Assembly (NCBI GenBank): GCA_023267595.1 | Contig: JAHFNB010000004.1 | Span: 182 to 64,181 of the forward strand | From: a bacterium | GTDB taxonomy: Bacteria; Patescibacteriota; Minisyncoccia; Phycocordibacterales; UBA5272 | Length of the DNA stretch: 64,000 nt | Reading direction: 5' to 3' | Shown: in pieces, positions 1 to 64,000 of the stretch | How positions within the stretch are numbered: the first letter of the stretch is position 1 | Layout: each line of letters opens with the position of its first letter | Translations under genes and position numbers: made by a program | Notes under the pieces: model-generated | Seen by the model: the letters and a program-made list of their open reading frames with translations, nothing else | The model's database searches: none | What the model was told of the DNA's origin: nothing

Positions 1-46
1 CACATTGACGTTGTGAATGTCAGAGGTTCGAATCCTCTATCGCCCA
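1..46 (+). tRNA. partial tRNA, 3' portion only (window begins inside the gene); isotype not determinable
   Basis: T-arm agagg/ttcgaat/cctct (about 22-38), acceptor 3' strand atcgccc (39-45), discriminator A46; possible long variable-arm hairpin acatt...aatgt (2-20). The 5' half lies outside the window. Confidence 0.5.
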
Positions 47-343
47 CAAGAAATAAACGAAGTGATTTTTTTATGGGCGATAAGTACGACACCTGCGTGT
101 CGTATGTGAGGATTCGAATAGGGGTCGAAGAGTCTACTGTTTTGAGTAATCACAAAACGAGACGAGGTGACCGAACATCCTCTATCGCCCACAAGAAATA
201 AACGAAGTGATTTTTTTATGGGCGATAAGTACGACACCTGCGTGTCGTATGTGAGGATTCGAATAGGGGTCGAAGAGTCTACTGTTTTGAGTAATCACAA
301 AACGAGACGAGGTGACCGAACATCCTCTATCGCCCACAAGAAA
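34..343 (+). repeat. tandem direct repeat, about 2.1 copies of a 145-bp unit (34-178, 179-323, partial 324-343); each unit starts with the tRNA 3'-end core cctctatcgcccacaagaaa
   Basis: Read directly: the core recurs at 34, 179 and 324 (period 145) and the two full units are identical. The first copy overlaps the genuine T-arm/acceptor; later copies lack the T-stem partner. Confidence 0.85.
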
Positions 344-360
344 TCTGCTTTAGCAGATTT
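341..360. terminator. perfect hairpin aaatctgc-ttta-gcagattt closing the repeat array
   Basis: 8-bp perfect inverted repeat with a 4-nt loop, seen in sequence; it lies just upstream of the next promoter. Confidence 0.35.
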
Positions 361-399
361 GTGACCAAATCTCCCTGTTGGGTCATCAATATAATATTT

Positions 400-428
400 T
401 TGTAAGGACACGGTTTTGGTGGTATAAT
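400..428 (+). promoter_or_regulatory. sigma70-type promoter TTGTAA-N17-TATAAT driving the epimerase gene; the ATG is about 9 nt after the -10, so the transcript is essentially leaderless
   Basis: ttgtaa at 400-405, tataat at 423-428, ATG at 438. Confidence 0.6.
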
Positions 429-437
429 TGCCCTCAT

Positions 438-1361
438 ATGTCTCTGCAAGAACGCGTACTTATTACAGGTGCTGGAGGAATGCTAGGGAAGGCTGTTTAC
501 GAGAAAGCCATTGAAAAATACGGTAAAGATTTCGTTACGGCTACTGATATTGATCTTAATGAAGAGTGGCTCTCTATGCTCGATGTGCGTGATATTAAGG
601 CGTATGAGAATGCATTTGAAACATGGAAGCCAACTATCGTATTTCATCTTGCAGCACATACTGATCTTGAATACTGTGAGAAGAATTCAACTGATGCATG
701 GGCAACAAATGCTCTTGGTGCAGAAAATGCAGCAATACTTGCTCGTAAACATGATGCACTTTTGATTTATATAAGTACCGCGGGGATCTTTGATGGAAAG
801 AAGGATGAGTATGCAGATTTCGATACTCCTTCTCCACTTGGATATTATGCAAAGTCAAAGTTTCATGGGGAAAAGTTTGTGGAACAACATCTAAGTAGAT
901 ATTATATTTTCCGTGCGGGATGGATGATGGGAGGAGGAGTACAGAAAGATAAAAAGTTTATTAACAAGATTTATAAGCAGATAAAAGCAGGCGCACAAGA
1001 ATTATTTGTCGTTGAAGATAAGTTAGGGACACCAACATACACTGTTGATTTTGCAGGAGCAATGATGAAAGTAATTGATAGTGGATACTATGGATTGTAT
1101 AATCAAGTATGTGAAGGGGGTGGAAGTCGTTATGATGTTGCAGTAGAATTCGTACAACAACTAGGTCTTACTGACTCTGTTAAAGTGACAAAAGTAACGT
1201 CGGACTACTTCAAAGAAGAATATTTTGCAGAACGACCTGCATCTGAAAAATTATTGAATGTAAAACTTTCAATGCGAGGCATCAACTATATGCGAGATTG
1301 GCGTGTGTGTTTAGCAGAGTACGCCGTAGAGTTTAAGAATGATTTTTATGGAACATTATGA
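438..1361 (+). CDS. NAD(P)-dependent epimerase/dehydratase (extended SDR family; dTDP-sugar reductase / UDP-sugar epimerase-like)
   Basis: Rossmann motif VLITGAGGMLGKAV and catalytic YxxxK (YAKSK). An internal ATG at 438 was chosen over the ORF-track start at 378 because 378-437 contains the promoter. Confidence 0.75.
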   Translation: MSLQERVLITGAGGMLGKAVYEKAIEKYGKDFVTATDIDLNEEWLSMLDVRDIKAYENAFETWKPTIVFHLAAHTDLEYCEKNSTDAWATNALGAENAAILARKHDALLIYISTAGIFDGKKDEYADFDTPSPLGYYAKSKFHGEKFVEQHLSRYYIFRAGWMMGGGVQKDKKFINKIYKQIKAGAQELFVVEDKLGTPTYTVDFAGAMMKVIDSGYYGLYNQVCEGGGSRYDVAVEFVQQLGLTDSVKVTKVTSDYFKEEYFAERPASEKLLNVKLSMRGINYMRDWRVCLAEYAVEFKNDFYGTL

Positions 1362-2775
1362 TTTTGTAGTTCTAGGAGGTGGAGTTTCAGGACTTGGTTT
1401 TGCCAAGCGTGTCAGTGAACATGGAAAGAAAGTTTTGATATTAGAAAAAGAGGATGTTGTTGGTGGCCTTTCTCGTTCACTTTTTTATAAAGGATTTTAT
1501 CTTGATTTTTGTGCGCATCGTTTCCATACGAATAATAAAGAGTTACTTCATGAAGTAATGACACTCCCAGGGCTTGATATGAAAAAACATATCAAGAAAA
1601 GTCGTATCTATATGTTCGGTAAGTGGCTCAAGTATCCTTTTGAAATACAACAATTACTCGTTGCCATGCCTATTCATCAGAGTTTTGTAAGCGGCATGTC
1701 ATTTGGGTGGAATCTTCTTACAAAAAAGTTTCGAAAGACAAGTAATCTCCAATCATACAAAGAATGGTTTATTCATCTCTATGGGAAACAACTTTATAAT
1801 GTAATGTGTTATCCATATACATCGAAGATTTGGCATTATGATCCAGGGGAAATATCGGCAGATTGGGCAGATCAACGATTCCAAGGGGAGAATCTCAAGA
1901 AACTCTTTAAACGTGTGATTAAAAAGATTCTGACACTTGATTTCTCTAGTTATGATTTAAAAGATGATTCTCTTGCACCAGATGGTGGTCCATTTTATTA
2001 CCCATTGCGTGGTATTCAAGAAATGTGTGATGCACTTGCTCGTGCGGCGACTACTACAGGAACACAGATAGTAACGAGTGCAACAATTACAGGTGTTCAT
2101 ACTGGAGAAAAAACAGTTACCTATAGTGTTAATGGTGAGACAAAAACGGTGACTTATGGCGGGCTTATTTCTACAATACCGATGCATCAGTACTATGCTC
2201 TTCAAGAACGAAAGGATAAAGATGTAGAAAAGGCATTACATGATATTAAATACATGGATATTATCTTCGTGTTTGTATTTCTCAAAGTCCCTCAGGTTTC
2301 AAACGATCATTGGTTATATTTCCCTGACAAAGATATTATCTTCAATCGTGCAGTAGAGTTTAGTAATTGGTCACCAGAGATGTGTCCACCTGGTAAAACA
2401 TCAATTTGTTTTGATATTACAACATTTAAAGAAAATAAAGAGTGGAATATGTCAGAAGAAGAATTAAAAAAGAAAGTGATTGATGATGCAGTACGTGTAG
2501 GATATATCAAACGTGAAGATGTAGAAGATGCTCTTGTTACAAAAATAGAGTATGCATACCCATTCTATGATCTTGATTATAAACGAAAATTAGACGTCAT
2601 TATGCATCATCTAGAACATAATGATGTCGCACTTCTTGGTCGCACAGGGATGTTTAAATACAATAATTCTGATAATTCTATTGAAATGGGATTTGCGCTA
2701 GGGGATGAATTTTTGAAAAAAGATGGAAAGCATTCGGTATACGAATATAAAGTAAAAGCACCAGTGAGTTATTAA
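1348..2775 (+). CDS. FAD-dependent oxidoreductase (amine-oxidase / UDP-galactopyranose-mutase-like)
   Basis: N-terminal FAD dinucleotide-binding motif DFVVLGGGVSGLG...LEKEDVVGG. Overlaps the upstream gene by 14 nt; the alternative start is 1339. Confidence 0.65.
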   Translation: MEHYDFVVLGGGVSGLGFAKRVSEHGKKVLILEKEDVVGGLSRSLFYKGFYLDFCAHRFHTNNKELLHEVMTLPGLDMKKHIKKSRIYMFGKWLKYPFEIQQLLVAMPIHQSFVSGMSFGWNLLTKKFRKTSNLQSYKEWFIHLYGKQLYNVMCYPYTSKIWHYDPGEISADWADQRFQGENLKKLFKRVIKKILTLDFSSYDLKDDSLAPDGGPFYYPLRGIQEMCDALARAATTTGTQIVTSATITGVHTGEKTVTYSVNGETKTVTYGGLISTIPMHQYYALQERKDKDVEKALHDIKYMDIIFVFVFLKVPQVSNDHWLYFPDKDIIFNRAVEFSNWSPEMCPPGKTSICFDITTFKENKEWNMSEEELKKKVIDDAVRVGYIKREDVEDALVTKIEYAYPFYDLDYKRKLDVIMHHLEHNDVALLGRTGMFKYNNSDNSIEMGFALGDEFLKKDGKHSVYEYKVKAPVSY

Positions 2776-2778
2776 AAA

Positions 2779-3879
2779 TTATTTTAAGAGGTCAAATAAT
2801 GACCCACCACTTGCGAGGATAAAAAGTGAGACAGAAGAAAGGACAGGTAACAGAGAAAGGAAATAAAAAGTTTTTATTTTTTCCTTATTCTCTAGTGACC
2901 ATACAACGAAACCTATTAATGCAAATGGGACAATAGCCACATATCCTATATATAACACACGAGTGAGGAACATTGGCCAAATGAGTACTGGTAATGTTGC
3001 AAGCAATAGTGAACCACCCAAGATATAATTTTCTTTTGTGATAGATGTCTTTTTACGTAGGAGAGCATAGACCAAATATAAACAATATACCCATAAAAGA
3101 TTAAATGTAGATGCCTCAGTGAAAAAGAAATAGAAGAAGGTATGGTAGGTACTTTCAAATGTTTCTTTATTATAGAAATACCAATTGATAAAAGAAATGC
3201 CAGTTCCATTTCCATGGAACAATGAATATAAAAACAATGCTTGTAGAACAATAAAAGGAATACTTATGGTTAGAATATGTTTAAGGTATTCTTTTTTCTT
3301 TGTGTATACAAACATACTAAGCATATAGACACCTGCAAAAAATAATCCTAACACTCCAGTTTCTTTACAGAGTGATCCTAAGAATCCAAGGATTGAGGAG
3401 AATACGATGAGAAATGTACTTTGTTTACGTAAACCAATGAGAAATGTAGTGATGGTTGCAAGTGTAAAAAACCACCCAGAAATATCAGTAAGAAGTACAA
3501 GTCCAAATTTAAGAAGAGGATATCCAGTAGCAATCCATGTTGTCCCAATGATAGCAGACTTTTCTTTGAATCCTAGTTCTCGTAAAAAGAAGTACGATAA
3601 TATAATAATGCCAAAATAAAAGAATATATTGATAACAAGTATTGCCTGATGTTCTGTAAATAACGGCGTGAGATATGATCCAAGTATTCCGTAGAGCGGT
3701 TTAAAAGAACGTTTTTCTATATCTGGTGTTATTGCTATCTCATGATTTGCATAACGAATTTGGTCGACATAGACAACAGTATCTGTTTGTATATTAAGAA
3801 GACCATTACGATTAAAAATAAAACCAAGAGTTGCAACTCCTACAAGAATGATAATTGATAGAGCATGCTTGGTCTTCAT
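2779..3879 (-). CDS. polytopic integral membrane protein (GT-C-like glycosyltransferase or oligosaccharide-polymerase candidate)
   Basis: About 10 predicted hydrophobic helices with no soluble domain. It sits in a glycan-synthesis neighbourhood next to a GtrA-like gene. Confidence 0.45.
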   Translation of the reverse strand: MKTKHALSIIILVGVATLGFIFNRNGLLNIQTDTVVYVDQIRYANHEIAITPDIEKRSFKPLYGILGSYLTPLFTEHQAILVINIFFYFGIIILSYFFLRELGFKEKSAIIGTTWIATGYPLLKFGLVLLTDISGWFFTLATITTFLIGLRKQSTFLIVFSSILGFLGSLCKETGVLGLFFAGVYMLSMFVYTKKKEYLKHILTISIPFIVLQALFLYSLFHGNGTGISFINWYFYNKETFESTYHTFFYFFFTEASTFNLLWVYCLYLVYALLRKKTSITKENYILGGSLLLATLPVLIWPMFLTRVLYIGYVAIVPFALIGFVVWSLENKEKIKTFYFLSLLPVLSSVSLFILASGGSLFDLLK

Positions 3880-3881
3880 AA

Positions 3882-4286
3882 TTAGTGAAAGATAAATTTT
3901 TTACGAACCCAAAAGTTGTAGATGAGTATAATACAGGTCGATATCATTTTTGAAAAAAGATAGTATACGGCAAGTTTTTCTGTAAAAAACCAGATGAGAG
4001 ATTGGTTAAGTGCGAGGCCTGTGAGACTCACAAAAACTATGAGCCAGTATTCTTTGTGAATATTTGCAATTTTTGACCCTGTAAAGACGAAATATTTTGC
4101 AAGAATGTAATTGATATTTAGCCCAATAATAAATGCAATTGCTGCAGAAGTTAAGTAGTGAATATGTGCATATTCTGTAAGAGTAAAAAGTGTACCGAAA
4201 TCAAATAAAAAAGCCGTACCACCAACGAGGAGATATTTGAAAAACTGTAGTGCTAGTTTCTCATGCTTTTTAAGCAGGGTTATCAT
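3882..4286 (-). CDS. GtrA-family small membrane protein (polysaccharide synthesis/translocation accessory)
   Basis: About 130 aa, four TM helices, N-terminal motif FFKYLLVGGTAFLFDFG typical of the GtrA family. Confidence 0.65.
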   Translation of the reverse strand: MITLLKKHEKLALQFFKYLLVGGTAFLFDFGTLFTLTEYAHIHYLTSAAIAFIIGLNINYILAKYFVFTGSKIANIHKEYWLIVFVSLTGLALNQSLIWFFTEKLAVYYLFSKMISTCIILIYNFWVRKKFIFH

Positions 4287-4305
4287 TAAGGGTCAGTATA
4301 GCATT

Positions 4306-5820
4306 TTACACTCCACGCAAAACGGTTATTTTCGCTCCAATCGCGTTTAATCTCTCGGCAATATCTGCATACCCACGTTTTATAGAATAGACGTTTCTGA
4401 GCAAGGATGTGCCTGATGCTCCAAGCATTGCAATCAGAATAATTGCCGTAGGACGAAGTGCAGGAGGGGATACAATTTGTGCACCGCGCAGTTTGGTCAC
4501 TCCTGTAACTAGTGCTCGGTGTGGGTCGAGTAATTTTATATCTGCACCGAGTCTGTTTAATTCCGTAAAATAAATAGCACGATTCTCCCATGTCCAATCA
4601 TGAATAAGTGTTTGACCAGAGGCTATGCAACTAATGGGGACAAAGAAAGGGAGATTATCATTATTAATACCGGGAAAAGGTTGTGCATGTATCTTATCTG
4701 TCGGAGCAATGATTTTTGAAGGAAATATAGTGATATCGACAAGTGAAGTTCTGCCATTTTTTGCAAAATATAATTTTGAAAGGGTAAAACGTAATCCCAT
4801 ACGTTTTAATTTTTCTAATTCGAGTGTAAGAAATGTAATTGGTGCACGTGTTATGGTGAGTTTGGATTTTGTCACGATTCCTGCGGCAATGAAGAACATA
4901 CTCTCTATTGGATCTTCACTATTGTAGTGTTCGATATTTACATCGATATCCTTTTTCCCATGTACTATAAGTGTTGTGGTACCAATACCTTCTATTACTA
5001 TACCAAAACTCTCTAGGAGGAAACATACATCTTGTACTTGATAATTTGGTGGTGCAAACATAATAGTTGTTTTCCCTTCAATACGTGATGCGGCCAGAAT
5101 TGCAGTAATCGCACCAGTGTCAGATGATTCGTAGAGTGGAATAGTCCCCGTATGTAGTTTTCTATATGAAATATCGTAGTGGTTTTCTTTTGTCTCGACA
5201 TTAATACCAAGGTATTCTAGAGCATATTTATGTGATGCAACCGTGCGTTCACCCATTTTACATCCACCAGAATGTGGAAGTGTAAAATGATTACCATAAT
5301 GAACAAATGCACCCGCAAAGGTAAATGATCTAATTTGTGTTGCAACGGCTTTGTCTATTTTTGAAAAAGAAAGTTTCTTAGGGGGTGTGATTTCAAGAGC
5401 AGTGTCATCATATATCCACTTTATCTTTACACCGACACTTTCGAGCAATTCTTTGTAGCGATGTACTTCTTCTATGTGGGGGATATCACGTAAAATAGTC
5501 GTGCCATTATTGACGAGTGCAGCAACCATCATATTGATGGCACCATTTTTTGAGGTATTTGTCTTTATACTACCTGAAAGTTTATGACCACCCTCTACTT
5601 TGAAATCAATAGCATTGTGAATACTCACTATGTTGTGTTTAAGGACGTCGCTCATCTTCATGAGTTGGTCTATAGTTACATTTTGATTTCCTGATTCTAT
5701 GCGCGCAACTGCAGACTGGGATGTTTTGAGAGACTTTGCAAATTCTCCTTGCGTCATTCCACGCTCTTCACGTAGTTTTTTTATGAAAAGTCCTATTTTT
5801 TCTTGATCATTAGGAGGCAT
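4306..5820 (-). CDS. murA: UDP-N-acetylglucosamine 1-carboxyvinyltransferase (MurA) fused in frame to an N-terminal XRE-family helix-turn-helix domain
   Basis: Residues 10-55 (IGLFIKKLREERGMTQGEFAKSLKTSQSAVARIESG) form an HTH_3 domain. The remainder aligns to MurA, including the catalytic loop GGCKMGERTV (E. coli GGCTIGARPVD) and the C-terminal RGYADIAERLNAIGAKI. Confidence 0.8.
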   Translation of the reverse strand: MPPNDQEKIGLFIKKLREERGMTQGEFAKSLKTSQSAVARIESGNQNVTIDQLMKMSDVLKHNIVSIHNAIDFKVEGGHKLSGSIKTNTSKNGAINMMVAALVNNGTTILRDIPHIEEVHRYKELLESVGVKIKWIYDDTALEITPPKKLSFSKIDKAVATQIRSFTFAGAFVHYGNHFTLPHSGGCKMGERTVASHKYALEYLGINVETKENHYDISYRKLHTGTIPLYESSDTGAITAILAASRIEGKTTIMFAPPNYQVQDVCFLLESFGIVIEGIGTTTLIVHGKKDIDVNIEHYNSEDPIESMFFIAAGIVTKSKLTITRAPITFLTLELEKLKRMGLRFTLSKLYFAKNGRTSLVDITIFPSKIIAPTDKIHAQPFPGINNDNLPFFVPISCIASGQTLIHDWTWENRAIYFTELNRLGADIKLLDPHRALVTGVTKLRGAQIVSPPALRPTAIILIAMLGASGTSLLRNVYSIKRGYADIAERLNAIGAKITVLRGV

Positions 5821-5828
5821 GAAAAAAG

Positions 5829-5846
5829 TATATCATATGTGATATA
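5829..5846. promoter_or_regulatory. 7-4-7 perfect palindrome tatatca-tatg-tgatata, 9 nt upstream of the HTH-murA start codon; operator candidate
   Basis: Seen in sequence, immediately 5' of a gene that itself encodes an XRE HTH domain. Confidence 0.5.
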
Positions 5847-5913
5847 TCATAAAATATGTGAATATAAGAGAAAACTCGGACACAGGGTCCAAGTTTTTAT
5901 AAAGAGGGAAAGT

Positions 5914-6540
5914 TTATACGGGAATCGCAGTTTTTTGTTTGAAGAGTGAAATATCAAGATTCCAGAGTTTGGCAGGGTTAAAGTAAGGATTAGGTATATC
6001 CAAAACTGATTTTTTCACAGATTTTAACCTTTCAAACTCTATATAACCCTCGACATCCGCAGAGTAGTAATCGCGGTATGCACTATATCCTTCGAGGTGA
6101 ATGGCAAATGTGCCATCTGTGTTGAGTACCATCTTGAGTGAGTGCGTTGCTTGGTTACTCATTTTATGCAGAGTAAGGAGAAGATTTCCCTTCTCACACG
6201 AGACGCCAAACTTCTGCTCATCGTAGTGGTATTCATTGATATCATGAGAACACATGTGCATTACGAGAAATGAAACAAGATATGCCATGCCATTCAGAGT
6301 TCCAAACTCGATATCTTCTGTTGGGAACAAGTAACGCACTGTATCCCCAATTAAGCGATCACAACACGTTTGCGCGAATATCGATGGGTCAAATCCGACT
6401 TTTAGACCTTCCCTTGTCGAGTTTTCAGAAAAGCCATCATTTTTTCCATTGAAGAAATTTCTAGCACCTTCGACAAACAACGGGAAAGAAAAATGTTGTA
6501 TTGTTCGCATTTTTACCAACTCATACCTTAGGTTTTTCAA
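5914..6540 (-). CDS. hypothetical protein (soluble, about 200 aa)
   Basis: ORF with no motif I can assign confidently. It lies between murA and mntH. Confidence 0.4.
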   Translation of the reverse strand: MKNLRYELVKMRTIQHFSFPLFVEGARNFFNGKNDGFSENSTREGLKVGFDPSIFAQTCCDRLIGDTVRYLFPTEDIEFGTLNGMAYLVSFLVMHMCSHDINEYHYDEQKFGVSCEKGNLLLTLHKMSNQATHSLKMVLNTDGTFAIHLEGYSAYRDYYSADVEGYIEFERLKSVKKSVLDIPNPYFNPAKLWNLDISLFKQKTAIPV

Positions 6541-6631
6541 GATTATCTCCCAAGTTCTAGGTTAGAAGAAGGACAACTTCTCTATTTCTACCATACATAG
6601 GGGTGGTAGGTAAAGCATAAGATTTTTGTGT

Positions 6632-7897
6632 TTAACGGAAGAGATTATAGAAGAAATAAATGGTAAGTGCAGACATGAGAATGGTAATAATGATTCCAAA
6701 GAAGTTTCCAAGTTTTCCGGTTGTTCTGTCACCCATAATCTTTTTGTTATTTCCTACAAGTAAAATGAGAATCATAAGTGGCGGCGCAAGTAATCCATTT
6801 AATATTGCTGCATAGTAGAGCATAGTCATTGGATTAATAGGGGAAAGATTCACAAGTATTCCTACAAGTGTTGCAACAATGATAACAAGGTAAAATCCAC
6901 GTGCTTGGGTAAATGTTTTACTCAATCCTTCACTCCAGTTTGCGGCTTCTGCTATTGCATAGGCTGCAGAACCTGCAAGGACGGGGACAGCAAGTAATCC
7001 AGTACCGACAATACCAAGCGTAAAGAGTAATGATGAGAAATCTCCTGCAAGCGGGCGTAATGATTCTGCAACTTGAGCAGCAGATGTCACTGAAGTAATG
7101 CCATTTGCACCGAGTGTGGCTGCGGCAGTGATAATAATAAAGAATGTAACGAGATTTGAAATAAACATTCCAAATGCAGTATCGGTACGCATTTGTGTAA
7201 TGTCTGCTCTGGTAATCTTTGGCACACCACGACCCATGGCGCGTATTTTGTGATGCATGAGTTCCTCTTCCACTTCTTCATCGGCTTGCCAGAAAAATAA
7301 ATAAGGAGAAATGGTTGTACCGAGCATTGCTGTTACATTCAAAATATACGCAGTATTCCATTCGAAATGAGGGATAAGCGTTGCATTTAAGATTAGCCCC
7401 CAATCTTGTTTAACGGCAAATGCTGCTATGATATATGCAAACACGGTGAGTGCAAGGTATTTTAAGAAAGAAACATATTTCGGATAGGGAATGAAAACTT
7501 CTGTAAGAATAGTGATAGCAGTAAGTATAAGAAGTGCAGGAACAAAAGAAATAGGAAGTACGAGTTGTGTTGCTGCAGCCATAGCCCCTAAGTCTGCACC
7601 GATATTTATGATATTAGTAATTGCGAGTAATGCAATCGCACCAAACAAAATAGGACGAGAATAGTGTTTCTTTAAAATACCTGCAAGACCAGTTCCTGTA
7701 ACTAATCCAATGCGTGCACACATCTCTTGAATGGAAACCATGAAAGGATATGAAAAGAGTGCAAGCCATAATTGTCCGTATCCAAACATAGCACCAGTTT
7801 GTGAGTATGTTGCAATACCTGAAGGATCGTCATCTGCAATACCAGTAATAACTCCCGGTCCTACTGCCTTTTTAAGGCGTTGTATTAATGATTTCAT
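6632..7897 (-). CDS. mntH: Nramp-family divalent metal (Mn2+/Fe2+) transporter
   Basis: Nramp signature GPGVITGIADDDPSGIATYSQTGA, about 11 TM helices. Confidence 0.9.
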   Translation of the reverse strand: MKSLIQRLKKAVGPGVITGIADDDPSGIATYSQTGAMFGYGQLWLALFSYPFMVSIQEMCARIGLVTGTGLAGILKKHYSRPILFGAIALLAITNIINIGADLGAMAAATQLVLPISFVPALLILTAITILTEVFIPYPKYVSFLKYLALTVFAYIIAAFAVKQDWGLILNATLIPHFEWNTAYILNVTAMLGTTISPYLFFWQADEEVEEELMHHKIRAMGRGVPKITRADITQMRTDTAFGMFISNLVTFFIIITAAATLGANGITSVTSAAQVAESLRPLAGDFSSLLFTLGIVGTGLLAVPVLAGSAAYAIAEAANWSEGLSKTFTQARGFYLVIIVATLVGILVNLSPINPMTMLYYAAILNGLLAPPLMILILLVGNNKKIMGDRTTGKLGNFFGIIITILMSALTIYFFYNLFR

Positions 7898-7964
7898 ATA
7901 GCCCTTAGTTTATAGTCAATAGTTATTAGTTACTAGGGGAATATAAACATATTAAATAAAAAAC

Positions 7965-7994
7965 TATATTTACTTGACTAGTCAAGTAAATATA
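7965..7994. promoter_or_regulatory. 30-bp perfect palindrome tatatttacttgact-agtcaagtaaatata; metalloregulator-type operator candidate about 70 bp upstream of mntH
   Basis: 15+15 perfect inverted repeat read directly. It overlaps the -35 of the consensus promoter listed next. Confidence 0.6.
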
Positions 7995-8003
7995 TGCTAT
8001 AAT
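7974..8003 (+). promoter_or_regulatory. consensus sigma70 promoter TTGACT-N18-TATAAT on the + strand; the -35 is embedded in the palindrome
   Basis: ttgact at 7974-7979 and tataat at 7998-8003. There is no + strand CDS downstream, only a structured 160-nt region and a terminator. Confidence 0.55.
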
Positions 8004-8009
8004 ATATTG

Positions 8010-8141
8010 ATTAGGATACATGATCAAAGTTTTAGAGATGATCATGGAAAGGGCTGAAGGAAAATCCTAGGTTGGATACCGTGCCTCCGGAGACCAACCC
8101 TATACTTTGCTGATGACAAAGTATCAGTACTCGAGTGCATC
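8010..8141 (+). ncRNA. candidate small structured RNA, or cis-leader if read from the other strand for mntH; identity unknown
   Basis: Bracketed by the consensus promoter and an intrinsic terminator. Contains an 8-bp inverted repeat catgatca...tgatcatg, stems aggttgg/ccaacct and agga-aaaa-tcct, and no ORF above 16 codons. Confidence 0.3.
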
Positions 8142-8169
8142 AAAAACCGAGATACGTCTCGGTTTTTTT
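8142..8169. terminator. bidirectional intrinsic terminator (A-run, ccgaga-tacg-tctcgg, T-run) shared by trxB (-) and the putative + strand small RNA
   Basis: Hairpin flanked by A6 on one side and T7 on the other. The trxB stop codon abuts it. Confidence 0.7.
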
Positions 8170-9109
8170 ACGCGTGAATATGAAGATAAATATCTTCTAG
8201 TGCGCGTACTGCATCTCCTGCTGCGATGTTATTTTGATGATATAACACATCTGTGCAATCTCCGGCTGCCCATATACCTTGTACAGACGTCTCTTGTGTA
8301 CGAGGGTTTATTACAATATTTTTCGTCTCAGTTACTTGTACAAGATTTTCTATAAAAGATGTGGCAGGGATTTGACCTATTTCTACAAAGACTGCAGAGG
8401 TTGGAAGAGTTATATCTTCTCCATCTTTTGTATAGGTAATTGATTCGACGAATTTACTTCCTGTAATTGATTTTGGAATTGCACCAACGATAAGTTTAAA
8501 ATGTTCCTTTATTTTTAATTTTTCTATAGTGATTGCATCTGCTCTTGGTTCACTTCGTGAAAGAAGTGTTACTGATTTACAATAGGCGAGTAATTGTGCA
8601 GCAGATTCAAATCCTGCATTTCCTCCACCAACAACTACAACATCCATTCCTGAAAAGAGTGGTCCATCACATGATGCACAATAGGTGATACCTTTATTCT
8701 CAAATTCTTCTGCACCAGTGACCTCTAATTTTCTGCGAGATGAACCTGCTGCGATGAGAATAGTTTTTGATTTCTGCTCTCCTTTATCTGTGGTTATTGT
8801 AAAATCTCCATGTGATCCAGTGATAGACGAAACAGTTGCTTCTATAATGTGTAAAATATCACCTTTGTATTCTTCGACGTGTGATTTAAGGGATTCTGCA
8901 AGTTTTGCACCACTGATATGTGGGGTTCCTATCCAGTTTTGGATATCATCAGACACGATTGATTGTCCTCCCCATTCTTTTACGATAAGAAGTGTTTTTA
9001 GTTGTTTACGCGCAGCATATACTGCAGCAGCACTTCCTGCAGGACCACCTCCTACGATTATTAAATCGTAGATAGGTGAGAGGTTAGAGGTGGTAGGTAA
9101 AAGAGACAT
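8168..9109 (-). CDS. trxB: thioredoxin-disulfide reductase
   Basis: FAD motif IVGGGPAGSAAAVYAA, redox-active CASCDG, and the NAD(P) motif GGGNAGFE. Confidence 0.9.
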   Translation of the reverse strand: MSLLPTTSNLSPIYDLIIVGGGPAGSAAAVYAARKQLKTLLIVKEWGGQSIVSDDIQNWIGTPHISGAKLAESLKSHVEEYKGDILHIIEATVSSITGSHGDFTITTDKGEQKSKTILIAAGSSRRKLEVTGAEEFENKGITYCASCDGPLFSGMDVVVVGGGNAGFESAAQLLAYCKSVTLLSRSEPRADAITIEKLKIKEHFKLIVGAIPKSITGSKFVESITYTKDGEDITLPTSAVFVEIGQIPATSFIENLVQVTETKNIVINPRTQETSVQGIWAAGDCTDVLYHQNNIAAGDAVRALEDIYLHIHA

Positions 9110-9163
9110 AGAAATCTAGTGTATCATAATTACAAAAGTGAGATTTTGAAATAAAGGAATTTA

Positions 9164-9194
9164 TTTGACAAGTGTATATTTTAATGTAGTATAA
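9164..9194 (+). promoter_or_regulatory. promoter TTGACA-N16-TAGTAT followed by an AAGGAG Shine-Dalgarno 8 nt before the ATG of the 9227 gene
   Basis: Read directly. This is one of the few clear SD sequences in the window. Confidence 0.5.
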
Positions 9195-9226
9195 AAATTG
9201 GCTATTTTGCCAAGAAAGGAGTTCTT

Positions 9227-9616
9227 TTGATGAATCAAAGTACTACATTGTCATTTGGGGAAATTTTCGATTTATATCAAAAAGGGGCCCTTACGATTGA
9301 GCGAAGAAGACCGATTTTGAGATTACGGATTGTAAATAATCACTTGTACTCTCTATCTCAAAAAGGTCTAGTCTATCGAGTCAAACATTTTTCTCGTTGG
9401 CAAAAACTTTCCTCAATTTCAGGTGCCTACCTAGTAGGAAATGAGGATCTTCGTATTAGGTTCTGTGATCACTCCGTCCGTACGATTGGTAACACTAGAA
9501 GTCAGTATTCTGTTCTTCTTGCAAAAAATATAAAGAATCCTATTTCTTATCGAGTTCCAATTCAATCAAGGTGTGATACAGAAGTTTATTATCCCCCATT
9601 GAATCCAATAGTTTAA
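9227..9616 (+). CDS. hypothetical protein (129 aa)
   Basis: Good promoter and SD but no recognisable motif. Confidence 0.5.
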   Translation: MMNQSTTLSFGEIFDLYQKGALTIERRRPILRLRIVNNHLYSLSQKGLVYRVKHFSRWQKLSSISGAYLVGNEDLRIRFCDHSVRTIGNTRSQYSVLLAKNIKNPISYRVPIQSRCDTEVYYPPLNPIV

Positions 9617-9738
9617 GTATGTATAACACCGTCTTACATATAATGTACCTATTTATATTATAGGATATATTCATTTCAGTATTGATTGAAATGAATATAT
9701 GTAAATTCTTAATTTACATATATTATAGAAAGGCGGTT

Positions 9739-11022
9739 TTATTTTTTCCTTCTAAGGAATGGTGGAAGTGCTTCCCACTCATCATCCTCTTCATCATCAT
9801 CAAACTTAAATACCGTTTTCTTAGCAGATGACTTGTCTTTCTTTGTATCAGTTTCAGGTTTCTCTTCTACTATTTCATGGTCAATACGTTTATCATCTTT
9901 TGATTCTTGTATAGCCTCGCGAATAGTTTCTGATTTCTTGATGATGGTATCTGGTACATTTCCCATTTCGATATCATTTTTTGCTTCACTTAGCATTTGT
10001 GCAGATGGTTTTCCTACACGAGTAGAAAATCCAGTAGGGAATCCCGTAGCAATCACCGTTACCTTCACTTCATCTTTCTTAAGTGTTGGATCATTCGCAA
10101 TACCAAATATTACTTTTGCATCTTTATCAACTGATTCAGTGATTATCTTCGCGGCTTCTTGTACTTCTAACATTCCAAGATCTTCTGATCCATAAATTGC
10201 AAAGAGTACTCCTTTTGCCCCGTGAATAGAGACATCAAGAAGTGGGGAATTGATTGCAGCAGAGGCTGCTTCACGTGCACGATTCTCTCCAATACCACGC
10301 CCTACACCCATAAGTGCAGTACCAGAATCTTTGAGTGTCTTTTTAATATCGGCAAAGTCCATGTTAATAGTTCCAGGAGTTCTGATAATATCAGAAATAC
10401 CTTCTACTGCTTGTTTAAGAACTTCATCACACATTTCAAATGCTTGCTTTACAGATGTATTTTTATCAATAATAGAAAGAAGTCTATCGTTTGGAATAAC
10501 AATGAGCGCATCCACTTCTTTTTCAAGTTCTTCTAACCCACGTTCTGCTAACTTCATACGTTGTGCACCTTCAAAAAAGAATGGTTTTGTGACAACGGCA
10601 ACAGTAAGTATCCCTTCATTTTTTGCAATTGATGCAACAACAGGGGCAGCACCAGTTCCTGTTCCACCACCCATACCACCGGCTATGAAAATCATGTCCG
10701 CACCTTTTATAACATCTTGAACTTCTTCACGTGTTTCTTCCACACTACGCTTTCCAATTTCTGGATCCATTCCTGCGCCGAGACCTTTTGTAAGATTTTT
10801 CCCGATATGAATTTTTTTCTCGGCGAGAGAATGATGAAGGTCTTGTGTGTCTGTATTCATCGCAATGAATTCAACTCCTTGTAATTTTGAGTTGATCATA
10901 TGATTGAGCGCACCTTTACCAGATCCTCCGATACCAATGACTTTGATACGAGCGAAACTTTCAATTTCTGGATTTACTTTTGCCATGGGTTTAGTGTTAA
11001 TTATCTTTCTGTTGTTATACAA
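9739..11022 (-). CDS. ftsZ: cell division GTPase FtsZ with an acidic, Asp/Glu-rich C-terminal tail
   Basis: Tubulin/FtsZ signature GGGTGTGAAPVVA with N-terminal GIGGSG. The last 60 or so residues are rich in D/E/K and end in a basic RRKK. Confidence 0.95.
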   Translation of the reverse strand: MYNNRKIINTKPMAKVNPEIESFARIKVIGIGGSGKGALNHMINSKLQGVEFIAMNTDTQDLHHSLAEKKIHIGKNLTKGLGAGMDPEIGKRSVEETREEVQDVIKGADMIFIAGGMGGGTGTGAAPVVASIAKNEGILTVAVVTKPFFFEGAQRMKLAERGLEELEKEVDALIVIPNDRLLSIIDKNTSVKQAFEMCDEVLKQAVEGISDIIRTPGTINMDFADIKKTLKDSGTALMGVGRGIGENRAREAASAAINSPLLDVSIHGAKGVLFAIYGSEDLGMLEVQEAAKIITESVDKDAKVIFGIANDPTLKKDEVKVTVIATGFPTGFSTRVGKPSAQMLSEAKNDIEMGNVPDTIIKKSETIREAIQESKDDKRIDHEIVEEKPETDTKKDKSSAKKTVFKFDDDEEDDEWEALPPFLRRKK

Positions 11023-11095
11023 TAACTATACCAACTTGAAAGACACTTTGCAAAGTGGTATTTCTCAGTCTTTTTTTCCAAAAAATCCTTATAAA

Positions 11096-12265
11096 TTAAG
11101 GTAAAAATTGAATAACCATCTTCTTGACACGAGTAAAAAATGATGTCAAAAGTTCTTTTAAAACATCATTTTCAGTATCGCGTGGTGCAAGAAAAGTAAG
11201 ACCATATACTCGTGCCCAACCACTATCACGTAACATATCATTTGTTAATCGAACGAGTTCATTTGATGTTATCTTAATGGGAAGTTTTAATTCTGAACGA
11301 AATATATATTCGAGACGTGGAACAATTGATGATGAACCACATACAACAATTCCTGCAGGAAGTAATTCTTTACGATGAATGCGGTCAAGTTCTTTATTTA
11401 TTTTTACACACAAGTCTTCTAATCGTGCTTCTATAATTTCTTCGATGCGGCGAGTTGCATGTGTATGTTTATTTCTCCCACATTTTATTTCTTCTGCTTC
11501 TTCAAGGGTGACCTTCAGTCCAATTGCTATGTCTTTGGTAATATCATCTCCTCCAACTGGAATTGTGGAGACAAGAAGTGGACTGTTATTTTCATATACA
11601 AGTAATGAGGTGACTCCTGCGCCGATATTGATAAGTGCTACACCTGCTACTTTTTGTTTTTTGGTAAGAAGGGGAATACTTTCTGCTATGGGGCCGGCAA
11701 CAATATCTGTCACACGTATACGTGCGGTATCTAGAACTTTCTTGAGTACATTCATACATTGAAGAGGGTAGGTAACAAATAATGTTTTTACCTCGAGTTT
11801 ATTACCTCGTACACCAATTGGATCTCCTTGAATATCATTACCATCCAATTTATATTTCATAGGAATTGTGTGAACAACTGCTTTATTGCGAATATCAGGG
11901 ACACCTCTGTTTGCATCTTTTATAGCATTATCGATATCGAGATCAGTAACTGAAGCATCTCCACGAGATACTTGTGCATGACCGTTTGCATGATGTGATG
12001 AAAGTCCAACTGCACCGAGTGAAAGTAATGTATGTAATGTTGTATGGCCAGATTCGTCTTCTAATGTATTAATAGCATCTACAAGGACACTCATTACTTC
12101 TTCGCTATCAGTAATTGTTCCACGTTCTACACCCTCGAGAGATTTTTTATAGGTTGCAATAACAACAGGGTATTTCATTCCTTCTTGGTATATCGCACCC
12201 AAAGCACGCACACTTGTGCTTCCAATATCTATACCAACTATCATGTCATGATTATTACGAGCCAC
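11096..12265 (-). CDS. ftsA: cell division protein FtsA (actin-like ATPase)
   Basis: N-terminal IVGIDIGSTSVRAL phosphate-1 motif. About 390 aa, immediately upstream of ftsZ. Confidence 0.85.
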   Translation of the reverse strand: MARNNHDMIVGIDIGSTSVRALGAIYQEGMKYPVVIATYKKSLEGVERGTITDSEEVMSVLVDAINTLEDESGHTTLHTLLSLGAVGLSSHHANGHAQVSRGDASVTDLDIDNAIKDANRGVPDIRNKAVVHTIPMKYKLDGNDIQGDPIGVRGNKLEVKTLFVTYPLQCMNVLKKVLDTARIRVTDIVAGPIAESIPLLTKKQKVAGVALINIGAGVTSLLVYENNSPLLVSTIPVGGDDITKDIAIGLKVTLEEAEEIKCGRNKHTHATRRIEEIIEARLEDLCVKINKELDRIHRKELLPAGIVVCGSSSIVPRLEYIFRSELKLPIKITSNELVRLTNDMLRDSGWARVYGLTFLAPRDTENDVLKELLTSFFTRVKKMVIQFLP

Positions 12266-12656
12266 CTTTGTAGTATTTGTTTAAGTATGAATCCTCTAAC
12301 TTCTCCATTGTACTACCATGAGCATGTCCTTTCAAATGTAAACATCCGTGAATAATAAGTAAGTGAAGAAATCTATGGTATGACATTGCAAATTTTTTTG
12401 CATCGCGTCGTGCAGTTAAGAGTGATATGTATATTTCACCTTCATTTTTTGAAAGAGGGAACGATAAGATATTAGTTGGGTAATCTTTATCTCTATATGT
12501 TTTATTTTTTAAACGTGATTCATCTGGTGAACAAAAGACGATAGTAAGAGTGTAGTTTTTTCCAAGAAGTTTTTCTTTAATAGACAAAAATGGCACGACA
12601 GGTATCGGGCCATTTTTACGTACTATGGTGAGATTGTGTAACTCACGGAATGCCAT
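12255..12656 (-). CDS. ybeY: rRNA maturation endoribonuclease YbeY
   Basis: Zinc motif HGCLHLKGHAHG (H-x3-H-x5-H); overlaps the ftsA start by 11 nt. Confidence 0.8.
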   Translation of the reverse strand: MAFRELHNLTIVRKNGPIPVVPFLSIKEKLLGKNYTLTIVFCSPDESRLKNKTYRDKDYPTNILSFPLSKNEGEIYISLLTARRDAKKFAMSYHRFLHLLIIHGCLHLKGHAHGSTMEKLEDSYLNKYYKGGS

Positions 12657-12659
12657 ATA

Positions 12660-12911
12660 TTATTTTCTTCCTCCTCGTTTACGTTCAATCACTTTTCCCA
12701 TTCTCTTATCGTGTTCGTATTTTGCAAGATTTTTGAGTTTCTTCAATCGTGCTTTCTTTGTCTTGAGGTCTGAAAGAGGTCGGTCATTATAACGGATAGA
12801 ACGAACACGAGGTAAAACTCCTGATTCTTGAACTCGCTTTTGAAAACGACGGACAAGAGAAAGGGCGTTCTCGTTTGCGTTCTTCTTTACTTCTACGTTT
12901 GTATTTGACAT
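12660..12911 (-). CDS. rpsU: 30S ribosomal protein S21
   Basis: Basic 83-aa product; SLVRRFQKRVQESGVLPRVR resembles the S21 core. An internal ATG was chosen over the longer ORF-track start. Confidence 0.75.
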   Translation of the reverse strand: MSNTNVEVKKNANENALSLVRRFQKRVQESGVLPRVRSIRYNDRPLSDLKTKKARLKKLKNLAKYEHDKRMGKVIERKRGGRK

Positions 12912-12983
12912 ATGTAGGCACAATTCTAACATAGAAAATGTTAATGAGCAAGACCTTATGGGTTGGAAAATATAAAATAAAAA

Positions 12984-13006
12984 TAAAGAGCCAGAGTGGC
13001 TCTTTA
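12984..13006. terminator. hairpin aagagcca-gag-tggctctt between the 13026 gene and the rpsU promoter region
   Basis: Inverted repeat flanked by an A-run and a T-run. Confidence 0.5.
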
Positions 13007-13025
13007 ATGTGTCAGGTTGCTATAT

Positions 13026-13457
13026 TTACTGGAGTTTTACGAATTCTAAAAGTCTCCGTTCTTGGTTCCAGTATTCACTTTTGTTTGATCTGCGAAGGTG
13101 CTGTGCAACAGCATTTGAACCTTCTGTTTTGTTTAGATACACCTTCATTCTTTTGTTCACTGTGTTTCTGTCCACAATGAAAACATTATCGCTATGTGAA
13201 TAGTGTGGCCCAAGCCCCCAAGTCATATCGTGTGCATGACGTCCGTAGTGGCAGTTACAAAACAGTATTTCTTCATCTGTGACATCACATATTCTGCCAA
13301 GAAGAAGATAGTAAGCATGCACCTCCGAGTATTCCGAACCACGTCCGAAGCTGTGCCCAACTTCTCCTCGAAAGGCGATTGTAAAACGTATAACACAAAC
13401 CATACCAATGTGTTTCTTGGAAAGATCATCTGGATGTATTTTCAAAACACCCTCCAT
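13026..13457 (-). CDS. hypothetical protein (143 aa; His-rich, possible metal-dependent hydrolase)
   Basis: ORF only. HAHDMTWGLGPHYSHSD and GHSFGRGSE are weakly reminiscent of zinc peptidase ligand patterns, which is not enough to name it. Confidence 0.4.
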   Translation of the reverse strand: MEGVLKIHPDDLSKKHIGMVCVIRFTIAFRGEVGHSFGRGSEYSEVHAYYLLLGRICDVTDEEILFCNCHYGRHAHDMTWGLGPHYSHSDNVFIVDRNTVNKRMKVYLNKTEGSNAVAQHLRRSNKSEYWNQERRLLEFVKLQ

Positions 13458-13505
13458 AAATTAAGGTTTAATTTATACTACTCTCAAAATTTGATTATGT
13501 AAAAT

Positions 13506-14828
13506 CTACTTTAGATGTTTTATGTAATCAGACAACGCATCTATTTTTACTGTATCTTGTGAATGTGTTTCCATGTTTCTAACTATAACTGTGTTATCCA
13601 TAGCTTCTTTTTGTCCGAAAATAATACAATAAGGAATCTCCATTTTTTCTGCTATAGCAAGTTGTGCACCGAGCGAATCTTTTGAAATCGACTGATGTAC
13701 AGGAATACGAGATTTGCGAAGTGTTTCCATAATGCACAAACTCTTTAACTTTGCTTCGAAACCAAGTTGTATAAAATATACTTTTGGTGGTTTCATAATT
13801 CGAGGCATAAGTGTCTTACATTCCGGGAACATCATAATACGTTCCATACTTAATCCTGAACCAACTGCAGGGACATCTTTTTTACTTCCCATCATGCGAG
13901 CCAAATTGTCATAACGCCCACCACCAGTGATTGTAATTTCTTTTTCTTTTCCATTTTCATCTGTGTCTACTTTGATTACTTCAAATACCGTGCGAGTGTA
14001 GTAACTTTGCCCACGTACGAGAGAATTATTCACGCGATAAGGGATACCCATTTCCTCTAAGTATTGTAGAACTTCTTTGAAGTGATGACGTGCATCATTT
14101 GAGAGGAATGAAAGTGATGATGGAGCATTTTCTTTAAATGGTTGGCATTCAGGAACTTTACAATCAAGTAATCGAAGAGGATTATTTTTGATACGTTCAT
14201 GACAGTCTTTACATAATCCATCAAGATGCTTCTTGTAGTAGTTAACGAGTTCTTTGATAAATGCAGGTCGTGTTTCTTTATCACCCATTGAATTAATATC
14301 AATAATCAAATCCTTAAATCCATATTCTTCCAAAATAGTGGTAAGTGTACGAATGACAAGTGCATCTGCTATTGATTTTGTTGTACCCAGTATTTCTAGG
14401 TTGAATTGTCGGAATTGTCGCCAACGTCCGCGCTGTGGTTTATCATGACGAAATGTTTGTCCATACGAATAGAGCATCACTGGTTGAGCGAGGTTCTGCA
14501 TACCATGTTCAAGGTAGGCACGCATAACTCCTGCGGTATATTCTGGTCGCATTGCCAAGTGATCACCACCTTTGGTGCGTAATGTATACATTTCTTTATC
14601 AATAATATCTGTTCCTTCACCAATTGCAGAAACAAACACTTCTTCATGTTCAAGAATTGGTGTTTCTAATGGTTTAAATCCGTAGTAAATAGCAACTTCT
14701 TGTGCTTTTTCAAATAGTCCTTGATGTGCGTAGTATGCACTATCAAATAAATCATCCATTCCTTTAAGTGATAGAGGAGTTTCTTTCTTATCTCCTTTTA
14801 CTATTTGTTTTTTTGCATCATCATTCAT
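13506..14828 (-). CDS. hisS: histidine--tRNA ligase
   Basis: Class II motif 2 region GGDHLAMRPEYTAGVMRAY. About 440 aa with a C-terminal anticodon-binding domain. Confidence 0.9.
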   Translation of the reverse strand: MNDDAKKQIVKGDKKETPLSLKGMDDLFDSAYYAHQGLFEKAQEVAIYYGFKPLETPILEHEEVFVSAIGEGTDIIDKEMYTLRTKGGDHLAMRPEYTAGVMRAYLEHGMQNLAQPVMLYSYGQTFRHDKPQRGRWRQFRQFNLEILGTTKSIADALVIRTLTTILEEYGFKDLIIDINSMGDKETRPAFIKELVNYYKKHLDGLCKDCHERIKNNPLRLLDCKVPECQPFKENAPSSLSFLSNDARHHFKEVLQYLEEMGIPYRVNNSLVRGQSYYTRTVFEVIKVDTDENGKEKEITITGGGRYDNLARMMGSKKDVPAVGSGLSMERIMMFPECKTLMPRIMKPPKVYFIQLGFEAKLKSLCIMETLRKSRIPVHQSISKDSLGAQLAIAEKMEIPYCIIFGQKEAMDNTVIVRNMETHSQDTVKIDALSDYIKHLK

Positions 14829-14858
14829 AGAAAGTATGGCGGTTATATTTATATCTCG

Positions 14859-15611
14859 TTACTTAGTATACACAAATCTACCTGGTTCGTAAGACATGGT
14901 AGAAAATGGATATACTCTGAATAATACTTGCCCTTTAACATTCGTCGCATCAAGCGGTCCCCAATCACGACTATCATAACTTTGTGCACGATTATCACCC
15001 ATCATAAAGTAATGGTGATCGTCTAATGTCACATCAACATTTTTTTGTAAATCTTTGTACATGACATAGGGCTCTTCAAGTACAAAGCCTGCAGGATTTT
15101 CAGTATTGTAAATAGTTGTAATACCATTAGTAACAACAACTCGCTCCGTTGGTAATCCAATAACTCGTTTTATCAAATGTTTTCCTTCATAAGGATTATT
15201 ATTATTTTCGTAGAGTTTAAAAATCATCACATCACCTCTATGTGGTGTGTGTAATCGATAGGAAAGTTTATCTACAAGCAAAAACTCTTGATTATGATAG
15301 GTTGGTAGCATTGATCCACCATCTACTATAAATGGTTGAATGAGAAATCCTTGAATGCATTTTACGAGAATGATAATACCGATAATCCACATTAGTAATG
15401 ATGATGGTTTCTCATCTTCTTCAAGTAACTTTATTTTTACAAGAAATAATCGCCATACAGGAAATATCATCGCAAGAATGAGTAGTATAATGAGGAGAAA
15501 TAAAATACTGAAGATAACAATAGAGATAGGATTTTGTGTTGCGTCAGAGAGCATTCCAAGAGTCGCATTAACAAAAGAAGAAATCATTATCGATTCAGTA
15601 TATAGATTCAT
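14859..15611 (-). CDS. lepB: signal peptidase I
   Basis: N-terminal TM anchor, catalytic Ser box GGSMLPT, and the C-terminal S26 box GDNRAQSYDSRDWGP. Confidence 0.9.
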   Translation of the reverse strand: MNLYTESIMISSFVNATLGMLSDATQNPISIVIFSILFLLIILLILAMIFPVWRLFLVKIKLLEEDEKPSSLLMWIIGIIILVKCIQGFLIQPFIVDGGSMLPTYHNQEFLLVDKLSYRLHTPHRGDVMIFKLYENNNNPYEGKHLIKRVIGLPTERVVVTNGITTIYNTENPAGFVLEEPYVMYKDLQKNVDVTLDDHHYFMMGDNRAQSYDSRDWGPLDATNVKGQVLFRVYPFSTMSYEPGRFVYTK

Positions 15612-15673
15612 TAGTTGTTGTGCAACAACTTAAAATACTGGTCACCACTAATTGCTTACTGTACACTAGTTGC

Positions 15674-16204
15674 ATGATATATACACTTGTACCACTAGGA
15701 AATAAAGGAGAAAAATATGCACACACTCGTCACAATGCTGCACGAATAGTTCTTGATCTTATCAAAGATGATATAGAAAAAATATCTGGCGTGGAATTAT
15801 TTGTTCCAGATACATTTATGAATGAATCAGGAAGTGCAGTCGCAGAATATCTACGTTATCACGAAGGGAGAGAAATTATTGTTATCTATGATGATAAGGA
15901 TTTGGCATTTGGCACATTTAAAATTTCTCATGATAGAGGAGATGGTGGGCATAATGGACTCAAAAGCATTATCGAATCTATGGGAACAAAAGAGTTCACA
16001 CGTATTCGTATAGGTATTGCACCGCATGATGTTGATGGCACAATTGTACTTCCTCCACATGGAGAAGAAGTACAAGATTATGTACTTGGGAGTATCCGTG
16101 ATGATGAAGAACAATCATTGCGTAGTATTGCGCCAGATGTTTTAGGTGCAATTAAAAGTATTAATGAAGAGGGGTATCACAAAGCAATGGAGAGATATAA
16201 TTAA
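15674..16204 (+). CDS. pth: peptidyl-tRNA hydrolase
   Basis: TRHNAARI, FMNESGSAV and GHNGLKSI motifs. Internal ATG chosen; the ORF-track start at 15620 adds a non-conserved 18-aa leader. Confidence 0.85.
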   Translation: MIYTLVPLGNKGEKYAHTRHNAARIVLDLIKDDIEKISGVELFVPDTFMNESGSAVAEYLRYHEGREIIVIYDDKDLAFGTFKISHDRGDGGHNGLKSIIESMGTKEFTRIRIGIAPHDVDGTIVLPPHGEEVQDYVLGSIRDDEEQSLRSIAPDVLGAIKSINEEGYHKAMERYN

Positions 16205-16245
16205 ATAGTTTAGAAGATAGATTTTTTGATGTTAAGAGAAAATGA

Positions 16246-16272
16246 AATGGCGACTGCGTAGCAGTCGCCATT
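16246..16272. terminator. bidirectional terminator atggcgactgc-gta-gcagtcgccat between convergent pth and rpsA
   Basis: 11-bp perfect stem read in sequence. Confidence 0.65.
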
Positions 16273-16295
16273 TCTATCCTCTAACTTTTAGTGTG

Positions 16296-17360
16296 TTACT
16301 TTTGTTCGTATGTAAGTGTCATTCTTTCTTCGTTTGCATCAAATAGTGTGATGGCAAACTTATAACTCTTACCAAGTGAGAGTGCATCACGTAACTTTGC
16401 TTCATCTCCAAAATCAGAAACATGAACTAGTCCTGCTACACCTTCTTCAATAGACACAAGTGCTCCATGTTTATTGAATTTGATAACAACACCATCCACG
16501 GTATCTCCTTTTTTGTATTTCTTTGCGGCTTCTTTCCAAGGATTTTCCTTGAGTGCTTTAAGTGAAAGAGAGATCTTTCCATCTTTTACTTCGATAATCT
16601 TTGCGCGAACTTTATCTCCGACACGAGCATGTGCTTTTGTATCTTCGACAAGCCCCCAATCAATTTCACTCTTGTGTACGAGTCCTTCTACACCATCTTC
16701 TAACTTGATAAAGATACCGAAATCAACAACACCTGTTACGATTCCTTCTACTTCATCACCAACCAAGTAGTTACCCATCACGATTTCTTTACTTTCTGTT
16801 GTCTTGCCACCATCTTTTTCAGAGAAGATAAGTTTTCCTTCTTTTGGAATAGCACTGATGATACTTACCGATACACGCTTTCCAATAAGTTTCTTTAATT
16901 CACGGAGGATTTTATCCTTATCACCGTCTTCGATACGAGGATAGTTTTCTTCCTTAAGTTGTGATGCAGGTAAAAATCCTGACATTCCTTGCCACTCGAT
17001 AATGAGACCTCCTTTATTTGCATCTTTAACTACTAAGTCCATAACACGCTTGTCTTTGATTGCGGCTTCTGCATCATTCCACATGAGTGCTTGGCGTGCT
17101 TCTTTGAGAGATAATTCTACATATCCATCAGTATTTTCACGAAGTACAATCTTTGCAGATATTGTATCTCCAATATTTATACGCTTGATGATATCGCGAG
17201 CATTCATAAACTCGATACCATAAATAATTCCTGTTCCTCTGTTTCCTAGGTCTACATAGAGTGCTGCTTTTTCAATAGCAACAACGACACCTTCTACGAT
17301 ATCTTCTTCTTTGAAAAATACTGCATCTTTTGCAAACTCTGCTACTTCTGTTGTTGTCAT
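16296..17360 (-). CDS. rpsA: 30S ribosomal protein S1 (four S1 RNA-binding domains; short form)
   Basis: Repeated S1-domain pattern such as GDTVDGVVIKFNKHGALVSIEEGVAGLVHVSD. Confidence 0.8.
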   Translation of the reverse strand: MTTTEVAEFAKDAVFFKEEDIVEGVVVAIEKAALYVDLGNRGTGIIYGIEFMNARDIIKRINIGDTISAKIVLRENTDGYVELSLKEARQALMWNDAEAAIKDKRVMDLVVKDANKGGLIIEWQGMSGFLPASQLKEENYPRIEDGDKDKILRELKKLIGKRVSVSIISAIPKEGKLIFSEKDGGKTTESKEIVMGNYLVGDEVEGIVTGVVDFGIFIKLEDGVEGLVHKSEIDWGLVEDTKAHARVGDKVRAKIIEVKDGKISLSLKALKENPWKEAAKKYKKGDTVDGVVIKFNKHGALVSIEEGVAGLVHVSDFGDEAKLRDALSLGKSYKFAITLFDANEERMTLTYEQK

Positions 17361-17387
17361 AATATTTTGGTAAAAAAATTCCCACAC

Positions 17388-17404
17388 GAATGTGGGGTAT
17401 CCAC
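17388..17404 (-). promoter_or_regulatory. UUCG-capped hairpin (cccaca-ttcg-tgtggg) followed by a U-run in the rpsA 5' leader; attenuator or autoregulatory structure candidate
   Basis: On the minus strand the hairpin is followed by aattttttt and then about 20 nt to the rpsA ATG. A second 9-bp stem (gacctatat...ataggtc) lies further upstream at about 17425-17455. Confidence 0.4.
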
Positions 17405-17545
17405 TTCGGTCTGGGCTCCGACCTATATGATTGGCAACACATAGGTCGGGGATTACGCCAGAACGTTATCTATTAATGAGATGTGTACATACTACAAGAG
17501 AAAGTGTAATTTAGCAAATCTATAATGTATGTTAGAATATTCTGC

Positions 17546-18208
17546 ATGATAATCACTTATTTCGGTCGCGAGCATTTTAAAGTAACGGTAGGAGATTTGG
17601 TTGTGGCTATTAATCCAGTTTCAAAAGAGGGTAGTGGAAAAGTCGCAAAGTATGGTGCAGATATCACACTTGTTACTACGAATCATCCTGACTACAATGG
17701 TGTAGAACAAACAGAACATGGAGAAAAAGTACCATTTATTGTTCGTGGTGGTGGAGAGTTTGAAGTAAAGGATGTTTTTATTAAAGGATTCAATACGGTT
17801 ACGAAATTGTCAGAAGGAAAAGACCCCACTTCGCGAGGACGCTCCGCGGGGCGAGAAAAGGAATATCAAAACACGAGTTATGTTTTAACATTAGATGGTA
17901 TTCGTATTACGTTCTTGGGTGCGCTATCAGTGATGTTACAACCAGAACATAAAGAGATAATTGATGAAACAGATGTTCTATTTATACCAGTTGGTGAAGA
18001 TGGATTCTTACTTAATCCATACGATGCATATAAATTAGCAGTATCACTAGAATCAAAGTTGGTTATTCCTATGGATTATAATGAAAAATCACTTCCAATC
18101 TTTTTGAAAGAATCAGGCAAGAAGGTAGATCCTGTAGAAAAATTGACTATTAAAAGAAAAGATATAGAAGGAAAGTTGGGTGAAGTAGTTCTCTTTGTAG
18201 AAAATTAG
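17546..18208 (+). CDS. MBL-fold metallo-hydrolase-like protein (UPF0173-like)
   Basis: N-terminus MIITYFGREHFKV resembles MKITYLGHAxF; the His motif is degenerate (TNHPDYNG). Confidence 0.45.
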   Translation: MIITYFGREHFKVTVGDLVVAINPVSKEGSGKVAKYGADITLVTTNHPDYNGVEQTEHGEKVPFIVRGGGEFEVKDVFIKGFNTVTKLSEGKDPTSRGRSAGREKEYQNTSYVLTLDGIRITFLGALSVMLQPEHKEIIDETDVLFIPVGEDGFLLNPYDAYKLAVSLESKLVIPMDYNEKSLPIFLKESGKKVDPVEKLTIKRKDIEGKLGEVVLFVEN

Positions 18209-18227
18209 TATTGTATACTAATCTCTA

Positions 18228-18545
18228 ATGAAGAAATACTCTGGTTTGAAACATTACATTAGTGTTTTACGTAGACAACCACGTCATATGCAACATATGT
18301 ACGGGTTTCTTTTTGCAGGAAGTATCACTGCACTGATTGCAGGATTTATTCTTTATACCGATTATGGATTTTGGCATGAAAGATACACAAGACAAGATGA
18401 AACTCTTGTGATCAGAGATGAGGGAGAACCAGAACCACCAAGTAAAATGCTCTCACGCTTTATAGAACAAGCCAGAACTCAATTTGGCACTATTGGTAAA
18501 ACAGGGTCATCAATTTTGGAAGGAAAAGAGACATACACAAGATGA
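18228..18545 (+). CDS. small membrane protein, hypothetical (105 aa, one TM helix)
   Basis: ORF with a single hydrophobic helix (FLFAGSITALIAGFILY). Confidence 0.4.
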   Translation: MKKYSGLKHYISVLRRQPRHMQHMYGFLFAGSITALIAGFILYTDYGFWHERYTRQDETLVIRDEGEPEPPSKMLSRFIEQARTQFGTIGKTGSSILEGKETYTR

Positions 18546-18687
18546 GGTTGATGTTGGAGGCTAGAAGTTGGGGGTTTGGAATCTGAAGCACGGTGATACA
18601 GATATATTTCTCTATCTTCTAACTTCAAACATCTAGCATTTGGCTTCATTTCGTGCTATAATAAGAGGATAATTATTTCGTATTTCT

Positions 18688-21162
18688 ATGGCAAAAAAGA
18701 CCATTCCTGAAGAAGAATCCGCAGCGCCAAAACCTATTCATACTGGACTTCGCAATGTACATATTGCAGAAGAAATGCGTACTGCATATCTTGATTATGC
18801 GATGAGTGTTATTACATCCCGCGCATTACCGGACGCACGTGATGGCCTTAAACCTGTGCATCGTCGTATCTTGTATGCGATGAATAGTATGGGACTCACT
18901 CCTGGGGCAAAGTTTCGCAAGTCTGCAACCATTGTTGGAGAAGTGCTCGGTAACTATCATCCACACGGAGATGCATCAGTGTATGATGCTATGGTAAAAA
19001 GTGCACAAGATTTCTCATATCGTTATCCGCTCGTACTTGGACAAGGAAACTTTGGTTCTATTGATGGTGATGGAGCAGCCGCGTATCGTTATACAGAAGC
19101 AAAGATGTCAAAGATCTCGATGGAACTCATGCGAGATATTGAAAAAGAAACAGTACGTATGGTACCAAACTATGATGGTACCAAAAAAGAACCCCACGTT
19201 TTACCAACTGCAGTACCAAATCTTCTTTTGAATGGAACACTTGGTATTGCGGTCGGAATGGCGACAAATATTCCCCCACATAATCTCCGTGAAGTGATAG
19301 ATGCAACAACGCATCTCATCGATAATCCTCATGCAACAACAGAAGAACTCTGTGAATATGTACAAGGTCCTGATTTTCCATTAGGTGGTGTTGCGTTTGG
19401 TCAGTCAGATATACGTGCAGCATATGCAACAGGGCGTGGTGGCGTAGTTGTGCGTGGTGAAGCAGAAATTACGGAAACAAAAAATGGAATGTTCCAGATT
19501 ATTATTACATCACTTCCATTTCGTGTTGTTAAAAGTAATTTAATCGAAAATATTGCAGACCTCGTACGTGAAAAGAAAATCGACGGTATTAAAGGGCTTC
19601 GTGATGAGTCTACAAAAGATATTCGTGTAGTGATTGATTTAAAGAGTGGTGCACAACCACAAAAGGTGCTCAACTATTTATATAAACATACTGAACTTGA
19701 AAGTACATTTCATTACAACTTAGTGGCACTCGTTGATGGAATACCACAGACACTTGCACTTAAAGGCGCACTCGAGGCATTCGTTGGGCATAGAAAAGAA
19801 GTAGTTAGACTTCGTACAGAATATGACTTGAAACGTGCGCTAGATAAAGAGCATATCTTACTTGGTCTTAAGAAAGCACTTGATCATATTGATGAAATTA
19901 TTCAGACGATTAAAAAATCTGCAAGTACAGTAGATGCGCATGCTGCCCTTGTGAAAAAGTTTTCGTTTTCAGATATTCAAGCAACGGCTATTTTGGAAAT
20001 GAAGTTGCAACGTCTCGCAGGACTAGAACGAAAGAAAATAGAAGATGAATTAAAAGCAGTTCAAGCACTTATAGCAGAATTAAAAACTATCCTCGCATCA
20101 GAAAAGAAAATGCTTTCTATTATCAAAGCAGAATTGGTTGATATCAAAGAAAAATACGGTGATGATCGTCGTACAAAGATCGTAAAACATAAAGCAAAAG
20201 AGTTTAATCCAGAAGATTTGATTGCAGATCGTGAAGAGGTACTTGTCTACACGTCAGGTGGTTATGTGAAGCGTACTGACCCTGCAGAATTTCGTACACA
20301 AAAGCGTGGTGGCGTAGGAGTGGTTGATTTAAATACCAAAGAAGAAGATTTCGTAACGATGTCACTCTCTACATCGACACACAGTGATTTACTCTTCTTT
20401 ACCGATAAAGGAAAAGCATATCAGATAAAAATGTATGACATGCCAGAAGGAAAACGTGCGACACGTGGCAAGAGCATTATGAATTTCCTTCAACTAACTG
20501 ATGGAGAGAAAGTCACATCTATCTTACCGATGCCAAAGGATGTAAAAGAAATGAAAGGAATATCACTGATGATGATTACCAAAAATGGTACGGTAAAGAA
20601 ATCTGCTGCAGATTCATTTAAAGAAGTACGTCGTAGTGGACTCATCTCTATTCGTCTTGAAGACAAAGATGAATTACTCGCAGCACTTTTTGTAACAGGA
20701 GGGGATAATGTGATCCTGACAACGCACAATGGTCAATCTATTCGTTTTGATCATAAAGATGTACGAGAAATGGGACGCACCGCAGCCGGAGTGATTGGTA
20801 TGAAATTAGACAAAGGAGATGCGATAGTTGCAGCAGATAAAATCCCAGAAGGTACAAAGGGCGCAGAATTACTCGTTGTTACTGCAAATGGGTATGGAAA
20901 GAAAACGAAATTATCTGAATACAAAACACAACACCGTGGTGGTAGTGGTATTAAAACGGTAAAAGTTACTGATAAAACTGGAAAGTTAATTGTCGCACGT
21001 GTGGTAACTGCTGAAAATGAAGAGTTACTTGCTGTTTCAAAAGAATCACAAGTGATTAGAACAGAATTATCTTCGATTCCAACTTTAGGTCGTGATACAC
21101 AGGGGGTGCGTGTTATGAAATTGCGAGAAAAAGATTCTGTCGCAAGTTTCAACTTGTTATAA
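18688..21162 (+). CDS. gyrA: DNA gyrase subunit A
   Basis: [23 protein letters not shown] with active-site Tyr, QRDR-equivalent [13 protein letters not shown], and a C-terminal beta-pinwheel repeat region. No adjacent gyrB. Confidence 0.95.
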
Positions 21163-21222
21163 AACATTAAAGAAATTGTATATCCACTGTAGTCTGTTAA
21201 CTCTAGACTGTATACTATCTAC

Positions 21223-21744
21223 ATGTTTCTTACTCCCGAACACTTGGTCAAAGAATTATATTTAAAAGCAGGTGATAGAGCAGCCGACATTGGTTGCGGT
21301 ACTGGTGTGTATACAATTGCTCTTGCACAAGAAGTAGGAGATGTAGGACAAGTATATGCAGTGGATGTACACAGAGATATATTACACACGCTTGCAGGTA
21401 CACTTGAAAAGCGTTCTATCATGAATGTAGAAATAGTTTGGGCAGATATCGAAAAAGGAATACCGATAGACGCATATTCACTAGATGCAGTCGTTATTTC
21501 GAACGTACTCTTTCAACTTGAGGATATTGATGCCATGTTGTCCTATGTAGCAAAACTCTTGAAACCAGAAGGACAACTACTGGTTGTAGAGTGGAGTGCA
21601 TCACACTCGGGTATTGGTCCACATACAGATCATGTAGTAGAGGAATCTCGTGCAGAATCTCTCGTCCAAAAACACGGGTTTAGAATTATAAAACATCTTC
21701 CCGCAGGGAATTATCATTACGCATTTATTGCTTTATCGATGTAG
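21223..21744 (+). CDS. class I SAM-dependent methyltransferase
   Basis: Motif I DIGCGTGVYT and post-II LKPEGQLLVVEW. Confidence 0.75.
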   Translation: MFLTPEHLVKELYLKAGDRAADIGCGTGVYTIALAQEVGDVGQVYAVDVHRDILHTLAGTLEKRSIMNVEIVWADIEKGIPIDAYSLDAVVISNVLFQLEDIDAMLSYVAKLLKPEGQLLVVEWSASHSGIGPHTDHVVEESRAESLVQKHGFRIIKHLPAGNYHYAFIALSM

Positions 21745-21760
21745 GAATTAGAAAATACAA

Positions 21761-21790
21761 AGAGCAACCACGAAGTGGTTGCTCTTTGTA
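21761..21790 (+). terminator. intrinsic terminator agagcaaccac-gaa-gtggttgctct followed by T-rich sequence, then a short ctaccac x3 microrepeat
   Basis: 11-bp perfect stem. Confidence 0.6.
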
Positions 21791-21832
21791 TCCACTACCA
21801 CCTACCACCTACCACCTGTATACTAGTCTTAT

Positions 21833-23134
21833 ATGTTACGTAATATTCTTCTTGGTGTTGGAGTTTTTGCTGCACTCTTTTCTGTTTTAATTTTCTCTGG
21901 AAAACTTCCTATTGGAAATAACAGTGCAAATACGCCAAAAGGTGAAGTAGTTTTGTGGGGAACATTTCCAGAAACTGCGATAAATCCAATCATTCAAGCC
22001 TTTAATCCACAAGCAAAGACGTATCGTGTTACGTATAAAGAAGTCCGTGCAGATGTTTTCTCTCAGACACTTGTTGAGGCACTCGCAAATGGGACAGGGC
22101 CAGATATGATTCTTGCTCCTCATCAAATCATCCTTTCCCAAGCATCACGACTATATCCATTTCCACTTACATCATTTTCAGAAAAGAATTTCAAAGATAC
22201 ATACGTTGATGGAGCAACACTTTTTTTTAGTCCATATGGCGCAATTGCACTTCCTGTTTCTATAGAACCAATGGTGCTGTTCTACAATCGAACACTTTTT
22301 TCAAAGCATGGTATTGCTTCACCACCTGCGTACTGGGATGAAGTACTTAAGTTTACGCCATCACTTACGGTGAAAAATAGTAAAGGGCAATTTCTAGAAG
22401 CAGCAATTGCACTCGGCGCGGGAAATGTTCCATACGCAAAAGATATTTTGATGGCAGGAGTTTCAGAACTTGGTCAAATAGCAGTACTCACACAATATAA
22501 TCAAGAAGGGACACTCGTTCCATCTGTTTATGCAAATACGGCAACAACAGAAGGAGGAGATGTGTTGCCACTTTCTACATTTGTGCGTTTTGTGACACAA
22601 TTTGCCGATCCTACAAAATCAACATATACATGGTCAGAGTTTAATGGATTAGCAGATGACCAGTTCGTTTCTGAAAAACTCGCAATGTATATCGGGTATT
22701 CTGGAGAGTTAAATATTTTACGTGCTCGTAATCCGAAAGGGGATTTTGAAATGACATATTTCCCTCAAACACGTGGGTACAATACATTTGCAACAGGTGC
22801 ACGTATGTACGGTATAGCAACATTAAAATCTAGCAAGAATCTCACTGCTGCGCTCACTGTAGAATCACAGTTTGCAGGAAGTGGTGTCTCTCCATCACTT
22901 TCACAAATAGTAGGAGGTGTACCTGCATTACGTGCATACGCAACAACACCAGGATTATCAGATGTGATTGCACGCAGTATGCTGATTGCTCGTGCGTGGT
23001 ATGATAGTTTCCCTATACAATCTACAAATCTCACAACAACGATGCTTTCTGATATTTTACATAATCGTTATGATGTGACTGATGCAGTTGCTATCTTTGT
23101 CTCACGTCTTCAAGACCTGTATACTCCACAGTAG
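21833..23134 (+). CDS. secreted/anchored extracellular solute-binding-like protein (ABC substrate-binding family 1 fold), not adjacent to any permease
   Basis: Signal/TM segment at the N-terminus, then EVVLWGTF...PDMILAPH, typical of the periplasmic SBP N-lobe. Confidence 0.5.
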   Translation: MLRNILLGVGVFAALFSVLIFSGKLPIGNNSANTPKGEVVLWGTFPETAINPIIQAFNPQAKTYRVTYKEVRADVFSQTLVEALANGTGPDMILAPHQIILSQASRLYPFPLTSFSEKNFKDTYVDGATLFFSPYGAIALPVSIEPMVLFYNRTLFSKHGIASPPAYWDEVLKFTPSLTVKNSKGQFLEAAIALGAGNVPYAKDILMAGVSELGQIAVLTQYNQEGTLVPSVYANTATTEGGDVLPLSTFVRFVTQFADPTKSTYTWSEFNGLADDQFVSEKLAMYIGYSGELNILRARNPKGDFEMTYFPQTRGYNTFATGARMYGIATLKSSKNLTAALTVESQFAGSGVSPSLSQIVGGVPALRAYATTPGLSDVIARSMLIARAWYDSFPIQSTNLTTTMLSDILHNRYDVTDAVAIFVSRLQDLYTPQ

Positions 23135-23135
23135 T

Positions 23136-23849
23136 ATGAAAAAACAATTTTTACTTATAGCACTTTTTGCATCACTTATTGCGTTTTCGTTTACCACCCC
23201 TCTATTTGCACAAACATCAGTTCCAGTCTCTGGAGATTATGTATGTGGCGGCTCTACTCCATGCCCACTTACTGATCTTAAAAAAGTTATTTCTGGTTTC
23301 AATACACAGTATTTAATTCCAGGAGCCCTTACCTTTACACTCATTTCTGTTTTTTTTATTGTATTACTTTCACTTAAAGCAAAAGCACAAGGAGATGCTA
23401 ATGCAATTAAAACTGCTCGCTCTCAAGCAGGAAATGTACTTATCGGACTTCTAGTGATTACCCTCTTTGTTGGAGGTTTCTTTACTGTTCTTATGAAATA
23501 TCTTGGTTTACAAACGTGGGTAACTCAGTTTTTTAATATATCGACGATACTTCTTAATGCGCCTCATGCCTACGCAGCAACATATCTCCCTAATCCGTAT
23601 GGTGTGAGCAATGTCTACGATCTTTTACTCCTTGTTCTTACTCTTTTTGTAAAATGGGCAGTATATCCAGGGCTTATCGTCGTATGGGTATGGTCAGGAT
23701 TTTCTTATGTCCTTGCACAAGGGAATCCAGAAAAGATCAGTAATGCTCATAGTTGGCTCTTGTGGGCAGTTGGCTCTACGATTATTGTACTTGTAGCACA
23801 AGGGTTCTTCTTCGCACTTCAAGGGACTATTTCAACTATACTCTCTTAA
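23136..23849 (+). CDS. pilin-like membrane protein with two copies of a two-helix module (T4SS-pilin/TrbC-VirB2-like); paralog 1 of 4
   Basis: Signal peptide (ALFASLIAFSFTTPLFAQT), then two helix-loop-helix units; the second carries GNPEKISNAHSWLLWAVG, matching the NPEKK...LLWG loop of the downstream paralogs. Confidence 0.6.
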   Translation: MKKQFLLIALFASLIAFSFTTPLFAQTSVPVSGDYVCGGSTPCPLTDLKKVISGFNTQYLIPGALTFTLISVFFIVLLSLKAKAQGDANAIKTARSQAGNVLIGLLVITLFVGGFFTVLMKYLGLQTWVTQFFNISTILLNAPHAYAATYLPNPYGVSNVYDLLLLVLTLFVKWAVYPGLIVVWVWSGFSYVLAQGNPEKISNAHSWLLWAVGSTIIVLVAQGFFFALQGTISTILS

Positions 23850-23902
23850 TAACTACATGGTAGACGGACAAAATATAGGGTACACTAATAATCATTAATC
23901 CT

Positions 23903-24805
23903 ATGAAACATATTTTTAACGTACGATTTCTTATTATCACTTCGTTAGTAGCCATTCCCTTAGTTGTAAGTGCTCAAGGTGTTACAGATCTCAATAATGG
24001 TATCAGTGCATTAGGAGGAGTTTTCAATACTATTACAACAACAGTATTGAAATCTCTCGCAGGACTCTTTGCAACCGCAGCAATGGCAATATTCTTCTTT
24101 GGTATTGCACAGTATATCTTTGGAGCGCGCGCCGGAGATGCAAAAAAGATAGAAGATGGAAACAGATTTATGCGTTGGGGACTAGTTGCACTCTTTGTTA
24201 TGTTCTCTGTATGGGGAATAATAACGTACGTACAGAATATATTTGGTATCAAGGGACAAAATACTATTATTATTCCAACTATTGATTTTATGAGAGGATC
24301 TGGAAATAATTCTCCATCATCTAATTCTGCAAATATTGGATTACCTAGTGCCGTAAGTAGAGTAGTCGGAGATGATTGTTATAGTAAATCTGTAGGGCAA
24401 GCATGTACTGGATCTGGCTACACAGGAACATGTGGAGTTTCTGATGCGGGAGTATTTGCTTGTTATGCAAATACAGGTAGTACTTTTAGTGGATCTTCAA
24501 TTTTCAATTCATTATTTGGTAATAGTAATCCATCTGTATCTCAACAAAATACTGCTACAAATGCTTATCAAGATTGTATGGCAAAAGGAGGGACTGGTGC
24601 ACAGTGTCAATCAGTTTATGAGAATAGTATCAATACAAAAACTTCAAGTTCTGGAACTGGAGGTATTTCTAATAGTTGTCCTAGTGGAACTGCTTATGAT
24701 CCTGGCACTGGTGGATGTGAACCTACCACTAGTTCTAACTCTAATAGTTGTACTGCCTCTGGTGGAGTTCTTGCAGGAGATGGTACATGCCAAGCAGCCC
24801 CATAA
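23903..24805 (+). CDS. pilin-like protein (paralog 2) with a long Cys-rich, Gly/Ser/Thr-rich C-terminal tail
   Basis: Signal peptide, then the helix-loop-helix core AGDAKKIEDGNRFMRWGLVALFVMFSVWGI, then about 170 aa of low-complexity sequence with 10 Cys. Confidence 0.6.
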   Translation: MKHIFNVRFLIITSLVAIPLVVSAQGVTDLNNGISALGGVFNTITTTVLKSLAGLFATAAMAIFFFGIAQYIFGARAGDAKKIEDGNRFMRWGLVALFVMFSVWGIITYVQNIFGIKGQNTIIIPTIDFMRGSGNNSPSSNSANIGLPSAVSRVVGDDCYSKSVGQACTGSGYTGTCGVSDAGVFACYANTGSTFSGSSIFNSLFGNSNPSVSQQNTATNAYQDCMAKGGTGAQCQSVYENSINTKTSSSGTGGISNSCPSGTAYDPGTGGCEPTTSSNSNSCTASGGVLAGDGTCQAAP

Positions 24806-24874
24806 TCACTGTTCACACTCTTCCTTGCAAAGAACCTTAAGGGAGATATACTAATACAATACAACTATAACATT

Positions 24875-25333
24875 ATGAAAAAAGCCTTAATCTCATTATC
24901 AATTGTGCTTGGAGGAATCATGCTCGTATCTGCTCAAGTTATTCAAGTAGGGGGAACTGTTGGTGGAACACCGGTATTAGTTGGTAGTCAAAATGGAGGA
25001 ACATTACTTATTGGTCAAAGTGCAGTACAAGGTCAAGTAAATGGTGGAGCACTCATTGCACTTATTCGTCTTGCAAATGATATCGTGGCACGTCTTGGTA
25101 TTTTTGCAGTAGGACTAGCAATTCTTTCATTCTTTTGGTTCCTTATTGAGTTTATTTGGAAAGGAAGAGCAGATCCAGAAGCAAAGAACACTTCTCTCAA
25201 AGGTATGGGATATGCAATACTCGCAATATTTGTGATGGTATCTATTTGGGGGATAGTAGGGTTACTTGGTTCAATTACAGGTGTAGGACAAGGTGGTTCA
25301 GTTCCAATTCCTTCGATTCCAGTTGCAAATTAA
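24875..25333 (+). CDS. pilin-like protein (paralog 3; candidate major subunit)
   Basis: Signal peptide, core FFWFLIEFIWKGRADPEAKNTSLKGMGYAILAIFVMVSIWGIVG. Followed by a strong terminator. Confidence 0.6.
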   Translation: MKKALISLSIVLGGIMLVSAQVIQVGGTVGGTPVLVGSQNGGTLLIGQSAVQGQVNGGALIALIRLANDIVARLGIFAVGLAILSFFWFLIEFIWKGRADPEAKNTSLKGMGYAILAIFVMVSIWGIVGLLGSITGVGQGGSVPIPSIPVAN

Positions 25334-25353
25334 TTTCTAGAGTTATAGAAAAC

Positions 25354-25384
25354 AAAACCTGCACATGTGCAGGTTTTGTTTTGG
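25354..25384 (+). terminator. strong intrinsic terminator aaaacctgcaca-tgtgcaggtttt followed by a T-run
   Basis: Perfect palindrome followed by ttttgtttt. Confidence 0.75.
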
Positions 25385-25413
25385 TATAAGAGGATGTATA
25401 CTTTGTAATATCT

Positions 25414-25680
25414 ATGAATGCAAAGATTATAAATGGCGAGGCAGTATTCCAAGGAGTTATTACTCAGATATTTAATCCACTCTATCAATTAATTACTGCA
25501 CTAGCAGTTGTTTATTTTCTTTTTGGTGTAGCAAAGTTTATCTACGATATCAACAATCCAGAGAAAAAAACAGATGGCAAGAATCATCTCTTGTGGGGAC
25601 TATTTGGATTATTTATTATTCTTTCATTAGGTGGCATACTTCCTTTTTTTATAAGTATATTTGGCGGGGCTTTTAAGTAA
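25414..25680 (+). CDS. pilin-like protein (paralog 4, 88 aa, no obvious cleavable signal)
   Basis: Core VVYFLFGVAKFIYDINNPEKKTDGKNHLLWGLFGLFIILSLGG has the same motif as paralogs 1-3. Confidence 0.55.
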   Translation: MNAKIINGEAVFQGVITQIFNPLYQLITALAVVYFLFGVAKFIYDINNPEKKTDGKNHLLWGLFGLFIILSLGGILPFFISIFGGAFK

Positions 25681-25686
25681 CATATT

Positions 25687-27003
25687 ATGAGTAATTCTAA
25701 TTCCCAGATGGAAGCAATTGTCTCATTATGTAAGCGTCGTGGATTTATATTTCCTGGGAGTGAAATATATGGAGGTCTTGCAGGGACATTTGATTATGGA
25801 CCACTTGGAGTAATGCTTAAAAAGAATATTCAAAATAGTTGGTGGAAACACTTTGTGACTAATCGTGAAGATATGTATGGGATAGATGCGGCAATTTTAA
25901 TGAATCCGCGTGCATGGGAGGCTAGTGGGCATGTGTCCGGTTTCTCTGATCCACTTGTCGAATGTAATAAATGTCATAGACGATATAGAGCAGATCATAT
26001 TGAAGAAAAAAATGGAGTAAAACATTGCCCAGAAGACAATGAGGTATTAGGAGAACCACGTCAGTTTAATATGATGTTCAAGACAAATATTGGTGCAACA
26101 GAAGACCCAACATCTATTTCATATCTTCGTCCAGAAACTGCAGGTGGGATGTTTGTTAATTTCAAAAATGTAGTGGATAGTTTCCACCCACGTCTTCCTT
26201 TTGGTCTCGCACAAATCGGGAAAGCATTTCGAAATGAAATAGCACCACGAGATTTTATTTTTCGTTTGCGAGAAATGGAACAAATGGAAATAGAATATTT
26301 CTGTAAACCAGATACATGGGAAAAAACATTTGAACATTTACGAAGTGAGTTTAACGTATGGCTTTTCTCTATTGGACTTTCAAAAGAAAAAATACATGAA
26401 GTAGAAATAGGGGATGGTGATCGCGCGCATTACAGTAAACGTACAATTGATTTTGAGTTTGATTTTCCAATTGGGCAAAAAGAACTCGCAGGTCTTGCAT
26501 ATAGAACAGATTTTGATTTAAAACAACATAGTCTATTCAGTAAAACAGATCTTTCATATTTTGACGAAGATACAAAAGAACGATTCGTACCACATTGTAT
26601 CGAGCCATCAATTGGTGTAGAGCGTGCAGTACTCGCAGTCCTCGCAAGTGCGTATAAAGAAGAACAAGTAGGGGATGAAATACGCACAGTACTTTCTTTT
26701 GTTCCATCAATTGCACCTATACAAGTTGCTATACTTCCACTTTCAAAAAAAGAGGAACTTATTAATCCTGCACGAAAGATTCTACAATCTCTTCAAAAGA
26801 TTGGGCGTGTGCAAATGGATGTTACGCAATCAATCGGTAAACGATATCGTAGACAAGATGAAATAGGTACACCGTATTGTGTGACTGTTGATTTTGAAAC
26901 ATTGGTGGATAATGAAGTAACTGTTCGTGATAGAGATACGATGAAGCAAGAACGAGTACCAATTAAGGATTTGGAGGAGTATTTTGCAAAGAAGTTAGTA
27001 TAG
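25687..27003 (+). CDS. glyQS: glycine--tRNA ligase, alpha2 (archaeal/eukaryote-like) type
   Basis: N-terminal RRGFIFPGSEIYGGLAGTFDYGPLG; class II motifs; C-terminal anticodon-binding domain. Confidence 0.9.
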   Translation: MSNSNSQMEAIVSLCKRRGFIFPGSEIYGGLAGTFDYGPLGVMLKKNIQNSWWKHFVTNREDMYGIDAAILMNPRAWEASGHVSGFSDPLVECNKCHRRYRADHIEEKNGVKHCPEDNEVLGEPRQFNMMFKTNIGATEDPTSISYLRPETAGGMFVNFKNVVDSFHPRLPFGLAQIGKAFRNEIAPRDFIFRLREMEQMEIEYFCKPDTWEKTFEHLRSEFNVWLFSIGLSKEKIHEVEIGDGDRAHYSKRTIDFEFDFPIGQKELAGLAYRTDFDLKQHSLFSKTDLSYFDEDTKERFVPHCIEPSIGVERAVLAVLASAYKEEQVGDEIRTVLSFVPSIAPIQVAILPLSKKEELINPARKILQSLQKIGRVQMDVTQSIGKRYRRQDEIGTPYCVTVDFETLVDNEVTVRDRDTMKQERVPIKDLEEYFAKKLV

Positions 27004-27013
27004 AGTGTTATCT

Positions 27014-27041
27014 TGCAAAAAGTCGTAAAATATTGTAAGAT
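27014..27041 (+). promoter_or_regulatory. promoter TTGCAA-N16-TAAGAT for rpmG
   Basis: Read directly. Confidence 0.4.
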
Positions 27042-27050
27042 AGACGGATT

Positions 27051-27212
27051 ATGGCAAAAGGACAAGATAATCTCATCCAAATAAAGAATAAGGAAACAGG
27101 CGAAGTATATTGGACTACTAAGAACAAGAAACTCGTTACTCGTAAAATTGAACTTAAGAAGTATTCAAAGAAACTTCGTAAGCATGTGATGTTTAAAGAA
27201 TCAAAAAAGTAA
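27051..27212 (+). CDS. rpmG: 50S ribosomal protein L33 (Cys-less paralog form); 53 aa and not in the ORF track
   Basis: Translation MAKGQDNLIQIKNKETGEVYWTTKNKKLVTRKIELKKYSKKLRKHVMFKESKK matches the L33 pattern (TKNK...LELKKY...KH...KE.K). Confidence 0.8.
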   Translation: MAKGQDNLIQIKNKETGEVYWTTKNKKLVTRKIELKKYSKKLRKHVMFKESKK

Positions 27213-27222
27213 TAAAATCTAC

Positions 27223-27255
27223 AAAAAATTGCTATTCAAAATAGCAATTTTTTGT
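27223..27255 (+). terminator. intrinsic terminator aattgctatt-caa-aatagcaatt plus T6
   Basis: 10-bp perfect stem followed by tttttt. Confidence 0.7.
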
Positions 27256-27348
27256 TAGTATTTACGTATCGGGGATTCTACTGTAGTGAGGAGTGTTGAA
27301 GTGCGTCCATCGCAATGACTCATCAGTAGTTCATCCCTGACCCATCTT

Positions 27349-27419
27349 GGGCCTATAGTTTAGTGGTAGAACAACGGCCTCCAAATCCGTTGGTCGAGGT
27401 TCGATTCCTCGTGGGCCCG
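27349..27419 (+). tRNA. tRNA-Trp (anticodon CCA)
   Basis: Acceptor GGGCCTA/TGGGCCC (one G-U pair), D-arm GTTT-AGTGGTA-GAAC, anticodon loop CTCCAAA, T-arm CGAGG-TTCGATT-CCTCG, discriminator G. One C-U mismatch at the base of the anticodon stem. Confidence 0.85.
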
Positions 27420-27421
27420 CA

Positions 27422-27462
27422 CAATTCAAAACACACAGATTCTTTCTGTGTGTTTTGAATTG
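27422..27462 (+). terminator. 17-bp perfect hairpin caattcaaaacacacag-attcttt-ctgtgtgttttgaattg immediately 3' of tRNA-Trp
   Basis: Perfect inverted repeat read directly. Confidence 0.6.
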
Positions 27463-27473
27463 CTTAGGTTTTA

Positions 27474-27492
27474 CACGAGGAATCGAACGAGG
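27474..27492 (-). repeat. inverted partial copy of the tRNA-Trp T-arm/3' end (ttcgattcctcgtg, 14 of 14)
   Basis: The reverse complement of 27474-27492 is cctcgttcgattcctcgtg. Confidence 0.6.
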
Positions 27493-27590
27493 AAAGGGGT
27501 CGGGAAAACGTGTTTAGTTTTCCCGTGGCGGAAGAATGGAAACCGAGGGGTTTCCAAACCGTAATGAGTGATAACGAATGGAGGTTGTTC

Positions 27591-27607
27591 ATTCCTCGTG
27601 GGCCCGC
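27591..27607 (+). repeat. direct 17-bp copy of the tRNA-Trp 3' end attcctcgtgggcccgc (att-site-like scar)
   Basis: Identical to 27404-27420, located 187 bp downstream. Confidence 0.7.
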
Positions 27608-27653
27608 TTCTTTTCCACTACTGACTGATAACTGTTCACTGTATACTACATAT

Positions 27654-28730
27654 ATGGATAAGAAACTCCGTGTAGCAATCAATGGATTTGGGCGCATTGG
27701 TCGTGCGTTTTTTAAAGTAGCGCTTGCACATCCAGACATTGAGATTGTCGCAGTGAATGACTTGGGAGACGTACATAATCTCGCATATCTTCTTCAGTAC
27801 GATACTGTATATCGCGTGTCTTCATTTGATGTGCACGCAGAGATACATGAGGAAAGTAAAGAGCAATATCTTGTTATCGAAGGTGATATAGATATGAAAG
27901 TAAAAGTGGTACAGGAAAAAGACCCTAACTTGCTTCCGTGGAAGAGTATGGAAATTGATGTCGTAGTAGAATCAACAGGACTTTTTACAACATATGATAA
28001 AGCACAGGCTCATATCACTGCAGGAGCAAAACATGTGGTAATCTCAGCGCCTGCAAAAGACGGAGTAGATACAACAGTACTTGGAGAGACCATTTTAATG
28101 GGGGTAAATGAAGAAAAGTTTGGTACATGTACTATAACATCAAATGCATCATGTACCACGAATGCCTCATCCCCACTTATTGCAATACTTGATGAGACAT
28201 TAGGTATTGAAAAAGCAATTTTAAATACAGTACACGCGTATACCGCATCTCAAAGTATTGTAGACGGACCAAATAAAAAAGATTTTCGTGAAGGTAGGGC
28301 TGCTGCACAAAATATTGTCCCATCATCAACTGGTGCAGCAATCGCAGTGACAAAAGCATTTACAAAACTAACGGGACTATTTGATGGAATATCTATGCGC
28401 GTACCAGTTCCTGCAGGTTCAATCGTGGATGTTACCTTTATTTCAAAAAAAGAAACGACTGTGGAAGAAGTAAATAAGATTCTCACAGAAGCCTCACGTA
28501 TAAATAGATGGAAAGATATTTTTACAGTTACAGAAGAAGAATTAGTATCTAGTGATATCTTAGGACTTCCGTTTGCATCTATTGCAGATCTCAAAATGAC
28601 GCGTGTAGTAGGGGGAAATTTGGTGAAAGTACTGGCGTGGTATGATAATGAAATGGGGTATACTCACACACTAGTCGCACACGTTTTAAAAGCAGGAAAG
28701 ACAATACAGACAGTAGACAGTAGACTGTAG
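27654..28730 (+). CDS. gap: glyceraldehyde-3-phosphate dehydrogenase
   Basis: NGFGRIGR NAD motif and active-site SNASCTTN. Internal ATG chosen; the ORF-track start at 27510 reads through tRNA-derived repeats. Confidence 0.9.
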   Translation: MDKKLRVAINGFGRIGRAFFKVALAHPDIEIVAVNDLGDVHNLAYLLQYDTVYRVSSFDVHAEIHEESKEQYLVIEGDIDMKVKVVQEKDPNLLPWKSMEIDVVVESTGLFTTYDKAQAHITAGAKHVVISAPAKDGVDTTVLGETILMGVNEEKFGTCTITSNASCTTNASSPLIAILDETLGIEKAILNTVHAYTASQSIVDGPNKKDFREGRAAAQNIVPSSTGAAIAVTKAFTKLTGLFDGISMRVPVPAGSIVDVTFISKKETTVEEVNKILTEASRINRWKDIFTVTEEELVSSDILGLPFASIADLKMTRVVGGNLVKVLAWYDNEMGYTHTLVAHVLKAGKTIQTVDSRL

Positions 28731-28750
28731 ACAACAGAGAATACAAGATT

Positions 28751-29107
28751 ATGTCCTCATACAAAGATTTAATTGTTTGGCAAAAATCTTATAAACTTTC
28801 GCTTTTGATTTATTCAATTACCAAAAAATTTCCTAAAGAAGAAATGTTTGGATTAGTTTCTCAAATGCGCCGAGCAAGTGTATCTATTCCAAGTAATATA
28901 GCAGAAGGTAATAATAGGTTTGGTAAAAAAGACAATGCACAATTTCTTAGAATTGCTTATGGCTCTGCATCTGAACTTGAAACACAGTTATCAATTTCTA
29001 AAGATTTGAAGTTTACTTCAGATAAGGAGTATACTGAAGCATCAGGATTACTTTCTGAAATCATGAAAATGCTCTACACATTATTAGTTCGGGTCTCTAA
29101 TGTCTAA
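28751..29107 (+). CDS. four-helix-bundle protein (TIGR02436 / 23S rRNA intervening-sequence protein family)
   Basis: DLIVWQKSYKL...FPKEEMFGLVSQMRRASVSIPSNIAEGNNR matches the family signature. Confidence 0.75.
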   Translation: MSSYKDLIVWQKSYKLSLLIYSITKKFPKEEMFGLVSQMRRASVSIPSNIAEGNNRFGKKDNAQFLRIAYGSASELETQLSISKDLKFTSDKEYTEASGLLSEIMKMLYTLLVRVSNV

Positions 29108-29113
29108 TGTCTT

Positions 29114-29575
29114 ATGTCTAAAGTCTATTTGGCTACTGATCACGCAGGATTTGAGTATAAGGAAGAAATAAAAAGTTACCTAGAAGAACACAACCATGAA
29201 GTTTATGATTGTGGAGCGCTTACCCTTGAGACAGGAGATGATTATCCAGAAATTATTGCGCGTGCTGCAGAAAAAGTACAAGATGATGCCAAGCATGATC
29301 CATCTATGGCAGTAATCTTCGGAGGGTCAGGAGTAGGAGAAGCAATTGTTGCTAATCGATTTCCACATGTACGAGCAGTTACCTTTTCTGGTGGTCCTCT
29401 TGATGTTATAAAAAAATCACGTGAAGATAATGATACGAATGTAATTTCAATTGGAGTGAGATTTGTGACAATTAATGAAGCAAAACAAGCAATTGATTTA
29501 TTTTTGGCGACACCTTTTTCACATCTTGAGCGTCATGCAGATAGAATTATTCAGATAGAAGAAGTTACACAATAA
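29114..29575 (+). CDS. rpiB: ribose-5-phosphate isomerase B (RpiB/LacA/LacB family)
   Basis: LATDHAGFEYK N-terminus, DCG, GGSGVGEAIVANR and the C-terminal ATPFS motif. Confidence 0.8.
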   Translation: MSKVYLATDHAGFEYKEEIKSYLEEHNHEVYDCGALTLETGDDYPEIIARAAEKVQDDAKHDPSMAVIFGGSGVGEAIVANRFPHVRAVTFSGGPLDVIKKSREDNDTNVISIGVRFVTINEAKQAIDLFLATPFSHLERHADRIIQIEEVTQ

Positions 29576-29577
29576 TT

Positions 29578-30237
29578 ATGCAAATTACCCCCGCAATACT
29601 TCCACATAGTTTTGAAGAAATTACAGAAAAACTTTCACGTGTTGAGGGTCTTGTATCACGTGTACAAATTGATTTATGTGATGGTGTCTTTGGTCGTGAA
29701 AAGACATGGCTCCCAACAGGTACAGAGACACTACCACAAGGATTTTCTTATGAGTTTGATATTATGATAAATCATTGGAATATATATGTTCCATATTGTA
29801 TTGCTATGGGGGCTACATGTATCGTTGCACACATGGATATGTTTTCAGATGAAGATATAGCAAGCCTGGTATCTATGGTTTCTTCACAATCAATATCTCT
29901 TGGTATTGCAGTATCAAATGATAAGAGTGTTGATTTTCATGCAGAAATGGTACGAAAAACAAAAGAATTATATCCTCATGTATTTATTCAAATTATGGGT
30001 ATTAATAAAATAGGTGAACAAGGACAATTTTTTAATGAAGAGACTCCGGAGCGTGTAAAGGAAATGAAAAAAAGATTTGGTGATATGGTAGTACAAGTAG
30101 ATGGTGGTATAAAACCGGACAACGCAAAACTTTTAAGTGATGTAGGAGTGGATGCACTCGTAGTTGGTTCATATATTTTTGGAAGAGATGATGCAGGAGC
30201 ATCACTTGAAGAACTTAATCTAGCAGTTAGTTCTTAA
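29578..30237 (+). CDS. rpe: ribulose-phosphate 3-epimerase-like TIM-barrel protein (divergent)
   Basis: Rpe-like pattern MQITPAILPHSFEEI...QIDLCDGVF...QVDGGIKPDNAKLLSDVGVDALVVGSYIF, sitting between rpiB and tkt. Confidence 0.6.
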   Translation: MQITPAILPHSFEEITEKLSRVEGLVSRVQIDLCDGVFGREKTWLPTGTETLPQGFSYEFDIMINHWNIYVPYCIAMGATCIVAHMDMFSDEDIASLVSMVSSQSISLGIAVSNDKSVDFHAEMVRKTKELYPHVFIQIMGINKIGEQGQFFNEETPERVKEMKKRFGDMVVQVDGGIKPDNAKLLSDVGVDALVVGSYIFGRDDAGASLEELNLAVSS

Positions 30238-30288
30238 TCTCTGTGTATTAACTATTTTCTACTGTCTTCTTTCTGATACACTGAGCAT

Positions 30289-31149
30289 ATGCATTCCCTC
30301 ACTGATGTAGAAGTACAAGCACTCACGTTACGTGCCGAAGATATACGTGAAAGTATTATAAAAATGCTTGTAGAAGCAGGAAGTGGTCATACTGCAGGAC
30401 CACTTGATATGACAGATATATTTACAGCACTTTATTTTCGTATTCTAAGGCATAATCCTCGTCATCCTGCATGGGCAGAACGTGATCGAGTTATTCTCTC
30501 AAATGGTCATATTGTTCCTGGATTATATGCAACACTTGCACATGCTGGATATTTTTCTGTATCTGAACTTAAGACACTTAGGAAGTTTGGTTCACGTTTA
30601 CAAGGACATCCACATCGTGAATCACTTCCTGGATTAGAGACAACATCTGGTCCTCTTGGGTGTGGGTTATCCCAAGCAATTGGGATGGCGCTTATGGATA
30701 GATTAGAAAATCATAAACCTGATAGATATTTTTATTGTCTCATGAGTGATGGAGAACTAGACGAAGGGCAGAATTGGGAATCTTTTTTATTACTTAATAA
30801 ATATAAACTTACAAAAGTGATTCCAATTATTGATAGAAATACTATTCAAATAGATGGATACACTGAAGACATTCTTCCACTTGAATCACTCAAAGATAAA
30901 TTAGAGAGTTTTAATTTTCATGTTATTGAAATAGATGGTCATAATTTTCGTGATATTGTACGTGCAGTTGGTGCAGCAAAAAGTAGTATGGATAAACCTA
31001 CAGTTATCATCGCACACACTATTCCAAGCAAAGGGGTACCTACATTTGAAGGAGATTATAGATGGCATGGTAAAGCACCGAGTGATGCAGAAGGGAAGGT
31101 AGCATTAAGAGAATTGCGTAGTATGCGAGGTAAAGTACAATATGATTAA
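30289..31149 (+). CDS. transketolase, N-terminal (TPP-binding) subunit of a split enzyme
   Basis: GSGHTAGPLDMTDIF, GHPH, and the TPP Mg-site DGELDEGQNWE. Confidence 0.85.
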   Translation: MHSLTDVEVQALTLRAEDIRESIIKMLVEAGSGHTAGPLDMTDIFTALYFRILRHNPRHPAWAERDRVILSNGHIVPGLYATLAHAGYFSVSELKTLRKFGSRLQGHPHRESLPGLETTSGPLGCGLSQAIGMALMDRLENHKPDRYFYCLMSDGELDEGQNWESFLLLNKYKLTKVIPIIDRNTIQIDGYTEDILPLESLKDKLESFNFHVIEIDGHNFRDIVRAVGAAKSSMDKPTVIIAHTIPSKGVPTFEGDYRWHGKAPSDAEGKVALRELRSMRGKVQYD

Positions 31150-31205
31150 AATAAAAATGTATAGGGTTGTATTTTCTACTACCTTTCACCTATCACCTAA
31201 TTAGT

Positions 31206-32192
31206 ATGTTAAGAGAAACATTATTTACAAGCAAAGAAGAAGAAAAGCCAACACGGGATGGATTCGGTGAGGGGCTTGTTAATGCTGGAAAGTTGGATGA
31301 TAGAGTTGTTGCATTGTGTGCAGATCTGACAGAGTCCGTACGAATGGATGCATTTCGTGTACAGTTTCCTTTACGATTTTTTGAAGTTGGTATTACTGAA
31401 CAAGCAATGTCAGGTGTTGCAAGTGGAATGTCATCTATGGGATATATTCCTTTTATGGCAAGTTACGCAATGTTTTCTCCAGGGAGAAATTGGGAACAGA
31501 TTCGTACGACAATTGCGTATAATAATCAACCAGTAAAAATAGTTGGTGCACATTCTGGTATATCAGTTGGGCCTGATGGTGCAACACATCAAGCATTAGA
31601 AGACATTGGACTTATGCGCATGATTCCAAATATGCATGTGTTTGTTCCGTGTGATGCAGTTGAAGCAAAGTTAGTTACAGAATACAGTGCAACGACCAAG
31701 TATCCAACATATATTCGTCTTACTCGTGAAAAGACTCCACTTATGTTACCTGAGTCACACAATTTTAATAATGGAAAATCCTATATCATGCATCTCGCAA
31801 AAATTAAAACAGGAGGTGAGTTTATCCATAAGGTTGGTGTGATAGCCTGTGGTCCGATTATTTATGAAGCATTAAAGGCAGCACGTGAACTTGAAAAGGA
31901 GGGGATAGGAGTAACTGTTGTGAATATGCCACAAATAAAACCGCTCGATACTGCTTTCTTACTTCGTTTTGTAAAAGATGTGAGATCAATTGTTACTGTA
32001 GAAGAACATCAAATATCCGGTGGACTTGGAAGTGCAATTACAGAATATCTCTCTCTACATCATCCAATACATATTGCACGCGTAGGAGTAGAGGATAGAT
32101 TTGGTCAAAGTGGAAAACCACAAGAACTTTATGAAGAATATGGCCTTACTTCAAAACATATAGCAGAAAAGATACGAAGTATTATTAGATAG
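31206..32192 (+). CDS. transketolase, C-terminal (pyrimidine-binding / C-terminal domain) subunit
   Basis: FGEGLVNAG...GITEQAMSGVASGMS...FSPG; internal ATG chosen. Confidence 0.85.
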   Translation: MLRETLFTSKEEEKPTRDGFGEGLVNAGKLDDRVVALCADLTESVRMDAFRVQFPLRFFEVGITEQAMSGVASGMSSMGYIPFMASYAMFSPGRNWEQIRTTIAYNNQPVKIVGAHSGISVGPDGATHQALEDIGLMRMIPNMHVFVPCDAVEAKLVTEYSATTKYPTYIRLTREKTPLMLPESHNFNNGKSYIMHLAKIKTGGEFIHKVGVIACGPIIYEALKAARELEKEGIGVTVVNMPQIKPLDTAFLLRFVKDVRSIVTVEEHQISGGLGSAITEYLSLHHPIHIARVGVEDRFGQSGKPQELYEEYGLTSKHIAEKIRSIIR

Positions 32193-33174
32193 TAGTTACT
32201 TTATAATTCTCCGGTGCTTTTTGTAAATATTCTTCTATTTTTTCTTGTGTGAGTAATCCTTCTTGTGCACCAACATGTTGTACAACATTCATACTGTTAA
32301 TAGGTGCGCGAGTAATTGCATGTTCCACATCTTTTCCTTGTGCTAGATATGCTATAAAGGTAGAAAAGAATGCATCACCGGCACCTGTACGTTCAAATGG
32401 TTTTGCAATATCTGGATAAATGGGCATATTCATATATTTATTTTCATTTTTTATAAAAGCACCATTATGACCATCTGTGATTATGGTAATTTTTGGCCCC
32501 ATATTTTGTAAGCCATCAAGTAATTCTTTTATATCTTTACCTTGTACATCAAGTAACAGTTCTGCTTCTTCTTTGTTTACACAAAGTATATCTGTTTCTT
32601 TGTATAAGGGAGCAAGTTCATCTTTTATACTAAGTTGAAATGTTCCTGGTTGAAAGGCTAGTTGTGTATCAGGATGAGAAGTCATGTAATTTGCAATTTC
32701 AAGATGTAATTCTTTGGCATGTTCACCGAGAGATGAAAGATATATCCATTTTGGAGTACCAATATTCGGTAATGATACAGTAAAATCAGTATGTTTTATA
32801 AGAATGGTTCTATCATCACCATGCCAGAGTACGTAATGGTAATTTGTACTTTTTCCTTTTTCTTGTGTAATAAATTGTGTAGATACTTTTTCTTGTTGTA
32901 ATTTATCTAGACACTCTTTTCCATGTTTATCATCTCCCAAAAAACTAACAAGTGCAGTTCTAAGCCCTAAGCGTGATGCAGATACAACAGCATTTGCACT
33001 ATTCCCAACTGCAGGAACTACAGTAACTGATTCATAAGGTACTTTTGCGCCATAAGGGAGACATAGTTGTGCGCCATTTGCAGATTCTTCGATATGACCA
33101 ATAGAAAGATGTATAAATGCATCGATAACAGTATCACCAATACCAATAAAATCAAGCGAAGAATCACTATTCAT
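32185..33174 (-). CDS. PfkB-family carbohydrate kinase (ribokinase / phosphofructokinase-B-like)
   Basis: C-terminal GAGDAFFSTFIAYL anion-hole motif and N-terminal GG dipeptide region. Confidence 0.75.
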   Translation of the reverse strand: MNSDSSLDFIGIGDTVIDAFIHLSIGHIEESANGAQLCLPYGAKVPYESVTVVPAVGNSANAVVSASRLGLRTALVSFLGDDKHGKECLDKLQQEKVSTQFITQEKGKSTNYHYVLWHGDDRTILIKHTDFTVSLPNIGTPKWIYLSSLGEHAKELHLEIANYMTSHPDTQLAFQPGTFQLSIKDELAPLYKETDILCVNKEEAELLLDVQGKDIKELLDGLQNMGPKITIITDGHNGAFIKNENKYMNMPIYPDIAKPFERTGAGDAFFSTFIAYLAQGKDVEHAITRAPINSMNVVQHVGAQEGLLTQEKIEEYLQKAPENYKVTTI

Positions 33175-33218
33175 ATAGATGGTAGTTTACCACTAATGAT
33201 TTGGTATACTGTGTTGAT

Positions 33219-34109
33219 ATGAAGTCACTTACCCCTCAAAGCGAAGTTTATTTTGAAATGATTAATGAATACAAACAAGCAGGGAAGGCTATCGCACATT
33301 TCAATATTTCTAATCTTGATCAGGCACGCGCAATCGCAGATATTGCTCAGGAATTAAAGCAACCAGTAATAATCGGAGTAAGTGAGGGTGAACGAACATA
33401 TATGGGAGTAGATATGGTACGCCATATAGTTAATGAATTAAATCAAGAATATGATATTGCTATTTTCTTAAATGCAGATCATACATATTCTTTTGAAAAG
33501 GTAGTAGAAGCAGTAGAAGCAGGATACGATAGTGTAATTATAGATGGAGCAAAACTCCCTTATGAAGAAAATGTAGAATTAGTTAAGAAATGTGTAGATT
33601 ATGTACGAAATTATGAAGCAAAGAAAGCAAAACGAGTCTTGATTGAAGCAGAACTAGGATATATTGGGCAATCATCATCATTAAATAGTAGTCTTCCAGA
33701 AGGGGTAAGTGAAGCAAATCTCACAACTGCTGATCAGGCGAAAGATTTTATTATTCGTACTGGAATAGATATGTTTGCTCCTGCAATTGGAAATGTTCAT
33801 GGAATGTTAATTGATGCACCAGAACCAAAGTTACATATTGATAGATTAGAAGAAATTAAACGTGCAGTAGATGTACCACTTGTACTTCATGGTGCAAGTG
33901 GAAATACAGATGATGATTTGAAACAATCTATTGATGCCGGAATTGTAATTGTGCACATCAATACAGAAATACGCAAAGCATTCCGTGATGGAGAGAAGGA
34001 TTTTATGGAAAAAAATCCAAATGAAGTTGCAGGATATAAGTTTGGAAAGGAGGGGCAAGATGAAATGAAAAAAGTGGTGCGTGCAAAGATGGAATTGTAT
34101 TCTTCATAA
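33219..34109 (+). CDS. fba: class II fructose-bisphosphate aldolase
   Basis: DHTYSFEKV, LHGASGNTDDDL and HINTE zinc/catalytic motifs. The alternative start is 33201. Confidence 0.85.
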   Translation: MKSLTPQSEVYFEMINEYKQAGKAIAHFNISNLDQARAIADIAQELKQPVIIGVSEGERTYMGVDMVRHIVNELNQEYDIAIFLNADHTYSFEKVVEAVEAGYDSVIIDGAKLPYEENVELVKKCVDYVRNYEAKKAKRVLIEAELGYIGQSSSLNSSLPEGVSEANLTTADQAKDFIIRTGIDMFAPAIGNVHGMLIDAPEPKLHIDRLEEIKRAVDVPLVLHGASGNTDDDLKQSIDAGIVIVHINTEIRKAFRDGEKDFMEKNPNEVAGYKFGKEGQDEMKKVVRAKMELYSS

Positions 34110-34111
34110 TC

Positions 34112-35002
34112 ATGAATAAACAAAAGTCAAAGATAGTTTTCTTTCTTGCAGCACTTCTCTGGGGAGCAAGTTATGCTTTTCAAAAACCACTACTTACTTT
34201 TATAGACCCTATTTCATTTACATTTTGGAATTTTCTTTTTTCTGGAATAGTTTTTCTTGTCTATGCACTTATTAAAAAGATTCCACTTACCTACAGATGG
34301 AGAGAGGGGATTATATTAGGTATATTTCTATCGGGAATGGAAATATTTGAAATGATAGGACTTAACCATACATCATCTGCAAATACAGTATTTCTTACAA
34401 ATCTCGGTATGCTCATTATTCCATATGTGAGTTTTTTGATATATAAAAAGAAAATAAAATTTGAAGATAACATTGCAATACTTCTTGCAATAGCGGGAAT
34501 GTACATGCTTGTTGGGGGACTCACTGGATTTAAGTATGGTGATGGTATTGTCCTTATCTCTGCACTTGCGAGTGCATTTTATTTCATTTACTCAGAACGA
34601 TTTGAAGGAGAAAAGAGTCATTATATTACAACGCTCTGTATTCAACAATTTTTTATTATCTCTATTATTTGTGCTATTTGGTGTATGTTTTCAAATATTT
34701 CGCTTACTGTTGTTCCAGAAATACGACTCACTGTGTTATGGCAAACAATAGCATTCACAACTATTCCTTTTGTAATTATTCAGTGGGCGTGTAAATGGGC
34801 AGACGAAATGATTGCAACTATTTATGATGGTGTTATCGAACCACTCACAGGTGCTATCTTTTCATGGATTATATTTCTTGAAGCAACAACAAAGATTCAA
34901 ATGTTGGGTGGTCTCATTATGATTTTCTCATTTGTATTTGCAGCAGTCTTTTCAAAGCGACATTACTTAGGACATTTTTTCCTACAAACATTTAAAAAAT
35001 AA
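34112..35002 (+). CDS. EamA/DMT-family transporter (10 TM)
   Basis: Two repeated five-helix halves, with no soluble domains. Confidence 0.6.
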   Translation: MNKQKSKIVFFLAALLWGASYAFQKPLLTFIDPISFTFWNFLFSGIVFLVYALIKKIPLTYRWREGIILGIFLSGMEIFEMIGLNHTSSANTVFLTNLGMLIIPYVSFLIYKKKIKFEDNIAILLAIAGMYMLVGGLTGFKYGDGIVLISALASAFYFIYSERFEGEKSHYITTLCIQQFFIISIICAIWCMFSNISLTVVPEIRLTVLWQTIAFTTIPFVIIQWACKWADEMIATIYDGVIEPLTGAIFSWIIFLEATTKIQMLGGLIMIFSFVFAAVFSKRHYLGHFFLQTFKK

Positions 35003-35025
35003 AGTGACCTCGCAGTTATGCGAGG

Positions 35026-35754
35026 TCAAATGTGTAGTTCTACTTCTTTCAAAAGCATCTGCATGAGGTTGCCTGCAGCAAAACGATCTGTATGTTTTCC
35101 TAGTTGCCCTTTTATTTCCAATTTTTGCAAAGTCTTTGAAAGTTCAGTTGCAAGAATCGAAAATTCACGAAGGGTTTCTTTTATTTTTCTGTCACGCTCT
35201 GGGTCTGGAAAGATGTTGAAGGTTTTTGCATTAACTATCCTGTCCCAGAATTTTATTTCAATTGCGGATGCCTTATGGCTTAAGTTCTTTTCTTCACGAA
35301 GAGTGATGAAGTAACGTGCGCGAAGTGCAGGATGTCTATGCTTTGTAATCAACTTGAGTATTTCTGCAACAGCATACCCAAAGTCTTTTCTTATTTTTTT
35401 TCTCATGATAGTGCGACGTCGCGGATTCTCTTCGTCTTCTATGTTGTCATGAAGAATTGTCGCAACAAGTTTTTTATATGTCATTCCACCACTTTCAATA
35501 CCAAAGTCTGCGACTTCAAGTGGATGAATGATATACGGTGTTGTTTTGTTCCACCGATATTGCCCTTTATGCCACTCTGCACTTAACTTGATAGCAAGGA
35601 TAACTTTTTCACCTTGCACTTTAGTGAAGTGAAGAGTAGTAAAGTCTATTACCTTTCTCACAATGTTGAAAATTTGTTCAAGTTCTTTTGCGTTTGTACA
35701 TGGTGTGAATGAGTCGATCTCACTCACGAGTAAAGCAATTTCCCTCGCATTCAT
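35026..35754 (-). CDS. HD-domain phosphohydrolase (RelA/SpoT-type (p)ppGpp hydrolase-like)
   Basis: HKGQYRWNKTTPYIIHPLEVA...ATILHDNIED matches the RelA/SpoT HD hydrolase motif. No synthetase domain. Confidence 0.65.
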   Translation of the reverse strand: MNAREIALLVSEIDSFTPCTNAKELEQIFNIVRKVIDFTTLHFTKVQGEKVILAIKLSAEWHKGQYRWNKTTPYIIHPLEVADFGIESGGMTYKKLVATILHDNIEDEENPRRRTIMRKKIRKDFGYAVAEILKLITKHRHPALRARYFITLREEKNLSHKASAIEIKFWDRIVNAKTFNIFPDPERDRKIKETLREFSILATELSKTLQKLEIKGQLGKHTDRFAAGNLMQMLLKEVELHI

Positions 35755-35854
35755 AGTGAGACCTCATGATTTAGTTGACAGGAAACGTCTATCTTTACAC
35801 TACAATAATTTTTGCACCAAGTCAATTTTAGAAAAAGTATGGTAGAGTACATAC

Positions 35855-37069
35855 ATGTTATTTTCATTTGAGATAGAAAAAAAGTCAGAGGAGTTTCCTC
35901 TTGCACGTGTTGGCATTATTCATACACCACACGGTGATATTCATACACCCGCCTTTATTCCTGTGGGGACAAAAGCAACAGTTAAAGCACTTACCGTTGA
36001 AGAAGTAAAAAAATATGTTGGTGGAGAAGCAGTACTTGCAAATACGTATCATCTCTATTTACAACCAGGAGATGAAATAGTTAAAAAACATGGTGGTTTT
36101 GCAAAGATGATGAATTGGCAAGGTCCTACATTTACTGATAGTGGAGGATTCCAAGTATTTTCACTAGGACAAGCATTAGGTCATGGAGTAAGTAAAATTG
36201 CTACGAGTGAAGAAATTTCACAACGTGAGGCAAAAGAAGAAACAACCAATCATGAAAAATTAGCAGTGATAGATGATGATGGAGTAACATTTAAATCAGT
36301 GATTGATGGGAGTACTCATAGATTTACCCCAGAGATAAGTATGCAGATACAACATAAGTTAGGTGCAGATATCTTTTTTGCATTTGATGAATGTACATCT
36401 CCGCTTGCACCTATTGAATATCAACAAGAGGCTATTGCACGCACTCACTCCTGGGCAAAAAGATCACTTGATGAACATAAACGTCTAGGGGTATCAGAAT
36501 CGACAGGAAAGCAACAAGCACTATTTGGTGTAGTGCAAGGTGGAGCATATGAAACATTACGAAAAGAATCAGCCACAGTCTTAGGGAAATTAGATTTTGA
36601 TGGATATGGAATAGGGGGAAGTTTTACCAAAGAAGATATGGGAACTGCAGTAAAATGGGTAAATGAAATATTACCAGAGAATAAACCTCGACATTTACTT
36701 GGAATAGGTGAGCCATTAGATATTTTACTTGGTATAGAAAATGGAATAGATACGTTTGATTGTGTGGCTCCTACTCGTATTGCACGTAATGGTGCGATAT
36801 ACACAAAAGATGGGCGTATTAATTTGTATAATGCAATATTTAAAAATGATATGTCACCATTATCAGATGATGAATCGTGGTATACACATGGGTATACCAA
36901 AAGTTATATGCATCACCTATTTAAAGCAGATGAAATGTTGGCAAGTACACTTGCTTCAATACATAATTTAAAATTCTTGGTAACACTATGCAATGATGCA
37001 CGAGAACATATTATCAAAGGGACATTTAAAGAGTTTAAAGAATCTTTTATTAAACAATACTATGCATAA
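35855..37069 (+). CDS. tgt: queuine tRNA-ribosyltransferase homolog lacking the zinc-binding Cys cluster
   Basis: LANTYHLYLQPG, catalytic FTDSGGFQVF and LLGIGEPLD are present. The CxCxxC...H zinc site is replaced by ESWYTHGYT. Confidence 0.8.
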   Translation: MLFSFEIEKKSEEFPLARVGIIHTPHGDIHTPAFIPVGTKATVKALTVEEVKKYVGGEAVLANTYHLYLQPGDEIVKKHGGFAKMMNWQGPTFTDSGGFQVFSLGQALGHGVSKIATSEEISQREAKEETTNHEKLAVIDDDGVTFKSVIDGSTHRFTPEISMQIQHKLGADIFFAFDECTSPLAPIEYQQEAIARTHSWAKRSLDEHKRLGVSESTGKQQALFGVVQGGAYETLRKESATVLGKLDFDGYGIGGSFTKEDMGTAVKWVNEILPENKPRHLLGIGEPLDILLGIENGIDTFDCVAPTRIARNGAIYTKDGRINLYNAIFKNDMSPLSDDESWYTHGYTKSYMHHLFKADEMLASTLASIHNLKFLVTLCNDAREHIIKGTFKEFKESFIKQYYA

Positions 37070-37074
37070 AAAAG

Positions 37075-37100
37075 AGCGGCTGTTGCCGCTCACAAAGTCC
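37075..37100. terminator. bidirectional terminator gagcggc-tgtt-gccgctc between tgt (+) and the 37110 gene (-)
   Basis: Hairpin flanked by A6 and T-rich sequence. Confidence 0.55.
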
Positions 37101-37109
37101 ATAAAAATC

Positions 37110-37508
37110 TTATGAAGGATTTATTTCTTGCTGAGGATTGCCCTTCCTTCGACTCTTTGTGTGTGTGAGATACAACATGAGGCACACAAGGAGAATTACG
37201 AAGGCAAAAAACATAAAAAGCGCAAGTGGCGGACTCACTAACTTTAGAAGTATGTATCCCACAAGAAAGATGAGGACGAGTATGGCTAGTGTTTCTGCCG
37301 ATATTGTACCTACAAGTGAGAACAAAGCAGCAAGACTATTTTTTTGGTTTTTCTTATCTTGCCCTTCTTGTTTTTTGTAGAATGATGCATAGACGTACCC
37401 CATGATAATGAGAATAAGGCCAAGTGCTCCTACTTCTCCTTCACCATGTGTAAACCATGTGTAAAAAAACACACACAGAAACAAAGAAAATATAAGAATA
37501 TCTTTCAT
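37110..37508 (-). CDS. small integral membrane protein (about 4 TM), hypothetical
   Basis: Internal ATG chosen; the longer ORF-track version adds a Cys-rich, non-membrane leader. Confidence 0.4.
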   Translation of the reverse strand: MKDILIFSLFLCVFFYTWFTHGEGEVGALGLILIIMGYVYASFYKKQEGQDKKNQKNSLAALFSLVGTISAETLAILVLIFLVGYILLKLVSPPLALFMFFAFVILLVCLMLYLTHTKSRRKGNPQQEINPS

Positions 37509-37540
37509 GGTTCCTCCGAATAATGTGTAAGAACAACATT

Positions 37541-37702
37541 TCATCCGTACGGTCTTGGCCATGTATCGCCAATCCATTCTGATATTTCGGGAAAGAAATA
37601 CAAGGCTAGTCCAATGAATACACATGCACAGATGAATGTAGATAGGGCAGGGACTCGATCTGATGCAAACCACAGAATGATTTCGTCTTCTTTAGGAAAC
37701 AT
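37541..37702 (-). CDS. small membrane protein (53 aa), hypothetical
   Basis: Short ORF with one hydrophobic helix; weak support. Confidence 0.25.
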   Translation of the reverse strand: MFPKEDEIILWFASDRVPALSTFICACVFIGLALYFFPEISEWIGDTWPRPYG

Positions 37703-37743
37703 ATGTCCTCCTATTGGTCTGTAAATTATGCTATAATTAGCAG

Positions 37744-39795
37744 TTGCATATGTCAAGTAAAGATCATAGAAAACGAGAAGGAACATTTATATTAAAGGGC
37801 TTTATTCCTGCAGGTGATCAACCAAAAGCAATCAAAAGTCTTGTGGATGGATTACAGAAAGGAATAAAGCGACAAACACTTCTTGGTGCTACAGGCACAG
37901 GGAAGACTTTTACTATTGCAAATGTAATAGAGAAGATTCAAAAACCAACACTTGTTATTGCTCATAATAAAACACTTGCAGCCCAACTTGCACAAGAGTT
38001 TCGAACATTTTTCCCAGATGCTGCAGTGCACTATTTTGTATCGTATTATGACTACTACCAACCAGAAGCCTATATGCCAGTTACGGATACCTATATTGAA
38101 AAAGATGCACAGATCAATGAAGAGATAGATAGATTACGTCATGCATCTACCCAAGCGCTTCTTACACGAAAAGATGTGATCATTGTCGCATCAGTGTCAT
38201 GTATTTATGGTCTTGGTTCACCAGTTGATTATGAAAGAGAAAATATACGATTATCTGTCGGAGATTCTGTTTCAAAAGTAGGGCTTATGCAAAAGTTTGT
38301 AGGAATTTATTATGAGAGAACAAATGCGGATTTATCTCCAGGGACATTTCGTGCCCTTGGAAACAGAATAGATATTATGCCTATTTCTGAAACAATTATG
38401 CTTCAGTTAGAAATCGCAGGTGGAAAGATCTCTCATATGCAAGTTGTAGATCCTGTATCTATGAAACTTTTAAAAGAAGTGGAGAGTTATTTTATTTTTC
38501 CCGCAAAACATTTTATTTCAGATGTACCAACACGTGAGCGCGCCGTAAAAACAATTGAGCAAGAATTAAAAGAACAACTTGCATATTTTGATAAAGAAGG
38601 AAAAATATTGGAAGCAGAAAGACTTAAGCGTCGTACACGCTATGATATTGCCATGATTAAAGAAGTGGGATTTTGTCAGGGAATTGAAAATTATTCACGA
38701 CATTTATCTGGTAAAAAAGAAGGTGTAGCACCAGATACACTTCTTGAATATTTTCCACATAATGAAAAAGGAGAACCAGAGTTTTTGACTGTGATTGATG
38801 AGTCCCACGTAACTCTCCCACAATTACACGGCATGTATGCAGGAGACCAATCACGAAAGAAAACACTTGTAGAGTATGGCTTCAGACTTCCTTCTGCAAA
38901 GGATAATAGACCATTGCGTTATGAAGAATTTGAACAACGTGTGAGTGATGTTGTATACGTAAGTGCGACACCTGGTGATTATGAAAGAAAAGAATCTGAA
39001 CAAATTATAGAGCAGATTATTCGTCCGACAGGATTATTGGATCCAGTACTGGATGTACGCCGTGTTAGTGCTTCAGGAAATTATAAAGGGCAAGTGACAG
39101 ATTTTATAGGAGAAGTAGTAAAAGATGTAAAGTCAGGTGGACGAGTACTCGTGACAACACTTACCAAAAAAATGGCAGAAAATTTGGCAGAGTATTTGAA
39201 AGAACAAGGTGTAAAAGCAGAGTATGTACATAGTGATATAAAAACAATGGAACGTATTACTATTCTGACAAAGTTTAGACGTGGAGAATTTGATTGTTTG
39301 GTTGGAGTTAACTTACTTCGAGAAGGATTGGATTTACCAGAAGTGACACTTATTGGAATACTTGATGCTGATAAAGAGGGGTTTTTACGTAGTGAAACAT
39401 CACTGATTCAAACAATTGGGCGTGCTGCACGTAATTCAAAAGGTCGTGTAATTTTGTATGCAGATGTTATGACAGGTTCAATGGACCGAGCAATTAATGA
39501 AACAAATCGTAGACGCAAAATTCAAGAAGACTATAATAAAGAGCATAATATTACTCCAACAACAATTGAAAAAAATATTAAAGATATCACTGAAGAGTTA
39601 CAAAGTACACATGCAAAAGCAGTAAATGCTGAACTTGAAATTGATAAAAAATTATTTGCAAAAAATCCTGATAAGTTAATCAAGTTGAAAGAGAAAGCAA
39701 TGAAAGAAGCCGTAAAGATTCTTGATTTTGAAACAGCAGCAATATTACGTGATGAAATAGAAGTGTTGCAAGAAAAGTTACGTACTACACAATAG
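37744..39795 (+). CDS. uvrB: excinuclease ABC subunit B
   Basis: GDQPKAI, Walker A GATGTGKT, helicase motifs and the C-terminal UVR domain. Confidence 0.95.
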   Translation: MHMSSKDHRKREGTFILKGFIPAGDQPKAIKSLVDGLQKGIKRQTLLGATGTGKTFTIANVIEKIQKPTLVIAHNKTLAAQLAQEFRTFFPDAAVHYFVSYYDYYQPEAYMPVTDTYIEKDAQINEEIDRLRHASTQALLTRKDVIIVASVSCIYGLGSPVDYERENIRLSVGDSVSKVGLMQKFVGIYYERTNADLSPGTFRALGNRIDIMPISETIMLQLEIAGGKISHMQVVDPVSMKLLKEVESYFIFPAKHFISDVPTRERAVKTIEQELKEQLAYFDKEGKILEAERLKRRTRYDIAMIKEVGFCQGIENYSRHLSGKKEGVAPDTLLEYFPHNEKGEPEFLTVIDESHVTLPQLHGMYAGDQSRKKTLVEYGFRLPSAKDNRPLRYEEFEQRVSDVVYVSATPGDYERKESEQIIEQIIRPTGLLDPVLDVRRVSASGNYKGQVTDFIGEVVKDVKSGGRVLVTTLTKKMAENLAEYLKEQGVKAEYVHSDIKTMERITILTKFRRGEFDCLVGVNLLREGLDLPEVTLIGILDADKEGFLRSETSLIQTIGRAARNSKGRVILYADVMTGSMDRAINETNRRRKIQEDYNKEHNITPTTIEKNIKDITEELQSTHAKAVNAELEIDKKLFAKNPDKLIKLKEKAMKEAVKILDFETAAILRDEIEVLQEKLRTTQ

Positions 39796-39856
39796 TTGCA
39801 AGAATATAAGGTAGATGTAGAATGTAAAAGAGATAGGTACATTTAAGGAGATTTCT

Positions 39857-40195
39857 GTGCATAAGACAGGGTTTTTTGGTGAAGAAAAACTCAAGAAGGC
39901 GGCTAGTTTTTTTGGAGAAAAGGGATTTAATTTTGAAAAAACCTTTGGGACGGTAAAGATTGATTTTAGGCAGTTGTACATTATGCTTGGTACAACGCAA
40001 GAAGAATTTTCAAAGGTGTTTGGTATTCCCATTGAAACATTAAGAATGTTTGAAGAAAAAAAGAGGGGATTTCCAGATGAATTGCATGTTCTTCTCGTTA
40101 CTGCATATAATTCGAAAGATGTGGTATTGGCACGACAAGATATAATTATATACAGAACCAAGGTAGAAATTTTTGGAGAACAGTCACATACATAA
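39857..40195 (+). CDS. hypothetical protein with a possible HTH segment
   Basis: MLGTTQEEFSKVFGIPIETLRMFE resembles an XRE-type recognition helix; weak. Confidence 0.35.
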   Translation: MHKTGFFGEEKLKKAASFFGEKGFNFEKTFGTVKIDFRQLYIMLGTTQEEFSKVFGIPIETLRMFEEKKRGFPDELHVLLVTAYNSKDVVLARQDIIIYRTKVEIFGEQSHT

Positions 40196-40283
40196 GTGAC
40201 TGTTTTGTTTTCTTATTCATCACATAGTGATAATTTCGTCAAGTTTTTGCGTGTCCCTACATAAAAGCATATACTGAGCCCAT

Positions 40284-40817
40284 ATGAAGACATACATTTC
40301 CATACTCCTTGTTGTCTTGGGTCTTGGGGTGATTGTCTCTGGTGGATATCTCTATACAAAAAATAGTTCGAAACAAATATCGTCAACGGTGAAATATGAT
40401 ACTGTTCCAATGAAATTATATACATCATCTCTTACTCGTTTTCACGATGGCGATAAGAAAATTGACTACAGTTTTACTATTCCAGAGAATGCAACGGTAA
40501 TACCTGGCATGGATGGTGCTCTCACTAAGATTACTACTGCTACATCATCGTATGCAACAGTGTATGTAAGTTATGAAGGAGGCAGAGGATTTACCCCACT
40601 TGATTATATTAATGAAATTGTCGCACCACATGTATCTGTCATAAATCCAACAGGTGTTGTTACTATTGGAGATCGTGTGTGGCAAGTAGCAGAATCAGAA
40701 GGGAGTGAATGGCATATTGCACAAGTTGGAGATAATAAGTGGCTTTTCATTGTTGAGAATAAAAAGTTTAACCATAGTTTAGTGGAAAAGACTCTTGAGA
40801 GTGTAACGGTTAAATAG
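40284..40817 (+). CDS. N-terminally anchored or secreted hypothetical protein
   Basis: Hydrophobic N-terminal helix (ISILLVVLGLGVIVSGG) followed by a soluble region. Confidence 0.45.
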   Translation: MKTYISILLVVLGLGVIVSGGYLYTKNSSKQISSTVKYDTVPMKLYTSSLTRFHDGDKKIDYSFTIPENATVIPGMDGALTKITTATSSYATVYVSYEGGRGFTPLDYINEIVAPHVSVINPTGVVTIGDRVWQVAESEGSEWHIAQVGDNKWLFIVENKKFNHSLVEKTLESVTVK

Positions 40818-40905
40818 AGGTTATAGAGAAGAGAAAATAGGGAGAATACTAGCACCTGTTGAGTCTAATATACCCTCTCTATTCTTCTTTCTTAGATGCT
40901 AATTT

Positions 40906-40916
40906 TGTGGTATAAT
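40906..40916 (+). promoter_or_regulatory. extended -10 promoter TGgTATAAT for uvrA
   Basis: tgtggtataat read directly. It lies inside the ORF-track start of uvrA, which argues for the internal start at 40938. Confidence 0.45.
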
Positions 40917-40937
40917 CCATCAGTTAAGCCGTTATTT

Positions 40938-43556
40938 ATGTCTTTAAAGAAACAAGAATCACATAATAAACATTTAGAAAGTATCATTGTTCGTGGTGCG
41001 CGAACTCATAATCTCAAAAATATTACTGTTGAGATGCCGCGTCACACAATGATAGTTTTTACTGGTCTTTCAGGATCAGGGAAGTCATCTCTTGCATTTG
41101 ATACTATTTTTGCCGAAGGACAACGTCGTTATGTAGAATCTCTATCTGCATATGCACGTCAATTTTTGAATCAAATGCAAAAGCCAGATGTTGATGAAAT
41201 AGTTGGCCTTTCTCCTGCAATTTCAATAGATCAAAAATCTGCTGGAAGAAATCCTCGATCAACAGTTGCAACGATTACAGAAATATATGATTATCTCCGT
41301 GTGCTTTATGCACGTGTAGGTAAACCATATTGTGTAGATTGTGGAGCAAAAATACAAAAACTTTCTAATGAGGAAATCATTCATTTTATTTTAGATAAAG
41401 TAAAGGCAGTTGATTTTAAGAAAATAAAGAAAGAAATGCTTGGTGTGGAGTTCTCTCATGCAGAATTACATATTATGGCGCCACTTGTGCGTGGACGAAA
41501 AGGAGAGCATTATCAAATGCTTTATGACATGTTAGGAAAAGGGTACACCGAAGCAGTTGTAGATGGTGAGAGAAAATCTCTTCGTGAACAGATAGTACTT
41601 TCAAAGACTAAGAAACATGAGATTTCTATAATCGTGGACTCTATTGCGTTGGATGATTTTCGTTTAAAAGCAAATGAAAAAGATGCAATGATTCGTCTTT
41701 CAGAAGCAATTGAACGAGCATTACATGAATCAAATGGATTACTTGAAATAGAAATTTTAGGTGAGAAGACTATTATGAGTAATAAGTTTTCATGTGCAAA
41801 TTGTGGTTTTTCTTTTCCAGAAATTGAACCTCGTCTTTTTTCTTTTAACTCACCCTATGGTGCGTGTCCTACGTGTAATGGTCTTGGTACAAAATATTTT
41901 GGGGGATTAGATGCGTGTGATGATTGTCACGGGAAGCGTCTTAGACCAGAAGCACTTCATGTATATCTTGATGATAAAGAAAAAATAAATATTGTAGATA
42001 TTACTGCACTTTCTATTAAAGATGCGCAGGCATATTTTGCACGTATCCCTCTTACAAAAAAAGAACAAGAGATTGCGTCTGTGGTGATTAAAGAAATAGA
42101 GTCTCGTCTTATATTTATGCTTGATGTTGGACTTGATTATCTTTCACTTAACCGTAAAGCAGATACATTATCTGGTGGAGAAGCACAACGTATACGCCTT
42201 GCATCACAACTGGGATCAAAACTTGTAGGAGCACTCTATGTCCTTGATGAACCAACTATTGGTCTTCATCAACGTGATAATGATAGATTAATCAAGACAC
42301 TTCTTCATCTGCGTGACATGGGAAATACTATTATCATAGTAGAGCATGATGAAGATACTATTTATGCATCAGATTATATTGTTGATATTGGTCCAAAAGC
42401 AGGAGTACATGGAGGAGAAGTTGTTGTATCTGGATATTTAGATGAATTATTAACTGCTCCAAAAAATAAATCCGGCAGTGTAACACTTTCATACCTTCGT
42501 GGAGAAAAAGAGATACCTGTTCCTGCTCGTCGTGAACAAGATAAGGGAACTATTAGAATTACTGGTGGAAATATCTTTAATATTAAGGATATGAATGTAT
42601 CACTTCCACTTGGAAAATTAACGGCAATTACAGGAGTATCAGGATCTGGTAAGAGTTCATTTATGTATGAAATTTTACACAGAAATCTTCTCGCACGTTT
42701 AGAACGTCGTCATAGAAGTGCACAGGTACACAATGTGACTTCAATTACAGGAACTGAGTATCTTTCACGTGTGGTATTGATTGATCAAGGTGCAATTGGT
42801 CGCACACCACGTAGTAATCCTGCGACATACACTGGCGCATGGACTCATATTCGAGATTTATTTGCTGAATCTGAAGAAGCACGTATTCGTGGATGGAAGG
42901 CATCACGTTTTTCTTTCAATGTAAAAGGTGGACGATGTGAAGCATGTCAGGGAAATGGTGAAATTGCAGTAGAGATGCACTTTTTACCAACAGTGTATGT
43001 GCAGTGTGATGTATGTCAGGGAAAGCGATTCATGAAAGAGACACTTGAAGTGAAGTGGAAAGGAAAAAGTATTTACGATGTGTTACGTATGACTGTCGAA
43101 GAGTCACTTACTTTTTTCCAAGACATTCCTGCCGTTTATGATCGAGTAAAAACACTTGATGATGTAGGACTTGGATATCTTGAACTGGGACAATCTGCAA
43201 CGACACTCTCTGGTGGGGAAGCACAACGTGTAAAAATTTCTTCAGAACTTTATCGTCCTCATGTAGAAAAAACAATATATCTTTTAGATGAACCGTCTAT
43301 CGGGCTTCATTATGAAGATATAGCAAAGTTAATTGAGATATTAAATAAACTTGTTGATAAAGGAAATACGGTTGTACTTATTGAACACAATCTCGATATT
43401 GTAAAAAATGCGGACTATATTATCGATATTGGTCCTGAAGGTGGTGTAGGGGGTGGAAATATTGTTGCAACAGGTACTCCAGAGACAGTTGCAGGAAATG
43501 TAAAGTCGTATACTGGTCAGTATCTCAAAAAAGTTTTAAAGAAAAGTAAGAAATAG
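40938..43556 (+). CDS. uvrA: excinuclease ABC subunit A
   Basis: Two ABC ATPase modules (GLSGSGKSSLAFDT, LSGGEAQR x2) and the zinc-finger Cys pairs. Confidence 0.95.
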   Translation: MSLKKQESHNKHLESIIVRGARTHNLKNITVEMPRHTMIVFTGLSGSGKSSLAFDTIFAEGQRRYVESLSAYARQFLNQMQKPDVDEIVGLSPAISIDQKSAGRNPRSTVATITEIYDYLRVLYARVGKPYCVDCGAKIQKLSNEEIIHFILDKVKAVDFKKIKKEMLGVEFSHAELHIMAPLVRGRKGEHYQMLYDMLGKGYTEAVVDGERKSLREQIVLSKTKKHEISIIVDSIALDDFRLKANEKDAMIRLSEAIERALHESNGLLEIEILGEKTIMSNKFSCANCGFSFPEIEPRLFSFNSPYGACPTCNGLGTKYFGGLDACDDCHGKRLRPEALHVYLDDKEKINIVDITALSIKDAQAYFARIPLTKKEQEIASVVIKEIESRLIFMLDVGLDYLSLNRKADTLSGGEAQRIRLASQLGSKLVGALYVLDEPTIGLHQRDNDRLIKTLLHLRDMGNTIIIVEHDEDTIYASDYIVDIGPKAGVHGGEVVVSGYLDELLTAPKNKSGSVTLSYLRGEKEIPVPARREQDKGTIRITGGNIFNIKDMNVSLPLGKLTAITGVSGSGKSSFMYEILHRNLLARLERRHRSAQVHNVTSITGTEYLSRVVLIDQGAIGRTPRSNPATYTGAWTHIRDLFAESEEARIRGWKASRFSFNVKGGRCEACQGNGEIAVEMHFLPTVYVQCDVCQGKRFMKETLEVKWKGKSIYDVLRMTVEESLTFFQDIPAVYDRVKTLDDVGLGYLELGQSATTLSGGEAQRVKISSELYRPHVEKTIYLLDEPSIGLHYEDIAKLIEILNKLVDKGNTVVLIEHNLDIVKNADYIIDIGPEGGVGGGNIVATGTPETVAGNVKSYTGQYLKKVLKKSKK

Positions 43557-43574
43557 TTGTTTTGGTAATAAAAA

Positions 43575-43603
43575 AGGCGATGCCGTAGCATCGCCTTTCC
43601 TGC
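43575..43603 (+). terminator. hairpin aggcgatgc-cgta-gcatcgcct after uvrA
   Basis: 9-bp perfect stem preceded by an A-run, with a weak T-tract after. Confidence 0.5.
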
Positions 43604-43609
43604 AGTCTT

Positions 43610-43930
43610 TTATAACTGAGGGTTGTTTTGTCTTTCTGTACCCTCTTGTATTGGCACATACCCCCCGTAGTGCACCCTCGAGTGGCATGCCGGACGAGTA
43701 CTCTCAACCTTAGTACCATCAGGGAGTACCCGAACTTCGGGAGGCAAGGGTTTATCCGGCCTCTCGCAGTTTTGACAGTCGTGCCTTCCGTGCTTACACG
43801 GCATGATTCTCCTCCTCCTGTATCTGTTCAATTACATGTGGTACAAGACTCTCCACCCCAAGAGGTGATGGGTCATTTCTTGTTGGCCAAGGCCAACGAA
43901 GCCTTATGCCAAATGCTTGTGCAGATGTCG
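43610..43930. ncRNA. GC-rich structured non-coding island (candidate housekeeping or other structured RNA; identity unresolved). An alternative reading is a 64-aa Cys-rich ORF with a strong SD on the minus strand, 43610-43804.
   Basis: Marked GC enrichment over the flanks. Several local hairpins (ccgtg-ctta-cacgg, cccg-aactt-cggg) and a palindrome gttggcc-aa-ggccaac. The minus strand carries aggaggaggagaatcATG. Confidence 0.3.
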
Positions 43931-44061
43931 TAATAATGTGTTGAATATTCACAGTAAAACCTTTTTCTAGAACTTTTTTAAAGAACTTCTTCCCTTTTCA
44001 CATCTAGCAATTTGGTTGCCCATAAGTTGCCAAAGTGAGTATTTATAGTACAATACATTTT

Positions 44062-45276
44062 ATGAAAAAGCAAGCCTTGTCCACACTTTCACTCCCAGAT
44101 TTTCCGGGGGTCTATTTTTTTCGTGATAAAGAAGGGAATGTTTTATATATTGGAAAAGCAACATCACTTAAGGATAGAGTCAGAAGTTATTTCAATCCTG
44201 ATTTAATGAAACAACGTGGATTACGTCTTGTAACCATGGTAACGATTGCAGATACTGTTACCTATCAAAAAACAGAAAGTGTTCTCGAGGCATTACTTCT
44301 AGAAAGTAAATTTATCAAAGAATATAATCCACCATATAATGCAAAAGAAAAAGATAATAAAAGTTTTACCTGTGTTGTGATTACCAAAGAAAAGTTTCCA
44401 CGAGTATTAACCATGCGGATACGAGATTACGAGAAACGATTTTCTAAAAAAGATGTTTTGAAGGTATATGGTCCATTTGCTTCTCTTACCCAATTGCGAG
44501 AAGCAATGAAAATTATACGTAGAATGTTTCCTTATCGAGATAGATGTGAACTACATCAACTGAAGCCTTGTTTTAATGCACAGATACGATTATGCCCAGG
44601 AGTATGTGTTGGGTTAATTTCTGAAGTGGAATATAAAAGACATATAGACAATATTAAGAAATTATTTGAAGGTAAAAGGACAGAAATAAAGAAAAGCCTG
44701 GAAAAAGAAATGCAGGATTATGCAAAAAAACATTTATTTGAAAAGGCAGGAACCGTGAGAAATACACTCTTTGCACTTGATCATATAAAAGACATAGGAT
44801 TAATTAAAGAAGAGGATATATTGTCTTTTAAGAATAATGATTTTCGTATCGAAGGCTATGACGTGGCACATATTTCAGGAAGTTCTCGGGTAGGAGTAAT
44901 GACAGTTATTGTCGGTAGGGAAAAAGAAAAGGATGAGTATAGAAAGTTTAAACTTCCAGAACATATTAATGATGACTATGCAGGATTACGAGAAATACTC
45001 ATTCGTCGCTTTTCTCATAAAGAATGGCGTTATCCAGATCTTGTTGTTATAGATGGTGGTGTGGCACACAAACAAACTGCGGAAAAGGTTCTTGCACACT
45101 TAGGACTACTTATCCCTGTTGTTTCTGTAGTGAAAGATGAACGTCATAAACCAAAGGACATACTGGGAGATAAAGTACATGTGGATTACCATAAAAAGGA
45201 AATACTTTTATCAAATTCTGAGGCACATAGATTTGCTATTGGGTATCATAAAACATTACGAAATAAGGTCGTATAA
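44062..45276 (+). CDS. uvrC: excinuclease ABC subunit C, compact form lacking the C-terminal (HhH)2 domain
   Basis: GIY-YIG (GVYFFRDKEGNVLYIGKATSLKDRVRSYF), a UVR-like segment, and the EAHRFAIGYHKTLR endonuclease motif at the extreme C-terminus. Confidence 0.8.
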   Translation: MKKQALSTLSLPDFPGVYFFRDKEGNVLYIGKATSLKDRVRSYFNPDLMKQRGLRLVTMVTIADTVTYQKTESVLEALLLESKFIKEYNPPYNAKEKDNKSFTCVVITKEKFPRVLTMRIRDYEKRFSKKDVLKVYGPFASLTQLREAMKIIRRMFPYRDRCELHQLKPCFNAQIRLCPGVCVGLISEVEYKRHIDNIKKLFEGKRTEIKKSLEKEMQDYAKKHLFEKAGTVRNTLFALDHIKDIGLIKEEDILSFKNNDFRIEGYDVAHISGSSRVGVMTVIVGREKEKDEYRKFKLPEHINDDYAGLREILIRRFSHKEWRYPDLVVIDGGVAHKQTAEKVLAHLGLLIPVVSVVKDERHKPKDILGDKVHVDYHKKEILLSNSEAHRFAIGYHKTLRNKVV

Positions 45277-45400
45277 TCGCATGCGATAAGTCATGTCAAG
45301 GTTTACTCTTGACATGGTAGTGAAAGACAAAAAAGATGGCTTTTACTTGATTTATATATACACTGGATATATTAATCAAATGTAATTTATAAGGCCTGCT

Positions 45401-48331
45401 ATGTCTATTCTACAAACTATTAAAAAGCGAAATGGTGAGATTGTTTCTTTTGACGCCGAGAAAATAGAAAGAGCAATTAAGAAAGCATTCTTGAGTGTTA
45501 CTCGGGATGAAAAGGCTCCAATTGCCAAGCATATCACCGAACTTGTAGCCAAAGAATTAGAACTAGAAGCCATTACGCGGGAGGGATATGTGCCATCTGT
45601 AGAACACACACAGGACTTAGTAGAAAAGAACATCATGAGTGCAGGATTTTTTGATGTTGCTAAGCATTACATTATTTATCGTTTTGAACACGCAAAAATT
45701 CGTGAAGAAAAGAAGCAGGAGATTCTCGAAAAGGTAGAAGAAGGAGGGCTTTATATTACGAAGAAGGATGGAACAAAGCAAAAGTTTGATCTTGAAAAAG
45801 TTCGTTTTGCTATTAACAAAGTTATTCACGGATATGAAAAAGAGATTAATGTTGAACAGATTTTAAATCAAATAAAATTGGAAGTGTACGAAGCAATGCC
45901 AACCAAAGAAATCAGTAAGGCTCTCGTGATGACGGTGCGATCACTCATTGAACAAGATCCGGCATATGCATATCTCGCATCACGATTAGTTCTCGTACAG
46001 ATTAATGAAGAATTAATCGGAAGTGATGTTCTTGATTATACAAATATTGATGAACAATATAAAAATGCATTCGTAACAGGAATACGAAAAGGTATTGAAC
46101 GTGGGATACTTGATCTTCGTATGGCTAACTTTGATTTAGGACGTCTCGCATCTTCTCTTGTACGATCACGTGATGAACTCTTTATGTATTTGGGTACTCA
46201 GACATTATATGAGCGATACCTTGCGCGTGATGTAGAAGGGGATGGACGCATTATCGAACACATTCAGGGATTCTGGATGCGTATTGCTATGGGGGTTGCA
46301 CTTGCAGAAAAAGAACTTGATCGTACAACACGAGCAATAGAGTTTTATGAGGCAATGTCGACACTACGTTTTGTACCATCATCACCAACACTTTTCCATT
46401 CAGGAACAAAACATCCACAACTATCTAGTTGTTACTTAAACACAGTAGGAGATTCACTTGAAAGTATCTTTAAGGTGTATGCAGATAATGCACAACTATC
46501 AAAATGGGCAGGAGGAATAGGGACTAATTGGTCACGTGTGCGTGCGTCAGGTGCCCTTGTGAAAAAATCAGGTATTAAATCAAATGGTCTTGTTCCATTC
46601 CTCAAGATTGCTAATGACGTAACAGTTGCTATTAATCGTTCTGGTCGTCGTCGTGGGGCAACATGTGTGTATTTGGAAAATTGGCATCTTGATGTAGAAG
46701 AGTTTCTAGATCTTCGCAAGAATACGGGCGATGATCGTCGTCGTACTCATGATATGGATACTGCATTATGGATTTCAGATCTTTTTATGAAGCGTATTCA
46801 AGCAGATGCAGATTGGACACTCTTCTCACCAGATGAAACACCGACACTCACTGAAACATACGGAGCAACATTTGAGAAAAATTATATCCAATATGAAAAA
46901 GATGCAGATGAAGGGAAGATAAAATTATTCAAACACATTAAAGCACGTGAACTATGGCGAAAAATGGTGACTATGCTTTATGAAACAGGACACCCTTGGA
47001 TTACATGGAAAGATCCATCAAACATTCGTTCTCCACAAGATCATGCCGGTATCGTTCATAACTCAAATCTCTGTACAGAAATTACTCTTAATAATAGTGA
47101 AGAAGAAACAGCAGTGTGTAATCTCGGATCATTAAACTATCAACGTCTTATGCGTGATGGAAAGTTCGATGTTGATATGGTAGCAAGTACAACGCGTACA
47201 GCAATTCGTATGCTCGATAATGTCATTGATGTAAACTTTTATCCAACAGTAGAAGCAGAGCGAAGTAATTTTCGTCATCGACCAATTGGGCTTGGTCTTA
47301 TGGGATTCCATGATGCACTCTATATGATGAATATCAATTTTGATTCTGAGGAAGCAGTAGCCTTTGCAGATGAATCAATGGAACTTATCTCGTATCATGC
47401 CATCTTGTCATCTGCTATGCTTGCACGTGAAAAAGGTGCTTACTCAAGTTATAAAGGAAGTAAATGGGATAGAGGAATATTCCCTGTTGATACCTTATCA
47501 CTTCTTGAACAAGAGCGTGGAATGGATGTTCCAATTTCAAAAGCAGGGAAATTAGACTGGACTCCAGTACGTGAAGCAGTGAAGCAATACGGTATGCGAA
47601 ATTCAAATACCATGGCCATGGCACCAACGGCAACGATTTCAAACATTGCAGGGTCTGTTCCATGTATTGAACCAACATATAAAAATATTTATGTGAAATC
47701 AAATATGAATGGTGAGTTTATTATTCTTAATCCATACCTAGTTGCAGATTTGAAAGCACTTAATCTTTGGGATTTTGAAATGATCGGTATGCTTAAGTTT
47801 CACGATGGATCATTAAAAGATATTCCGTCTATTCCACTTGCGGTAAAAAATAAATACAAGGAAGTATTTGAGATTGAACCTTCATGGATTATTCGTTCTG
47901 CTGCACATCGTGGTAAGTGGGTAGATCAATCACAGTCACTTAATATTTATTTTGCAGGGACATCAGGTCGTGAACTTGCAAGTATTTATGAATATGCATG
48001 GTCTGTAGGACTTAAGACAACATATTACTTGCGATCACTAGGTGCATCACAAGTGGAGAAGAGTACAGTAAATGCGTCAGAGTTCGGTTCTACACATAAA
48101 CGTGATGCAGGAGAATCAGTCTCATCATCTATAACTTCTGAAGTGTCTGTTCCATCACTAGTGTCTATGCCTGTATCTGCACCTGTTGCACAAGTCTCTA
48201 CAGTTGCACCGATTATGTCTATGGTTCCACCAATGATACCGAAAGAAACTGTAGAAGTACTCGCACAGAAACCAAAGATGAAATACAACATCACGGTAAT
48301 GCCAGAAGCAACATGTGATGGATGTCAGTAG
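45401..48331 (+). CDS. nrdA: class I ribonucleoside-diphosphate reductase alpha subunit with an N-terminal ATP-cone and an extended low-complexity C-terminal tail
   Basis: ATP-cone (KRNGEIVSFDAEKIERAIKKA), active-site SNLCTEI, and the terminal redox pair CDGCQ. Confidence 0.9.
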   Translation: MSILQTIKKRNGEIVSFDAEKIERAIKKAFLSVTRDEKAPIAKHITELVAKELELEAITREGYVPSVEHTQDLVEKNIMSAGFFDVAKHYIIYRFEHAKIREEKKQEILEKVEEGGLYITKKDGTKQKFDLEKVRFAINKVIHGYEKEINVEQILNQIKLEVYEAMPTKEISKALVMTVRSLIEQDPAYAYLASRLVLVQINEELIGSDVLDYTNIDEQYKNAFVTGIRKGIERGILDLRMANFDLGRLASSLVRSRDELFMYLGTQTLYERYLARDVEGDGRIIEHIQGFWMRIAMGVALAEKELDRTTRAIEFYEAMSTLRFVPSSPTLFHSGTKHPQLSSCYLNTVGDSLESIFKVYADNAQLSKWAGGIGTNWSRVRASGALVKKSGIKSNGLVPFLKIANDVTVAINRSGRRRGATCVYLENWHLDVEEFLDLRKNTGDDRRRTHDMDTALWISDLFMKRIQADADWTLFSPDETPTLTETYGATFEKNYIQYEKDADEGKIKLFKHIKARELWRKMVTMLYETGHPWITWKDPSNIRSPQDHAGIVHNSNLCTEITLNNSEEETAVCNLGSLNYQRLMRDGKFDVDMVASTTRTAIRMLDNVIDVNFYPTVEAERSNFRHRPIGLGLMGFHDALYMMNINFDSEEAVAFADESMELISYHAILSSAMLAREKGAYSSYKGSKWDRGIFPVDTLSLLEQERGMDVPISKAGKLDWTPVREAVKQYGMRNSNTMAMAPTATISNIAGSVPCIEPTYKNIYVKSNMNGEFIILNPYLVADLKALNLWDFEMIGMLKFHDGSLKDIPSIPLAVKNKYKEVFEIEPSWIIRSAAHRGKWVDQSQSLNIYFAGTSGRELASIYEYAWSVGLKTTYYLRSLGASQVEKSTVNASEFGSTHKRDAGESVSSSITSEVSVPSLVSMPVSAPVAQVSTVAPIMSMVPPMIPKETVEVLAQKPKMKYNITVMPEATCDGCQ

Positions 48332-48371
48332 ATAGTCAAAAGAAAAATAAATTATTTAAATTATAAATCCT

Positions 48372-49451
48372 ATGGAACCAATAACTTCACAACCCCAAAC
48401 AAATATTACTGCAAAACCAATCATCGATCGTAGTGCAGGGCGTGTTGATGTAAATAAACGAAAGATAATCAATGGAGAAGGTGCAGATGTTGTACAATTG
48501 TGGCCGATAAAGCATAAGTTCGCATGGGACGCCTATAATGTTGGTAATGCAAATCACTGGCTTCCTACAGAAATCAGTATGCAATTAGATATCGAGCAAT
48601 GGCGATCACAAACATTCCTCACACCAGATGAACGTCATGCACTTAAGATGGTATTAGGATTCTTTACAACCGCAGACTCAATTGCGGCGAATAATCTCGT
48701 ACTCGCGTTTTACAAACACATTACTTCACCAGAGGCACGACTCTATTTGCTTCGTCAGGCATATGAAGAGGCAATACATACCCAAGCCTATCAGTATATT
48801 GTAGAATCGCTCGGACTAGATGGTACAGAAATATTTAATATGTATCGTGAAGTGGATGCGATTTATGATAAGGAGGAGTTTATCCTTTCTTTTAATCAGG
48901 GCATCTTTGATCCAAATTTTAAGACGGGAACATTTGTCAATGATCAAAAGTTTTTGGAAAACATGTGTGTGTTCTCGCTCATCATGGAAGGCATCTTTTT
49001 CTACTCATCATTCGCGGTTATATTTGGATTTCAACGACAAAATAAATTGGTTGGGTCTGCAGAACAGATTCAATATATTATGCGTGATGAAAGTACACAT
49101 ATGAATTTCGGTATTGATATGATAAATACAATTAAGCAAGAGCAACCAGAACTTTGGACTCCTACTTTTGTAGAAAGAGTTACTAATCTTGTACGAAAAG
49201 CAGTAGAACTAGAATACAAATTTGCAGTTGATGTATTTCCAAAAGGGATATTTGGATTAAATGCAGAAGGGTTCAAGCAGTATATAGAACATATCGCCGA
49301 TAGACGTCTTTCACGTGTAGGAATAGATCCAATATATGGTACTGCGAATCCATTTCCATGGATGAGTGAGGCGGTTGATTTAAATAAGGAAAAGAATTTC
49401 TTTGAGACGAGAGTTACAGAATATAAAACCGGTGGGACATTGGCTTGGTAA
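48372..49451 (+). CDS. nrdB: class I ribonucleotide reductase beta (radical-generating, ferritin-like) subunit
   Basis: Di-iron ligand region EEAIHTQAYQYI with the conserved E/H pairs. Confidence 0.85.
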   Translation: MEPITSQPQTNITAKPIIDRSAGRVDVNKRKIINGEGADVVQLWPIKHKFAWDAYNVGNANHWLPTEISMQLDIEQWRSQTFLTPDERHALKMVLGFFTTADSIAANNLVLAFYKHITSPEARLYLLRQAYEEAIHTQAYQYIVESLGLDGTEIFNMYREVDAIYDKEEFILSFNQGIFDPNFKTGTFVNDQKFLENMCVFSLIMEGIFFYSSFAVIFGFQRQNKLVGSAEQIQYIMRDESTHMNFGIDMINTIKQEQPELWTPTFVERVTNLVRKAVELEYKFAVDVFPKGIFGLNAEGFKQYIEHIADRRLSRVGIDPIYGTANPFPWMSEAVDLNKEKNFFETRVTEYKTGGTLAW

Positions 49452-49484
49452 CTAATCAAGATATTTGAATTAGAAAATAAAATA

Positions 49485-49509
49485 CTGGGGTGGATTACTC
49501 CAGCCCCAG
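49485..49509. terminator. convergent terminator ctgggg(tgga-ttac-tcca)gccccag between nrdB and the minus-strand operon
   Basis: Nested GC stem; T-rich on the minus-strand side. Confidence 0.55.
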
Positions 49510-49523
49510 ATTTCAGGAAGTCT

Positions 49524-49907
49524 TTACTTTTTGATTTTTTTTGGATGACGTTTCGGTTGAATTGATGCTTCAGGAAGTCGAGGAATGTGTTCATGAATAC
49601 GGAGGAGAATTCCTTCCATTCGTAGAACGGCATCACCGACGATACTTCTTTCATCATAGACGCCACTCACTACGGATTCGCGAAGTTTTGCGATATGTTT
49701 CTCTATTTCTCCAATGTCATGGGAAATGAGTATGAGTGCCTCACAAGTACAACTCTTTCCATTTTTGAGGAGGCGAATTTTGAATTCTTCGGGGATAGGT
49801 TTACCAGAAGGTGGCTGCACACTTCTACTATCTCCATAAACACGTTGTAATCTTGCTTCTCTATCAAAATGCCTTTTTATGCTTCGCACACTGCTCTCCT
49901 TATTCAA
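49524..49907 (-). CDS. hypothetical protein (127 aa, basic C-terminus)
   Basis: ORF; second gene downstream of the structured leader. Confidence 0.45.
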   Translation of the reverse strand: MNKESSVRSIKRHFDREARLQRVYGDSRSVQPPSGKPIPEEFKIRLLKNGKSCTCEALILISHDIGEIEKHIAKLRESVVSGVYDERSIVGDAVLRMEGILLRIHEHIPRLPEASIQPKRHPKKIKK

Positions 49908-49916
49908 ATGTTTGAA

Positions 49917-50258
49917 TTATTGTAACGTGTGTTTGCCATAGTATGGAACAAAGTGGTCACTCTTTATTTTCTCCATGAGTGCTTCTTCTAATCTTCTTTG
50001 TTCCGCACCATCTAATTCGTCAAAGAATTTATTGATACCTTTATCATCGAGCATAGAGTTGAGTATCAGTTCTTGCAAACTGAATACTTCAGATATGACT
50101 AGTTTTTTCTTTTCGTATGCCTCAACTAGGAAAGATATCGCATTGATCTGTTCATCGAACCACTCACTTCTTGTATTGTCATAAAGAACGATACGTAACC
50201 TGTTGCCATCCTCACTTGTTTCGATATGAGCAACTGGCACATTTTTGTCTTTTTTCAC
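49917..50258 (-). CDS. hypothetical protein (113 aa, GTG start, acidic)
   Basis: ORF beginning with GTG and no SD; first gene downstream of the leader. Confidence 0.4.
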   Translation of the reverse strand: MKKDKNVPVAHIETSEDGNRLRIVLYDNTRSEWFDEQINAISFLVEAYEKKKLVISEVFSLQELILNSMLDDKGINKFFDELDGAEQRRLEEALMEKIKSDHFVPYYGKHTLQ

Positions 50259-50330
50259 GGAGGGTATCCTTTAACGAGAACAATTTATTACATCTTATAA
50301 CTACCAAAAGTCTATGTCAATTTTACCAAT

Positions 50331-50355
50331 AAAAAAGGGCAGGAAGTTCCTGCCC
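50331..50355 (-). terminator. intrinsic terminator gggcagg-aactt-cctgccc plus U6 at the 3' end of the leader, about 65 nt before the 49917-50258 gene
   Basis: 7-bp GC stem followed by tttttt on the minus strand. Confidence 0.75.
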
Positions 50356-50525
50356 TTGTCGGGGTATGACCGACTTTACAAGTGCGGTCGATTTCTAGCT
50401 GCGAGATTGTGGCGGTGACTTGCTATCCGCCGCCTCTGACTGATTTGACCAAGCCTCTTGCGAGGCAGGGCACGGAAACAGGGGTTACGTCTTCTTTTCG
50501 ACATTTTACCTCCGTGGTTGTTCTA
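50356..50525 (-). ncRNA. GC-rich structured leader / candidate riboswitch or small RNA, with an embedded 42-codon Arg-rich ORF (about 50376-50504) carrying a GGAGG SD
   Basis: Consensus promoter upstream and terminator downstream. Hairpins gaccg...cggtc and ggcgg...ccgcc. The 5' segment guuuccgugcccugcc can pair with the 5' half of the terminator, which would be an antiterminator-like arrangement. Confidence 0.4.
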
Positions 50526-50531
50526 GATAAG

Positions 50532-50561
50532 ATACTACCATAAAGAATATACTCTTGTAAA
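50532..50561 (-). promoter_or_regulatory. promoter TTTACA-N18-TAGTAT on the minus strand driving the leader
   Basis: Reverse complement of 50532-50561. Confidence 0.55.
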
Positions 50562-50603
50562 TAATCGTGTACTCACTGATAGTTTTTAGGTATACTTATA
50601 CAT

Positions 50604-51545
50604 ATGTTACACGTCTCAAAATCACTTCCTGATATTGCAGTGATTCGCGGAGGAGCAAAAGAATTTGATATTTCTCTGTCTGAAGGAAAAGAAGTATTAC
50701 AATCACTTTCAAGAATCGGATACAAACCAATTGATGTTATTATTTCTCGTGATGGAGAATGGAATGCAAATGGTGTACCAACAGATGCACATACTATTTT
50801 TACAAAATCTCATACCACAATAGACACAACACGTACTCGTGATGAATCATATCACACACTTGCAAAGAAAATGGAAATACCATTGTTACTTTCACATGGA
50901 AATAATATGTCTCTTGATAGAGAAGATGTGTACCGATTATTACGTCAACAGGGAATACGTGTACCAGATACAGTGACTATACGTGCGCAACAACCACTCA
51001 AAGACAGTATGTTTCGTGATTTATGGACGACGTATCATACACCTCTTATGGTGCGACCACTTGTGCGACGTAATGATGCGCCGACAAAACTTATAAAAAT
51101 ATTTCCAGAATTAGAAAATGTCATTCGTACCTATCATGATAAAGGAATAGATATGCACATACTTACATATCGTAAAGCACCGACATCATCTATTGCAGTG
51201 CTACCAGATTTTCAAGGGGAACGTTTGTATACCCCACTTTGGGTAGAAACATTTGCGAGTATGAGTGATGTTCCAAATAGTACTTCGCCAATGCGTGTGC
51301 ATCATAGTGCGCCAGATTTTCGAAAAGAGCAGATAAAAGATTTTGTAACCAAGGTATATGATGCTCTCGATCTTTCAGGTCCTGTTTGTATAGATATTAT
51401 TCCGCATAATAATGAATATATTGTTGTGAATGTTGATACACATCCATCGTTACGCAAAGATAGTCGCTTCTCACAATCTCTTGCCTCAACAGGTGCAACT
51501 ATTGGTCAGTACATTCATTCACGTATTTTGAAAGAGAATATATAA
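50604..51545 (+). CDS. D-alanine--D-alanine ligase-like ATP-grasp protein (divergent; the ATP-grasp motifs are degenerate)
   Basis: N-terminus IAVIRGGAKEFDISLSEGKEVLQSL resembles the Ddl N-domain. The central and C-terminal ATP-binding motifs are not clearly conserved. Confidence 0.4.
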   Translation: MLHVSKSLPDIAVIRGGAKEFDISLSEGKEVLQSLSRIGYKPIDVIISRDGEWNANGVPTDAHTIFTKSHTTIDTTRTRDESYHTLAKKMEIPLLLSHGNNMSLDREDVYRLLRQQGIRVPDTVTIRAQQPLKDSMFRDLWTTYHTPLMVRPLVRRNDAPTKLIKIFPELENVIRTYHDKGIDMHILTYRKAPTSSIAVLPDFQGERLYTPLWVETFASMSDVPNSTSPMRVHHSAPDFRKEQIKDFVTKVYDALDLSGPVCIDIIPHNNEYIVVNVDTHPSLRKDSRFSQSLASTGATIGQYIHSRILKENI

Positions 51546-51559
51546 TATAGTATTTAATT

Positions 51560-51680
51560 AATTTATTGCATTAGATGCAAGGCGTGGAGTGTTTGTGAGG
51601 AGATGTAGATAGAACTACGTTGACGAACAAACGAGGCTCCACAACACAGCAGATGATGTAATAAATTAATTAAAGAAAAA
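51560..51680. repeat. long imperfect inverted repeat (ttaattaatttattgcat ... atgtaataaattaattaa, 17 of 18) enclosing about 80 bp with internal gtggag/ctccac pairing
   Basis: Read directly; could fold into a hairpin of about 120 nt. Confidence 0.5.
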
Positions 51681-51689
51681 GAAAATACG

Positions 51690-51730
51690 CGCCTCTGGTA
51701 AGTGTCGCGTATTTTCTTTTGTTACTTTTT
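51690..51730. terminator. bidirectional terminator aaaatacgcg-cctctggtaagtgt-cgcgtatttt
   Basis: 10-bp stem flanked by an A-run and a T-run. Confidence 0.6.
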
Positions 51731-52014
51731 ATTCAAAAGTGACGTCTTTGTTTGATGCGTTACGGTTGCTTCTGGCTTCCGTTTTTTGTTAGCAGATCCT
51801 TACGAATCTACTTCCAGTTGTTTTGAAGCCGCATCTGCTTTTTTATCGGCATTGATGTAAGCAGTTTATAATCTACTCACATCTTTATAGACTTCAAGAA
51901 CCCATGTTCTTTTTTCTAGTACTAAAAGCTGATAATAATGAAACAACTGTCTACCACTAGTGTACCAACCCTGCGTGATATACTCAAGTCATACAAGGGT
52001 AGTTATTCACATAT

Positions 52015-52419
52015 ATGTCATACATAGGAAATATACAACAGTTGGTAATGAGGAACGATAATTTTCGAGAAGTCATCTTTACAGGTAAGAAATCTCAACT
52101 TGTAGTTATGTCTATTCCAGTATCAGGTGAGGTTGGGGAAGAGGTTCACACAGGCGTAGAACAAACATTATATATAGTCTCAGGTATTTGTGATGTTGTA
52201 TTAGATGGTGTAACAACACAAGTAAGTGGAGGAGATGTTGTTGTTGTGACACCACATACACGACATAATTTTATTAACAAAGGAACAGAAGTTGTAAAAA
52301 TTATTACAACCTATTCTCCGCCGAATCATGTTGATGGAAAAATTCATGTCACGATAGATGATGCACGTAATGATAGAGAAGATGAAGCATTTTCAGATGA
52401 GGCAAATAAAAATAGTTAG
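52015..52419 (+). CDS. cupin-domain protein
   Basis: Small beta-barrel pattern with G...H.H..E and G......H motifs (VHTGVEQTLYIVSG ... VVVTPHTRHNFINKG). Confidence 0.55.
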   Translation: MSYIGNIQQLVMRNDNFREVIFTGKKSQLVVMSIPVSGEVGEEVHTGVEQTLYIVSGICDVVLDGVTTQVSGGDVVVVTPHTRHNFINKGTEVVKIITTYSPPNHVDGKIHVTIDDARNDREDEAFSDEANKNS

Positions 52420-53200
52420 TAATCGCGATATTCTTTTTATAAAAAAAGTTATTTCGTACCATACAATCTATGGGAGACATACTTTACCATGGAGGAAAAA
52501 TATTTCTCCGTATAAAATTCTTGTTAGTGAGATAATGCTTCAACAAACACAAGTCTCTCGAGTACTTCCCAAGTTTTTGCTATGGATGAAGAAATATCCA
52601 AGTTTACAATCTTTACGTAGGGCATCTCTTAAGGATATCTTAGTTTTATGGCAGGGTTTGGGTTATCAGAGAAGAGCAAAAGCACTTTACACAATAGCAC
52701 AATCTCATGTGCGTATTCCGCACACATTTGAAGCATTATGTGAACTCCCGGGAATAGGGAAGTATACGGCCTCTGCAGTATGTGCTTTTGCGTATAATAC
52801 ATTTACGTACCCAATGCTTGAGACAAATATTCGTACGGCACTCATAGAAGAGTTTCATATGGAAAAAGAAAAAATCCATGATGGAATACTTTACGATACT
52901 CTTGATCGTCTTACAAAAAATAAACATGTACAAAAAATTGGTGCGCGTGCATGGTATTTTGCACTTATGGATTACGGTGCACATTTAAAAGAACAGCATA
53001 TTTCTCATAATGCAAAAAGTACACATTATGTAAAGCAATCCCCATATAAAGGTTCAATACGTGAACTTCGTGCAAAAATTCTTTTTGCTATCACACATAC
53101 ACAAGAAGTTCCAAAAGATATACGTACACAAAAAGTTCTAGAACAATTAATAAAGGAGGGATATGTTATCCAAAAAAGAAATTCTTATATTATTTCGTGA
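52397..53200 (+). CDS. HhH-GPD superfamily DNA glycosylase (MutY/Nth-like) lacking the 4Fe-4S Cys cluster
   Basis: LPWRKNISPYKILVSEIMLQQTQV, GLGYQRRAKAL, HhH LPGIGKYTASAV. No CxxxxxxCxxCxxxxxC. The start is uncertain (52358-52397). Confidence 0.7.
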   Translation: MRQIKIVSNRDILFIKKVISYHTIYGRHTLPWRKNISPYKILVSEIMLQQTQVSRVLPKFLLWMKKYPSLQSLRRASLKDILVLWQGLGYQRRAKALYTIAQSHVRIPHTFEALCELPGIGKYTASAVCAFAYNTFTYPMLETNIRTALIEEFHMEKEKIHDGILYDTLDRLTKNKHVQKIGARAWYFALMDYGAHLKEQHISHNAKSTHYVKQSPYKGSIRELRAKILFAITHTQEVPKDIRTQKVLEQLIKEGYVIQKRNSYIIS

Positions 53201-53882
53201 TATTACAATCACGAAGAAGTGTCACTATTTGTCGTGGTACAAGGATATGTACGGCTCCTGATTTTAAACCATGAAGTGTAAATGACATAATACGTACACG
53301 TTTTAATGACATAACTGTTAAATTAAGTGCATTTAACATTCTACGTATTTCATGTTTTTTACCTTCCGTTAAAACAATCCTTAGAGAATGACCTTCATTA
53401 TATATAGATACAGATTTTACAGGAGCAAATGTACCTTCTTGAGTATAGATGCCTTTTTTAAGTAACGTGATAACCCGAGGAGTTGCTTTTTCTCGTACGG
53501 TAATTTCATATTCTTTTTCTCGACCATGTTTTGGGTTAAGTAAGGCATCAGATACACGATAATCATTTGTGTAGAGGAGTAAACCTTCACTTTCTTTGTC
53601 TAGTCTTCCCATAGGTTCACAATCTTCTAATTCAGGAATTCTCCCTGTTACTTCACCACGAGGTTTATGATACAAAGCATAGATATATTCTTTGTGAGGT
53701 GATGATATAGTTACTGTATCACCTTTAACGACTTTACTTCCAAGTGTTGCGAGATGTCCATTAATAGTAATATATTTTTTGGTGATATAGTCATCAATCA
53801 CGCGACGTGAACCAACTCCTTCATCACGAAGAAAAACATTAATACGAACAGACTCTTTACTTGTAACGTGTAGTTCTCTCAT
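53190..53882 (-). CDS. RsuA/RluB-family rRNA pseudouridine synthase with an N-terminal S4 domain
   Basis: S4 domain (VRINVFLRDEGVGSRRVIDDYI) and catalytic GRLDKESEGLLLYTNDYR. Confidence 0.8.
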   Translation of the reverse strand: MRELHVTSKESVRINVFLRDEGVGSRRVIDDYITKKYITINGHLATLGSKVVKGDTVTISSPHKEYIYALYHKPRGEVTGRIPELEDCEPMGRLDKESEGLLLYTNDYRVSDALLNPKHGREKEYEITVREKATPRVITLLKKGIYTQEGTFAPVKSVSIYNEGHSLRIVLTEGKKHEIRRMLNALNLTVMSLKRVRIMSFTLHGLKSGAVHILVPRQIVTLLRDCNITK

Positions 53883-53889
53883 AATTTAA

Positions 53890-55116
53890 TTAGCGTGTAT
53901 CTCTCATCGGCAATATATAGTACACACTTACAAGAAGTGCACATCCTAAGATTACAAAAATAAGTTGTGGTCTTTCAACAACAAGTGGTGCTATAGCAAA
54001 TCCAACAGTTCCTACAATAACAGTTCCCATGACTTGTGTTCCAGTAAACAGTGCAGTGAGTGATGCATCTTCTGGACCAATTTTTTTAAAGTAATAAGTA
54101 AATGCCATTGTTTCTACACAGGCTGCTCCAATACGAGAAGCAATAAAGATAAATACCCATGTAAGCGGATTTGAACTTGTCACAATGACACATAAAAATA
54201 CAGTGATTGCAAGAATAAGTAGTCCTCCTATCATAAGTTCTTTTTCTCCAAAGCGACTATCTGCTAGATAACCAAGTTCATAAGGAAGTACAACAAGGGG
54301 GATAAGTGCAAGAGGTAATATGTAGGTAAGATATGTTGTAAGAGAAATACCTATAGTTCCTAAATACAATGGAGAATAGATGATCATAACACCATAGAAA
54401 CAATTTACGAGAAGTGATGCAATCAGTGCTGCGCGAAGATTTTTATTTTTCCACGCAAGAGATAATGATTGGAGCATATCTGTACTGTGATATGCAGGAT
54501 CTTTAATATGAGAAAGATATTTATGAAGAAAGAATAGAAAAGGTACAAGCATTACTGCGGAAGTTATGTAGAGTATTTCAAAGGAAGCATGAGAGATGAT
54601 AGTTCCTCCAATAAGTGGTGATATGAGAATAGCAACATTTAAAAGTGCAAGGAATAATCCACGAATACTCCCTGTATCTGCATATTTACTAAAACTCTCA
54701 ATAAGAACATTTAAACATACATAAAGTAGTGCTTGGAGAATGAAATGTGCAATAAACATTAATCCTAAGATATAGACGTTATGAGTGAGGGCAAAAATTA
54801 CGGTGACAATAATTTCTGCAATAGTTAGTCCAAAGGTGAATGAATAGGTATGGAACTTTCTAATATGTTTTGAGACAGAAAGTGCAGCAATCAATGCTCC
54901 TGTACTCCCAAGGAGATAAAGAACACTTACAAATGATGTGTCAAAAAATTCATGGAGATACGTTGATGATGCGTACAGTGGAATACCATAGTGAAGTGCA
55001 TACAATATGGTAAGCATATAAGTAACAACGAGAAGTTTGTTACGAGTGATGGTATGCATGGGTATAAGTATACAGTGAGCAGTGAGCAGTAGCCAGTGGA
55101 ACAAAATCGAAACCAA
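53890..55116 (-). CDS. MFS transporter (12 TM)
   Basis: Twelve hydrophobic helices with a central loop. Confidence 0.6.
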   Translation of the reverse strand: MVSILFHWLLLTAHCILIPMHTITRNKLLVVTYMLTILYALHYGIPLYASSTYLHEFFDTSFVSVLYLLGSTGALIAALSVSKHIRKFHTYSFTFGLTIAEIIVTVIFALTHNVYILGLMFIAHFILQALLYVCLNVLIESFSKYADTGSIRGLFLALLNVAILISPLIGGTIISHASFEILYITSAVMLVPFLFFLHKYLSHIKDPAYHSTDMLQSLSLAWKNKNLRAALIASLLVNCFYGVMIIYSPLYLGTIGISLTTYLTYILPLALIPLVVLPYELGYLADSRFGEKELMIGGLLILAITVFLCVIVTSSNPLTWVFIFIASRIGAACVETMAFTYYFKKIGPEDASLTALFTGTQVMGTVIVGTVGFAIAPLVVERPQLIFVILGCALLVSVYYILPMRDTR

Positions 55117-55148
55117 AGGTTTCGATTTTGTTTACAGTACTACGTATT

Positions 55149-57029
55149 CTACACACTAATAATTACGGGAATGATTACAGGACGCTTTGCTGTCTTTTGA
55201 AGCAAGAATTTTGTCGTCGCTTCGGCAACATCTTGTTTCATTTGATCAAGATTCATGTATCCACCACGAGCAAGTGCGTCATCGATTACCTTCTTTGTAA
55301 GAAGTCGTGTTTGATAGAGGAGGTCTTGGGATTCTTTAAGGTATACAAATCCTCGAGAAATGAGATCAGGGGATTTTTTAAGCGTGTGAGTATGACTATC
55401 AATCACTCCAATAACGACGAACATTCCGTCTTCGGCAAGTGTTTGACGGTCACGCATAACAACATCTTGGATCTTTCCAACAGATGTACCGTCCACAACA
55501 ATCATTTCTCCAGGAGCAGTCTCTTTTAATTTAATAATTTTATTTCCTTCTTCTTGGATTTCAATAATCATTCCGTTATCTGGAATAAGAATATTTTCTT
55601 CCATCATGCCTAGTTTTCTTTCAATATCTGCATGTACACGTAACATATAGTGATATCCGTGAACAGGGATGAAAAATTTCGGATGAATCTTTCGGTGAAT
55701 CCACATGAGTTCATCTGCATTCGCATGTCCTGAAGAATGAACATCAGATGTTTTGTAGTGAATAAGATGTGCACCCTGTCGTGATAGTTTATCTTTTAAA
55801 TTTTGTACTGCTCGTTCATTGCCTGGAACTACAGAAGATGACATAAGTATTGTGTCACGTGGAGTAAGACGTACGAATTTGTGTACTTTATTTGCAATAC
55901 GACCGAGGGCTGCAAACTCTTCGCCTTGTTGTCCTGTTGCAAGAACAATTATTTTATTCTCTGGAAAACGAACCATGTCTTCGGTTGGTATAAGTGTTTC
56001 TGGTTTTACCTTGAGCATGTTTGCAAGTTTTGCAATCTCTACGTTTGTTTTCATGCTACGACCTTCAATTACCACTTTCTTTCCATACTTTTCTGCAGTC
56101 TCAAGCATAAAGAGCATACGTTCTACTTGTGAAGCAAATGTACTAATGATGAGACGTCCTGGAGCATCTTTAATAATATTTTCTATATTTTTGTATACAA
56201 CAGTATCTGAAATAGAAAATCCTGGATTCTCACAGTTTGTAGAATCTGCCATAAGGAGAAGTACTTTACGATCTTCAAATACTTTATAACGATCAACTTC
56301 ATCATCTGTTGGGATACCATCATTATGTTCAAGACGAAGGTCTCCTGTGTGAACAATATCTCCGTATGGTGTTTCTATAATTACACCCATAGAGTCTGGA
56401 ATGGCATGTGTTACACCAAAGAATCGTACTTTTAAATCACCAAAAGTAATTGCATCACCTTTTTCCACTACATTAATCGTAAGAGGGGATAAGTGAGGGA
56501 ACTCTTCTTGACGCTTTTTAATCATAAGTGATGTAAAAAGACGCGCATAGATTTGCGGGTTACCAATTCTTGGCATGATGTAAGGAATAGAACCAATGTG
56601 ATCGAGATGACCATGTGTTACTACAACACCTTTTATTTTATGTTTATGTTCTTCTAGATATCGTGTGTTTGGTAAAATAAAATCAATACCCGGTGTATGT
56701 GTTTCAGTAAATTGAACACCACAATCAATAATGACAATTGAATCTTTATATTCCACCATACTCATATTTCTTCCGATTTCTTCTACACCTCCTAGATGAA
56801 GAACGCGAATATCTCCATCTTTAAGAGGGGGAATATGGTCAGTTTCTCGTTTTGTTGAAACTGTTGTATCAAACTTTGGTCCTACCATAGAACGTGAAGG
56901 TCTATTATTTCGCATGCGATTACTACTGCGACTCGGCGCACGACGAAATGGCGCAGGAGGTGCTGGAGGAGGAGTTGCTCCTGTGACTTCTTCTTTTACT
57001 AATGGTGTTTTTGATGTGTCTGTGTTCAT
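55149..57029 (-). CDS. rnj: ribonuclease J (beta-CASP MBL-fold RNase) with an N-terminal Pro/Arg/Ser-rich extension of about 80 aa
   Basis: LGGVEEIGRNMSMVEY, HGHLDHIGSIPY and beta-CASP motifs. The N-terminal PPPAPPAPFRRAPSRSSNRMRNNRPSR is low complexity. Confidence 0.85.
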   Translation of the reverse strand: MNTDTSKTPLVKEEVTGATPPPAPPAPFRRAPSRSSNRMRNNRPSRSMVGPKFDTTVSTKRETDHIPPLKDGDIRVLHLGGVEEIGRNMSMVEYKDSIVIIDCGVQFTETHTPGIDFILPNTRYLEEHKHKIKGVVVTHGHLDHIGSIPYIMPRIGNPQIYARLFTSLMIKKRQEEFPHLSPLTINVVEKGDAITFGDLKVRFFGVTHAIPDSMGVIIETPYGDIVHTGDLRLEHNDGIPTDDEVDRYKVFEDRKVLLLMADSTNCENPGFSISDTVVYKNIENIIKDAPGRLIISTFASQVERMLFMLETAEKYGKKVVIEGRSMKTNVEIAKLANMLKVKPETLIPTEDMVRFPENKIIVLATGQQGEEFAALGRIANKVHKFVRLTPRDTILMSSSVVPGNERAVQNLKDKLSRQGAHLIHYKTSDVHSSGHANADELMWIHRKIHPKFFIPVHGYHYMLRVHADIERKLGMMEENILIPDNGMIIEIQEEGNKIIKLKETAPGEMIVVDGTSVGKIQDVVMRDRQTLAEDGMFVVIGVIDSHTHTLKKSPDLISRGFVYLKESQDLLYQTRLLTKKVIDDALARGGYMNLDQMKQDVAEATTKFLLQKTAKRPVIIPVIISV

Positions 57030-57042
57030 AATTGTAATGTTA

Positions 57043-58758
57043 TTAATGGATACTATTTTCCAATGATTGTATTAATGTTTTGTAATATGTCTTTGGCCAT
57101 ACATGCTCGGTATATTTGTACCATTCATGGACAAGGCTAAATCGTGACGAACTATCAAAACTATAAACGGGAAGTTTTGTATGTATAGTGTCATTGGTTA
57201 TATAAATAAGAGATGGCGCAAAAAGAAATATTCCTGGAGTTTCTTCAGAGAATTCTTTTTTAACTGCTTCGTATGCAGTGATACGTGCTAGTTCGTCTTC
57301 ATCAGTACGTAGTGTTTCAAGATTGGTGTCTAACTTCTTACTCACATAATTTGAAATGTTTAATCCTGGGTATGTTCTTTGTGAAGAATGCCAAAATGCG
57401 TAAAGGTCAGATGGATTCTGAGTAATAGAACCAAATAACAATGCTTGGAAGTCTCGTTCTTTTATTACGGATTGATTAAGATCAGATACTTCATAAACAG
57501 CAATCGTTGTATGAACACCAATTATTTCCCAATTTGCTTTTATCATTTCTGCAACCTTCTTCATTTCATCAGTGTTTGCTGTAGCAAGAGTGATATCAAT
57601 AGTACTCGATGCTTTTTTAAATGCTTTATTGGTAGATAAAAGTGCACGTGCTTGTGCAACATCATATGGAGAAGGGGTGATATCTTCATCAAAAGGATAT
57701 GGGTCATTGATTACCTTTCCATATTTATGGAGTACTGTGTCAACAATTGCTTGCTTATTAATTGCAAGAGAAAGTGCTTTGCGTACTTGTTTGTCAGACA
57801 AGATGTTTGCTTTATTTGGATTAAAGAAAATAGAAAAGGTTCGAGGAAGTAATGATGTATGAATACTATTTGTTGGTAGAGAAAGAGAGTCAACTTTTTC
57901 TGGTGAGATGCCGTGTATTCTATCTACGTCTCCATTTTCAAATGCTTGAAGCAGATACTTTTCATTTTGATATGTATCAATAATAACTGTATCTACATAA
58001 GGGCGATTAAGTGTATATGTTTTATGTGCTTCTAGAGTAAAGGTAACAGGGATACCAGAATTAGTCTTTATGTCAGTAATTTTATATGGACCACTACCGA
58101 TTGCATGAATATTAAAATCACTAAGACTAAATTGTTCCTCAGAAAGATTCTTCCAAACATTTTTTGGAAGAATACCAATGCTCAATATATCCATAAAAAG
58201 AGGAAATGGTTTTTTAAGAGAAAAAGTAAACTCATTATCATTTTGTTTTTCAATACTTACTCCTTCCCACTCAATACGATGAGGACTTTTTATATTTGGA
58301 TCTTGGATAAGAGAAATAGTATAGATGACATCATCACTTGTTACTTTTGTTCCGTTATGAAAATAGGCTGAAGATTTAAGTACTACGTCGTAGTGTAATC
58401 GATCATCACTTTCAGTAATTGATTCTGCCATATCAAGAACAGTTCGCCCAAGTTCATCTTTTTTGGTGAGTCCTGCATAAATAAGTGAGGTGAGATCCTT
58501 GTCTTGTTCACTGCTTGCAAGTACTGGGTTTATGAAGCGAGGAGTTCCAATAATTCCTTCATGAATCTTACCTCCATAGGAAGGAGTAGTGATGAGGAAT
58601 CTAGTATTAAAAATAATAAGTGCTGAAAAAATAAGTACTATAGAAAGAGATATAAGAGCCCACAATGCTAAAACATACTCTGGAGAAAGAGATGTGTAGA
58701 GAACACGTATATGATCACGTAATACTTTTATTTTTGAGATATAGTTTTGAGTGTCCAT
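57043..58758 (-). CDS. family-5 extracellular solute-binding protein (peptide/nickel SBP-like), N-terminally anchored; no adjacent permease
   Basis: N-terminal TM segment, then about 520 aa with an SBP_bac_5-like pattern. Confidence 0.55.
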   Translation of the reverse strand: MDTQNYISKIKVLRDHIRVLYTSLSPEYVLALWALISLSIVLIFSALIIFNTRFLITTPSYGGKIHEGIIGTPRFINPVLASSEQDKDLTSLIYAGLTKKDELGRTVLDMAESITESDDRLHYDVVLKSSAYFHNGTKVTSDDVIYTISLIQDPNIKSPHRIEWEGVSIEKQNDNEFTFSLKKPFPLFMDILSIGILPKNVWKNLSEEQFSLSDFNIHAIGSGPYKITDIKTNSGIPVTFTLEAHKTYTLNRPYVDTVIIDTYQNEKYLLQAFENGDVDRIHGISPEKVDSLSLPTNSIHTSLLPRTFSIFFNPNKANILSDKQVRKALSLAINKQAIVDTVLHKYGKVINDPYPFDEDITPSPYDVAQARALLSTNKAFKKASSTIDITLATANTDEMKKVAEMIKANWEIIGVHTTIAVYEVSDLNQSVIKERDFQALLFGSITQNPSDLYAFWHSSQRTYPGLNISNYVSKKLDTNLETLRTDEDELARITAYEAVKKEFSEETPGIFLFAPSLIYITNDTIHTKLPVYSFDSSSRFSLVHEWYKYTEHVWPKTYYKTLIQSLENSIH

Positions 58759-58799
58759 AACCTTAACCTTCTTTCATGGACTGTCTAGTACGTCTTGAG

Positions 58800-59021
58800 T
58801 TAACGAGCAATAAGCGGGTATGCAAGAGAAAGCACAAAAACTACTGCTACTATAATAGTAAGGCGGTGTAGTGACTTTTCTGCTCCACGCTTTTCAAGCG
58901 TTGCACCTGATCCTCCATCTGCACCGAAAGCACCTGATGCATCAGTGTTTGCTCGTTGTATTAAGACAAGAGCAATGAGGAGAATGGCTAGTATTAACTG
59001 CACAATAGACAGCAAATGAAA
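58800..59021 (-). CDS. secG: preprotein translocase subunit SecG
   Basis: 73 aa, two TM helices, LVLIQR...GGSG motif. Internal ATG chosen. Confidence 0.65.
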   Translation of the reverse strand, partial: FHLLSIVQLILAILLIALVLIQRANTDASGAFGADGGSGATLEKRGAEKSLHRLTIIVAVVFVLSLAYPLIAR

Positions 59022-59076
59022 CATGGGACTAGTATACCATAGGTGAATTATCCTCTGCAAATTAAGTACGGTCTCG

Positions 59077-62000
59077 TTATTGAAGTACTTTTACCTCATC
59101 AATTGCAATAGTTTTTTCTCCATTTCTTGTAGAGACTTTACCACGCATAATAAGGGGAGTGTCGAGTTTCAAGATACTTTTATAACGTTTATATATTTCC
59201 GGGAAAATAGCCACTTCGATAACACCTGTGTAATCACGTAATTTAACAAGTGCCATCTGGTCTCCTTTTTTGGTCATGGTAGTTTTTATAGTTTCTATAA
59301 TTATTGCGAGAGATACTTCTTTACCATCAGGAGTTTCTGAATGGACTTTTTCAATATCAATACCACGACTTTCAATTTTTTCTTTCCATGGATCAAGTGG
59401 AAATCCTGAAACAAAAAGTCCGAGCAATTCTTTTTCCCATGCTAATTTTTGTTCTGCGGTAACAGGGGGTGCTTTTTTCATAACAAATGTTGAGGTCTCC
59501 ATACCACCAAATAAACTATGTTGCATGATGTTGTCTTTTACAACATGTTTATGAAAACTTAAAATGCTATCCATATTAGCAAGTATCTCTCCACGTTCAC
59601 CTAATTCATCAAGTGCTCCACACATGGTGAGTGCTTCGATAGATCGTTTATTTAAGTTTTGGTGTGTGACACGGCGAATGAAATCTTCAAATGATATGAA
59701 CTTTCCTTTTTCGTTTCGTTCTTTAATAATTGCGTCTGCAATATCGCTACCTAGATTTTTAATGGTATAGAGACCAAAACGTATTTCTTCTTTACCGTTA
59801 TCATCTTCAACAATAGAAAATTCTCCCTGACTCATATTAATATCAGGTGGTAATACTTTTATTTTCATACGTTTACATTCAGAAACGATTTCTGCAATCT
59901 TTTCTATATCACCACTTTCATTAGTCATGATGGATGTCATGTAGGCAACAGGGAAGTTTGCTTTCATGTATGCTGTTTGGTAGGCAACACGTCCATAACT
60001 AGCAGCATGTGCTTTGTTGAATCCATATGCGGCGAATGGTTCGATAAGTGACCAAAGTAACTGGCTTTTCTTAGCAGAGAGACCATGCTCAACGAAACCT
60101 TTCAAAAGGTTTTCTTTTTGTGCTTGCATTTCTGCGGGAATCTTTTTACCCATTGCTTTACGAAGTGTATCTGCTTTAAGCCATGAGTATCCTGCTAAGT
60201 GAATAGCAATGAGCATCACATCATCTTGGTAAACAATGACACCAAATGATTGATCAAGAATTGGTTCTAATCTCGGATCCACATATGAAATAAGTGAAGG
60301 GTCATGTTTACGTTTTATATATTCAGGAATCATTTCAAGAGGTCCTGGACGATACAGTGCTACCATTGCATTTATATCAAATATAGTTGTTGGCTTTAAC
60401 TCTTTTAAAAATCGCGTCATTCCAGAACCATTTAATTGAAATAGTCCCATTGTTTCACCTCGAGCAAGCATGTCAAAAGTTTTCTGATCATCAAGAGGAA
60501 TCTCTTCTATATCAATATCAACGCTGTAGCGTTTCTTTGCAATTTTAATTGCGTCTCCAAGAATTGTTAAGTTACGAATACCAAGAAAATCAAATTTAAG
60601 CAATCCCGCGTCTTCAATAGTGTACATGTCATATTGTGTAATAATTTTCCCACCTTTTGGATCTTTTTGAATTGGTGTAAAGTCCCAAAGTGGAGAAGGG
60701 GAGATAACAGTGCCTGCAGCATGAACAGAAATATGACGTGCACACCCTTCTACTTTTTGTGCCATATCTAGAATAATTTGTGTCTCACGGTCGGTGTCAT
60801 ACATTTCCTTGAGTTCTGGAATGTCATCAAGCGCGCTTTTGATAGTAACCGGAAAGCCTTGTTTTGGCATTGGAATTAACTTACTAATTCTATCGCCTAC
60901 AATATAAGGGAATTTCATTGCACGTGCTACGTCACGCACTGCACCACGTGCCATCATCGTACCGAATGTTCCAATCTGTGCAACATTATCCATACCATAT
61001 TTTGCTCGCACATAGTCAAGCACTTCATCACGTCCTGTATCTGCAAAGTCCATATCAATATCAGGTGCAGAAGGACGTTCAGGATTTAAAAATCGTTCGA
61101 AAGGGAGTTTATATTCGAGAGGGTTACATTTTGTAATACGAAGAAGATATGTAGTAAGAGACCCTGCAACTGATCCACGAATATTAGTGAGTATGTCATG
61201 TTCTCGTGCATAGCGTAGTAAATCGTATACCACCAAGAAATATGGCGAGTACCCTTTATCCTTAATTACTTTTAATTCGTAGTCGAGACGTGTTTGTATT
61301 ATTTCATTTAATTCTAATCCTCTAATCTCTATACCTTTGTATGCAAGTTCACGAAGATCTTCATCGTAACTTTTTTTATATTCAATATTTGGAAACACCC
61401 ATGCACCAAGTGGTATTTTCAAGTCACATTTCTCTGCGATTTTTTCAGTATTTTCTAGTGCATCAGGTACATCAGAAAACATACCGTGTACTTCATTTTG
61501 TGAGAGAAAAGAAAAAGAATCTTTTTGAAAGAGATGATTATATGACTCAGTTGAATGCTCATCACCGTGTACAAGATAGAGTGTCTTATGTGCAGGCTTA
61601 TCTTGTTCTTGTAAATAATGTGTATTGCATGTAGCAACAAGGGGAGTATTTGTAGTCTTTCCATATTCTATAGTTTTTGTTCGCATAGTCTCTCCATGCT
61701 CCATAGATTTTTGAGGATTTATTTCAAGATAAAAATCCTCGCCAAAGTTTTCTTTGTAAAAGGCTAACCTCTCATCTGCTTCTTTTCTATTAATTACAAG
61801 AAGGTTACTAATATCACCCCAGACACCACCAGATAAAACAATGAGCCCTTCTTTATAGGTTGTGAGAATACTATCAGTTATTACAGGGGAGAGTGGATTA
61901 GTAACGTTTACAATAGAAGTAATACGCATCAAGTTTTTGTACCCTATAGTATTTTTTGCAATAAGGATGATTTGAAATACTCTGTCATTATATTGAAGAG

Positions 62001-62199
62001 AGTATTCCACACCTATAATAGGTTTAATACCTTTATCAAGACAGGTTTTATAGAACTCTATAGTGCCATACATATTACTATAGTCAGTAATAGCAAGAGA
62101 TGTCATTTTTAGTTGGTTAGCCTTTTTTATCAGATCTCCTACCTTGGGAAGTGCTTTTAAAAGGGAATAATGAGTATGATTACGGAGATGGACGAACAT
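59077..62199 (-). CDS. dnaE: DNA polymerase III alpha subunit
   Basis: N-terminal PHP domain (FVHLRNHTHYSLL) and a DnaE-type polymerase core; 1040 aa. Confidence 0.95.
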   Translation of the reverse strand: MFVHLRNHTHYSLLKALPKVGDLIKKANQLKMTSLAITDYSNMYGTIEFYKTCLDKGIKPIIGVEYSLQYNDRVFQIILIAKNTIGYKNLMRITSIVNVTNPLSPVITDSILTTYKEGLIVLSGGVWGDISNLLVINRKEADERLAFYKENFGEDFYLEINPQKSMEHGETMRTKTIEYGKTTNTPLVATCNTHYLQEQDKPAHKTLYLVHGDEHSTESYNHLFQKDSFSFLSQNEVHGMFSDVPDALENTEKIAEKCDLKIPLGAWVFPNIEYKKSYDEDLRELAYKGIEIRGLELNEIIQTRLDYELKVIKDKGYSPYFLVVYDLLRYAREHDILTNIRGSVAGSLTTYLLRITKCNPLEYKLPFERFLNPERPSAPDIDMDFADTGRDEVLDYVRAKYGMDNVAQIGTFGTMMARGAVRDVARAMKFPYIVGDRISKLIPMPKQGFPVTIKSALDDIPELKEMYDTDRETQIILDMAQKVEGCARHISVHAAGTVISPSPLWDFTPIQKDPKGGKIITQYDMYTIEDAGLLKFDFLGIRNLTILGDAIKIAKKRYSVDIDIEEIPLDDQKTFDMLARGETMGLFQLNGSGMTRFLKELKPTTIFDINAMVALYRPGPLEMIPEYIKRKHDPSLISYVDPRLEPILDQSFGVIVYQDDVMLIAIHLAGYSWLKADTLRKAMGKKIPAEMQAQKENLLKGFVEHGLSAKKSQLLWSLIEPFAAYGFNKAHAASYGRVAYQTAYMKANFPVAYMTSIMTNESGDIEKIAEIVSECKRMKIKVLPPDINMSQGEFSIVEDDNGKEEIRFGLYTIKNLGSDIADAIIKERNEKGKFISFEDFIRRVTHQNLNKRSIEALTMCGALDELGERGEILANMDSILSFHKHVVKDNIMQHSLFGGMETSTFVMKKAPPVTAEQKLAWEKELLGLFVSGFPLDPWKEKIESRGIDIEKVHSETPDGKEVSLAIIIETIKTTMTKKGDQMALVKLRDYTGVIEVAIFPEIYKRYKSILKLDTPLIMRGKVSTRNGEKTIAIDEVKVLQ

Positions 62200-62275
62200 A
62201 GTATGATCAGTATATCAGTAAGAAGAAAACAGAAGAAAATCAGTCACTAGCCTCGTATTGATATACTTATAAGAT

Positions 62276-62920
62276 ATGAATAAAGCAAAAAAGTATAAAG
62301 GAGTAATAGGTATAGATGAAGTAGGGCGTGGTCCACTTGCAGGGCCTGTTACAGTTTGTGCTATTTATATAGAAAATACAAAACTAGTTAAAAAAGATAT
62401 ATTTGAAGATAATATTAGAGATTCCAAGAAAATAAAAAAAACTACTAGAAACAGTATATATTTAACTATTAGTAAAAACAGATATTTAAAAACAAATATA
62501 AAGTATTCAATTTCTTCAGTATCTGCTAAGTATATTGATAAATATGGTATTCAAGCATCAATAAAGAAATGTGTAGATAAATCTTTATCTGATCTTAAGG
62601 CACTAGGTATTCTTATAGAGAAAATACCTATACATATGGATGCTGGTCTTGTTTCTAGTCATAAAAATCTTAGACAAAGTAATTTCATTAGAGGGGATGA
62701 GAGTTTTACGGAGATAGCACTTGCGTCTATTATGGCGAAAGAAGAGAGAGATATCTACATGCAAAAGTTACATAAAGTGTTTTCTAAGTATAATTGGCAG
62801 AAAAATGTAGGATATGGAACAAAAAAACATAGAGAAGCAATAGACAGGTACGGTATTACAAAATACCATAGAATCTCTTATTTAAAGGCTTTTAAACAAT
62901 TCGATAAAACAGATAATTAA
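62276..62920 (+). CDS. rnhB: ribonuclease HII
   Basis: GIDEVGRGPLAGPV catalytic motif, with a Lys-rich insertion. Confidence 0.85.
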   Translation: MNKAKKYKGVIGIDEVGRGPLAGPVTVCAIYIENTKLVKKDIFEDNIRDSKKIKKTTRNSIYLTISKNRYLKTNIKYSISSVSAKYIDKYGIQASIKKCVDKSLSDLKALGILIEKIPIHMDAGLVSSHKNLRQSNFIRGDESFTEIALASIMAKEERDIYMQKLHKVFSKYNWQKNVGYGTKKHREAIDRYGITKYHRISYLKAFKQFDKTDN

Positions 62921-63164
62921 AAATATCATTAAAATTGATAAATATTAGTATATTTTTACTTGTTTTTATCATGTAATTCTCTTATTTTAGTATATTTTTT
63001 GATGATCATAATTAGGTGTAAAAATATACACATTTTTTGATATCAAAATAATGATTTTAACGTTTTAAAATAAGGGTTTTTTGATTTGTATTTTATCCAC
63101 AACTTTTACCTATTTTATCCACCTTTTTAAGTGATTTTTTATTATACTTACTATATCAAATTGC

Positions 63165-64000
63165 ATGTTCGATTCTAGTTATAAAAATTTTCGAGTTTAC
63201 TTTTTTCTTGTCTATTTGATTATTTTCTTATTCTCACCCTTTTCTACGGTATTTGCATCACAAAGAACAGTACAATTTTTCAATACTTCAAGATCACTAG
63301 TAACTGCAAAATCTATATTTACACCATCAACATTTGTATGGCGAAATGTTTCCTTGTCTACCCATACCTTTACACATACACTTCCACAAAAAATTGCTTC
63401 ACAGGTCCCATCTCATTTTTTGTTTACAACACCAGTACTCGGATATATGCCTACCAAAATGGGGGGGTACGTATCTCACAATGATGTGGGAGATCTTTTT
63501 CGAGAAGACCCTTTATCTTTCTTAAATTCACCATTAAGTAAAAAAATATACTGTTCTCTTATTGCAAAAATATCTTCACTTACCATGTATGATTGTGGAG
63601 TTAGTAGCGAAACATTTGTTATTAAGAAAACACCAGAGATAAAGGATATAGAATTATTATATACACAACCACGCAGTGTAACTGTTGTAGGATTACCACT
63701 CTCTGATATAGGTGAAAAACTTTTCATACAACATGTTCCGCATGTGCTCACCAAAGAAACATTTTCAGATACAACAATACAAGAGTATACAAAAGAATTT
63801 GCTCTCAATGTTCCCCGCATTAGTCATATTTCTCTTTTACCAATTGCTCGGTATTCGAAGTTTGCTTTTGGTGGTGATCTTACACAAGCCGCAACAACAT
63901 TACGTACAAGTAACCGCTCCCTCCCACTCTTTGATCAACTCTCACTCTCAGTATTCTGTTCTCTCGCATCTCTTTCTACTTCTGTAGATACATCACGATG
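63165..64000 (+). CDS. partial CDS (5' end only; runs off the right edge) encoding a signal-peptide protein of unknown function; absent from the ORF track because it has no in-window stop
   Basis: About 278 codons, read manually, have no stop after the ATG at about 63165. The N-terminus FRVYFFLVYLIIFLFSPFSTVFASQ looks like a signal peptide. Confidence 0.55.
   Translation, partial: MFDSSYKNFRVYFFLVYLIIFLFSPFSTVFASQRTVQFFNTSRSLVTAKSIFTPSTFVWRNVSLSTHTFTHTLPQKIASQVPSHFLFTTPVLGYMPTKMGGYVSHNDVGDLFREDPLSFLNSPLSKKIYCSLIAKISSLTMYDCGVSSETFVIKKTPEIKDIELLYTQPRSVTVVGLPLSDIGEKLFIQHVPHVLTKETFSDTTIQEYTKEFALNVPRISHISLLPIARYSKFAFGGDLTQAATTLRTSNRSLPLFDQLSLSVFCSLASLSTSVDTSR

Follow-up and report, generated by a model that had tools for sequence, protein, structure and literature searches.

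The repeat array behind tRNA-Val(GAC)

The window (the whole stretch of 64,000 nt analysed here) carries chromosomal core genes and, as the original prediction had stated, opens within a tRNA. Positions 1–46 match the Rfam tRNA model as a 5'-truncated tRNA (model positions 27–71, 29.3 bits), and the upstream extension proposed in that prediction for recovering the isotype and the 5' half led to an intact tRNA-Val(GAC) at 9682–9755 of L001, a second assembly of the same locus, with a diverging tRNA-Glu(UUC) upstream of it. Lack of an intact 5' half, which had been named as a ground for abandoning the prediction, is not the case, because L001 shows this half upstream. The T-arm (AGAGG-TTCGAAT-CCTCT, 22–38), the acceptor 3' strand (ATCGCCC, 39–45), and the discriminator (A46) of the gene, which lacks an encoded CCA, lead directly into a tandem array. 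Tandem Repeats Finder places the array at 32–344 (period 145, 2.2 copies, 100% matches, 0 indels), and the repeat search gives two 145-nt copies (32–176 and 177–321), in agreement with the two identical units and partial third unit described before. Each unit is bounded by a 23-nt tRNA tail (ATCCTCTATCGCCCACAAGAAAT at 32, 177, and 322), the first copy of which spans the end of the T-loop, the 3' strand of the T-stem, the acceptor 3' strand, the discriminator, and 8 nt of the trailer. The tRNA-end copies recognized earlier at 34, 179, and 324 lie inside these repeats, and the tRNA 3' end is indeed reused at every unit boundary. The unit-to-unit junction has the sequence GACCGAACATCCTCTATCGCCCACAAGAAATAAACG; downstream of the third tail the repeat is left, with CTGC... 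in place of AAAC....

Each unit contains an element whose parts are collected in Table 1, where X denotes a direct copy of the last 13–23 nt of the neighbouring tRNA and X' the reverse complement of its last ~20 nt (T-loop, T-stem 3' strand, and acceptor 3' strand). The GGGCGAT motif, correctly assigned before as the complement of the acceptor strand, is found at 75–81 and 220–226. Besides the acceptor strand, the T-loop and T-stem are likewise present in the unit in reverse-complement form (GAGGATTCGAA, 108–118), which had not been recognized. Of the two internal hairpins predicted, the first is real but better drawn as TACGACAC-CTGC-GTGTCGTA (85–104) with 8 bp and a 4-nt loop, and the second, (T)GTTTTG-AGTAATCA-CAAAAC(G) at 138–159, holds as drawn. 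The spacer at 47–74 forms a weak hairpin and extends the X/X' dyad. The perfect palindrome at the end of the array is confirmed as well; it is probably the terminator of a tRNA-plus-element transcript, and it is missed by a simple terminator scan because its T-run sits within the stem. A promoter scan found no promoter-like site within the 145-nt units. With no such site in the units, only a weak spacer hairpin, and the palindrome after the array, the features of the locus fit an expression route via the tRNA.

Table 1. Features of the window at the tRNA-Val and tRNA-Trp loci
Feature	Position	Strand	Sequence, remark or basis
tRNA-Val(GAC), 3' part	1..46	+	Anticodon arm, variable loop, T-arm, acceptor 3' strand; Rfam and L001
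X copy 1	32..54	+	Direct repeat ATCCTCTATCGCCCACAAGAAAT; repeat search
Spacer tRNA-Val/element 1	47..74	+	A-rich and T-rich halves; inverted-repeat search, folds
Element copy 1	75..191	+	~117 nt; folds, covariation, RNAalifold, homologues
X' of element 1, acceptor part	75-82	+	GGGCGATA
P2 hairpin of element 1	83-107	+	AG-TACGACAC-CTGC-GTGTCGTA-TGT
X' of element 1, T part	108-118	+	GAGGATTCGAA
P4 base of element 1	123-127 with 168-172	+	GGTCG pairs with TGACC
Inner pairing of element 1	132-135 with 160-163	+	GTCT with AGAC
Apical hairpin of element 1	138-159	+	TGTTTTG-AGTAATCA-CAAAACG
3' X of element 1	177-191	+	ATCCTC-T-ATCGCCC-A
Spacer element 1/element 2	192..219	+	Same sequence as 47-74
Element copy 2	220..336	+	Identical to copy 1 (TRF 100%); CTGC loop 238-241
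X copy 3	322..344	+	Third 23-nt repeat, end of element 2
Perfect palindrome, probable terminator	341..360	+	AAATCTGC-TTTA-GCAGATTT
Promoter-like site	400..428	+	TTGTAA, 17 nt, TATAAT, upstream TG; would drive the next gene, outside the element
RmlD-like SDR epimerase/reductase CDS	438-1361		Next gene after the array
tRNA-Trp(CCA)	27349..27420	+	Second tRNA of the window, also element-bearing downstream
tRNA-Trp sister element	27421..27607	+	Element core 27474-27607
tRNA-Trp spacer hairpin	about 27424-27462	+	Perfect, 18 bp
X' of tRNA-Trp element	27474-27488	+	CACGAGGAATCGAAC, exact complement of the tRNA's GTTCGATTCCTCGTG
3' X of tRNA-Trp element	27591-27607	+	ATTCCTCGTGGGCCCGC

The number of units differs among the available assemblies. 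A single unit (1.2 copies) is present in L001 and L118, both of them MEGAHIT k141 assemblies of the locus. The Logan contig L002, which stems from a different data set, starts exactly 30 nt ahead of the point where the unit-to-next-unit and unit-to-downstream sequences part, at window 315 and 7 nt short of the matching repeat copy, as fits a graph branch. The Logan k-mer size, which we take to be 31, makes 30 nt equal to k-1; a contig start k-1 before the divergence is therefore what a graph branch from real tandem copies is expected to give, and this break supports real tandem copies with a varying copy number. From the complete identity of the units, the single unit of L001 and L118, and the position of L002 at the k-1 branch, we infer that the array is a duplication. 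The second copy would be an artefact if the true genome had one unit and the assembler had looped once too often at the start of a contig, a concern raised earlier that now appears very doubtful. The two independent single-unit assemblies, the location of the array right where the window begins (possibly a contig end), and an exact 145-nt repeat exceeding the usual largest k-mer (141) are all compatible with it, but a loop in the assembly graph needs reads with the unit-to-unit junction, L002 starts precisely k-1 ahead of the divergence, and natural tandem arrays of the element occur elsewhere (L106).

Related elements at other tRNA genes

Searching relatives for the unit, as had been suggested, revealed homologous elements behind tRNA-Val(GAC or UAC) in nine other CPR loci, including L038, L022, L049, L106, L123, L127, L129, and L135, from lineages labelled as Parcubacteria, Saccharibacteria, Lloydbacteria, and Pacebacteria/Gracilibacteria; about 15 elements in all form a small sample, and four loci were found by a pattern derived from the element itself. 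Five of the six loci reached by synteny, not by the element pattern, have the tRNA-Val element. L106 contains two diverged tandem copies after its tRNA-Val, elements matched to tRNA-Glu are present in L038 and L135, and a degenerate tRNA-Glu element is found in L108. The sister element behind tRNA-Trp in the window itself, which had likewise been overlooked, has GGGGTCG and three internal hairpins without the CUGC hairpin described below. Within 107 loci and the window, CPR loci alone carried, at most 450 nt downstream of a tRNA, a copy of its 3' end in reverse complement. Direct repeats of the tRNA 3' segment in the other loci measure 10–18 nt.

Elements at the same tRNA are alike across genomes (79–84% between the window and L038), whereas those at different tRNAs within one genome are not copies of one another, which fits descent with the tRNA over recent movement. 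Their occurrence is patchy among close relatives, with L108 lacking one behind tRNA-Val and the genome of the window (L001) lacking one behind tRNA-Glu. In addition, the tRNA-Glu/Val pair is inverted in L108, and L135 has an orphan element (about 6040–6256) with no intact tRNA upstream. The region between tRNA and element contains a strong terminator-like hairpin with a T-run in L049, L106, L123, L127, L129, L135, and at tRNA-Trp of the window. The three elements missing this hairpin (window Val, L038 Val, and L022) retain an intact 3' copy, and the three lacking the 3' copy (L129, L127, and L108-Glu) have the strong hairpin. The CUGC hairpin is absent from L135-Val and from window Trp.

The scans differed in their yield. 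The genome-collection scan with GGGCGATAN{15,35}GAGGATTCGAA was loose, matching at least 100 loci of which about 90 were estimated to be chance matches and three were true among the matches listed; in a stricter metagenome scan, one of four matches was true. Viral-contig scans gave a single unrelated match in a GC-rich contig with one pattern and none with the other, and blastn against phage genomes gave no match. Synteny by the RmlD-like gene was of no use beyond 84% identity, and synteny by the RlmH gene worked. Searches with spurious ORFs translated across the element returned only the same locus, and we found no literature describing such tRNA-tail elements.

Known RNA families were surveyed in the same loci. 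In a search of window 1–600 with Rfam 15, the tRNA alone reached E ≤ 10; for 27250–27700 and L022, L038, L049, L106, L123, L127, and L129, Rfam gave, beyond tRNA, just weak microRNA- or leader-like matches, which fall on the palindromes and lie far below gathering scores. The units are not called as canonical tRNAs by ARAGORN or Rfam RF00005, which recognize 1–46 and 27349–27420 only. A tmRNA or permuted tmRNA, considered for GGATTCGA and the tRNA-like 3' end, was rejected, the unit being too short and both ARAGORN and Rfam negative; tmRNA was absent from the window with both programs and from 15 loci with the tmRNA option of ARAGORN. A real T-loop mimic is dismissed because the elements of tRNA-Glu and tRNA-Trp, two tRNAs with non-palindromic T-loops, carry the complement (AGTCGAA and AATCGAA) and not the T-loop. 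A retroviral-type primer-binding site is not seen either: the pairing ends at the discriminator, there is no TGG for CCA, and a hairpin interrupts it. Hammerhead and other self-cleaving ribozymes lack their core motifs (the sole match is antisense, 20.8 bits, E = 0.11), and the likeness of GAGGAAAGGGGTCGGG in the Trp element to RNase P RNA is superficial, Rfam being negative. The repeat unit of ToxI is about 36 nt; here the unit is 145 nt, and the gene next to the array encodes an RmlD-like SDR enzyme and no toxin endoribonuclease of a type III toxin–antitoxin system.

Conserved structure and its strand

The RNA of the unit has a fold z-score of -4.5 against shuffled sequences. Read on the tRNA strand, the elements run from X' to X, with a helix and an apical hairpin between them in the clade of the window. 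X' is usually interrupted exactly at the acceptor/T-stem junction by a 9–10-bp hairpin with a CUGC loop that is invariant among 13 sequences. All eight pairs of the CUGC stem are changed on both sides, all 104 stem cells are Watson–Crick, and the observed covariation score was matched by none of 500 shuffles; the tandem copies of L106 also show compensatory differences within this stem. A G·U pair is found at the base of the hairpin in 2 of the 13 sequences. In the clade of the window (six aligned elements), the base of the helix is GGUCG/UGACC with an invariant G·U pair, and the apical hairpin is UGUUUYG...CRAAAC; in RNAalifold, the G·U pairs of the helix base and apical stem are invariant in all six sequences. 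The sense strand gives a summed folding energy of -638 kcal/mol with 23 G·U pairs, versus -600 kcal/mol with 11 for the antisense strand.

These features bear on the earlier idea of a series of non-functional attL/attR scars that integrase-mediated insertions and deletions at tRNA-Val had left behind. Williams is said to have described in 2002 how tRNA genes serve as att sites with a T-loop sublocation, direct repeats of the tRNA 3' end flanking the integrated elements. The exact 23-nt repeat at each unit boundary has this layout, running from the T-loop to or past the tRNA 3' end, and tandem arrays are possible in such islands and prophages. Nevertheless, the 122 nt between the repeats are not a structureless cargo or remnant but a structured element of conserved architecture, with full covariation and an invariant loop across CPR lineages, only ~120–190 nt long, devoid of genes, and adding an inverted copy of the tRNA end. 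No integrase was found among the called genes within 10 kb on either side or among 20 further large ORFs of the window, and none adjoins the elements of L123, L127, L129, and L135; a search for such genes near other copies had been suggested. Since the two units of the window are identical, they represent duplication of one unit, not independent scars. The scar reading is thus hardly credible.

A miniature integrative DNA element, the remnant or non-autonomous form of one recombining into the T-loop-to-3'-end segment of tRNA genes, is a related idea, in which X would be the att identity block, X and X' would give a duplex copy of the target by folding, perhaps in single-stranded DNA, and tandem units would arise from repeated integration by a recombinase acting in trans. 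The same att-like layout of the direct repeats, the tandem arrays of the window and L106, the varying presence in close relatives with the inverted pair of L108, the orphan copy, and the fully Watson–Crick CUGC stem all speak for it. Against this, a Y1 transposase-like gene ~6 kb off in L108 is the sole recombinase candidate near the copies examined, phage genomes and viral contigs contain no match, likeness follows the identity of the tRNA and not the genome, and the conserved sense-strand G·U pairs would be A·C mismatches on the opposite strand. Every CTGC-loop hairpin follows a tRNA or belongs to the orphan element, and its orientation is always that of the tRNA; dispersed REP-like hairpins were rejected on this ground. 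Apart from the orphan, neither these CTGC-loop hairpins nor the matches of the covariance model (R1) lay away from tRNAs in 255 kb of mostly CPR sequence, the search of this genome covering 64 kb. Overall, we regard an integrative element as improbable.

Comparison with known mobile repeats gives a similar picture. Like Correia/NEMIS, ERIC, and REP/BIME elements, the present ones are 100–200 nt long, are intergenic, often lie by terminators, and have terminal inverted repeats forming a long stem. Unlike those, the inverted ends (X' and X, 13–17 nt) vary by tRNA and equal the adjacent tRNA 3' end, and neither dispersed identical copies nor the usual target-site duplication are present. Integron attC and CTX-phage attP(+) sites likewise have two inverted target-like copies able to fold into a mimic of the chromosomal site, and integron cassettes form tandem arrays; however, the elements here lack both an IntI- or Xer-type context and the R'/R'' core motifs, and their conserved G·U pairs point to RNA.

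A candidate small RNA matched to its tRNA

In the minimum free energy (MFE) folds, all elements retaining the 3' copy are closed by pairing of X' with X, with an unbroken 3' strand running from the T-stem part into the acceptor part. For the window, the predicted closing helix of 8 bp plus 6 bp, with its continuous 3' strand followed by A191, fits the acceptor-plus-T-stem dimensions of a tRNA end (~12 bp with a free discriminator). It is possible, and we tentatively favour this reading, that the 145-bp repeat arose when one structured element was recently duplicated in tandem, and that this element belongs to a family, apparently undescribed, whose members lie immediately 3' of Patescibacteria tRNAs and give rise to a tRNA-processed small RNA. 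The earlier suggestion of a tRNA-derived repeat yielding small tRNA-like RNAs comes close to this, in contrast to the scar array proposed along with it. The element would be transcribed together with the tRNA or by read-through from it; the strong spacer hairpin of most other loci leaves no room for a promoter, so that transcription there would depend on read-through. X' would then pair with the element's own X to form a 13–14-bp helix with the sequence of the cognate tRNA acceptor and T stem (a 'minihelix'), and the CUGC hairpin would branch off where the D and anticodon arms of a tRNA would be. With such a tRNA-like end, a small RNA of ~117 nt would probably be excised and stabilized by RNase P, RNase Z, and the CCA-adding enzyme. 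The conserved core (the CUGC hairpin and G·U helix) may carry the function, for which protein binding is the most plausible candidate. The step from tRNA-element to tRNA-element-element, which would double the RNA dosage, could have come about through slippage or unequal exchange involving the 23-nt X repeats.

Several observations sit uneasily with a small RNA. A minihelix needs no complement of the T-loop, yet X' always has one; some members are without the 3' copy and others without the CUGC hairpin, and the presence of the elements is patchy. Furthermore, the CUGC stem is free of G·U pairs at its eight variable positions, as a DNA-level palindrome would show.

The complementarity of X' is always longer to the 3' end of the tRNA (17–20 nt) than to the 3' copy of the element (13–16 nt), and its T-loop complement tracks the tRNA, with TTCGAAT/ATTCGAA in some genomes and TTCGACT/AGTCGAA in others. 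In the MFE fold of the full tRNA-plus-element transcript, the T-arm and acceptor 3' strand of the tRNA pair with X', and the 5' strand of the tRNA pairs with the downstream X. These data raise the alternative of a cis-acting switch in the tRNA trailer, in which selection acts on the pairing of X' with the 3' half of its tRNA within the primary transcript. Once the polymerase had passed the tRNA, X' could open both the acceptor and the T arm to give a long three-way junction (tRNA 3' half:X', spacer hairpin, and CUGC hairpin), from which the downstream X, as a decoy, would release the tRNA; the switch would serve tRNA maturation or quality, or termination or processing of read-through transcripts, with no separate RNA made. 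The covarying 17–20-nt complementarity is in its favour, as are the single X' change of L129 that keeps tRNA pairing as a sense-strand G·U, the retention of X' where the 3' copy has decayed (L129 and L127), and the reciprocal relation between strong spacer hairpin and 3' copy noted above. However, the conserved G·U helix and apical hairpin, the two or more tandem copies (window and L106), and the orphan element of L135 are left unexplained, and the benefit of misfolding its own tRNA is not evident. Arms of quasi-palindromes are corrected against each other by template switching, by which X' could track the tRNA without any selection for RNA pairing. Weighing both sides, we consider a cis-acting switch unlikely.

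For the small RNA favoured here, partial parallels exist among tRNA-like RNAs. In mascRNA (MALAT1), plant mitochondrial t-elements, the tRNA-like domain of tmRNA, and the Y RNA YrlA, as in the element, RNase P, RNase Z, and the CCA-adding enzyme could be drawn to a helix that mimics the acceptor and T stems. Bacterial YrlA Y RNAs carry a tRNA-like module (PMC4201824). Unlike these RNAs, the element has the complement in place of a real T-loop and no D or anticodon arm, and its helix is a literal copy of the adjoining tRNA's sequence; Rfam and ARAGORN detected no tmRNA, YrlA, or mascRNA in it, the mascRNA-menRNA model matching the tRNA-Trp gene alone and below threshold. Small RNAs from tRNA 3' external transcribed spacers (3'ETS-leuZ of E. 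coli) resemble it in lying within the trailer of a tRNA transcript and being released by tRNA processing. Known RNAs of this kind are short, Hfq-dependent sponges without tRNA-derived sequence, whereas the element is ~117–190 nt long, highly structured, and made of copies of the tRNA end.

More speculatively, and with rather low likelihood, the elements may constitute a hitherto unrecognized CPR class of small RNAs, each built from and matched to one tRNA (Val, Glu, Trp, and perhaps more), in which the minihelix is placed on a non-decoding body and matured like a tRNA. They could be recognized, and perhaps aminoacylated, by the proteins that partner the cognate tRNA, in a role outside translation, or their antisense segment could sense or capture the 3' half of that tRNA, for instance upon nuclease attack. 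In that case, the window's tandem duplication would be a dosage amplification.

The CPR (Patescibacteria) account for a large part of bacterial diversity; their genomes are tiny, with hardly any DNA to spare, and their RNA has scarcely been studied. It is therefore improbable that a conserved element of ~120–190 nt is junk when it keeps both sense and antisense copies of the tRNA end and recurs behind tRNA-Val in the sampled lineages and behind two or more further tRNAs. As a practical consequence, the elements make exact repeats of tRNA ends, at which assemblies break and which annotation may mistake for integration scars or tRNA fragments. A cis-acting switch or a miniature recombination site would represent a new mode of tRNA-gene regulation or targeting. 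If the tRNA-processed small RNA proves true, it would be a new class of bacterial tRNA mimic and would provide a handle on the tRNA biology of organisms not yet grown alone.

A repeat array behind tRNA-Val

The window opens inside a tRNA, as the original prediction had it: the Rfam tRNA model matches a 5'-truncated gene, and the complete tRNA-Val(GAC) gene, with tRNA-Glu(UUC) diverging upstream, was found in L001, another assembly of this locus obtained by protein look-up with the adjacent RmlD-like gene. The predicted identical 145-bp tandem units were recovered by Tandem Repeats Finder (2.2 copies, 100% identity, 0 indels), and the palindrome and a GGGCGAT in each unit are likewise present. 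L001 and L118, two MEGAHIT assemblies of the same locus, have a single unit. Contig L002, from a Logan assembly presumably built with k = 31, starts exactly 30 nt ahead of the point where the unit-to-unit and unit-to-downstream sequences diverge, as would follow if a genuine junction between two units made the de Bruijn graph branch. We conclude that the array is probably a real duplication whose copy number is polymorphic; that its second unit is an assembly artefact, the caveat originally attached to the array, is very unlikely. Since the two identical units are bounded by 23-nt repeats and single-unit alleles occur in other samples, the simplest account of the array is that slippage or unequal exchange recently duplicated one element, whatever the role of the latter. 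The row of integrase scars proposed at tRNA-Val is contradicted and scarcely credible.

In L118, a strain variant of the locus, three positions of tRNA-Val depart from the L001 sequence: one is in the D-loop, and the two T-stem changes do not compensate each other, giving a T.C mismatch and a G.T pair. The element 3' of this gene, including its copy of the tRNA tail, is unaltered. The variant could be a decaying tRNA allele or reflect low-coverage errors.

The window is ordinary chromosomal core (36.6% GC; HisRS, S1, GyrA, GAPDH, split transketolase, TGT, UvrABC, ribonucleotide reductase, RNase J, and DnaE), and this gene content, with no integrase seen among the window genes examined, rules out a genomic island. 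Near the elements, a single recombinase-like gene was seen: a Y1 (IS200/IS605 or REP-associated) transposase-like gene in the relative's locus L108, about 6 kb from its tRNA pair, with no established link to the elements.

Anatomy and distribution of the element

Each 145-nt unit contains one element. Its part GAGGATTCGAA, unmentioned in the original prediction, reads as the perfect reverse complement of the tRNA-Val T-loop together with the 3' strand of its T-stem. Both predicted internal hairpins exist, the first being better read as TACGACAC-CTGC-GTGTCGTA. The RNA fold (z = -4.5) is predicted to be closed by a helix of X' and X, with the sequence of the tRNA acceptor and T stems and an unbroken 3' strand, the CUGC hairpin projecting from the 5' strand.

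Features of the window and of loci from other assemblies and genomes (L-numbers); X, direct copy of the tRNA 3' tail; X', reverse complement of the tRNA 3' end
Feature	Location	Strand	Sequence	Remarks
Truncated tRNA	window 1-46			model positions 27-71
Tandem array	window 32-344			145-nt period
tRNA tail, 23 nt	window 32, 177, 322		ATCCTCTATCGCCCACAAGAAAT	
Elements	window 75-191, 220-336	tRNA strand		
GGGCGAT	window 75, 220			
Part 1, X' acceptor part		tRNA strand	GGGCGATA	
Part 2, hairpin		tRNA strand		loop CTGC
Part 3, X' T part	window 108-118	tRNA strand	GAGGATTCGAA	
Part 4, helix		tRNA strand		GGTCG/TGACC base
Part 5, apical hairpin		tRNA strand	TGTTTTG...CAAAACG	
Part 6, X		tRNA strand	ATCCTCTATCGCCCA	
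Palindrome	window 341-360			
Short tandem repeats	window 5835-5874, 20121-20163, 29096-29127			low-scoring; periods 20, 21, 7 nt (Tandem Repeats Finder)
Sister element after tRNA-Trp(CCA)	window 27421-27607			X' 27474-27488, X 27591-27607; matched to own tRNA
Variant tRNA-Val	L118 758-831			
Element	L123			X' intact, 1 mismatch; CUGC hairpin present; X slightly degenerate
Element	L129			X' intact; CUGC hairpin present; X decayed
Element	L127			X' degenerate; CUGC hairpin perfect; no X
Element (Val)	L135			X' contiguous 19-nt complement; CUGC hairpin absent; X perfect
tRNA pair with degenerate tRNA-Glu element	L108 8468-8900			
Orphan Glu-type element	L135 about 6040-6256			
10-mer	L038 893-902	-	TTAGTGCTAG	
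10-mer	L108 8877-8886	+	TTAGTGCTAG	
10-mer	L109 35-44	+	TTAGTGCTAG	
10-mer	L135 4556-4565	+	TTAGTGCTAG	
TsaD, RlmH by tRNA-Val	L022 1447-4584; L108 5643-8382			
16S rRNA gene	L129 4129-5797			
Y1 transposase-like gene	L108 1579-2250			

Scanning of species-representative genomes with a loose pattern gave mostly chance matches; three true ones among those listed, aligning far past the pattern, place the element 3' of tRNA-Val(GAC) in L038 (labelled Parcubacteria) and L022 (Saccharibacteria), and of tRNA-Val(UAC) in L049 (Lloydbacteria). In L106, from a stricter metagenome scan, tRNA-Val precedes two tandem elements diverged from one another, with compensatory changes in the CUGC hairpin among the differences; this older pair shows that both copies of a duplication can be kept. 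TsaD, a trypsin-like protease gene, and RlmH adjoin the tRNA-Val/tRNA-Glu pair in L022 and L108, and RlmH homologues used as synteny anchors yielded four further genomes with elements (L123, L127, L129, and L135). The element lies behind tRNA-Val in five of the six loci to which synteny, and not a pattern derived from the element, had led; the whole sample, of about 15 elements, is small, and element-derived patterns supplied four of its loci. TsaD and RlmH adjoin tRNA-Val, usually paired with tRNA-Glu, in L022, L108, L123, L127, L129, and L135, labelled Saccharibacteria and Pacebacteria/Gracilibacteria; the protease gene separates these two genes in L022, L108, and L123, and a 16S rRNA gene directly follows the locus in L129.

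Elements also occur at other tRNAs. That of tRNA-Trp in the window, followed by the GAPDH gene, comprises an 18-bp spacer hairpin that pairs perfectly, a 15-nt X' exactly complementary to the T-loop/T-stem/acceptor junction, three hairpins in its interior, and a direct repeat of the last 17 nt of the tRNA; the CUGC hairpin is absent. A tRNA-Glu-matched element is present in L038 and L135, and in degenerate form in L108, where the CUGC hairpin and a GGGGTC...GTGACC helix are kept and the 3' tRNA copy is missing. Compared with the window, L108 has the tRNA-Glu/tRNA-Val pair in inverted orientation, an RmlD-like protein of 84% identity, and no element downstream of tRNA-Val. The orphan in L135, with no intact tRNA detectable upstream, comprises a spacer hairpin, ATGACCCCA, a CUGC hairpin shared without change with the Val element of L129, and GGAGAGTCGAAA ... 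CTCTCCGTGGGGGTTA; about 45 nt before it stands TGGTATACT, which resembles an extended -10. The T-loops of tRNA-Glu and tRNA-Trp are non-palindromic and their elements carry the T-loop complement; X' is thus antisense to the tRNA, and mimicry of the T-loop by X' is ruled out.

The 10-mer TTAGTGCTAG, found in only 4 of 137 fetched loci, lies directly 3' of the Glu-type element in L038, L108, and L135; L109 is a contig of 1 kb whose RmlD-like protein is the one found in L108. A related CTAGCACTAG occurs just downstream of tRNA-Glu in L001, where this tRNA has no element.

When a script compared each tRNA 3' end in the fetched loci with its downstream 420–500 nt, the inverted copy was confined to loci of Patescibacteria (CPR), direct repeats in other loci being ordinary tandem tRNA genes. 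Rfam 15 gave, besides tRNA, only weak, far-sub-threshold matches to palindromes in the window and seven relatives' loci; ARAGORN found no tmRNA, blastn no match in phage genomes, and two pattern scans of viral contigs a single, unrelated match. Run over 255 kb of mostly CPR sequence, a covariance model of the conserved frame detected nothing further outside the neighbourhood of tRNAs, ruling out a dispersed repeat, and a literature search returned no description of such tRNA-linked elements.

Covariation and strand preference

In 13 CUGC hairpins aligned on their invariant loop, all eight variable stem pairs changed on both sides, and 104/104 stem cells were Watson–Crick; the covariation score was reached by 0 of 500 column shuffles, and slid registers were only about 40% paired. 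For six elements from the clade of the window, RNAalifold recovered the apical hairpin, the closing stem, and the base of the GGUCG/UGACC helix, with one G.U and one U.G pair invariant in all six. Summed folds gave -638 kcal/mol for the sense versus -600 for the antisense strand, with 23 versus 11 G.U pairs, and CTGC-loop hairpins, which are not dispersed, always have the orientation of the tRNA. Covariation, folds, G.U pairs, and orientation together favour the tRNA-sense strand, as an RNA or at any rate as a single strand.

Possible modes of action

The element may be transcribed together with the tRNA; no promoter-like site was found within the units, and in the window only a weak hairpin separates tRNA-Val from unit 1, the palindrome closing the array. 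Because the X':X helix would mimic the cognate acceptor/T-stem minihelix, RNase P, RNase Z, and the CCA-adding enzyme could release an RNA of ~117 nt, whose conserved core would act, probably through a protein. We regard this scheme as quite possible, if somewhat short of probable. Against a small RNA, at most other loci tRNA and element are separated by a strong terminator-like hairpin, X' always complements the tRNA's own end (17–20 nt, including the T-loop) better than the X of the element and tracks the tRNA when the T-loop shifts from TTCGAAT to TTCGACT, and the 3' copy is missing in some members. The same observations are consistent with selection for pairing, in transcripts that read through, between X' and the 3' half of the tRNA itself, the 3' copy being a decoy; in a small correlation that fits this reading, the 3' copy is kept in all loci without a strong spacer hairpin, and all elements without it have such a hairpin. 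We consider such pairing in cis unlikely. At the DNA level, repeats spanning the T-loop to the tRNA end, tandem arrays, patchy presence, and the orphan copy would suit miniature integrative elements with a folded att site, but no recombinase, phage counterpart, or sign of recent spread accompanies them, and the sense-strand G.U pairs are at odds with such an origin, which we judge distinctly improbable.

The active form may be free RNA, as in the processing scheme, a cis trailer, or DNA; the anatomy, conservation, covariation, and strand bias of the element are established, and the finding in the window is real and not a mere scar. The array is one visible part of a family, apparently undescribed, of structured elements linked to tRNAs in CPR bacteria; these elements belong among the tRNA-derived or tRNA-like non-coding ones.

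Follow-up and report, generated by a model that had tools for sequence, protein, structure and literature searches.

MurA catalyses the first committed step of peptidoglycan precursor synthesis and is the target of fosfomycin. The modes of MurA control known to us are feedback inhibition by UDP-MurNAc and ClpCP proteolysis in Firmicutes, and not DNA binding by the enzyme. The window analysed here, a 64-kb stretch of bacterial DNA, contains a gene in which MurA is fused in frame to an N-terminal helix-turn-helix (HTH) domain. From comparison of related loci, we consider it likely that this protein, HTH-MurA, is a previously undescribed 'trigger enzyme', similar to BirA and NadR and of a class that also includes PutA and RbkR, that represses its own promoter. 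If MurA does bind its own promoter, this would be a third, very direct mode of control beside feedback inhibition and proteolysis.

BirA is listed as the paradigm 'trigger enzyme' (PMC5397151). Like HTH-MurA, it combines a DNA-binding domain at the N-terminus with a metabolic enzyme, and its palindromic operator overlaps a pathway-gene promoter. However, BirA uses a winged HTH, another enzyme fold and another pathway, whereas HTH-MurA has an XRE HTH; in addition, BirA represses the bio operon and not solely its own gene, and dimerisation driven by the corepressor biotinyl-AMP is proven for BirA. In NadR and the archaeal RbkR, too, an N-terminal HTH is joined to an enzyme that is active in the pathway under control. 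Comparative genomics revealed RbkR, with a fused wHTH, conserved 16–20 bp palindromes and autoregulation in many genomes (PMC5397151), and HTH-MurA is recognised here through the same logic. Unlike HTH-MurA, NadR (NMN adenylyltransferase/RN kinase) and RbkR (riboflavin kinase) act in cofactor pathways, and their regulons span several operons, whereas the HTH-MurA site is essentially confined to its own promoter. Some RbkR lineages later lost the DNA-binding domain (PMC5397151). Unfused orthologs of HTH-MurA occur in sister lineages (L077, P0121, P0123 and P0124), and fused and unfused forms may replace each other between genomes in a complementary phyletic pattern, as for RbkR/RibK.

Other relatives by design are BzdR, with an XRE HTH and a shikimate-kinase-like domain, and NrtR, with a Nudix-like domain fused to a wHTH (PMC2330246). 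Both have as effector domain a recruited enzyme fold, which in such regulators is often catalytically dead; this parallels a pseudo-MurA branch described below. In both, however, sensing is the main role of the enzyme-like domain, whereas the catalytic residues of the window protein are intact. Restriction-modification (R-M) controller (C) proteins and HipB are XRE dimers that regulate their own genes via palindromic operators located at the promoters of those genes. Together with the N-terminal domain of PlcR, they provide the closest solved sequences to the query HTH (3clc, 4ia8, 2b5a, 4yg4 and 2qfc). In contrast to HTH-MurA, C proteins and HipB are free-standing, have a length of 70–100 aa and dimerise via the HTH itself, PlcR has a separate regulatory domain, and none of them includes an enzyme. 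Finally, canonical MurA/MurZ proteins share the two-domain fold (TM 0.92), the catalytic Cys loop and the Lys/Arg/Asp set with HTH-MurA, but are only about 25–30% identical to it. They lack its 72-aa N-terminal DNA-binding extension, and HTH-MurA for its part falls under the TIGR01072 cut-off, is without an equivalent of Asp369 and has invariant motifs of its own.

An in-frame fusion of an XRE-type HTH to MurA

The HTH-MurA coding sequence occupies positions 4306..5820 on the minus strand, where the ORF list gives an ATG start and 504 aa plus a stop codon. An XRE/Cro-C1 type HTH at its N-terminus, as proposed in the earlier note, was located by the Pfam search at residues 13–60 (5641..5784, minus strand; HTH_3, E 4.6e-12, 46.2 bits compared to a gathering threshold of 23). 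HTH_31 and HTH_19 also match the protein, and the RodZ-type HTH_25 gave no match at E <= 0.01. In the same frame, the EPSP_synthase model (PF00275) aligns with residues 75–491 over its positions 1–417 of 417 (E 5.9e-36), and NCBIfam, alignment to PDB MurAs and Foldseek together place the MurA (UDP-GlcNAc enolpyruvyl transferase) domain at residues 73–504 (4309..5604, minus strand). The MurA is thus full length, as had been claimed, and contains the catalytic Cys loop GGCKMGERTV. Among the NCBIfam models, the N-terminal region of PRK08154 'anaerobic benzoate catabolism transcriptional regulator', which we take to be BzdR, is matched by the query HTH (E 9.4e-07).

An AlphaFold2 monomer model of the window protein has a pLDDT of 94.4. 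It shows HTH helices at residues 5–19, 24–30, 35–42 and 50–60, with a pLDDT of 89–97 across most of the domain; linker residues 61–70 are modelled at about 74, with values >95 on either side.

The fusion is kept as one ORF at about 160 independent loci in Paceibacterota/CPR, sampled as 80 GTDB species representatives and 80 metagenome contigs, and in the genomes of four Nonomuraea species. The fused proteins form about 120 clusters with 78–100% identity, more than 100 of which have the same 504-aa length. Compared with the window protein, orthologs are 71% identical in the HTH and 75% in the MurA part, so that the HTH is conserved almost as well, and no stop or frameshift splits the two domains in any ortholog examined. 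The N-terminal extension is conserved and is an HTH, so neither of the findings that the earlier note named as refuting the fusion was made. The earlier note had also allowed for a stand-alone MurA starting at Met54 or Met56. We rejected these internal starts for lack of conservation, as just 19 of 77 orthologs have Met54 and 24 of 77 have Met56.

A protein identical to the window protein was already in public data, and the fusion is auto-annotated as either 'UDP-N-acetylglucosamine 1-carboxyvinyltransferase' or 'helix-turn-helix domain-containing protein'. The suggestion that the architecture is undescribed thus stands for the literature, where a full-text search found no paper describing an HTH-MurA fusion (the 'MurA' match in one XRE-motif paper is an author name among its references), but the fusion is not rare in databases, occurring in hundreds of uncultured CPR bacteria as well as in cultured Nonomuraea. 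Thousands of entries named 'MurA' or 'HTH domain-containing protein' would merit a bifunctional label if our reading is right.

The palindrome and its co-variation with the recognition helix

An 18-bp palindrome, TATATCACATATGATATA on the coding strand, lies at 5829..5846. Its 7-nt arms, TATATCA and TGATATA, are perfectly complementary, the central CATA is not self-complementary, and the sequence doubles as a direct repeat of ATGATATA. The earlier note had placed this 7-4-7 element exactly, but its distance to the ATG is 8 nt (5821–5828) rather than 9. We found the palindrome at 73/77 orthologous loci of species representatives with upstream DNA, and at 76/78 independent metagenome loci; the family consensus is TATATCATATATGATATA. 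In 58/73 loci the first in-frame ATG is 8–13 nt downstream, and the intergenic DNA flanking the palindrome is not alignable among orthologs. The whole 18-mer is perfectly palindromic in 28/73 loci, and the central 4 nt are palindromic in the consensus. Such symmetry fits a symmetric dimer and is not needed by a hairpin loop.

We next consider how specific this site is. The 64-kb window contains just one site at up to 3 mismatches; in DNA this AT-rich 0.40 such matches are expected, and at least one occurred in 33/100 shuffles, so a single match is not beyond chance and the significance of the operator derives from its conservation at orthologous loci. A scan of 708 kb of related loci gave 65 stringent matches, 63 of them at the HTH-murA promoter, the two extra sites being at L027, before a trxB-like ORF, and at L015. 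A broad regulon was dropped as an explanation on the basis of these counts. In Nonomuraea, where the DNA is about 70% GC, all four species have the site ATCTCATATGTGAGAT about 10–12 nt before the HTH-murA start, which it directly precedes, and the divergent intergenic region that lies upstream of the fmt/ECH gene contained no convincing operator.

The right arm of the operator overlaps an extended -10 element, TGATATACT, at 5827..5835 on the minus strand, which ends 6 nt before the ATG. Read in the gene direction, 59/73 loci have a T at +2 past the palindrome, compared to 32/73 on the opposite strand. Among 51 long ORFs in the window, 32 have a TAnnnT box 0–16 nt (mostly 6–9 nt) before the ATG and 3 have SD-like motifs; no SD is visible before HTH-murA. 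TGATATACT is also found ahead of two further genes of the window. The right arm therefore equals the organism's generic extended -10, and part of the operator conservation is promoter conservation. The position of the -10 suggests that the HTH-murA transcript is leaderless or nearly so. A generic sigma-70 scan did not report the HTH-murA promoter; the tool reports promoters only if they have a -35 hexamer, and this hexamer may be missing from an extended -10 promoter. Upstream, a predicted terminator-like hairpin with a T-run ends the preceding ORF (5871..5897, minus strand; terminator scan) and isolates the HTH-murA promoter from it. Two further arrangements were set aside. The left arm does not look like a divergent promoter, as the -10 hexamer is complete solely in the gene direction and the upstream gene is co-directional in the window, and an operon with the downstream GtrA and membrane genes was rejected because downstream synteny is not conserved. 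The syntenic neighbours are just the upstream Nramp and TrxR genes.

An alignment of 77 orthologs identified the recognition-helix segment as S34-Q-S-A-V-A-R-I-E42 (5695..5721, minus strand). A change of Ser34 to Thr at the start of this helix tracks a symmetric change from T·A to G·C in both operator arms (positions 5 and 14). Thr34 was found with the TATAGCA..TGCTATA operator in 13/14 cases, compared to 0/59 for other residues (p = 1.6e-13, not corrected for phylogeny), and the pairing was replicated in the independent metagenome loci (11/12 compared to 0/64). In a tree of the MurA domain, the Thr34/G..C state appears in at least two well-separated clades. Other symmetric variants of the operator also occur (TATACC..GGTATA, TATCTC..GAGATA and TATAAC..GTTATA), and hybrid operators are present at L044, L054, L063 and L067. 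The Ser34/Thr34 difference, with its T·A/G·C pairing, would be a ready-made specificity swap.

Loci that lack the palindrome serve as natural controls. Q35 and R40 are present at 73/73 loci with the palindrome and at 0/4 without it, the latter being orthologs with a diverged recognition helix (L049 and L074-76). Three unfused relatives, L077, L089 and L090, have kept a -10-like box (TGnTATACT in L089 and L090), but none of them has the left arm. Taken together, the conservation of the palindrome, its overlap with the -10, the fact that unfused relatives have no left arm and the co-variation of both arms with residue 34 strongly support, on comparative grounds, the earlier proposal that the gene regulates itself through this site.

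The MurA domain as a probable enzyme

Our best reading, judged from its residues, is that the window protein is a catalytically competent MurA. K91, N92, R164, C187, R192, D388, R456 and R482 are present in the query and invariant in 20 close fused homologs, and the same eight columns show conservation across 76 canonical MurAs with no or almost no exceptions (with Cys or Asp at the loop position). This set corresponds to E. coli K22, N23, R91, C115, R120, D305, R371 and R397. HMMER aligns the query end to end with solved MurAs and makes Cys187 (codon at 5260..5262, minus strand) the equivalent of E. coli Cys115, which is catalytic and targeted by fosfomycin. Foldseek gave target-normalised TM-scores of 0.91–0.93 to 1uae, 5u4h, 3swd and others.

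By the curated family models, the MurA domain is divergent. The protein scores 298.2 bits against the subfamily model NF006873, about 1 bit above the cut-off of 297, and falls below the cut-offs of the TIGR01072 equivalog (279.4 compared to 392.7) and NF009470 (201.6 compared to 552). The equivalent of Asp369, canonically within '(S/T)PD-x-R', is absent, the query having PPALRP there in a local alignment that is ambiguous by one column. PPALRP is found in the whole subfamily, including the unfused P0121, P0123 and P0124, and together with APPNYQVQDVCF and HDWTWENRAIYFTE it makes up the invariant motifs of the HTH-MurA family. The curated models make no use of the Asp369 position to define the family.

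Unfused members of the same subfamily are 63% (L077), 62% (P0121) and 51% (P0124) identical to the query, with P0123 as a further member. P0124 has housekeeping genes as neighbours, on a contig of 641 kb that is tagged as circular in its name. L077, P0121 and P0124 look like the ordinary MurAs of their organisms.

More distant fused relatives, at 31–38% identity, have lost most catalytic residues and kept the HTH and the same operator. One of these pseudoenzymes adjoins a canonical 438-aa MurA that is just 25% identical to the query.

A predicted autoregulatory circuit and its alternatives

In our proposed mechanism, the target of the N-terminal XRE-type HTH is the 18-bp palindrome, which lies across the extended -10 box of the gene itself. 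Binding would presumably be by a dimer, with one HTH on each 7-bp arm and a distance of 11 bp between the arm centres. MurAs of solved structure are mostly described as monomers. The operator is centred about 17–18 bp upstream of the ATG, which would probably also be the transcription start. Because the operator lies over the -10 box, its occupancy would be expected to exclude RNA polymerase and repress transcription, and the level of MurA would be set by negative autoregulation. The near confinement of the operator to this promoter suggests a circuit that is local, complete in itself and passed on together with the gene. We thus infer DNA binding, dimerisation, the sign of the regulation and the leaderless start from the comparative data. 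Known MurAs undergo a large open-to-closed domain movement driven by substrate or product binding, and ligand control of DNA binding by the MurA domain might be imagined, in which UDP-GlcNAc, PEP or UDP-MurNAc would alter DNA affinity and couple MurA synthesis to precursor pools. The sensing of UDP-GlcNAc or PEP put forward in the earlier note is likewise speculative. For CPR/Patescibacteria the autoregulation would be a rare predicted circuit in which the regulator, operator, promoter and specificity residue are all readable from sequence, and the Nonomuraea homologs offer a cultured, genetically accessible host.

Several other explanations could account for parts of these data. That the fusion is an artefact of gene calling or assembly, made from an XRE regulator gene and a separate murA or read through an internal start, is suggested just by the presence of the two Met codons, and we regard it as practically negligible, since about 160 independent loci, which come from different samples and were put together by different assemblers, have the frame uninterrupted, those codons are poorly conserved and the linker junction is confidently modelled. 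It is also highly improbable, though slightly less so, that the inverted repeat is an RNA or DNA hairpin, for instance one that affects translation or stability from within a 5' leader. The arms can pair, with a predicted RNA fold of -5.2 kcal/mol, but this fold is weak (z = -1.8, equalled in 10/200 shuffles) and AU-only and there is no Rfam match, on which grounds we rejected an RNA element; furthermore, the central 4 nt of the consensus are palindromic, the repeat is probably not transcribed from its own promoter, given that its right arm forms the -10 box, and the upstream terminator-like hairpin limits read-through. The palindrome might instead be a promoter element or the site of another factor, with the HTH acting as a protein adaptor. 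RodZ, a cell-wall-associated protein, has an XRE-like HTH that binds MreB and not DNA, and the identity of the right arm with the generic extended -10 would fit such a role. However, the left arm is absent in three unfused relatives that still have the -10 box, shows no sign of being a divergent promoter, and varies together with the right arm as residue 34 changes in two datasets. In addition, the palindrome is gone where the recognition helix has diverged, the site accompanies the gene into high-GC Actinomycetota, and the Pfam matches are to DNA-binding HTH families and not to HTH_25. This reading is therefore very unlikely.

A stronger competitor, though still unlikely, is that HTH-MurA is purely a regulator, with the MurA-like domain doing no more than sensing a ligand or mediating oligomerisation, while another, canonical MurA encoded elsewhere in the genome makes UDP-GlcNAc-enolpyruvate. 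It is clear that the distant fused relatives are pseudoenzymes, and one lies beside a canonical MurA; the query itself scores below the TIGR01072 cut-off and is missing the Asp369 equivalent, and Nonomuraea, with genomes of 10–13 Mb, presumably also has a housekeeping MurA. Set against this, pseudoenzymes quickly lose the eight checked catalytic and substrate-binding residues, which are invariant in the query clade, and the unfused subfamily members L077, P0121 and P0124 look like ordinary MurAs. There is also no second MurA within the 64-kb window, which is weak evidence on the whole genome. We thus favour an active enzyme that represses its own gene.

The pseudoenzyme branch hints at how such an enzyme-regulator evolves into a pure pathway regulator, and may flag the metabolite by which cells gauge cell-wall precursor flux. 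It is conceivable, although we would lean against it at present, that in a large part of the CPR the sole MurA is a ligand-responsive autorepressor whose open or closed state, set by UDP-GlcNAc, PEP or UDP-MurNAc, is read at its own leaderless promoter, and that such proteins gave rise to a so far unnoticed class of dead-MurA sensor transcription factors controlling murA-murB and ddl/mur-ligase operons. One pseudoenzyme relative lies between a divergent murA-murB pair and its own ddl/mur-ligase operon, a second heads a NUDIX/NTP-transferase operon and a third adjoins murB; operators in this branch are found at the murA-murB/ddl and NUDIX/NTP-transferase promoters.

The fused gene and its relatives

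The HTH-murA gene is a single open reading frame of 504 codons on the minus strand (4306-5820), in which Pfam places an HTH_3 domain (XRE/Cro-C1 helix-turn-helix; residues 13-60, E 4.6e-12) directly before a complete EPSP_synthase-fold domain (residues 75-491, model positions 1-417 of 417, E 5.9e-36). This bears out the earlier note's reading of an HTH fused in frame to a full MurA. NCBIfam assigns the C-terminal part to MurA, as a divergent member, with 298.2 bits for the NF006873 subfamily model (cut-off 297). Solved MurAs, which are about 25-30% identical to the window protein, align with it end to end, and this alignment matches the Cys loop (GGCKMGERT), the SKN motif and the C-terminal RGY motif. 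The AlphaFold2 model, built from an alignment of 111 sequences, is confident (pLDDT 94.4, pTM 0.86) and has four HTH helices (residues 5-19, 24-30, 35-42 and 50-60) followed by a linker of lower confidence (about 61-70), and its MurA part superimposes on 1uae, 5u4h, 3swd and others with target-normalised TM-scores of 0.91-0.93. A terminator-like hairpin (5871-5897, minus strand) follows the upstream ORF. In most relatives the direct upstream neighbour is Nramp, 50-150 nt off; in the window, a 208-aa ORF (5914-6540, minus strand) lacking a Pfam match lies between the two, and it was seen elsewhere only in one other locus (L001), at 30% identity.

Sequence comparison shows that the fusion is genuine and common. 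Public data contain an identical copy of the protein, and the best 120 protein clusters are 78-100% identical to it; nearly all share its length, and the architecture recorded is HTH plus EPSP_synthase in every cluster except one. Their named members are Candidatus Paceibacterota, Nomurabacteria or Parcubacteria. Scanning GTDB species representatives gave 80 loci at 56-87% identity, nearly all covering residues 1-504. Metagenome contigs, scanned independently, added 80 more fused genes at 33-60%, of which 79 keep all eight catalytic residues checked. Across 77 orthologs, mean identity to the window protein is 71% for the HTH (residues 9-62) versus 75% for the MurA domain, so purifying selection on the two is comparable. 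A separate start at an internal Met (54 or 56), once considered as an alternative, is not supported, since these residues are present in just 19 and 24 of the 77 orthologs. Full-text literature searches turned up no account of a MurA fused to an HTH, or of a MurA acting on DNA. In databases the proteins are already widespread, labelled only as MurA or HTH-domain proteins.

An all-against-library HMMER search extended the fused proteins down to 30% identity and also found a 246-member cluster from cultured Nonomuraea (Actinomycetota) at 48%; such identity to CPR proteins suggests horizontal transfer. In four Nonomuraea loci (L081, L086, L087 and L088) a formyltransferase/enoyl-CoA-hydratase fusion gene always lies upstream and a tyrosine integrase downstream, with outer flanks that vary by species, and the whole resembles a small integrative island. 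The search also returned MurAs of this subfamily that are not fused, at 62% (P0121) and 51% identity (P0123 and P0124). One relative of 529 aa (P0125, 44% identity in the hit list) keeps the catalytic residues and has a 78-aa N-terminal extension that resembles a degenerate HTH and does not align with that of the window protein; a 1204-aa protein with its MurA domain at residues 755-1200 (P0167) is a separate, unrelated MurA fusion. The MAG CAYWEW01 carries two HTH-MurA genes on separate contigs (L004 and L031, with 85% and 79% identity to that of the window), which are either paralogs or strains mixed in the bin.

A probable operator that co-varies with the HTH

The palindrome reported near the gene start was confirmed at 5829-5846 (coding strand TATATCA-CATA-TGATATA), although it ends 8 nt before the ATG rather than 9. 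We took upstream DNA for every ortholog, and of the 77 fused genes with upstream sequence, 73 carry an 18-mer of consensus TATATCATATATGATATA. It is a perfect palindrome in 28 of these 73, the first in-frame ATG lies 8-13 nt 3' of it in 58, and the surrounding intergenic DNA is unrelated among orthologs. The independent metagenome set has the operator in 76/78 loci. A stringent detector run over 708 kb (loci plus window) returned 65 sites, 63 of them at an HTH-murA promoter, and the 64-kb window holds no further copy besides 5829-5846. Four Nonomuraea species, with DNA of ~70% GC, have an AT-rich palindrome, ATCTCATATGTGAGAT, about 10-12 nt before the start codon.

Furthermore, the operator changes together with the protein. 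Operators with a symmetric change of the two arms, at positions 5 and 14 (TATAGCA..TGCTATA), pair with Thr, instead of the Ser of the window protein, at residue 34, just before the recognition helix in K-T-[S/T]-Q-S-A-V-A-R. In the species set 13/14 proteins with Thr34 have the G..C operator, compared to 0/59 where residue 34 is not Thr (Fisher p = 1.6e-13, with no correction for phylogeny), and the independent metagenome set repeats the pairing (11/12 versus 0/64, p = 2e-12). On a neighbour-joining tree of the MurA domain alone, at least two clades that lie well apart, L064/L066 and the L029-L047 group, show the Thr34/G·C state, with hybrid operators in intermediates. Other symmetric variants occur (TATACC..GGTATA, TATCTC..GAGATA and TATAAC..GTTATA), and the four orthologs that have lost Q35 and R40 from the recognition helix (L049 and Kaiserbacteria L074-76) are exactly the four without the palindrome. 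On this comparative evidence, we regard the palindrome as a conserved cis-element linked to the HTH.

One relative has another perfect palindrome of the operator type, TATATCACGTGTGATATAAT (264-281 of L027), which stands 10 nt before a thioredoxin-reductase-like ORF and may reflect occasional regulon expansion; another operator-like site lies at the 5' end of a small ORF (L015, 2414). As an RNA hairpin the operator was a poor fit (fold -5.2 kcal/mol, z = -1.8), the consensus centre is itself palindromic, and an Rfam search of the operator region gave no match.

Promoter overlap and proposed mechanism

Together with the two bases that follow it, the right operator arm makes up an extended -10 box, TGATATA(C/A)T. 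In the gene direction, 59/73 loci have T as the second base past the palindrome, versus 32/73 on the other strand, thus only the gene-proximal arm appears to double as a promoter. Three unfused relatives (L077, L089 and L090) serve as a natural control: they keep a -10 box near the ATG and lack the left arm; L077 is a Nomurabacteria species whose MurA begins at the equivalent of residue 70. In L090 the box is TGTATACT, 8 nt before the ATG, with no palindrome, and a tRNA-like sequence (5930-6005) lies directly 5' of the gene. In the window, the -10 hexamer of HTH-murA ends 6 nt upstream of the ATG, before which no Shine-Dalgarno sequence is visible. This agrees with the genome in general: of the 51 long window ORFs, 32 are preceded by a TAnnnT box at a distance of 0-16 nt (usually 6-9 nt) from the ATG and only three by an SD-like motif, which suggests predominantly leaderless transcription.

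TATACT/TATAAT-like boxes 6-9 nt before the ATG, often TGnTATACT, are seen for most long ORFs, for example those at 59077-62199 (-), 62276-62920 (+), 33219 (+) and 3882-4286 (-), and TGATATACT, with the same letters as the operator's right arm, also precedes two other window genes. Short tandem motifs (ccacctaccacctaccacct, cactgctcactgctcactg and tctaatgtctaatgtc) just 5' of -10-like boxes at ORF starts 21833 (+), 55059 (-) and 29114 (+) may be sites for other factors.

Comparison across orthologs establishes the parts of the putative circuit, their conservation and their co-evolution. We hypothesize that an HTH-MurA dimer would bind both 7-bp arms, the centres of which are separated by 11 bp, or roughly one helical turn. 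The operator is centred about 17-18 bp before the ATG, where transcription probably also starts, and bound protein would occlude the extended -10 box and so repress, rather than activate, transcription of its own gene. In known MurAs, occupancy by UDP-GlcNAc, PEP or UDP-MurNAc closes the two lobes, and several liganded MurA structures are among the structural matches of our model; speculatively, these ligands in the enzyme domain would alter DNA affinity.

Enzyme, regulator and pseudoenzyme relatives

The self-regulation through its own promoter that the earlier note predicted is supported by operator conservation, the -10 overlap and residue-34 co-variation, and we consider it likely that the window protein is an autoregulating MurA. 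It is unlikely that it is mainly a regulator while another MurA does the chemistry. This alternative could draw on the absence of an Asp369 equivalent from the subfamily, where the motif is PPALRP, and on a score of 279.4 bits for the TIGR01072 equivalog model, short of the 392.7 cut-off. However, the eight active-site residues checked are invariant in the HTH-MurA clade, Nonomuraea and the unfused relatives, and the 64-kb window has no second MurA homolog. Unfused P0124 neighbours the IF-2, RbfA, RuvB and SerRS genes, a setting expected of a housekeeping gene, on a contig of 641 kb that has a circular tag in its name.

BirA, NadR, PutA and RbkR are trigger enzymes, as described in PMC5397151 (section 14), and an autoregulating HTH-MurA would follow the same principle. 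The support for this reading is comparative and solid. For the HTH alone, the nearest known proteins are R-M controller proteins and HipB.

The HTH, with its TSQSA[VI]ARIE-G-QN helix, is kept in fused relatives at 30-40% identity, which have lost the Cys loop and several of the Lys/Arg residues; this branch resembles BzdR and NrtR. Because these regulators keep a dead MurA fold of 430 aa, we argue that the MurA domain contributes to regulation family-wide, as a sensor or oligomerisation module. Four were traced to genomic loci, and the branch points to control of genes for cell-wall precursors. P0129 is transcribed divergently from a canonical murA-murB pair, with ddl and a mur ligase downstream. 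The intergenic region, 60 nt long, has the sequence TTGACA-aTATATCATATATGATATt, in which the operator fills the -35/-10 spacer; by inspection, the operator's other arm, read on the opposite strand, resembles an extended -10 of the divergent operon. P0138 comes last in a NUDIX/NTP-transferase operon headed by TATATCATATAGGATATAtaat, P0181 follows murB and relA/spoT with AATATCAAATATGATATA 19 nt before its start, and L091, from the metagenome set and with its catalytic residues absent, has a symmetric variant, TATAACTTATATGTTATA, 12 nt before its start. In the pseudo-MurA regulator locus L082, the next gene (7493-9082) encodes a D-Ala-D-Ala ligase of 529 aa that also matches Peptidase_C39_2.

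Follow-up and report, generated by a model that had tools for sequence, protein, structure and literature searches.

What does a perfect 30-bp palindrome do beside a metal transporter gene in a bacterium of the CPR (Patescibacteria), a group that is uncultured and whose gene regulation is almost unknown? The palindrome lies in a stretch of 64,000 nucleotides, referred to here as the window. A first-pass annotation had read it as an operator for metal-dependent control of the transporter gene, mntH. We arrived at a different answer, in which the palindrome belongs to the start of a candidate small-RNA gene. Most likely it either forms a hairpin that stops transcription of the other strand or is bound by a repressor of the small RNA.

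The palindrome consists of two 15-nt arms, TATATTTACTTGACT|AGTCAAGTAAATATA, at 7965-7994, with no spacer and no mismatch, just as it was first described. Its start is 67 nt from the ATG of the Nramp gene on the opposite strand, close to the 70 bp or so given earlier. In 200 dinucleotide-preserving shuffles, the longest arm of a zero-spacer palindrome averaged 8.2 nt and never exceeded 11, and arms of 15 nt or more are expected analytically 1.6e-4 times per window. The palindrome is real, chance is excluded, and the rarity claimed for a palindrome of this length holds. Three assemblies of the window lineage, which come from at least two samples, are identical. The surrounding sequence also adjoins the Nramp gene of L003, a locus from the same sample with an Nramp that is 88% identical. 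The palindrome and the elements next to it are as follows.

6632-7897, - strand: gene for an Nramp-family divalent metal transporter ('mntH'; Pfam PF01566, E = 8e-79)
7954-7964, + strand: AAATAAAAAAC, where an UP element would lie (-56 to -46), identical in L003
7954-7964, - strand: GUUUUUUAUUU, a U-tract directly after the palindrome hairpin, found in a relaxed hairpin-plus-T-tail scan
7965-7994, no strand assigned: the 30-bp palindrome, with a 13-bp stem and a 4-nt loop in the - strand RNA fold
7965-7979: left arm of the palindrome, TATATTTACTTGACT (also given as tatatttacttgact)
7980-7994: right arm of the palindrome, AGTCAAGTAAATATA (also given as agtcaagtaaatata)
7974-7979, + strand: -35 hexamer TTGACT, formed by the six bases of the left arm nearest the center, kept in L003
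7995-8003, + strand: extended -10 element TGcTATAAT (TG at 7995-7996, TATAAT at 7998-8003), TGtTATAAT in L003
7999-8004, - strand: mirror -10 element TATTAT, with TTGATC at 8027-8022 and a 17-nt spacer (9/12)

The palindrome is part of a promoter. Its left arm contains the -35 hexamer, its right arm forms the spacer, and the extended -10 element follows; the end coordinate of 8003 in the first-pass annotation is the last base of the -10 hexamer. The overlap with the -35 of TTGACT-N18-TATAAT that was reported there is correct. With a score of 11/12 plus the TG, TTGACT-18-TGcTATAAT has the features of a sigma-70-type promoter, and it is the sole TTGAC-N16-19-(at least 5/6 TATAAT) site on both strands of the 64 kb. 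L003 keeps the -35, the 18-nt spacer length, and TGn-TATAAT. Transcription of the + strand is predicted to start near 8010. This promoter points away from the Nramp gene. The palindrome makes up the upstream part of a predicted small-RNA promoter and is not an element of the Nramp promoter. The + strand transcript, which had been named as a second possible target of control, is indeed the one most directly affected, and the palindrome is indeed fused to a strong sigma-70-type promoter.

The -10 region itself is symmetric. TATTAT on the - strand predicts a divergent start near 7992, at the palindrome's right-hand edge; positions -11A and -7T are reciprocally paired in TATAAT/TATTAT, and the predicted starts at 8010 and 7992 are 18 bp apart. 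A symmetric -10 with divergent starts 18 bp apart is described as the commonest geometry of bidirectional promoters in the account given in PMC10268837, and the same TATAAT/TATTAT sequences and -11A/-7T pairing are found in the promoters of Warman et al. 2021, as summarized there. In that summary, however, the symmetry sits in the -10 (PMC10268837), whereas here a long dyad lies upstream over the -35, which the model as summarized does not explain, and the divergent transcript would begin with the dyad. A mirror divergent promoter that uses the TTGACT of the bottom strand was also considered and rejected: only TTTTTA, and no -10, is found at 16-19 nt from it.

The promoter opens a non-coding cassette of about 215 bp (about 7954-8169), located between the stop codon of a trxB-like gene and the Nramp upstream region. 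It holds the consensus sigma-70-type promoter, a structured region of about 160 nt, and a hairpin followed by T7.

8010-8169, + strand (candidate): predicted structured non-coding RNA of about 160 nt, with folds, compensatory pairs, and no conserved ORF
8142-8169, no strand assigned: terminator hairpin AAAAACCGAGA-tacg-TCTCGGTTTTT plus T7, the T7 (8163-8169) overlapping the trxB-like stop codon
8168-9109, - strand: thioredoxin-reductase-like (Pyr_redox_2, trxB-like) gene, whose stop codon abuts the cassette

The hairpin at 8142-8169 can work in both directions, with the better U-tract on the + strand. In L003, a 4-nt insertion parts its stem from the U-run on the - strand only. The automatic terminator scan did not pick it up, since the T-run is taken into the maximal stem.

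The structured region folds on both strands. In the window, the + strand reaches -46.6 kcal/mol (z = -2.95) and forms the hairpins CAUGAUC...GAUCAUG, GGUUGG-AUA-CCG-UGCCUC-CGG-AGA-CCAACC, and ACUUUG...CAAAGU. The - strand reaches -53.1 kcal/mol (z = -5.9) in a compact multi-branch junction, and the consensus fold of the core slightly favors it as well (-32.5 versus -27.3 kcal/mol for the + strand). In L003, the two strands fold equally well. Two compensatory pairs were found, both in a single stem and from two sequences only: ACUUUG/CAAAGU in the window is AUCUUG/CAAGAU in L003. The short ORFs on both strands are shifted by single-base indels between the window and L003, and the region is therefore non-coding. 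A 16-aa peptide gene, MIKVLEMIMERAEGKS, was rejected on the same grounds, its frame being shifted in L003 by a 1-nt indel.

No known RNA family accounts for the cassette. Rfam 15, searched at gathering thresholds and at E <= 10, returned chance or terminator-only matches on either strand, with no family and no riboswitch. An exact 18-mer from the RNA core, GGATACCGTGCCTCCGGA, had 23 matches in JGI metagenomes and 3 in IMG/VR, all of them chance matches in high-GC coding DNA. Predicted base-pairing of the RNA with the Nramp leader did not exceed that of shuffled sequences. We infer a previously undescribed, lineage-restricted gene for a small non-coding RNA, with its start, end, and strand predicted from sequence. 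Its general plan is that of stand-alone bacterial small-RNA genes, which have a sigma-70 promoter, a structured RNA of 100-200 nt, and an intrinsic terminator; complete predicted start and stop signals, the lack of coding potential, a stem with compensatory changes in the two sequences compared, and a conservation beyond that of neighboring synonymous sites are shared with them. Unlike known small-RNA genes, this one has no Rfam family, is seen in only two uncultured Paceibacterota-like genomes, and has a strand that is a candidate assignment.

Comparison with relatives bears on both the age of the cassette and its constraint. The upstream neighbor of the cassette is the trxB-like gene in the window and an ABC transporter gene in L003. 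The 270-nt intergenic region is about 90% identical between the two, compared with 45% at the 4-fold sites of the Nramp gene, 49% at its third codon positions, and 47% over its first 30 codons. These values point to strong constraint on the whole spacer. A recent and sharply bounded exchange could account for them instead, but the compensatory changes make it the less likely explanation. Within the palindrome, L003 differs at three positions (loss of 7965, 7983 C>A, and 7987 T>C). The right arm is conserved at 13 of its 15 positions, the two substitutions falling in the core of the right half-site (TTGACT -> TTTACT).

At the other orthologous loci, the cassette was not found. Neither it nor the palindrome was present at any of six orthologous Nramp loci (L005, L086, L087, L088, L117, and L118). 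The trxB-like stop and the Nramp ATG are only about 55 nt apart in L088 and L087, and L005, L086, L117, and L118 hold other inserts (TfoX, an ABC transporter, and unrelated spacers) with no trace of the RNA or the palindrome. Dyads do occur upstream of Nramp in L087 and L118, with sequences unrelated to the window palindrome. For another relative, L116 (87% identical), the sequence covers just 90 nt ahead of the Nramp gene, and that part contains no dyad. Searches with the cassette by blastn and nhmmer across all collected loci found it in the window, L001, L002, and L003 only, and comparison with INPHARED phages gave AT-rich noise only. Among the sequences searched, the cassette is confined to two genomes, the window lineage and L003. 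An Nramp alignment search of genome contigs was uninformative for the locus, identity being at most 64% among the matches listed. The gene order common to the relatives is FtsA-FtsZ-trxB-like-(variable)-Nramp-(orphan)-HTH_3::MurA-like. The cassette appears to be a recent, lineage-specific insertion.

The Nramp gene seems to have a promoter of its own. Among named homologues, those nearest to its protein come from MAGs of Candidatus Paceibacterota and Nomurabacteria, the Paceibacterota ones being annotated as divalent metal cation transporters, and an identical protein is encoded on contigs of assembly ERZ27279942 and run SRR14366791. Its start is preceded by a repeat array.

7898-7940, - strand: Nramp upstream element, with the period-7 repeats AGTAACT AATAACT ATTGACT ATAAACT

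The array ends in a -10-like TAAACT (7912-7907), 9 nt before the Nramp ATG. It is found, with varying filler bases, in L003, L004, L088, and L116, whether the palindrome is present or not. The center of the palindrome is about 80 bp upstream of the TAAACT, apparently outside the Nramp core promoter. A similar arrangement recurs throughout the window: 21 of 103 TA[TC]ACT sites lie 4-11 nt before the ATG of an ORF of at least 60 codons, whereas control hexamers of the same composition had 0-5 of 53-80 sites at the equivalent position. TA[TC]ACT is mostly preceded by TG or TGn, few genes of the window have a Shine-Dalgarno sequence, and period-7 repeats upstream belong to the same pattern. Most genes of the window, the Nramp gene included, therefore appear to have a -10 directly before the start codon in a leaderless-type arrangement.

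These observations argue against metal control of the transporter through the palindrome. MntR is the repressor of mntH in model bacteria, joined in E. coli by Fur; the MntR dimer covers 18-20 bp and overlaps the mntH or mntA promoters that it regulates (PMC11882963). What the locus shares with the MntR/DtxR and Fur boxes of mntH is a palindrome near an Nramp gene, here 67 nt away. The promoter that it covers, however, is a different one that points away from the Nramp gene; the promoter-like element of the Nramp gene is about 80 bp off and is kept without the palindrome in L088 and L116; the six orthologous loci lack the palindrome, and the dyads of L087 and L118 are unrelated to it in sequence; and the 30-bp size and the geometry differ from those of the 18-20-bp MntR site (PMC11882963). 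A search for further half-sites, which had been suggested as a check, found nothing above chance in the 64 kb: the 14-mer had 14 matches at up to 3 mismatches against 16 expected, and the 12-bp core had 2 at up to 2 mismatches against 4.9 expected. To our knowledge, the consensus boxes of Fur, DtxR, and MntR do not contain TTGACTAGTCAA. Pfam scans of 27 window ORFs, mostly small, detected no Fur, DtxR/MntR, or other stand-alone transcription factor, in keeping with the earlier remark that no regulator gene is visible; the sole DNA-binding domain in these ORFs is an HTH_3 fused to a MurA-like enzyme (4306-5820). An operator for an MntR/DtxR or Fur dimer giving metal-dependent Nramp control, as the first-pass annotation proposed, is therefore highly improbable, and the link to metal regulation is unsupported.

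Two other readings, which are not mutually exclusive, come closest to explaining the dyad. The one that we tentatively prefer, at somewhat less than even probability, is that the small-RNA promoter incorporates a terminator for leftward transcription. The - strand RNA of the palindrome folds with -13.5 kcal/mol (z = -5.0) and is followed by GUUUUUUAUUU (G-U6-A-U3), the stem-loop and U-tract of an intrinsic terminator. In L003, the - strand keeps the U-tract and 12 contiguous pairs via two G-U wobbles (-8.9 kcal/mol, against -5.3 for the + strand), this G-U evidence amounting to one substitution and one indel. The window has eight more perfect inverted repeats whose arms reach 14 nt or more, and all of them are intergenic and directly 3' of a gene end. 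The stem is AT-rich rather than G+C-rich; its two or three G-C pairs are too few for the automatic terminator scan. The other terminator-like hairpins of the window are likewise AT-rich. Against a terminator, the hairpin at 8142-8167 already separates the trxB-like gene from the palindrome, which leaves the usefulness of another a matter of argument, and the palindrome hairpin is weaker in L003, one of just two independent cassette sequences. A less probable but serious reading is an operator for a dimeric helix-turn-helix repressor, not a metalloregulator, that spans -45 to -16 of the small-RNA promoter. Such a repressor would occlude the -35 and spacer and block any divergent transcript from about 7992. 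Overlap with the -35 and spacer is the classic location of a repressor, as in the operators of phage Cro/CI-type repressors, and the right arm, which is the promoter spacer, is conserved at 13/15 although neutral sites are at about 45%. The L003 substitutions nevertheless hit the core of the right half-site (TTGACT -> TTTACT), and natural operators are usually shorter and less clean than a perfect 30-bp dyad. No second site was found in the 64 kb and no candidate regulator among the 27 ORFs scanned, and the two orphan ORFs nearby (5914-6540 and 9227-9616) matched nothing in Pfam or PDB, have essentially no homologues, and gave no usable structure model (AlphaFold pLDDT 38-40). Also in favor of an operator is the phage contig IMG/VR UViG_3300037827_000428, which carries ATATTTACTTGACTAGTCAAGTAAA (25/25 identical) between divergent genes and at the same distance to a -10 (TTGACT-17-TATTAT) and, immediately before a Cro-like HTH gene, two more tandem copies of CTTGACTAGTCAAG. 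The palindrome, by comparison, is a single site with no adjacent repressor or HTH gene, and a 30-bp dyad as against a shared core of 14-16 bp. The phage also lacks the TATACT-ATG gene-start signature and uses Shine-Dalgarno sites, and for these reasons its host is probably a different one. A tblastn search of the window with the candidate regulators of the phage found no homologue, and a search for the host of the contig with RecT retrieved environmental contigs of about 37 kb only. The phage match is a lead, not a test.

The better fold of the - strand in the window (-53.1 versus -46.6 kcal/mol), with which the consensus fold agrees, raises the alternative that the functional RNA is on that strand, either as a cis-acting, riboswitch-like leader or attenuator of the Nramp gene or as one member of an overlapping pair of sense and antisense RNAs, with the palindrome and its U-tract as terminator or expression platform. 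The order of structured domain, hairpin, U-tract, and gene is attenuator-like, and the cassette is beside the Nramp gene in both genomes despite the different upstream gene. No upstream - strand promoter is evident, however, and a terminator hairpin directly precedes the domain; the strands fold equally in L003; the ATG-proximal promoter-like element of Nramp and the mostly leaderless-looking genes leave a long leader no role; the start and stop signals of the + strand are complete and conserved; and no known riboswitch model matches either strand. We consider a functional - strand RNA very unlikely; if true, it would mean that an RNA, and not a protein metalloregulator, gates metal uptake in a CPR lineage. 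It is also quite unlikely that the symmetry has no selected role, having arisen by inverted duplication or template switching at the origin of the cassette or acting as a supercoiling-sensitive cruciform at the promoter. Cruciform extrusion is possible for AT-rich perfect palindromes without a spacer, the cassette looks like a recent lineage-specific insertion, and L003 departs from the perfect dyad at 3 positions, roughly as much as the remainder of the cassette diverges. Perfect palindromes without selection are expected to decay or be deleted, though, and here the region in its entirety changes much more slowly than neutral sites do and the three assemblies of the window lineage are identical. 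A dif/Xer-like or recombinase core site was considered separately and set aside, the palindrome having no asymmetric spacer and the coarse GC-skew showing no clear polarity switch here.

If the palindrome is a leftward terminator, the cassette may work as follows. RNA polymerase would start near 8010 and yield the + strand RNA of about 160 nt. Leftward transcripts would come either from the trxB-like gene, by read-through past the first hairpin, or from a divergent start near 7992 at the symmetric -10. Their RNA would fold the palindrome into a hairpin of 13-15 bp, continue into GUUUUUUAUUU, and terminate; a divergent transcript from the right edge of the palindrome would end about 40 nt later, short of the Nramp promoter. 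Selection for the dyad symmetry would then act through the RNA of the opposite strand, the least certain step of the scheme. Such termination would keep leftward transcription out of the ATG-proximal promoter of the Nramp gene, a shielding that would matter because genes here largely lack Shine-Dalgarno sequences and apparently start at or next to the ATG. The cassette would thus be flanked by two outward-facing terminators, one of them superimposed on the small-RNA promoter.

The palindrome resembles the intrinsic terminators of the window in its perfect stem-loop and U-tract and in its 13-15 bp of low G+C, as in the hairpins at 27221, 9694, and 9665. One of the eight other long inverted repeats, at 25349-25382, is likewise a palindrome without a spacer and sits just upstream of the next promoter, ending 14 nt before the -10 of the next gene. 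Unlike those terminators, the palindrome is 174 nt past the nearest upstream - strand gene, with another terminator between, and overlies the -35 and spacer of a promoter on the other strand; it also has fewer G-C pairs than a textbook terminator.

The locus probably represents a further example of familiar types of element: a gene for a small RNA whose promoter has either a hairpin of the terminator type or a site for a repressor embedded in it. It forms a compact and strongly constrained non-coding unit that combines a consensus promoter, a candidate small RNA without a family, and two flanking hairpins. It also carries a caution, in that a long palindrome beside a transporter gene need not be a metalloregulator site. 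If confirmed, the TG(n)TATACT-before-ATG pattern would mean that mRNAs in this lineage are mostly leaderless or near-leaderless, and leaderless expression would in turn make intergenic terminators functionally important.

The core of the palindrome upstream of Nramp was found in three copies on a phage contig of about 36 kb (IMG/VR UViG_3300037827_000428; loci L092:1079-1103 and L119:6574-6608). One of these copies matched the window sequence at 25 of 25 positions. The other two were arranged in tandem and flanked by an exonuclease/RecT module and a gene for a Cro-like HTH protein, an architecture typical of operators. Relatives of this RecT numbered in the hundreds and were located on environmental contigs of about 37 kb, none with a named host.

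Near the palindrome a single DNA-binding domain was found, the XRE-type HTH_3 domain that forms the N terminus of a 504-aa MurA-like fusion protein. The fusion was common to the window, to L003 (the relative with the cassette), and to the compared loci L005, L086, and L087; its gene adjoined Nramp or was located one gene downstream in all of the relatives that could be checked.

Window 4306-5820, - strand: HTH_3::MurA/EPSP-synthase-like fusion
Window 5914-6540, - strand (L003:4435-5034; L004:1458-2093): orphan ORF of about 200 aa between Nramp and the HTH-MurA gene

The orphan ORF was confined to genomes with the cassette (window and L003) or possibly with it (L004, whose sequence excludes the region upstream of Nramp). 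Between the window and L003, identity was 32% for this ORF and 88% for Nramp. It had no matches in Pfam or the PDB and no homologues among 5.8 billion proteins, and its AlphaFold pLDDT was 38. Another orphan ORF, at 9227-9616, is preceded by a canonical TTGACA -35 element and a strong Shine-Dalgarno sequence, AAAGGAG (upstream region, 9166-9230). This combination is rare in the window and differs from that of the neighbouring genes, and the ORF may be foreign DNA.

The L003 locus carries a stretch of about 50 nt (L003:2672-2722), similar to the 3'-terminal part of the trxB-like gene, between the stop codon of an ABC transporter gene and the cassette. The actual trxB-like gene lies 1.9 kb upstream. 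The arrangement suggests that the ABC gene was inserted, with target duplication, into a trxB-cassette-Nramp order like that of the window.

Hairpins were found both past gene ends and ahead of Nramp.

Window 27422-27462, 25349-25382, 21755-21791, 27221-27255, 55100-55132, 9665-9724, 16244-16274: long perfect hairpins directly past gene 3' ends
L087:3445-3500 and L118:2895-2945, sense strand: hairpin plus U-run just upstream of Nramp

The gene-end hairpins are unusually long, with perfect arms of 14 to 18 nt that are AT-rich in many cases, and several contain an A-run and a T-run within the stem; they look like the genome's standard terminators. Of the elements preceding Nramp in the compared loci L087 and L118, one consists of AATTCTACTA..TAGTAGAATT followed by AUUUUUAU, and the other of ACGAGAAttaTTCTCGT with U7 a few nucleotides downstream. 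These sequences are unrelated; a terminator-like element ahead of Nramp thus recurs in other lineages with differing sequences.

Near the start of the window, positions 32-344 hold 2.2 copies of a 145-nt unit, with 100% identity between the repeats. The unit contains an inverted repeat (38-82 and 183-227) and takes in the 3' portion of a tRNA-like sequence (1-46).

In the window, 21 ORFs carry TG(n)TATACT or TACACT 4 to 11 nt upstream of ATG, against 0 to 5 for control hexamers. Strict 7-nt-period short tandem arrays lie directly 5' of start codons or span them.

21211, 27642, 30277, 40270, 50591, 62262, + strand: TG(n)TATACT/TACACT before ATG (examples from the 21 ORFs)
55072, 9123, 5832, 4300, 62214, - strand: the same element (further examples)
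7906-7936, 21795-21817, 28708-28733, 29096-29127, 55073-55090, 27617-27647: 7-nt-period tandem arrays at start codons

Units include N4-ACT (4 to 5 copies), CTACCAC (3.3), AGACAGT (3.7), and TCTAATG (4.6), and the arrays usually continue into the TATACT element. Runs of at least four N4-ACT units were confined to the clade's loci (window, L001-L004, L086, L088, and L116) in 2 Mb searched on both strands, for which about 0.2 were predicted by chance. The arrays might act as an upstream promoter element or be bound by a periodic RNA- or DNA-binding protein.

Few window genes have a Shine-Dalgarno sequence. Judged from these start regions, genes look leaderless or near-leaderless, an arrangement that a brief literature search did not find described for the clade, and seem to be preceded by extended -10 promoters, apparently genome-wide.
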